A stretch of DNA of 24,000 nucleotides from Sulfolobales archaeon HS-7 (GTDB lineage Archaea > Thermoproteota > Thermoprotei_A > Sulfolobales > Sulfolobaceae). The stretch's first letter is position 1; each line of letters opens with the position of its first letter. Where the stretch lies: contig AP024596.1 of the NCBI GenBank assembly GCA_019704295.1, forward strand, positions 829,369-853,368, written 5' to 3'. A program made the translations under genes and the position numbers. The notes beneath the pieces were generated by a model. That model searched no databases and had not been told where the DNA came from. It was given only the letters and a program-made list of their open reading frames with translations. Shown here one piece after another: positions 1 through 24,000 of the stretch.

Positions 1-495
1 GTCTAAATAGTCTAACGTAGATTTATCCTGTTTTTCTACCGAAAATAAAAAGGGCTGATCTTGCTGAACTTTCCATCCAGGAATTCTATCGATTTTATTT
101 GCTGCTACGATAAACGGTACTTTCCTTGCCCTCAGCAATTCTAACGACTCTTTAGTTTGATTTTGAAAACCTTCCATAACATCAACAACCAATATTGCGA
201 TATCCGATACGCTTCCACCGCGTACTCTTAAATTAGAGAATAATTCATGACCAGGGGTGTCAATAAATAGCAAACCGGGAATCTCTAGTTTAATAGGGAT
301 TTTCTTTCTTAATGGAGAAGCTAACTTTTCTATGACTGAGGCAGGAACTAAACTTGCACCGACTTCTTGAGTCATTTCTCCTGGTTCCTTCTTGACTACC
401 GCTGTTCCCCTTATCTTATCTAATAATGTGGTCTTTCCATGGTCTACATGACCTAACACTACTACAATAGGTTGTCTTAATACTTTCTTTGACAT
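1..495 (-). CDS. infB: Translation initiation factor aIF5B (IF-2 family GTPase), first 165 codons; the gene continues beyond the window start
   Basis: My own minus-strand translation from the ATG at 495-493 gives [31 protein letters not shown]...[11 protein letters not shown]...[12 protein letters not shown]. GTPase motifs present: G1 GHVDHGKT, G3 DTPGH, G4 NKID. A strong Shine-Dalgarno-like GGTGAGGTGAT (plus coordinates 499-509) lies 3 nt upstream. It is absent from the ORF track because it runs off the window. Confidence 0.9.
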
Positions 496-739
496 CTTAT
501 CACCTCACCATACGATTTTGATGTCAAATTGTTTGCCTCACTATTAGTATTATAGCTTCTCGGTTTTAACGTCAAGCTATGTAGAATTTTTATTAATATT
601 TATCATAATAATATAATTTTAAAAAAATTTTACTTAGTATATATATATATTAATAATACATATCTTGATCGAGCTTGAAGCGCGGAGCAAGCTAATTTCA
701 TGACCTAATTTTTTAATTTATATTGTAGTAGTAATAAGT

Positions 740-1196
740 AATAGCGTGTAATCCATAATTAACGCAAGAAACTAGATAAATTAAAATGTTATAAAATACA
801 TTCCCTAGAATTAAAATAGTTGTGTTATAGAGAGAAATAGTATAAAATTAGTTTATTCAAAGTACCCTAATGTAATAACATATTTTTAAGTATTAGAGCT
901 AAAACTAGGTTTTCAGTGTAATGGGTTTAACGTTTACAAGGAAATGACGGATATTTTGAGCTTAGTAAGTTAGTAAAAGCACTTAATCTCTCGCAATTCC
1001 CCGTAATATAATCCCGATTATCCGTGATAGGGAGAGTTATTCATATATAGAAGAATTTAGTTTTTAAAGTAAATAATATTTGTTATACATTACACACTAT
1101 TCTGACAATCAACAGCATAAAATAATTAAAACGAGTGTGTAAAGGGAGATTGGTATTATATTCACTGTGAAAGTTCCTCATATATAGTTTCTTAAT
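740..1196. repeat. Copy A of a diverged, ORF-free paralogous element of about 0.43 kb (partner at 21601-22010, same orientation)
   Basis: Hand alignment gives collinear blocks. Block 770-800 vs 21623-21653 matches 28/31. Block 907-936 vs 21764-21793 matches 24/30. Block 1061-1073 vs 21910-21922 matches 13/13. Inter-block spacings are 137/154 nt versus 141/146 nt. No ORF of 60 aa or more on either strand. Confidence 0.65.
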
Positions 1197-1285
1197 ATTC
1201 TTTATTATTTTAAATTTTAATAATAATATCAAAAGAAATAGTACAAAAATGAATAAGATAAAATTAAAAACCTATATCTAAAAAA

Positions 1286-1744
1286 CTATTGCGTACTCGT
1301 GACTACTACTTCCTTTTTCTTATTAATTTCCATTTTAACTTTTTCTAATTCGTCTGTCATCTGTCTTATTGCGAGCGTAAGTAAATCTTTATGCGCTTCG
1401 CGGACATGTTCTTCTGCATCATCACTTTGTACATTTATATCGCACTTTGTGCATTTATATAAACCTGAAGTTTTCTCCTTTGTAACTATTGGCTTAACTC
1501 CTTTCGATATCCTCTTTAATATTGGAATAATCTTTCTAGCTCTAGGTTCGCCTCCACTTTTTTCAATTATCCTTTGTGTATAACCCCTTAACTGGTGTTT
1601 TGATATCCCATATCTATAAGCTACTGTAGCAGGGCCTTCGCCCTTCACTAGATATTCTTCCAGAGCGTTAAGGAGATAGTCGTTCCCTCCTAATATTTTT
1701 AGTGCTATATAATTTATTAAGGATTTGGTATCTACTTGTTTCAT
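1286..1744 (-). CDS. Small putative DNA-binding protein with an HTH-like N-terminal region and a C2H2-type zinc finger; function unknown
   Basis: ORF track 1286..1753. GPATVAYRYGISKHQLRGYTQRI looks like a helix-turn-helix. YKCTKCDINVQSDDAEEHVREAH has the pattern C-X2-C-X11-H-X4-H. The ATG at 1744 is preceded by GGTGA (1750-1754) at 5 nt spacing, so it is a better start than the GTG at 1753. Confidence 0.6.
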   Translation of the reverse strand: MKQVDTKSLINYIALKILGGNDYLLNALEEYLVKGEGPATVAYRYGISKHQLRGYTQRIIEKSGGEPRARKIIPILKRISKGVKPIVTKEKTSGLYKCTKCDINVQSDDAEEHVREAHKDLLTLAIRQMTDELEKVKMEINKKKEVVVTSTQ

Positions 1745-1881
1745 TAAAATCACCCGATCTAAACTATTGTTATGTAGACTGAGTTTAAAAGGAATTGTGT
1801 TTATACAGTTATGATCTCACGTACTTATTCATACTAGTGAAAAAGTATATGTAATAATCTCTTCTCACTTAATGGAAAAGC

Positions 1882-2331
1882 TTAATTGATTAATTTTCTC
1901 ACACAATAGAGGAGAACTGCTGCTAGTTGGGGAGCGCCAATATCACCTACAGCTATGTCCATGCTTATTTCCTCGCCGAAACTAGTATCCACCTTTGAGA
2001 ACTTTTCATCAAGTCCATGAAATACTAACATGGTCGGTATATTTTTAAAAAGTTCAGAATAATTTACTTTTTGTCCGCTACCTGGCGTGACTAAATACAC
2101 TTTTTCAGGTCTAATCAGCTCCACCGCGTCCTTAAGGTCTGGAAGTATGATAATTCCTTTTCCTAATTTATACGCCATTTTATTTACTTCAGGTATCCCT
2201 GCCTGTGCTGCCGTTCCTCCTACCTTTGTTGCAACCAAAATTCCATTATCGGTTAAAGAGTAGACTACTTTTGCAAATTCAATTAACCTCTGGACACTAA
2301 TCACATTATGAATAACCACATATATCTTCAT
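1882..2331 (-). CDS. Conserved archaeal alpha/beta protein with a SPOUT-methyltransferase-like C-terminal pattern; function unknown
   Basis: ORF track 1882..2361. The likely start is MKIYVVIHN at 2331. The C-terminal MLVFHGLDEKFSKV...ISMDIAVGDIGAPQLAAVLLY resembles the SpoU/TrmD-class knot region (lvfG.e..G......ip......lnv..A..i.LYe). It overlaps the 3' end of the upstream methyltransferase gene by 26 nt. Confidence 0.45.
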   Translation of the reverse strand: MKIYVVIHNVISVQRLIEFAKVVYSLTDNGILVATKVGGTAAQAGIPEVNKMAYKLGKGIIILPDLKDAVELIRPEKVYLVTPGSGQKVNYSELFKNIPTMLVFHGLDEKFSKVDTSFGEEISMDIAVGDIGAPQLAAVLLYCVRKLIN

Positions 2332-3271
2332 ATTTTCCTCTAATATAACGTGCAATCGCATTAGATAAGCTTACTGGAACAGACTCTCCTACCTGGTTAT
2401 ACTGTTCGTCTCTCGAACCATAAAAGACATGGAAGTCTGGGTACAACATTAATCTTGCCTGTTCTCTAACCGTCAGGAAACGATCCTCAAATGGATGAAT
2501 AAATCTAGATCCACCCATTACTGTTGGTGCTATCTCATTAGGATCTAAACGGCGGTATAAAGGTATCTTCTTTCCACTACCCTCATACATGGACATATAT
2601 TCATTAAATGAGAGATTAACTATTTTTCTTAGTTTTTCATCACTAATTGCTATTTTTTCATGGTTTGGTACGTCGTTGATTTCCATTAGATCCCTTATTG
2701 CCTCATAGACTGTTATTCTTTTTGTCATGATCTGTGGTTTTATTTCAATATTAGAAATGAAAACTCTCGTCCTTCGCGATGGATTACCATAATTTTCTGC
2801 CCTCAATATATTAAAAAAAACTTTTGGATATCCTGCGTCATCAAAAAGCCTAGAAAGTTCGTCTCTTAACTCACCATGTTCTACTAAAGACGGAACGTTT
2901 TCCATTACGAATATGCAAGGATTAATTTCCTTAAGAACTCTTATGTATTCTAATGTCAGTAGTCCTCTCTCATCCTCATATAACCGCGATAGTGGCTCTT
3001 TCTTCCTTTTTGGATTAGCCGCTGTAAAAGCTTCGCACGGCGGACTGCCTATTACTATTTTTGGGTGACTATTGATTAATTTTATTTGTTTCCAATTAAA
3101 ATAGGCTATATCCTCTTCTAATACTAATGTTGTGGGAAAGTTAGATGCATACGTTCTAGCCGCATCATGATTTTTTTCTAATGCAACAATTATTTCAAAC
3201 CAGTATGAGAATCCTCTACTAAATCCTCCAGCACCTGCGAAAAGATCAATTACTGCTGGCTTTTGTTTCAT
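2306..3271 (-). CDS. Cytosine-5 methyltransferase (Dcm/Dnmt fold), orphan: no adjacent nuclease gene
   Basis: Motif I VIDLFAGAGGFSRGF. Motif IV GSPPCEAFT, with the catalytic PC. Motif VI FVMENVPSL. Motif VIII RRTRVFI. Motif IX LTVREQARLMLYPDFHVF. Motif X QVGESVPVSLSNAIA. The ATG at 3271 is preferred over the TTG at 3277. Confidence 0.85.
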   Translation of the reverse strand: MKQKPAVIDLFAGAGGFSRGFSYWFEIIVALEKNHDAARTYASNFPTTLVLEEDIAYFNWKQIKLINSHPKIVIGSPPCEAFTAANPKRKKEPLSRLYEDERGLLTLEYIRVLKEINPCIFVMENVPSLVEHGELRDELSRLFDDAGYPKVFFNILRAENYGNPSRRTRVFISNIEIKPQIMTKRITVYEAIRDLMEINDVPNHEKIAISDEKLRKIVNLSFNEYMSMYEGSGKKIPLYRRLDPNEIAPTVMGGSRFIHPFEDRFLTVREQARLMLYPDFHVFYGSRDEQYNQVGESVPVSLSNAIARYIRGKYEDICGYS

Positions 3272-3773
3272 TAGCAATCTCTTCTTCTAGTTTTTCTATT
3301 CTTTCCCTTAATCTCTCCTTAACTTTTTCCGAGTCGTAATAGGACAGTGGTGAACCACACCTAGGACACTTAAACTGATTTTCAAACGCCTCATCAAACG
3401 TGTATCTTGCGTAATCGTTATTACACACGTAAAATGTATTGGAACTTTCGAATTCTAATCTCAATTTTAATTTTTCGAGTATTGCGCGCTTCCTATTTAG
3501 TATAATGTTATTAATTTGTTCTAAATTAGCCCTCCAAAAATATATATACCATCCGGTATCCTTATCTCTTGTGCGTCTAGAAATCACGAATCCCTGTTCT
3601 GCCAACATGTAAAGAACCTTTCTGACATCATTTATCTTTAGATTTAGCTCGTTGGCTATATCTTCATCTTTCATTTCTTCCCTCCTCTTAATCAAAAGAG
3701 ACAATACGTCAATAACATCATCGCCTAAAATTTCTTTCGCCATTTTTATTAATAATTCTTCTACACTACTCAT
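3246..3773 (-). CDS. tfe: Transcription factor E alpha (TFE, TFIIE-alpha homologue): winged helix plus zinc ribbon
   Basis: Winged-helix region DEDIANELNLKINDVRKVLYMLAEQGFVISRRTRDKDTGWYIYFWR. Zinc-ribbon-like YVCNNDYARYTFDEAFENQFKCPRCGSPL. Its ATG at 3773 overlaps the stop of the upstream gene. Confidence 0.9.
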   Translation of the reverse strand: MSSVEELLIKMAKEILGDDVIDVLSLLIKRREEMKDEDIANELNLKINDVRKVLYMLAEQGFVISRRTRDKDTGWYIYFWRANLEQINNIILNRKRAILEKLKLRLEFESSNTFYVCNNDYARYTFDEAFENQFKCPRCGSPLSYYDSEKVKERLRERIEKLEEEIANETKASSN

Positions 3774-4293
3774 TCTTAACTACCTTTTTCCCCCTTTCTT
3801 GTGGTATTATGCGTAACTTGGAATCCTGAAAATATATATCGAGTTCCTCCCCTTTATATATTCTGTCTAAGAAGATGGCTAACGCAGCTATTTCAGAATG
3901 TGGTTGGGAAGAAATTGATATATTAAAGTCCGAATTATAGTAATACCATCCCTCAACCTTCTGACTTCCTACTACTATGAGAATTGGTTTCTGAATAGTT
4001 GAGATAATATCCATAACTTGATTAATTCTCTGTCCATACATTGTTAAGTGAATTACGATACCTCCTCTCTTCTTCCACTCAATAACTAGGCGCTGCGGAT
4101 TTTCACAGTAATCTATTTCAAAATACGTTCCTCCCCACATCGACTTTACATTCTCTATTTTTTTGATTAACGCGTTATCTTCATCCCCTGCAATGAAAAT
4201 TCCTCTAGCTCCCAACGCTCTTGCAACTAATGCAACGTGAGTTGTAACTCTTTTATCTCTCTGCTTCCTATGGCCTAACCTCAGTATATATAT
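3766..4293 (-). CDS. trm56: tRNA (cytidine56-2'-O)-methyltransferase aTrm56 (SPOUT); start codon uncertain
   Basis: The ORF track gives 3766..4215 from a TTG. The same frame stays open upstream and encodes ILRLGHRKQRDKRVTTHVALVARALGARG, the conserved aTrm56 N-terminus. Other family motifs: HLTMYG, VGSQKV, SSQPHSEIAALAIFLDR. There is no ATG, GTG or TTG upstream of LRLGHR, so the end coordinate 4293 assumes an ATA start. Confidence 0.8.
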   Translation of the reverse strand: MYILRLGHRKQRDKRVTTHVALVARALGARGIFIAGDEDNALIKKIENVKSMWGGTYFEIDYCENPQRLVIEWKKRGGIVIHLTMYGQRINQVMDIISTIQKPILIVVGSQKVEGWYYYNSDFNISISSQPHSEIAALAIFLDRIYKGEELDIYFQDSKLRIIPQERGKKVVKNE

Positions 4294-5351
4294 TTCTTTA
4301 TATCTAAAGCTTGAGATAAATGCTCCCTCACACTGCTTATATTTTGCTTAGTTTTTGCAGAAACAGGAACTATTCCAATAACCGGTTCATATTTATTTTG
4401 AATTAACTCTTTAGCTTTCCTAATTTTAACGTCTATGTCCCTTGTAATATCTATTTTATTTAGGAGTAATAATAGGGGTTTACCACTAAGTCCTATTTGT
4501 CGCATTATATTTATGGAACCCATAAACATTTTTGTAAAAATCTGTATATCACTAGACGCATCTATAACAAGAATTAATGCGTCAGAAAACTTTGCCTCAG
4601 ATAAGGTTACGTGAAACGCCTCAATTATTTGGGGGGGAATACTCATTATGAAACCTACACTATCTACTAGAACTGCCTTCGCTCCATTTATATCAATTGA
4701 AGCTCTCTTTGGGGACATCGTCGTAAACATGGAATTATCAACCTTCTTGTTAAGACCCGACAATACATTAAATATAGATGTCTTACCAACATTTGTATAG
4801 CCTAGAATAGTCACCTGCGGCAGTCCACGCTCTTTAAGCTTCTCAAGTCTCAGTGTAGTTACTGTCTTTATTCGCTGCAATTCATTATTTAATCTAGATA
4901 TTCTTCTTTTATGATATTTTAATAGTGCCTCTAATTCATATTTTCCTCCGCCAAAGGGACCTTGTTGTTCACCGAGTTTACTCCTTCTAATTTGATCTCT
5001 TAGTAGCGGAACTTCGTACTTTAATTTAGCAAGTTCTATCTGCAATTTCGCCTCTTTCGCTCCGGCATGTAATGCAAATATTTCTAGGAGAAGTTGTATT
5101 TTATCTAGTATTCTGATATTTTTTAATTGTAAGCTCAAATTTATAAGTTGCCTAGGCTTTAGGGTATCAAATATTACTACTACATCTGGCATATCGCTGT
5201 TTATCTGTTTAATTTTATCCTCACTAATAAAATATTTGGGATTATTTTTTTCGCCTATTTTATACTCTCTTATAATCTTATAGTTTAAAGTACTTACTAA
5301 CGCTTTAGCCTCTACCGCATCATCTAGTTTTGAAAAAAGTATACAATTCAA
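4281..5351 (-). CDS. hflX: GTPase HflX
   Basis: G1 GYTNVGKTSIFNVL, G3 DSVGFI, G4 LNKIDI. An HflX-type N-terminal domain and coiled linker are present (LQIELAKLKYEVPLLRDQI). The TTG start overlaps the stop of the upstream gene as TTGA. Confidence 0.85.
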   Translation of the reverse strand: MNCILFSKLDDAVEAKALVSTLNYKIIREYKIGEKNNPKYFISEDKIKQINSDMPDVVVIFDTLKPRQLINLSLQLKNIRILDKIQLLLEIFALHAGAKEAKLQIELAKLKYEVPLLRDQIRRSKLGEQQGPFGGGKYELEALLKYHKRRISRLNNELQRIKTVTTLRLEKLKERGLPQVTILGYTNVGKTSIFNVLSGLNKKVDNSMFTTMSPKRASIDINGAKAVLVDSVGFIMSIPPQIIEAFHVTLSEAKFSDALILVIDASSDIQIFTKMFMGSINIMRQIGLSGKPLLLLLNKIDITRDIDVKIRKAKELIQNKYEPVIGIVPVSAKTKQNISSVREHLSQALDIKKYIY

Positions 5352-5854
5352 TTTTTCCTTACCTTATTTCTGATATTGACTATGTCGCCTAATGTGAGCT
5401 CGAACTCATCATCATTGCCTTCTAACTGGTTATCTGTTCCTTCTTCAAAATTTTTTGTAATAAGGGATATATTTAAAATTTTTTCAAGACTCTTCGCTTG
5501 TTCTAGCGTAGGTCTTAATTTGCCGCTCTCAAAACGCTTTACAATATTCTCCTGTACTTTCATTTTATCAGCTAATTGCTTTGTAGTCATATGCAATCTT
5601 TCACGACCTTCCCGGATTAGTTGTCCATAATTCTCAATAATGTCTTCTTCTGGTAAATCCCTTATTGTCCTTCTGGTTATCATTTTTTTAGAATTAAATT
5701 TTTTTTGTTGTTGTTTAATAACTTTTGCATCACTTTTCACTTTATTATAGCAAATATCGCATAACGATAACGTGGCTCCTTCTATGTTTACTTGGGTAAC
5801 ATTATTAGTTTTTCTTCCACACATTTCACAGTATAACTCTTCCCCTCTTCGCAT
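5348..5854 (-). CDS. mbf1: Archaeal multiprotein bridging factor 1 (aMBF1): zinc ribbon plus Cro/C1-type HTH
   Basis: N-terminal CEMCGRK...CDICYNK zinc ribbon. C-terminal HTH TTKQLADKMKVQENIVKRFESGKLRPTLEQAKSLEKILNISL. Confidence 0.85.
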   Translation of the reverse strand: MRRGEELYCEMCGRKTNNVTQVNIEGATLSLCDICYNKVKSDAKVIKQQQKKFNSKKMITRRTIRDLPEEDIIENYGQLIREGRERLHMTTKQLADKMKVQENIVKRFESGKLRPTLEQAKSLEKILNISLITKNFEEGTDNQLEGNDDEFELTLGDIVNIRNKVRKN

Positions 5855-5897
5855 TTGTACCTTAAAATAATAATTAGCATTAAACGTTATTAGCCTA

Positions 5898-5907
5898 TCT
5901 ATATAAT
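5898..5907 (+). promoter_or_regulatory. TATA-like box for PAN in a 71-bp divergent intergenic region; probably a leaderless transcript
   Basis: TCTATATAAT is centred about 23 nt upstream of the TTG start at 5926. No SD-like element lies between them. Confidence 0.4.
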
Positions 5908-5925
5908 TAATAGTACTGGATTAGT

Positions 5926-7104
5926 TTGTCAGGTAGTATAGATGATTATCCAGTAAGCAGAAGCGGAGACGACTCAATAATAAAGATCTTGGAAGAGAAA
6001 GTAAAAAGTATGCAGGTTGAGATAGAATCCTTAAGAAAAGAATTAATATATTATAAAAGCGAGTTCGAAAAGCTCATGAGTCCTCCTCTAATAGAGGCTA
6101 CTGTACTTGACGTTCTTGAAGACGGTAGAGTTGTGGTTAGAAGCTCTTCTGGACCAAATCTTATAGTGAATGTATCGCATAATATCGATTACGGACTCAT
6201 AAAACCTGGTTCTGTTGTAGCCCTAAGCCAAAGAGGTTCTACAGTGGTGGAGGTATTACCTGATAGGGACGATTTATTAGTGAAGTCGTTAGAGGTTATT
6301 GACAGACCAAATGTAACGTTTACTGACATAGGTGGACTGGATGAACAAATTAGGGAAATAAAGGAAGTCGTTCAACTTCCGCTAACAAATCCCAGCATCT
6401 TTAAGGAAATAGGAATAGAACCACCTAAAGGTATTTTGTTATATGGTCCTCCGGGGACAGGGAAAACGATGTTAGCTAAAGCAGTAGCCAGAGAAAGCAA
6501 CGCTACTTTTCTTCATGTAGTCGCCTCAGAATTCGCGCAAAAATTTGTAGGTGAGGGAGCTAAACTAGTCAAAGAGTTATTTGAACTTGCCAGAAAAAAG
6601 AAACCTTCAATCGTGTTCATTGATGAGATAGATGCTATCGCTGCTAAAAGGATCGAAGTAGGTACTAGTGGTGAAAGAGAAATTCAGAGAACTTTAATGC
6701 AGTTACTCTCTGAGATAGACGGATTTAACAATTTAGAGGCGGTCAAAGTTATTGCGGCTACTAATAGAATTGACATTTTAGATCCAGCTATTTTACGACC
6801 CGGCAGATTTGATAGGCTTATCTACGTACCATTACCAAATGAAAAAGGAAGAGAGGAAATATTTAAGATATATTTAAAAAGGATGAAAATTTCAGAGAAG
6901 ATCGATGTCAAAACACTAGCTCTAATGACGAATGAGTTTAGCGGAGCCGATATAAAGAATGTATGTATAGAAGCTGCGTATCAGGCTATAAGGGAAGGCA
7001 GGACCTCAGTATCAGGAACGGACTTCATAGCCGCAGTAAATTATATCAAATCAAAAAAGAATAATTTAACGAAAAACGTTGAGAGGAGTGAGAAGTTCAT
7101 ATGA
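5926..7104 (+). CDS. pan: Proteasome-activating nucleotidase PAN (AAA+ ATPase)
   Basis: N-terminal coiled coil ([26 protein letters not shown]) and an OB region. Walker A GPPGTGKT. Walker [10 protein letters not shown]. Second region of homology [20 protein letters not shown]. Confidence 0.92.
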
Positions 7105-7585
7105 AGCAACAAAAGAAGATTTTGAGTTCTTAAATTCCGTGCTGATATATCAGTTAGGTAGGAAGGAAGCTGACGCCCTATTAAATGTACAGAAACTGTT
7201 TATTAGTCGTTCGCACTTTACTAATAGAATAAGAAACGTATATGATAATGATAAGCTATTATTTTCCTTAAGGCCGAAGGATGGAAGAGCGTCTCTATCC
7301 CTATTTGGAGGAGTAACCTTATTTAACAAAGTCCCCGATAGCTGGCTCATAATCAGGATTAAGGACGAGGTTGCTGAATTTATTGCGAAAGGTCTAAGTG
7401 TTTTCGCTAAACACGTTATTAGCGTAAATCCTGAAATCAGACCTGGGGATGAGGTCATAGTAGTTGCAAACAATAAGGTAGTAGGTGTAGGAAGGGCTAC
7501 CCTATCAGGGAGAGAAATAGGTTATTTTAATATTGGCGTAGCTGTAAAGATTAGAAGGGGTATAAACAATTGGCAAAAGTTATGA
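7079..7585 (+). CDS. PUA-domain RNA-binding protein (pre-PUA plus PUA), arcTGT C-terminal-like
   Basis: The C-terminal [43 protein letters not shown] is a typical PUA signature. The start is uncertain: TTG at 7079 or GTG at 7088, both overlapping the PAN 3' end. Confidence 0.7.
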
Positions 7586-8289
7586 TAACAGGAGTTGATA
7601 GCAAACAGTTGCAAAACTCTACATTAATAACTGGGTTTAGAACCTTAGGAGAGGTTGGCTATTTAGCGGTGAGACATTTAATATTATCTACTAAACCTAG
7701 AAAAATAGGTGCAATAGTGACGAAGTATCAGACAGATATTACGTTCTTGGACGAATACGGTTTGGCAACGCCATTTGACATCTTCTTTGATGAGGGGAAA
7801 AAAATAATCTATATACTGAATCATCTTCTTCCCATAAGAAGAGAATGGGCCGATTTTTCAAGGACTATAATTAAATGGTCCCTCTCATTAAATGTAAGTA
7901 ATATGTTCTTGATAGGAGGGTTAGATAGGAGATACAAAACTACGCAGGCATCTATGGCTTGGTTAAAAAATAACTATTCGCCCATTGAACTAAATATGCC
8001 GTTACTTGAGAAACAACAATTGATCATAGGTCCATTAGCCTTACTTATTATATATTCTGAACTATACAAAGTGCCAGCTTCGATCCTACTACCTTATGCG
8101 GATAGAGATAGACCAGACCCAGCAGCTGCGGCCGAAGCGGTTAACGTAATAAGCGAATTAATGGGACTGAAAATAGATGTTAATCAACTTTTGGAAGACG
8201 CTAAGCGGATCGAAGAAGAGATAACTAAACAGTTAAAACAACTACAAGATGAGATGTATAAATCACAACCGAATAGACATTATATGTAA
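7582..8289 (+). CDS. PAC2-family proteasome assembly chaperone (PbaA/PbaB-like)
   Basis: LITGFRTLGEVGYLAVRHLI matches the PAC2 N-terminal Gly-rich motif. A C-terminal helical tail ends in ...NRHYM. The ATG at 7582 overlaps the TGA of the upstream gene (ATGA), which supports this start over the TTG at 7570. Confidence 0.7.
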   Translation: MITGVDSKQLQNSTLITGFRTLGEVGYLAVRHLILSTKPRKIGAIVTKYQTDITFLDEYGLATPFDIFFDEGKKIIYILNHLLPIRREWADFSRTIIKWSLSLNVSNMFLIGGLDRRYKTTQASMAWLKNNYSPIELNMPLLEKQQLIIGPLALLIIYSELYKVPASILLPYADRDRPDPAAAAEAVNVISELMGLKIDVNQLLEDAKRIEEEITKQLKQLQDEMYKSQPNRHYM

Positions 8290-9773
8290 TGTAGCTCAGC
8301 CTTACATATTCTCTCAATTTTTTTAGCTAACTTTGCTGAAGCGTAGATAGTGATCTGTTTACTGTCGTTGCTCTTACAAAACTCGGCTAAGGTCTTAAGT
8401 AGATCCCGTTTAACCTCGTACTCTAACGACTTAGAGTTTTCGAATTGCGATAGTGGGTATATCTCTGAAACATTTATCGGTATCAACCCGAAATATGGAT
8501 AGAATATTAATACCTCTGCCTCAGGAAACTTTTCCCTAATATTCCTTACAAATTCTGACGAAATAAACGGTTTTCTTATTTTTAAGCCATCTATTAATAT
8601 TATACTATTTTTTTCAACTTTATAATTTTTCATAAAAGTCTTATGCCTTGTTATCTCTGGACGCCAGAGGGAATTCCTTGTAATCAAAAATATTCCCTTT
8701 TCTCCTGTTCGACGGTCGTAATTTTCCAAATATTCTTTATATTTTTTTAATCTATTAAAGGAATCGTAAAGACTTGGATGTACAAGGGATTTCTCCTCTG
8801 CATATTCGAATAACCTACCCTCTCTAATTGCTATTTTTATCCTTTTTATTTCCTCAGATATTTTAATTAAATTGTGAATAGAGAGAAGCCTCGTTCTATC
8901 TTGATATTCCATCTCTTTTAATTCCTTGGGAAGATATCTAGAGCATACGTTACAACTACAAGGGAAATAGTCTAGTTGATCTAATTTGTAAACTCTCCCT
9001 TCTGTTATGTATCTGCCATTCCTTGCATATAAAATATATGAGGCTGAATCAAAGGTATCCACACCTAAGATTACCGCTATAGGAAATACATGTGGCAATC
9101 CTGCACCGAAGAGATGGAGGGCTTTTCCTCTACTTACGTTAGACTTTGCAGTATAAATCATCTCTACAAGTTTAACGTAATTATACTCCTTCATAAGTAC
9201 GGTTGGGCTTCCCAATCCTAACATCTTATACTTGTTCGCCGAATCAGCCATTTTCGCCGAGAAGCTTAACAATTCAAGATTATATCCACCTTGAATAGGA
9301 TGCAACCAAACAATTCTTTCATTATCTATTACACTTTCAACCTCTTTTCCTCTTTTTATTGTTTCTTCTACTGAATATTTAACTTTTTCAACCTTATTAG
9401 AATTACCAGTAGGAATATCCAGTATTACTCCAATGTCAGGAAGAATAAGATTCTCGTATTCTACTATTTCTTTATTAGTCACGTCCACGTTTCCGTATTC
9501 TAGTATTTGGTATGCGCCAGAATCAGTCATTATTATTTGGTCTGTATTAAAAAATGAATGAATAGTAGAACTTATTTGCATTTTTTTAAGGAAGTATGCA
9601 TTAGTTATGAAGTTATCAAATCCTAACGATTTTAGATCCTTAGGGGTTATCGTAGTATCTGAGGGATCAATAACAGGAAAAAACGCAGGGGTTTCTAGTT
9701 TTCCATGTCGCGTATGGAGTACGCCTATTCTCCCTGCGAGGTCTTCGTACTTTATTTCGAAGTCTCCGTTCAT
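8280..9773 (-). CDS. tgtA: Archaeosine tRNA-guanine transglycosylase (arcTGT), catalytic plus C1/C2 domains, no PUA domain
   Basis: IIMTDSGAYQ, LHLFGAGLPHVFPIAVILGVDTFDSASY, and the zinc site CSCNVCSRY...SIHNL. At 497 aa it is too short to include a C-terminal PUA domain. Confidence 0.9.
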   Translation of the reverse strand: MNGDFEIKYEDLAGRIGVLHTRHGKLETPAFFPVIDPSDTTITPKDLKSLGFDNFITNAYFLKKMQISSTIHSFFNTDQIIMTDSGAYQILEYGNVDVTNKEIVEYENLILPDIGVILDIPTGNSNKVEKVKYSVEETIKRGKEVESVIDNERIVWLHPIQGGYNLELLSFSAKMADSANKYKMLGLGSPTVLMKEYNYVKLVEMIYTAKSNVSRGKALHLFGAGLPHVFPIAVILGVDTFDSASYILYARNGRYITEGRVYKLDQLDYFPCSCNVCSRYLPKELKEMEYQDRTRLLSIHNLIKISEEIKRIKIAIREGRLFEYAEEKSLVHPSLYDSFNRLKKYKEYLENYDRRTGEKGIFLITRNSLWRPEITRHKTFMKNYKVEKNSIILIDGLKIRKPFISSEFVRNIREKFPEAEVLIFYPYFGLIPINVSEIYPLSQFENSKSLEYEVKRDLLKTLAEFCKSNDSKQITIYASAKLAKKIERICKAELHYI

Positions 9774-10213
9774 TGCTTCTGCTCTTTTTTCTTCTTTATA
9801 TATTCATTGTAGATGTCAGTTACTTTCTGGGCTAAAGGACCAGTGCCCTCCACACCAATATTTTCCGTTACTGTAATTTTCTCCATAATGGTAACTACTC
9901 CGGTTTCCTCGTAAACCTTTACATCACCTGGTCTTAATTTTAACGTTTTTTCCACAAGTTCCGCAAATTCACTGGGTACGAATAGAGGAGTTGTCTTCAT
10001 GAGTATTTCTGAAATGCTATTACCGTTAATAACTACCTTGTAATAGGAGTTGTTATTATTGTCTTTCGCATTAGTTAAACTTAATGTAAGTGAAGGTAAG
10101 TCGTAACCCGTGAGTTGTCCTATATATTCCTTTCCACTAATTAGCCTGACCACGACTTGTTTATCAAGCATAGATGCGATGTCATTTACTATTCTCCTAT
10201 TCTGGGAACTCAT
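9770..10213 (-). CDS. Sm-like (Lsm) protein with a C-terminal extension, SmAP3-type
   Basis: Sm1-like LDKQVVVRLISGKEYIGQLTGYDLPSLTLSLTNA. Sm2-like KVVINGNSISEIL. An extra C-terminal domain of about 70 aa follows. Its stop overlaps the arcTGT start as ATGA. Confidence 0.72.
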   Translation of the reverse strand: MSSQNRRIVNDIASMLDKQVVVRLISGKEYIGQLTGYDLPSLTLSLTNAKDNNNNSYYKVVINGNSISEILMKTTPLFVPSEFAELVEKTLKLRPGDVKVYEETGVVTIMEKITVTENIGVEGTGPLAQKVTDIYNEYIKKKKEQKQ

Positions 10214-10339
10214 TTAAACACCAAATAGAAATAAAGTTGGACGGATAAATAATGGTGATCATCTACGGTTAAGAATACCGAATTATCTCTCTCTGGGAAA
10301 GTAACTGACATTAAAGAAGGTACATTACCTGGAGTTTAC

Positions 10340-10636
10340 GTGATCGAAGTTGAGGGAGACGGTATTGCGTTTTCAGTAGATATGGTCAAGGAATTAGTAT
10401 CACTCACAAAGGGTCAGGAAGTTATAGTATCCCTTACAAAAAGTAAACCAGAATTTACGGAAAGGGATTTTTGTGCAAGAGGATATGTATTCCATGAGAG
10501 GAACGTAAACGGAAGGTTCGTTACACTAATATCATTGTTTGGTCTATTGGTTAAGGTGAACTCTTCAGAAGGTCTTTTACAAAAGGGAGTATTCGCTATG
10601 TTAGATCACGTCTATCTTTGTATAAAGGTGAAGTGA
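10340..10636 (+). CDS. rpo8: RNA polymerase subunit Rpo8 (RpoG, Rpb8 homologue); the true N-terminus is probably upstream of the listed GTG
   Basis: FVTLISLFGLLVKVNSSEG resembles the Rpb8 C-terminal SFGGLLMRL signature. The protein is small and beta-rich, and its position between PAN and thermosome beta matches my memory of Sulfolobus genomes. The frame stays open upstream to the TGA at 10256-10258. Confidence 0.6.
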   Translation: MIEVEGDGIAFSVDMVKELVSLTKGQEVIVSLTKSKPEFTERDFCARGYVFHERNVNGRFVTLISLFGLLVKVNSSEGLLQKGVFAMLDHVYLCIKVK

Positions 10637-10638
10637 AA

Positions 10639-11700
10639 ATGATGGTAAGGAAAATTAGCGAAATAGAACCTATAAAGTGGAATAATGGCGAGGTGGTTTG
10701 GCTTAATGTAGCTAGACTGCCATGGGAAGAGGAATATAAACATTCGTCGAATTATGAAGACATAGCTAGAGCTATAGAAGTAATGGAAATAAGGGGTGCC
10801 CCTGCGATTGGTGTCGCTGCAGCATATGGAATAGCAGTTGCAGTGTATAATTATAACGGAACGACCCAAGAGCTTTTAGAAGTAGCGAATAAAGCGTCTG
10901 AACGACTTAAGAGAACTAGACCGACAGCGGTAAACTTATTCTGGGCAGTAGAGAGAATGATGAACAAGGGAAACTATCTCTATCGGGATAACGTTAATCC
11001 CGAATCTTTCAAATCCTCTCTGCTTGAGGAGGCACATAAGATAAAAGAAGAAGATATACAAAATAATAAAAGAATGGGAGAAATAGGTAGCTCAGTTATA
11101 AAAGACGGAGACGTAATTCTAACACATTGTAATACTGGTTCCCTTGCAACAGCTGGATTCGGCACAGCTTTAGGAGTTATAAGAAGTGCATGGTTACAAG
11201 GTAAAGACATTCAGGTAATAGCTACGGAAACTAGGCCGTTATTGCAAGGAGCTAGGCTGACAATTTGGGAATTATGGAAGGATGGAATACCTTCAAAACT
11301 CATTACTGATAACATGGCCGGCTTTCTAATGCAAAAGGGGCTAATATCTAAAGTAATACTGGGCGCTGATAGAATATTAAGGAATGGACACGTAATAAAT
11401 AAAATAGGCACTTATTCGTTAGCAGTACTCGCTGAGCACCACGGAATAGAATTTTATGTTGCTGCACCAACTTCAACTATAGACATACAAACATCATTAA
11501 ATGATGTTATAATAGAAAGCAGAAAAAGTGAAGAAGTAAAGAACGTAATGGGCAAACTTACGATAACAGTTGAAGAAGCGGATGCTATGAACTTTGCATT
11601 CGATATAACTCCTCCAGAACTTGTAACTGGAATAATAACAGAGAAGGGAATTGCGAAATATCCTTTTAAAGAGTTGGAAAAACTCAAAAAAACTGATTAG
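10639..11700 (+). CDS. mtnA: Methylthioribose-1-phosphate isomerase family protein (MtnA / aIF-2B subunit-1-like)
   Basis: RGAPAIGVAAAYG, TRPTAVNLFWA, HCNTGSLATAGFGTALG, ETRPLLQGARLTIWEL, GADRILRNGHVINKIGTY, FYVAAPTSTID. The ATG at 10639 is preceded by GGTGA (10627-10631). Confidence 0.85.
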   Translation: MMVRKISEIEPIKWNNGEVVWLNVARLPWEEEYKHSSNYEDIARAIEVMEIRGAPAIGVAAAYGIAVAVYNYNGTTQELLEVANKASERLKRTRPTAVNLFWAVERMMNKGNYLYRDNVNPESFKSSLLEEAHKIKEEDIQNNKRMGEIGSSVIKDGDVILTHCNTGSLATAGFGTALGVIRSAWLQGKDIQVIATETRPLLQGARLTIWELWKDGIPSKLITDNMAGFLMQKGLISKVILGADRILRNGHVINKIGTYSLAVLAEHHGIEFYVAAPTSTIDIQTSLNDVIIESRKSEEVKNVMGKLTITVEEADAMNFAFDITPPELVTGIITEKGIAKYPFKELEKLKKTD

Positions 11701-13352
11701 TCTTCTTTTTCAGACTCCCCTTCTTTTTTCTCCGGACCTTTTCCTGCTCCAGTAGATTTCTTGCTTGCAGCTACCAGATCATCTATTCTTAATATGAGAG
11801 ATGCCGCCTCGGTAGACGCCTTTAGCGCATTAATCTTTACTACTGAGGGTTCAACTACGCCTAATTTCATCATTTCTTCTGGCTGTCCCGTAAATACATT
11901 TATACCATACCACTGTCCATTTTCTCCCTCATGTAAACTTCTTAGTTTCATTAACATATCTACTGGATCAAGACCTGCATTTTCTATAAGAGTCATAGGA
12001 ATTCCTTCAACGCCTGCTGCGAATGCCTGTATTGCCAACTGTTCCTTTCCGCCAACTTGTTGTGCATACCTTCTTAACCTTTTAGCTATTTCTAGTTCTA
12101 TAGCGCCCCCTCCAGCAACTATTCTACCATCCCTTATTACATCAGCAACTGTTCCTAATGCATCTTTTATGGCTCTTTCTACCTCATCAACAACCCTCTC
12201 TAATCCCCCTCTTATTAAAATACTTACTGATCTAGGATTCTTCGCCCCTTCGACGAACACCATCTTATCTTCTCCTACTTTCCTTTCTTCAACTAATTCA
12301 GCATGACCTAGGTCTTGTTCGGTTAACTCATCCAAGTTACTTACCACTCTACCACCAGTAGCTCTTGCTAGTTTCTCAAGATCACTCTTCTTGGCTCTTC
12401 TCACAGCAAGGATACCTTTCTTTGCTAGGAAGTGTTGAGCAACATCGTCAATTCCTTTCTGGCATATAACTACGTTAGCTCCAGTAGAAGCTATCTTGTC
12501 GACCATTTCCCTTAATATGTTCTCTTCCTCCTCTAGGAATTTGTTCATTTGCGTTGGGTCATTTATTCTTATTTCAGCATCAATTTCAGGTTTTTCTACC
12601 TCTAATGCGGCGTCAAGGAGTGCGATCTTTGCATGTTCAACTCTTTTTGGCATTCCAGGATGGACTACTTCTTTATCCACGATTATTCCATACACTAGTT
12701 GAGTGTCGTTTATACTTCCTCCGTGCTTTTTAACTAACTGAACGTTATCAAGATCTACATACCATTTGTCTCCCCTTTTCTCTGCTATTTGGGTTACTGC
12801 TTTCATAATAATTTCTGCAATGTAATCTCTTGCCCCTGCAATAGCCTTACTACTTAAGGATGTCCTGGCTACTTGTTTTATTATTTCAGTATCATTTATC
12901 GTAATATGCTTTGATAATTCATCAACGGCTTTTGTTGCCTCATCTAGAGCCTTCTTATACCCAGACACTATCACAGTGGGATGAATTTCCTTATCAAGCA
13001 GTTCTTCCGCTTTTTTAACAAGCTCTCCCGCTAGTACTACTGCGGTTTTTGTTCCGTCTCCAGTTTCCTCATCCTGACCTTTCGCAATTTGAACTAGTAA
13101 CTTAGCAGCAGGGTGTTGTAAATCCATTTTATCAAGTATAGTAGCTCCGTCGTTTGTAATCGTTATATCACCCAGACTATCTACTAACATTTTGTCCATA
13201 CCTCTTGGGCCATAAGTTGTTCTTAGCGCTTCCTGAACAGCTTTCACAGCTGCTATATTATTTCTTAAGGCTTCTTTCCCGTAACTTCTAGACGAACCCT
13301 CTTTAAGTATGATTACGGGGATTCCTTCTGGAGTTGTAGCAAGTGTTGCCAT
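11697..13352 (-). CDS. thsB: Thermosome (group II chaperonin) subunit, beta-type
   Basis: [54 protein letters not shown], and a charged Gly/Lys/Glu-rich C-terminal tail. 551 aa. Confidence 0.95.
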
Positions 13353-13389
13353 GAGAATTCACCTACTACTTTTCCCTAAGTATCACTTC

Positions 13390-13396
13390 TATAAAA
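13390..13396 (-). promoter_or_regulatory. TATA box of the thermosome gene
   Basis: The minus strand reads CTTTTATAGA, centred about 41 nt upstream of the ATG at 13352. This is consistent with a short 5' UTR. Confidence 0.45.
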
Positions 13397-13658
13397 GATT
13401 ATCGATCCCATACTTTGAATTCATGATAGGAGTTATTGGATACTTAATTCATACTCAAAGCCAATACGTCATAGTGAAAGCGCTACGAGACCGAAGAAAA
13501 TCTATTAAACCTATGTAAGGTAAATTTTCTTGGAAAAATCTAGAATTACGCTAAATATATATTATCTTATATGGGCGCGACTGGGATATAAATCCAAGTC
13601 TGCTGAAGTTTAGTCTCTGCAATAGAGTTAAAAGCGTAAAGTACAGGTGTTTTAAATA

Positions 13659-14045
13659 ATGAGGAGAGAAGTATACTTAATACTCGCAATCCTTGTAATA
13701 TTGCTTACTTTAGGTGGAGTTTATCTAGCATCTTCGTATAGGACAAATATAACTTATTCACAGGTTGGTAGTTCAAGTGTAGATGGTAAGTACGTGTTAT
13801 ATGTTAAAATTATAATGAACTACGGTCCTTTTGGAGGAAGTTCTCCACTTGATGATGCAGAAATCTGGATATACCATAATGGAATGTTTTACTCACAAGG
13901 TTACACCAATGGTAGCGGCGTAGTGCAATTCACCCTTCCACCAGGTACCTATACGGTAAGAATATTACCCTTAAGGATGGAGGAAAACATATCTCTTAAT
14001 GGTGATTGCGTTTTGACAGTTAATTACGCCTATTTACATTCATAG
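13659..14045 (+). CDS. Small membrane-anchored or secreted protein with a carboxypeptidase-regulatory-like beta-sandwich motif
   Basis: N-terminal hydrophobic anchor VYLILAILVILLTLGGVYLA. TNGSGVVQFTLPPGTYTVRI is typical of CarboxypepD_reg-like domains. Confidence 0.55.
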   Translation: MRREVYLILAILVILLTLGGVYLASSYRTNITYSQVGSSSVDGKYVLYVKIIMNYGPFGGSSPLDDAEIWIYHNGMFYSQGYTNGSGVVQFTLPPGTYTVRILPLRMEENISLNGDCVLTVNYAYLHS

Positions 14046-14448
14046 CATAATGTTTAGTAAAAATAATATATTTAGTTAAAGTATTACCTCGCTTTTATCT
14101 TTTCATGCATAGGAGGAGCGAAAGACCCGTAAGAGGTGCGATTGATAGTCCGGTATTATTTAGACATAAGTTTTCGGGAGGTATATCGATAATAGTCAGC
14201 CACGGGATAAGTGTCACCTAGATGCTTAAGTGAGGGTTTATGCGGTGGACCTACGCTCTAATCAGGAACTCCATATTCATCATACTATATGTTCACATCC
14301 GAGCTCGAGGTGCAAACCTTTAGTACTTCTGGAGCCCTCTTGGCAAGGCGGAGAAATAGAAAGCCCTGTCCGCGAGAGCAAGGCAGTTTGCATACTATTA
14401 ATGGTGAAAGATTCCGTGGGGATTAAGATCGATAGTCTAGTACATTTA

Positions 14449-15858
14449 AAACTAGTTTACCAGTCTTGTTTCGCCAAAAAATCTCATGATTGTAAGAGAT
14501 TATTAGAGTAATTTGTGTATAAAAATATAGGATTAAGTTAACTTAAGAGGTATAACAATATGATATGTTTAGTTAAAATCTGCTATATTTTACAAGTTAA
14601 TACTAGCAGACGCAAGAAGTTCTGAATTTATTTAACGAGGTCAAAACGAGGTACATATTCCATCCCCTAGCTTGAAAACGTCTAGAGGAGGTTAACGAAC
14701 TGGTCAAACGCTAGGGGCTTCTCTCTCGGTGCCTTGAAGTTAAAAGAGAGGAAGAGGTACAAGTTCCAGGAAGTGTCGAGAAGTGGGTAGATCAGGTAAA
14801 GCTTGTTGCACAACCTCCTAATAAGTTCTATTCTAGCCTTCCTCGTCTTGAGCCCTTCCTCTATTTACCACCTCGACCTGTAGGTCTCGGCCAACTCGTA
14901 AGGATCTTTGTCAACGTTTGAGACGAAAACGAAGTGCATTGGTTTCCCCTTGTGTTTCACGTAAATCACGTCGTAATAGTAGAGTCCCTTGTGATCTAGC
15001 CTTCTATAAGCAACGTAAGTTCTGTCGTTAACTGCGTGGTACCTCACGGTAAGGGGCTGGGCAAAGAGTTCCTTGACTCCCTTCAAGTTAGTTTTCCCTC
15101 TGATCACGGTTTTAGCGGGTAACTCCTTGAGGATCTCGAGGTTGAGGAATCCAGCGTCAGCAACAACGTAACTCAAGTTAACGTGCTGTAAAGCCCTATT
15201 GACGAACTCTTGAAGAAACTCGGAGGGCTTTTGATCCCCCCGGAACTGCGAATTGGGTAACCACGTTACATCTCACGGGAGACAAGAGATCTGCGGATCT
15301 AACCTTGGCCTTTCCCGAGAAGAGTTTGTCCCCCACTCTCTCCGCCTCCTTCTCTCCCACCCTCAAGAAGGTCTCGTCGAATCCCAGCACGATCTTCTCA
15401 TTAGTGAAAATTGTACACAGCTCCCAGAACTCGAAGGTTTTACCCAGAAGTTTACCTAGCTTTTTCCCTTGTCTTACAAGGGAAATGCAATCCTTTCCTC
15501 TATTTTCCGAGAGGAGGGATTTGCTCCTCTTGATAACGTCCCGGGGATTAGAGGAAATCTTCTTAAACGCTTCCTCTACTATTAGCGCGGGACTTATCCC
15601 TTGGCTTTGGTTTCCGCATATCAAAATCTGGGAAGTCCCTCGCTTAAACTTTAACGTCCTCATTTCTACCCACTTGATAATACACAAGGTATTACTATAC
15701 GTGTAAAAACTAGGTTACGTACCTTTTACAGAGATAAAAGTCGATATTTTCCTCACTTTAGCTGAAATTTAGCTAATTTCGACTCTTGAGCGAGATTCTC
15801 CCATGTTTTAAAAATTGTCTCATATTTAGTAAAATTGGCGAAATAAGACTGCTAGTTT
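14449..15858 (-). mobile_element. IS4-family insertion sequence, about 1.41 kb, non-functional copy
   Basis: Terminal inverted repeats: 14461-14477 CAGTCTTGTTTCGCCAA matches the reverse complement of 15835-15851 (CAGTCTTATTTCGCCAA) at 16/17. Outside these, AAACTAG (14449-14455) matches the reverse complement of 15852-15858. The GC-richer interior carries a DDE transposase pseudogene. No target-site duplication could be identified. Confidence 0.75.
14682..15663 (-). pseudogene. DDE transposase (IS4 family), disrupted by one frameshift and one in-frame stop
   Basis: D1 LGFDETF, D2 YVVADAGF, then ETYRSRW-stop-IEEGLKTRK, which is the Y-(2)-R-(3)-E-(6)-K signature with TAA (14865-14867) at the variable position. 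The upstream and downstream halves differ by one frame at a C6 run (15236-15241). Deleting one C joins ...FAVPG to DQKPSEFLQEFVNRALQHVNLSYVVADAGF. Confidence 0.8.
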
Positions 15859-16029
15859 ACAGACAATGCGTTAATCACAGTTACTAACGTACTAAGCTTC
15901 ACAAGAACGTATCGGTTAACGAGATGGTCTATGAGATAGACCTCATTCTTCATCGGACAGCATGTCCTAAATCGGGGTAGAAAGAATTCCTAAGTTTATT
16001 CAGAACTTCGTCAGTAGGTTGGTGGCAGT

Positions 16030-16593
16030 TTACGCCATTTTGAGGGTGATTACGTATATTATTGTCAGCGTTACTACGCCAGCAACTAACATATATAGAC
16101 CTGTTACTATTCCCTCTTTAACCTCTCGCTCAAATACCGTCCCCATTACGAAAAGTAAAGAAAAAGTTACACATAAGCTTAAGAATAGGCCCATATAGCC
16201 CCCTATTATACTATAAATTAATAAGATAACTACCCCTATGAGAGGAGACGCAGCATGAGCGAGAGAAGACAGGACGACTAGCAGCTTTAAGGCTCTGTCA
16301 TAGTAACTTCCTTTCATAGATTTAGCCATTTGGCCTTCTAATTTCTTTAGTTCCGCTTCAGCATCTCTAATCTCCACTATGAACGCATTACCCCCAGAGG
16401 ATACGCTTATTCCAATTAGCCCGCTGAGGCCTAAAATTAAGGTAGAAAAGGAAGATTCTTTACTTATAAAACTGGCAAGAACTACGCTTATGGCGGTTAT
16501 ACTCCCATCAAACGAACCTAAGATAAAGTATTTTTTTAGGTATCCGTAAATATTCATTTCCCTAAACATTTCCTTTATTCTTGTAAAATCCAC
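16030..16593 (-). CDS. VIT1/CCC1-family membrane protein (putative Fe/Mn transporter)
   Basis: ILGSFDGSITAISVV, a central amphipathic segment (EIRDAEAELKKLEGQMAK), and several C-terminal hydrophobic helices. GTG start. Confidence 0.75.
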   Translation of the reverse strand: MDFTRIKEMFREMNIYGYLKKYFILGSFDGSITAISVVLASFISKESSFSTLILGLSGLIGISVSSGGNAFIVEIRDAEAELKKLEGQMAKSMKGSYYDRALKLLVVLSSLAHAASPLIGVVILLIYSIIGGYMGLFLSLCVTFSLLFVMGTVFEREVKEGIVTGLYMLVAGVVTLTIIYVITLKMA

Positions 16594-16646
16594 TCAAGAC
16601 CACCAATTATAGCACAATATTTAATTTAAGCGATATTACTCTACCT

Positions 16647-17258
16647 ATGCTTTCAGAAAAAATAGCTATCTACATAGAAAAAATTACACCTAAACTAGAA
16701 GAAAGATTTGAAAATAGGGAAAAGGTACTACAGTTATCACGTGAAATTATACGTCTAAGTGGGGAAGCAATATCTTTTTCCCATAGAGGAAAGAGCGATT
16801 CTGCTGTAGAAAAGTTCCATCTTGCTATAGATAAGGTTAGACAGGTGAAGGATTTAATACATGAATATCCCGAACTTCTCACTGGTGATGCAGGTACTGC
16901 ATTCCAAGAGCTTACTGAAGCCTATATAGTTCTATCTTACCAGACAGATCGCTCTATCGAATTGCCGGAGGACATGAACATACCGATTATCTTTTACGTA
17001 TTAGGAGTTGCGGACGCCGTAGGAGAATTAAGGAGGATTTGTTTAGAACAACTAAGGAAAGGTAATTACACCTATGCTCAGGAGATGTATAAGGAAATGG
17101 AAAATTTATACGAGATCTTATGGCGGCTAGAGTATCCTAAGGCCATGGTTCCATCTCTTAGACAGAAAATAGACAATTTGAGGCGCATACTAGAGGAAAC
17201 CAGTCATGATCTTTTCTTGGCCTCAATAACGACATATTCTAAGCACACTGATAAGTAA
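16647..17258 (+). CDS. Translin-family protein
   Basis: All-helical 203 aa. YVLGVADAVGELRRICLEQLRKGNY matches the translin/TRAX G.aD..GEL.R motif. Confidence 0.72.
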   Translation: MLSEKIAIYIEKITPKLEERFENREKVLQLSREIIRLSGEAISFSHRGKSDSAVEKFHLAIDKVRQVKDLIHEYPELLTGDAGTAFQELTEAYIVLSYQTDRSIELPEDMNIPIIFYVLGVADAVGELRRICLEQLRKGNYTYAQEMYKEMENLYEILWRLEYPKAMVPSLRQKIDNLRRILEETSHDLFLASITTYSKHTDK

Positions 17259-17259
17259 G

Positions 17260-18195
17260 CTATGTAGAATATGTAGTTACTCCTTCGTTACTTATTTCAG
17301 AGTCTATTAATTTAGCTCCACTTATTTTAAGCAAGTTTTCGGCTATTTCCGATTTTAGGCAGACTACAGCTCCTCCACCGCCGCCTCCACTAATCTTACA
17401 CCCATCAATACTTAATTTCTTAGCCAGCCCTATTATATAGTCGACTCTTTCATCTGTTATACCAAGCGCATTAAGAAGTCCGTGGTTAATATACATAAGA
17501 CGGCCTATTTCTTCTTTTCTTCCCTCTACTAACGCAGTTTTTGCTTTATTTGTTATTGTTTCGATTAGACCAAAAATTCCATTAACTAATTCCGGATTGC
17601 TCTGCTTTGTGATAGATACGCGCTTAAGGATATCCCTTGTAGTTTCGCTTCTGATAATGTAGCCTACTGTAAATTTCAAATTCGTACTCAGCCTCTGTTC
17701 TTCGTTTTCGGTAAAGAAAATGATTCCTCCTAAAGCCTCTGTAAAAGTATCCATCCTACTTCCAATTTTTTGTACACTCTTCTCAATTTCAAATGATATT
17801 TTTGCTATTTCCTCTCTGCTTAACTTGTATCCTAGAAACGTAGAGTAGGCAGCAGTTGTTCCCACAACAACAGCAGCGCTGGTCCCGAGTCCCACTGAAG
17901 GTTCTACCTGAGTATCTATCTCAATTTCTACCGGTTTTTTTCCAAAATAGTCTATAACATGGATAATATAATTAAATAATTCTTTAGCTACAGGATTTAT
18001 TATTATAGAAGAATCAAGATCAATCGTAACTCCCTTAATTGTGAGGCTGGGAGAGGATACTATTATCCTGTTATTTCCTTGCTTAATCTTTACATAAAGA
18101 TATTCATTTATTGTAGCTGCAATTGCCGGCTTGTTATAGACAATTGCATGTTCACCAAAGAGTGTAACCTTAAGAGGAACTTTTGCTATAATCAT
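17260..18195 (-). CDS. mvk: Mevalonate kinase (GHMP kinase)
   Basis: PLKVTLFGEHAIVYNKPAIAATI, GHMP motif VGLGTSAAVVVGTTAAY, and C-terminal KISGGGGGGAVVCL. A TATA-like CTTTATAAAAA (minus strand, about 18209-18219) lies about 20 nt upstream of the ATG. Confidence 0.9.
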   Translation of the reverse strand: MIIAKVPLKVTLFGEHAIVYNKPAIAATINEYLYVKIKQGNNRIIVSSPSLTIKGVTIDLDSSIIINPVAKELFNYIIHVIDYFGKKPVEIEIDTQVEPSVGLGTSAAVVVGTTAAYSTFLGYKLSREEIAKISFEIEKSVQKIGSRMDTFTEALGGIIFFTENEEQRLSTNLKFTVGYIIRSETTRDILKRVSITKQSNPELVNGIFGLIETITNKAKTALVEGRKEEIGRLMYINHGLLNALGITDERVDYIIGLAKKLSIDGCKISGGGGGGAVVCLKSEIAENLLKISGAKLIDSEISNEGVTTYST

Positions 18196-18532
18196 ATTTT
18201 CTTAACACTTTTTATAAAGTGAAAAGAGTATCGGGGTACAACACAAACCTATAATACTTCCCTGAGTTCTCGGAATTTTAGAGTAGTAAGTAAAAAGCAA
18301 TTTAAGGTTTTCAATTCAGATAAGGTTATTCTAATAACCGTTAGTGCTAATTACGTGAAGTTCTGAAAAGTGCTAAACCTAGCTACTAATTAGAGAGCCC
18401 TTAGGTAGTTAAGTTTGTAGTAACCTGAATTACATTTATGAATATAAGTAACTACTATACGTAAATCATAAGACTCAGGTTTTGATATTGTAGTGAGAAA
18501 AACTACTTATACGTTATTCTCAAAGTAGTCTA

Positions 18533-19183
18533 CTACTCCTGATTAAGCAATCTATTCGCTTCTTCTATCGTAAGAGTTTTTTGACTGTTATTTTTCCTAA
18601 ATTTTAAAGTAATAGTGTTATTTAATTTATCTCGTTCACTTATAATTCCTATTATTGGAATTAAACTATTAGCAACTTTTCTTAACTTTTTTGAAAACTT
18701 CTCATTACTGCTGTCAACCCTAATTCTCCCCCTTAACTTCTTTGATATCTCTACAGCATCTTTCTTTAATTCAGGAGAAGTAGGAATTATAATTAGCTGA
18801 ATTGGGGCAAGCCATATAGGTAGGACAGGCGTTGGTTGGGATAGAACCTCATCGAGTATTAGGCAAAGATTACTCTCTATATCTATATTTATTTTTCTTA
18901 CTATAGAAAATAACTTTATGGATAAATCTTCAATTAGATAAAGAAACGAAACATCAATTGAAACTATGTAATTTGTGAAAACCATAGGACAGGTAGTCTG
19001 CGTTTTATAAACTTCCGTCTGATAGTATTGGGAGCACGTTAAACTTTCAGGAGGAAGTTTTTGTAATATATGTTTCTTTAAAGTCTCAATCATAAAGCGT
19101 ATATCGTCGGTAGAAAATTCTTCGAAAACACTACATTTTTCTTTCAGCCTAACACATTCTACTTCTATTCGATGTGAAGACAT
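18533..19183 (-). CDS. Truncated ThrRS-like paralogue: degenerate end of a class II catalytic core plus an intact anticodon-binding domain; possibly a pseudogene
   Basis: LPIWLAPIQLIIIPTSPELKKDAVEISKKLRGRIRVDSSNEKFSKKLRKVANSLIPIIGIISERDKLNNTITLKF matches the ThrRS junction and HGTP_anticodon pattern (fP.WLAP.Qv.iip...). The motif-3-equivalent region reads VRKINIDIESNL instead of HRA..GS.ERF. An in-frame stop lies just upstream of the ORF. Confidence 0.6.
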   Translation of the reverse strand: MSSHRIEVECVRLKEKCSVFEEFSTDDIRFMIETLKKHILQKLPPESLTCSQYYQTEVYKTQTTCPMVFTNYIVSIDVSFLYLIEDLSIKLFSIVRKINIDIESNLCLILDEVLSQPTPVLPIWLAPIQLIIIPTSPELKKDAVEISKKLRGRIRVDSSNEKFSKKLRKVANSLIPIIGIISERDKLNNTITLKFRKNNSQKTLTIEEANRLLNQE

Positions 19184-19989
19184 ATGTATGTACAACCTCG
19201 TATGAACTAAGAATAATAATGGCTAGGTGTTATAGTAAGAAGCAGGTACGTGTGTAAGGATTTTTTATATATTAACGCATCTCTATTCATATTGGTTTGA
19301 ATATTCCTGATGTTTTCATTATATGAAGTGATTATGGCTACTTTTCTATAACTCGACAAAATATCGTTTTTACCTACAGTCGTCATTTAGGAATTTCTTA
19401 CGAGGTCCTTTTAAACTTTTACTCTAAGATGATGTTTTGAAGGTTAGCAATTTTTATCACCACCCAGAAAGTGGATGAAGATCTTAATTGTAAACTATTA
19501 TCTAAGTTTAAAGTAAGGTATACTATGTTTAACGAAATAATTTCAATATATCTAAAAAGAATCAAACTAGAGAACGCCTTTGAATACATGGTCTAAAAAT
19601 TAACTTATAATCAGATTTTCCAGCGTATATCACTTTTCATACGACCCTCTGTTCATCATCCATCTTATATGTCTAATATCTCCTTAGCCTACAAACTTAA
19701 AACTATCTCGCTTACTACACTTTTAGAGTTCGACTTTTATCGCAACTACCAGTCACTTTTCGTGATTATTAGTTACTTAACCACATCACTCTTTTTACCT
19801 TCCAGTCCCTAAGGTAGCGAGACTACCTCCCAGCCATGAGACGTAACAGTGTCTTACGCATAATAAATGTTATTTACTTTATTAACTTAATTTTTAGGAA
19901 AAAATAAGTATCACGAACATAACTCGAAGAATAATACTTAAGGGGAATTATGTGTGGATCGTACTATGATCACGATAACTAAGCCTACG

Positions 19990-20760
19990 TAATGACCCAT
20001 GAGGCGCTACATGCTTCGCCTCTAACACGACTATAGGAACATGAGTCTCCAACGGTACCTAGATCAACGTTATGTTCCTTGACGTTCTTGCTCTTGGCAA
20101 ACTTGCACCTCTTAAGACTAAACCATTGTAGAGACTGTTATTCTCATCCCTAGTGTAGCATGTTTTCCCGTGGAAACGTTGAGACACACATCTAGAGGCT
20201 TGTACCTGATCTCAGGGAAATTGATCCAAGAAGGAAACCTCATGAGGTACTTGCGTCTCTCCATGAGAGGAGAAGGGATCAACTCTTCTCCCATTTCCCG
20301 CGAAATTACGCCCTTAGGGGAGGTAGCTGGGGCAAGAAGTAGGGAAAACGCTGTTCTGAGGGAGGTGCTTCGCTTAGATCTCCTCAAGATCCTCATGGTT
20401 TGCAAGGTTAAGATAGTTCTAGCCAACGTTTCCGACTTTAAATCTCCCATCTGTAACGTGATCACGCTCGTGGACAGGGGGTTTGCGGAGAGAGGCAAGG
20501 TGATCAGAGTCAAGAGGGGCTTGGGAGTACTGGGAGGAGGTGCTCTCCAAAGCTTTCCTCATAACATGAGAGCCCACTAGAGGAGCATGAGGGGATTGAA
20601 CGCCTTTGCCAACCTCCTGGGCCTAGCTTACAATATTTGGCGGTTTAGGCCCATTAGTAAACCTTAAAATCTCCACTTAAAATCCCACTAGAGAAGCTCG
20701 TTTCCAACCTTGATTCTCGAAAGTTTCTAGATTAGTTGCGAGTAGTCTTGATAAACTGAC
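19990..20760 (+). mobile_element. Remnant of a second, different IS element (GC-richer block, internally deleted)
   Basis: GC content rises sharply relative to the flanks. The block contains a transposase-like frame (next feature). No convincing terminal repeats were found, so the boundaries are approximate. Confidence 0.45.
20170..20667 (+). pseudogene. Transposase fragment with an in-frame TAG
   Basis: A single frame reads ...ICNVITLVDRGFAERGKV (DDE second-Asp-like), then ...HNMRAH-stop(20578-20580)-RSMRGLNAFANLLGLAYNIWRFRPISKP-stop. It is too short between the D-like motif and the C-terminus for an intact DDE domain. Confidence 0.5.
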
Positions 20761-21101
20761 CTTTATTATTCGCTTTAATAATTAAGCGAATTAAATTCTA
20801 GACTTACGCGTTTCATAACTTTTTACTTTATTTAGTTATTCACTTTGGTTACACATTGGACATAGTAGCATGTAAGTAATAGTATAGAGAAAACCTAGCA
20901 GTTTACTCTATATAATAATAAACCCCTTTTACCGGAAAAATAAACGTCTTGTTTGATACGAAACACAACGTTTTCCCCAATTTTTAAATGAAGTCATTTT
21001 ACTTCAATTCTTTTTCATAATCGACTCTATAGTCCTATTGAAAAACTTAGAAGAGAGGCGTTAATGAGAAAAAATAAAATCCTCATATAGAATTTAATAA
21101 T

Positions 21102-21201
21102 GCGGAGGTGCCCGAGCCTGGTCAAAGGGGGCGGACTTAAGACCTCTAAGTAAGAGATCCGCTGGCGTAGGCCTGCATGGGTTCAAATCCCACCCTCCGC
21201 A
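21102..21201 (+). tRNA. tRNA-Leu (anticodon UAA) with a 15-nt intron at the canonical 37/38 position
   Basis: Acceptor stem GCGGAGG/CCTCCGC plus discriminator A. Anticodon stem GCGGA/TCCGC with loop CT-TAA-G[intron 21142-21156 ACCTCTAAGTAAGAG]A. A long variable arm is present, and the T arm is GGG-TTCAAAT-CCC. About 60% GC against an AT-rich background. An A/T-rich promoter-like stretch lies about 25 nt upstream. Confidence 0.92.
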
Positions 21202-21600
21202 CTCTAAAAGCAGCAATATTCTGTTACACGGCGGTTTAAATAGGGCCTTTCTAGAATATATTTAAATATCTATCAAAAAGTTGCATCTGGGTTAGTAAGT
21301 TCAGAGGACAAAAGTTAATTATTAAATTTTTGTTAGGGTAGTAAAAGACACCTCCTTTTAGCCACAGGTAACAGGATTTATATGCATTAAAATTAGTTAT
21401 GCAATCATGCGGAAATGCGTGACATGACCGACTTAACAAGAAGCAGAAGATAGCAATTTACGCGGTAAGTGACATAACGGAAGAGGTAAAAAAATTGCTA
21501 GAGAAGGAAAAAAGGCCACTCATGAATCTTATATAGGTTTATTAGTTGAGGAGAGTAATACTCCTCAGCTAGGGAAACATGGTCGCTCACATATCAGTGT

Positions 21601-22010
21601 CTAATGCGTAATTAATGCGATCAACTAGATAAACTAAAAAGTTATAAAATACGTCAGTGTAGAATTCAATTTATTCAACTATAAGAGTAAAGATAATATA
21701 AAATCACTTTATTAGGTATAATCAAAAGTAACAACATATTTTTCGCAATAAAGGATAGGAACAAGGTTTTCAGCGTCATTAATTGAACGTTTAATGAGGA
21801 TACCGCCAGACTTTGTGAGCTTAGGAAGTTAACAAAGGAGTTTTATCTCCTGAAATCCTCATATTGTCCTAATTGAGCATTGTGAGGTGTATTATTGTAT
21901 ATATTAAAATTTTTAAAGTAAACAGCATTTATTGCGCATTGGACACTGTCACGTGACAAATTAGTAAGTAATATAGAAATCCGGATTAGAATATCGATAT
22001 ATAGTTGATT
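21601..22010. repeat. Copy B of the diverged paralogous non-coding element of about 0.43 kb (partner at 740-1196)
   Basis: See copy A. The blocks are collinear, in the same orientation, and no ORF is present. Confidence 0.65.
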
Positions 22011-22136
22011 ACCTATAAGCATATGGCTTCATGGGATTTTGGATCTAGCAAGGGGGAAAGAGTTCACATTTTATTAGTATACTTAGCGAAAACTCTATTT
22101 TCGACATTGCTAGACTATTTCCCTAAAACATGTTAT

Positions 22137-23339
22137 TTATTTCGATGCCTTCGTTGAAACAATTTTAATTATCGAACCGTCATTAACCTCATAGTCAGCA
22201 CCGATTTTAATTTTTCTCTTTACATCTATAGCATAAAGGAAACCTTCACCAAGATCTGTGTGAATTGCATAAGCGACATCTATAGCTTTACTTCCACGCG
22301 GCATAATTAGTGCGTCAGGTAACACATTACCGTTTCTATCCGTATATTTTTTTTCATCTTCTACAGGATATACTACAATATTATTTCCGGCATTAAAGGT
22401 GGCTATATTTAACGCCTCTTGCACACCTGTCGAACCGTATACATCGAGAACGCTTTGCTTTATGTAATTTAATGCATTAAGTTGTTGTTCGCTTAGTTGT
22501 CCATTTATATCAAATGACGACTCTCCAGGAATGTATCGTATCAGTCCTGCCTTATCTGCTTTCCTTAAGGCTAACTCTGCCTGAGCGCTCGCCGGGATGA
22601 CGTATTGGTATTTAGTTTTAAGCCTTTCTATTATTTTTTTAGCCTCTTCCTTATCCGCCTTATTAGCCACAATAACTATAGGTTTAGAGACATTCCTTAA
22701 TGTTAATGCAAATCTTTGAATTTTATCGTTGCTCCACGAAGTTAATTTCTCATTCATTAAGTCAGCCTTTCTAAGGGCTTCGATAATATTTTTTCTATTT
22801 ATTGAAAGACCGGATAATTTAGACAATAAAGAATCTACTACATCTTTTCCCGTTAAGTCTACGGTTTTGGCGAATTTATCCCAATCTTTTTTCACAATAT
22901 CTGTAAACCAAGTATCGAACTCTCCTTGAATTGATACTATCTCAACTTCTGGGTCATAACTACCTGCTGGAACTGGTTTTCCCTCTTCATCAGTAGAACC
23001 GCTTGCGTCGATTACATGTAATAAGACATCAGCTCTCCTAAGTTCATCGAGAAATCTATTTCCTAGACCTTTACCCTCATGTGCTCCTGGAATAAGCCCA
23101 GCCACATCAACCAGGGTTACGGGGATGAATCTGTACTTATCTATACAAATTGAATTCCTTGGTCTGCATTTAACCCCGAGCTCGTTATGTGCACATAATA
23201 CCTTTACGTAACCTACCCCCTTGTTCGGTTCTATTGTGACGAAAGGTCTATTGGCAATGGGAACATCTATTAGTGTCGCTGCAGAAAAAAACGTGCTTTT
23301 ACCAACATTTGTCTTCCCTATAAGTCCTATGGTGATCAT
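22137..23339 (-). CDS. OBG/YchF-related P-loop GTPase with a C-terminal TGS-like domain
   Basis: G1 GLIGKTNVGKSTFF, G3 DVAGLIPGAHEGKGLGN, G4 IVANKADK. The C-terminus ends in DGSIIKIVS (beta-grasp/TGS-like). Confidence 0.8.
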   Translation of the reverse strand: MITIGLIGKTNVGKSTFFSAATLIDVPIANRPFVTIEPNKGVGYVKVLCAHNELGVKCRPRNSICIDKYRFIPVTLVDVAGLIPGAHEGKGLGNRFLDELRRADVLLHVIDASGSTDEEGKPVPAGSYDPEVEIVSIQGEFDTWFTDIVKKDWDKFAKTVDLTGKDVVDSLLSKLSGLSINRKNIIEALRKADLMNEKLTSWSNDKIQRFALTLRNVSKPIVIVANKADKEEAKKIIERLKTKYQYVIPASAQAELALRKADKAGLIRYIPGESSFDINGQLSEQQLNALNYIKQSVLDVYGSTGVQEALNIATFNAGNNIVVYPVEDEKKYTDRNGNVLPDALIMPRGSKAIDVAYAIHTDLGEGFLYAIDVKRKIKIGADYEVNDGSIIKIVSTKASK

Positions 23340-23408
23340 TTGACGTTCACGTATGGAATATGCTTACACTTATTAATTAGATTAAAGAAACATGTTTGAG
23401 GACATTAA

Positions 23409-24000
23409 ATGGTTGCATCAGCCTATGCTATGATATCTGGCCTCTATAAAAATAAAGGGTTCGTGGAAACTATAAAGAGAAGACTTCAAGAGTATAGGAG
23501 TACAGCTTCCATAATTAGGGTTGAAAGACCGACTCGTTTGGATAGAGCAAGAGCCTTAGGTTATAAAGCGAAACAAGGAATAATAGTGGTAAGGGTGCGT
23601 GTAAGGAAAGGCGGACTTAACAAAATCAGGCCTATTTCGGGAAGGAGACCGAAGAGAATGGGTGTGCAGGGTTATTCGCCCGCTAAAAGTAAGAGACTCA
23701 TTGCCGAGGAAAGAGCGGCCAGAAAGTATCCAAATATGGAAGTTATAGGAAGCTACTACATTGCTGAAGATGGACTATATAAGTATTATGAGGTAATATT
23801 GGCAGATCCTAACCATCCAAGTGTAAAAAATAGCAAGGAATTTAAATGGTTACAATATCCTGCTAATAGAAGAAGGGTATTCAGAGGAATTACATCACCT
23901 GGTAAGAAAATGAGGGGCTTATACAAGTCAAGGGGACTAAAAGGCACCTTAAAACATAAGAACAAACGCAAAATAAGGGAGAGAGAGGAAAAGAAAAGGC
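23409..24000 (+). CDS. rpl15e: 50S ribosomal protein L15e, partial; runs off the window end
   Basis: My own translation from the ATG at 23409 gives [86 protein letters not shown]...[16 protein letters not shown]...[17 protein letters not shown]. No stop occurs before 24000, so it is absent from the ORF track. Confidence 0.9.

Follow-up and report, generated by a model that had tools for sequence, protein, structure and literature searches.

A probable family of non-autonomous, MITE-like elements with short and long forms in Sulfolobales archaeon HS-7

The genome of Sulfolobales archaeon HS-7 contains two similar stretches of DNA, here called copies A and B, which in our view are probably old and diverged copies of a small, non-autonomous, MITE-like transposon that comes in a short form of 0.36 kb and a long form of 1.0 kb. 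The family would be uncatalogued and lineage-specific, and it has so far been seen only in HS-7. The repeats themselves, their boundaries, their inverted ends, the weighting of conservation towards these ends, and a long form with multiple genomic copies were observed directly; it is the coincidence of sharp limits with terminal inverted repeats (TIRs), together with the end-weighted conservation and the presence of the 1.0-kb relative at several loci, that favors a non-autonomous element. A preliminary description of this DNA had offered either a family of non-coding RNA (ncRNA) genes or a non-autonomous element as an explanation; the second of these is now favored, while the first has gained no support. 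In what follows, the window is the entire 24,000-nt stretch of DNA that was analyzed.

Copies A and B Share a Homologous Unit of About 0.36 kb

The two short copies are positioned as follows.

740-1104, plus strand: copy A, short form, approximately 362-365 nt (nhmmer with a three-copy profile, E = 4.6e-90)
21593-21953, plus strand: copy B, short form, approximately 360 nt (nhmmer with the same profile, E = 3.5e-99)

The three matching blocks that had originally drawn attention to this pair are correct (28/31 at 770-800 versus 21623-21653, 24/30 at 907-936 versus 21764-21793, and 13/13 at 1061-1073 versus 21910-21922), and the identity of about 66% measured end to end (742-1103 versus 21594-21953) lies within the range of 65-75% that had been estimated. 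A blastn comparison aligns 743-990 with 21596-21849 (70% over 254 nt, E = 1.5e-20), and a gapped local alignment extends from 743 to 1108 and from 21596 to 21959, with 249 of 374 positions being identical. That this similarity exceeds chance was borne out by a shuffle control: the alignment score of 216 compares with a mean of 31.7 (standard deviation 4.8, maximum 58) in 300 dinucleotide shuffles, corresponding to a z value of 38.

The unit is smaller than had been thought. Homology between the two copies stops at about position 1104 in A and at about 21953-21959 in B (nhmmer bounds 742-1103 and 21594-21953), so that the homologous unit spans only about 0.36 kb instead of 0.43 kb. The runs of T that had been noted behind both copies (at about 1198 and 22034) fall approximately 100 nt outside of it. 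Neither copy contains an open reading frame (ORF) of at least 60 amino acids, as had already been stated; the longest one comprises 59 amino acids (21843-22022, minus strand). A three-base periodicity was looked for in the mismatches among all three copies of the family and none was found.

A Third, Longer Copy Carries a GC-Rich Interior

Although only two copies had been recognized in the window, a third and longer one, copy C, is present on the minus strand.

19842-20865, minus strand: copy C, long form, approximately 1.02 kb (local alignment, blastn and nhmmer)
20589-20865, minus strand: 5' arm of C, approximately 277 nt (nhmmer E = 2.8e-67)
19950-20588, minus strand: interior of the long form, approximately 0.64 kb (45-58% GC; window 36.6%)
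19842-19949, minus strand: 3' arm of C, approximately 108 nt (nhmmer E = 9.3e-21)

Copy C has the opposite orientation to A and B; it faces B, with a tRNA gene in between. Its 5' arm aligns with the first 250-270 nt or so of A and B (B 21598-21867 versus C 20862-20576, local alignment score 151), and its 3' arm corresponds to the last 107 nt or so of the short form (A 995-1101 versus C 19949-19845); both arms are therefore kept in the order found in A and B, around an extra interior of 0.64 kb. Pairwise identities amount to 66% for A and B, 61% for A and C, and 65% for B and C. The arms of the long form are AT-rich; they carry the inverted ends as well as TATA-like motifs pointing into the element. 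Apart from the interior, the window has just two GC-rich islands, namely the tRNA gene and a decayed insertion sequence (IS).

The latter, a DDE-type element at about 14200-15700 with a GC content of up to 54%, contains a fragmentary ORF matching DDE_Tnp_1 (14865-15176, minus strand) and is unrelated to the A/B/C family. A kinship of the C interior with this decayed IS (14.2-15.7 kb) was likewise considered and rejected by comparison.

Inverted Termini and Conserved Ends

The preliminary description had reported an absence of terminal inverted repeats. Blastn and the scoring of arm pairs revealed, on the contrary, that both A and B end in imperfect ones, and the most conserved blocks of the unit are found next to them.

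740-758, plus strand: left TIR of A, AATAGCGTGTAATCCATAA (blastn; arm-to-arm score 14)
1083-1101, plus strand: right TIR of A, reverse complement AATAGTGTGTAATGTATAA (17/19 identical to the left arm)
21587-21618, plus strand: left TIR of B, with the core CAGTGTCTAATGCGTAATTAATGC (blastn; arm-to-arm score 21)
21925-21956, plus strand: right TIR of B (26/32 identical to the left arm, 81% over 32 nt)
770-800, plus strand: left-end block of A, enclosing the TATA-like GTTATAAAATAC; the best-conserved part of the family
1061-1098, plus strand: right-end block of A, TTTTTAAAGTAAA...CACACT, overlapping the right TIR

The TIRs are 19-32 bp long, imperfect, and share the core CAGTGTCYAATGYGTAAT; that of B can also be given as CAGTGTCYAATGCGYAATWAATGC, and the terminal sequence of the family, as it would mark a partner IS, is CAGTGTCYAATGYG. 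Their significance was assessed against 3000 random pairs of 60-mers with the same spacing. The score of A is equalled or exceeded by 0.1% of these pairs (p ~0.001) and that of B by 0.03% (p ~3e-4), while the inverted repeat of C is weak in the same test (p ~0.08). When up to three mismatches are allowed, the pattern of the core repeat has no matches in the window other than the four ends of B and C, against an expectation of 0.08.

If the termini are viewed as the two strands of a helix, 88% of its cells are paired over the three copies, a value that drops to 21-39% in controls whose partner columns were displaced by one to three positions; covariation in this terminal helix does not rise above that of shuffles (112/500). 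The mismatches in the stem favor G-U pairs on one strand in A and on the other strand in B, a preference that points to a symmetry at the level of the DNA. No consistent flanking direct repeat that could represent a target-site duplication was recognized at A, B or C; since the copies are old, such a repeat, if short, may have been lost to decay. A perfect 10-bp palindrome, GTCACGTGAC, is present at 21948-21957, the right TIR of B ends inside it, and its equivalent in copy C reads GTTACGTCTC.

Three-way identity peaks just inside both ends of the unit, at 13-17 of 20 columns, and falls to 4-10 of 20 in the center. Such end-weighted conservation is expected if the ends carry what matters, as they do in transposable elements. 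The TATA-like sequence GTTATAAAATAC was confirmed at 788-799 and at 21641-21652, where its 12 nt are identical in A and B, and the alignment of all three copies upholds the earlier view that no other part of the family is conserved as well as the block containing it; in C, the motif is altered to GTTATGAAACGC. Judged from its sequence and its position just inside the left end, this block would most simply be a portion of the cis-acting left end, and it may also serve as an inward-facing candidate promoter of the element.

The short copies are non-coding and well below the approximate size limit of 0.6 kb that applies to MITEs, their TIRs lie at the exact limits of the unit, and three arm-bearing copies lie in the window. 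In the mechanism that we envision, a transposase made elsewhere in the genome would bind to the ends and move the unit, the conserved blocks just inside these ends would participate in this movement, and the short form would either have arisen from the long form by an internal deletion or be a backbone that was later given the interior. A search of the window for a partner IS or a transposase gene with matching ends found none, and the decayed IS does not possess such ends. Two further points need to be weighed against the proposal that A and B belong to a transposon family. Only two short copies are known, and their nearly equal lengths (362 versus 360 nt) at an identity of 66% could reflect selection instead of decay. 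Furthermore, the TIR of C is weak although this copy is one of the long-form group, which seems to be the younger one.

The Interior of the Long Form and the Direction of Change

The interior of copy C is bounded by AATCCCCT (20597-20590) and AATTCCCCT (19949-19941), which form a near-direct repeat, and in A and B both halves of this repeat are adjacent to each other. The short form may have been the original one, with C representing a short element into which a separate 0.64-kb mobile or foreign segment was inserted at AATYCCCY before the composite spread further. This insertion scenario differs from our main reading only in the direction of change, and we consider it unlikely, despite the flanking near-direct repeat, an interior that is far richer in GC than the arms, and the greater likeness of the long-form copies to one another (70-100% at the amino acid level) than of A, B and the arms of C (61-66%). 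The interior lacks inverted ends of its own, an observation that also led us to reject the idea of an element nested within the long form; in addition, both halves of the repeat already stand side by side in A and B, so that it need not be a target duplication, and a deletion between short direct repeats would produce the very same picture.

The interior is not confined to copy C. Six HS-7 loci have annotated ORFs (59-136 amino acids) that match it, and it is consequently present at six or more loci. A stop-free stretch on the plus strand of the C interior is 100% identical to HS7_08350 and HS7_08690, which are identical to each other, and 70-83% identical to HS7_13990 and HS7_17590; two more, HS7_10770 and HS7_13870, came to light in a profile search of 1.84 billion cluster representatives. 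Homologues of these ORFs from outside HS-7 were found neither in a protein library of 5.8 billion sequences nor among the cluster representatives, the lone non-HS-7 match of the profile search being a spurious one from a plant. HS7_13990 maps to 20323-20637 and hence reaches approximately 40 nt past the junction of interior and arm at 20597, which means that arm and interior occur together at another locus as well. The identical ORFs HS7_08350 and HS7_08690 are situated about 34 genes apart, and this particular pair could stem from a segmental duplication instead of transposition.

The reading frames of these ORFs differ from copy to copy: HS7_13870 corresponds to 20178-20315 in one frame and to 20323-20433 in another, and HS7_17590 exhibits frame shifts at both of its ends. 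No match to Pfam or NCBIfam was obtained for the interior ORFs, and an AlphaFold model built from five sequences reached a mean pLDDT of 35, so that a real, folded protein is unsupported. In view of the frame changes, the missing family matches and the low model confidence, the six HS-7 annotations as "hypothetical protein" are probably repeat-derived mis-annotations and not genes.

Does the Family Encode an RNA?

A and B might alternatively be genes of an unannotated ncRNA of about 300 nt, transcribed from a BRE/TATA-like promoter of their own (GTTATAAAATAC) and kept similar by selection on the RNA. We regard this as rather improbable. The identity of the 12-nt TATA-like motif in A and B within the best-conserved part of the unit, the presence of several internal blocks common to all three copies, and the nearly equal lengths of A and B despite a divergence of 34% all speak in favor of such genes; yet the TATA-like motif is changed in C and the center of the unit is its least conserved part. 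A search of A, B and C with Rfam 15 returned no match at the gathering threshold or even at E <= 1, the only Rfam families in their vicinity being the C/D-box sRNA sR20 and a tRNA.

Folding calculations also speak against a structured transcript. The minimum free energy of A is unremarkable on the plus strand (z = -0.45), and the low value of B (z = -5.2) is owed to the terminal stem formed by the inverted repeats, whose 5' arm is located upstream of the proposed TATA box and consequently outside of any transcript starting from there. Covariation, which had been put forward as a check on the ncRNA reading, lends it no support: for the 393 columns of the three-copy alignment, RNAalifold arrives at -28 kcal/mol, to which covariation contributes only -1.2 kcal/mol, and the terminal helix is the only one kept in all copies. 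The mismatches in this stem, which favor G-U pairs on different strands in the two short copies, likewise speak against a conserved RNA, and scans of other Sulfolobales genomes with sequence patterns revealed no further copy. The ncRNA genes with promoters that RNA-seq has uncovered in Sulfolobus resemble A and B in being intergenic, free of ORFs and equipped with a TATA-like motif; in contrast to these, A and B have neither a conserved RNA structure nor an Rfam family, and their inverted termini lie outside the putative transcript.

An RNA function can also be envisioned for the long form, which might be a new kind of mobile unit with a non-coding product, and not a protein, as its cargo. Its interior may, for instance, yield an RNA that serves the mobility of the element or the regulation of the host, with A and B being cargo-less or domesticated relatives that are kept for a promoter or RNA function, a scenario to which we assign a low probability. 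A structured RNA in the interior was looked for and rejected; its fold scores are inconspicuous (z = -0.24 and -0.34), and sliding windows gave no consistent signal.

Genomic Setting of the Copies

Copy A lies, as had been described, in a 790-nt gap, which extends from the start of the aIF5B gene (position 495, minus strand) to the point where a gene for a zinc-finger-like protein of 155 amino acids stops (position 1286). The aIF5B gene is preceded by a Shine-Dalgarno sequence, GGTGA. When the N-terminus of aIF5B was compared with protein sequences, only short partial proteins were recovered, and the one contig that was compared has a different upstream gene. Between the region upstream of aIF5B and the left end of A, a short GC-rich hairpin (GAGCTTG...CAAGCT, 661-700) is present that is followed by a T-rich stretch. 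On the same side of the window, the gene for a C-5 cytosine DNA methylase (323 amino acids) overlaps that of a DUF2122 RecB-family nuclease (159 amino acids; 1882-3277, minus strand), and these two genes may constitute a restriction-modification pair.

Copy B has a tRNA gene on one side and, on the other, the stop of a gene for a YchF-type GTPase (position 22137).

21102-21201, plus strand: tRNA gene with an intron, 100 nt (Rfam 39.4 bits; missed by ARAGORN)

By reading of its sequence, this gene is a putative tRNA-Leu gene with the anticodon UAA. It is flanked by inverted copies of the family, with C at a distance of 236 nt and B at about 390 nt. The sRNA gene for sR20 (RF01140, 49.6 bits) is found at 19609-19663 on the minus strand, 180 nt from the right end of C. 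In HS-7, the order following YchF is B, the tRNA gene, C, sR20 and a gene whose product has an anticodon-binding domain like that of HisRS (19200-22137). The closest relatives that were compared are 69% identical in the amino acid sequence of YchF and differ in gene order; in two of them, other members of the Sulfolobaceae, the YchF gene is directly followed by, and overlaps with, a convergent NTP-transferase gene. This adjacency places B and C at a break in gene order.

The crowding of three copies within 21 kb, the mutually inverted arrangement of B and C on either side of the tRNA gene across an interval of about 735 nt, and the gene order that is broken here relative to other genera might suggest that the copies are immobile, as leftovers of local segmental duplications of an intergenic or regulatory segment, or as sites at which the DNA around the tRNA gene inverts or recombines. 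Such an origin seems quite improbable to us: the flanks of A, B and C have no similarity beyond the inverted ends, the loci with the interior are spread through the genome (locus tags 08350 to 17590), and internal inverted termini are not expected from a plain duplication. Least probable of all is that the copies are remains of a decayed family of protein-coding genes, since the annotated ORFs of 59-136 amino acids at six loci that could speak for it shift frame between copies, match no protein family, lack homologues from other genomes in the search of 1.84 billion cluster representatives and yield a model with a pLDDT of 35, and A and B have neither an ORF of at least 60 amino acids nor a three-base periodicity.

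Comparison with Known Elements

Among known elements, MITEs of the Sulfolobales come closest to the family of HS-7. The MITEs SM1-SM4/SM3A (Redder et al. 2001) are summarized in PMC3718332, as is the 320-bp element SMN1, whose mobilization relies on the transposase of ISC1733 (Berkner and Lipps 2007; PMC3718332). As far as the account given in that overview extends, the HS-7 unit is likewise short, ORF-free, TIR-ended and intergenic, and the 0.36-kb short form is close in size to SMN1. The architecture would accordingly be that of the SM/SMN1 elements, a likeness that concerns the descriptions in this overview and not the sequences. The HS-7 family differs from these elements in having no known partner IS and no visible target-site duplication, in its few and very diverged copies (61-66% identity), and in the existence of a 1.0-kb long form whose interior has no consistent ORF.

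Non-autonomous elements derived from ISs, as well as MITEs of Bacteria and Archaea, have been described more broadly (PMC10969869, PMC11602168). With these, the HS-7 family has in common that the ends are conserved and the center is variable, that short and long forms share their ends, and that it is restricted to one lineage. It can be distinguished from deletion derivatives of ISs through the long form, which contains no recognizable transposase gene, so that a derivation from an autonomous element is apparent for neither form.

Searches for relatives of the family outside the window covered several collections. The pattern of the left block had five chance matches in a genome contig collection, none of them from Sulfolobales; three patterns run against a viral collection found nothing relevant; and in metagenomes, the matches to peptide patterns of the interior and to a DNA pattern of the right block were confined to the pattern itself. 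Blastn of A, B and C against plasmids and phages gave no match.

The termini of IS630/Tc1-mariner elements start with CAGTG, and these elements duplicate a TA target. Copy B starts with CAGTGTC and finishes with GACACTG; membership in this group is nevertheless unsupported, as these termini are flanked by AT and TC in B and not by TA in A and C either, and no IS630-type transposase was found to be linked to the element.

Implications for the Biology of HS-7

The family, most likely an ordinary kind of element, has no bearing on any long-standing open question. Its least ordinary aspect is that the long form contains a GC-rich, frame-inconsistent interior for which the libraries that were searched offer no homologue from outside HS-7. 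If our interpretation is correct, an uncatalogued, lineage-specific family of non-autonomous elements would be added to the genome of an unclassified and little-studied member of the Sulfolobales. It would explain both the unusually long gap upstream of aIF5B and the cluster of repeats at the break in gene order beside the tRNA gene, and it would flag six small "hypothetical protein" annotations of HS-7 as probable artefacts derived from a repeat.
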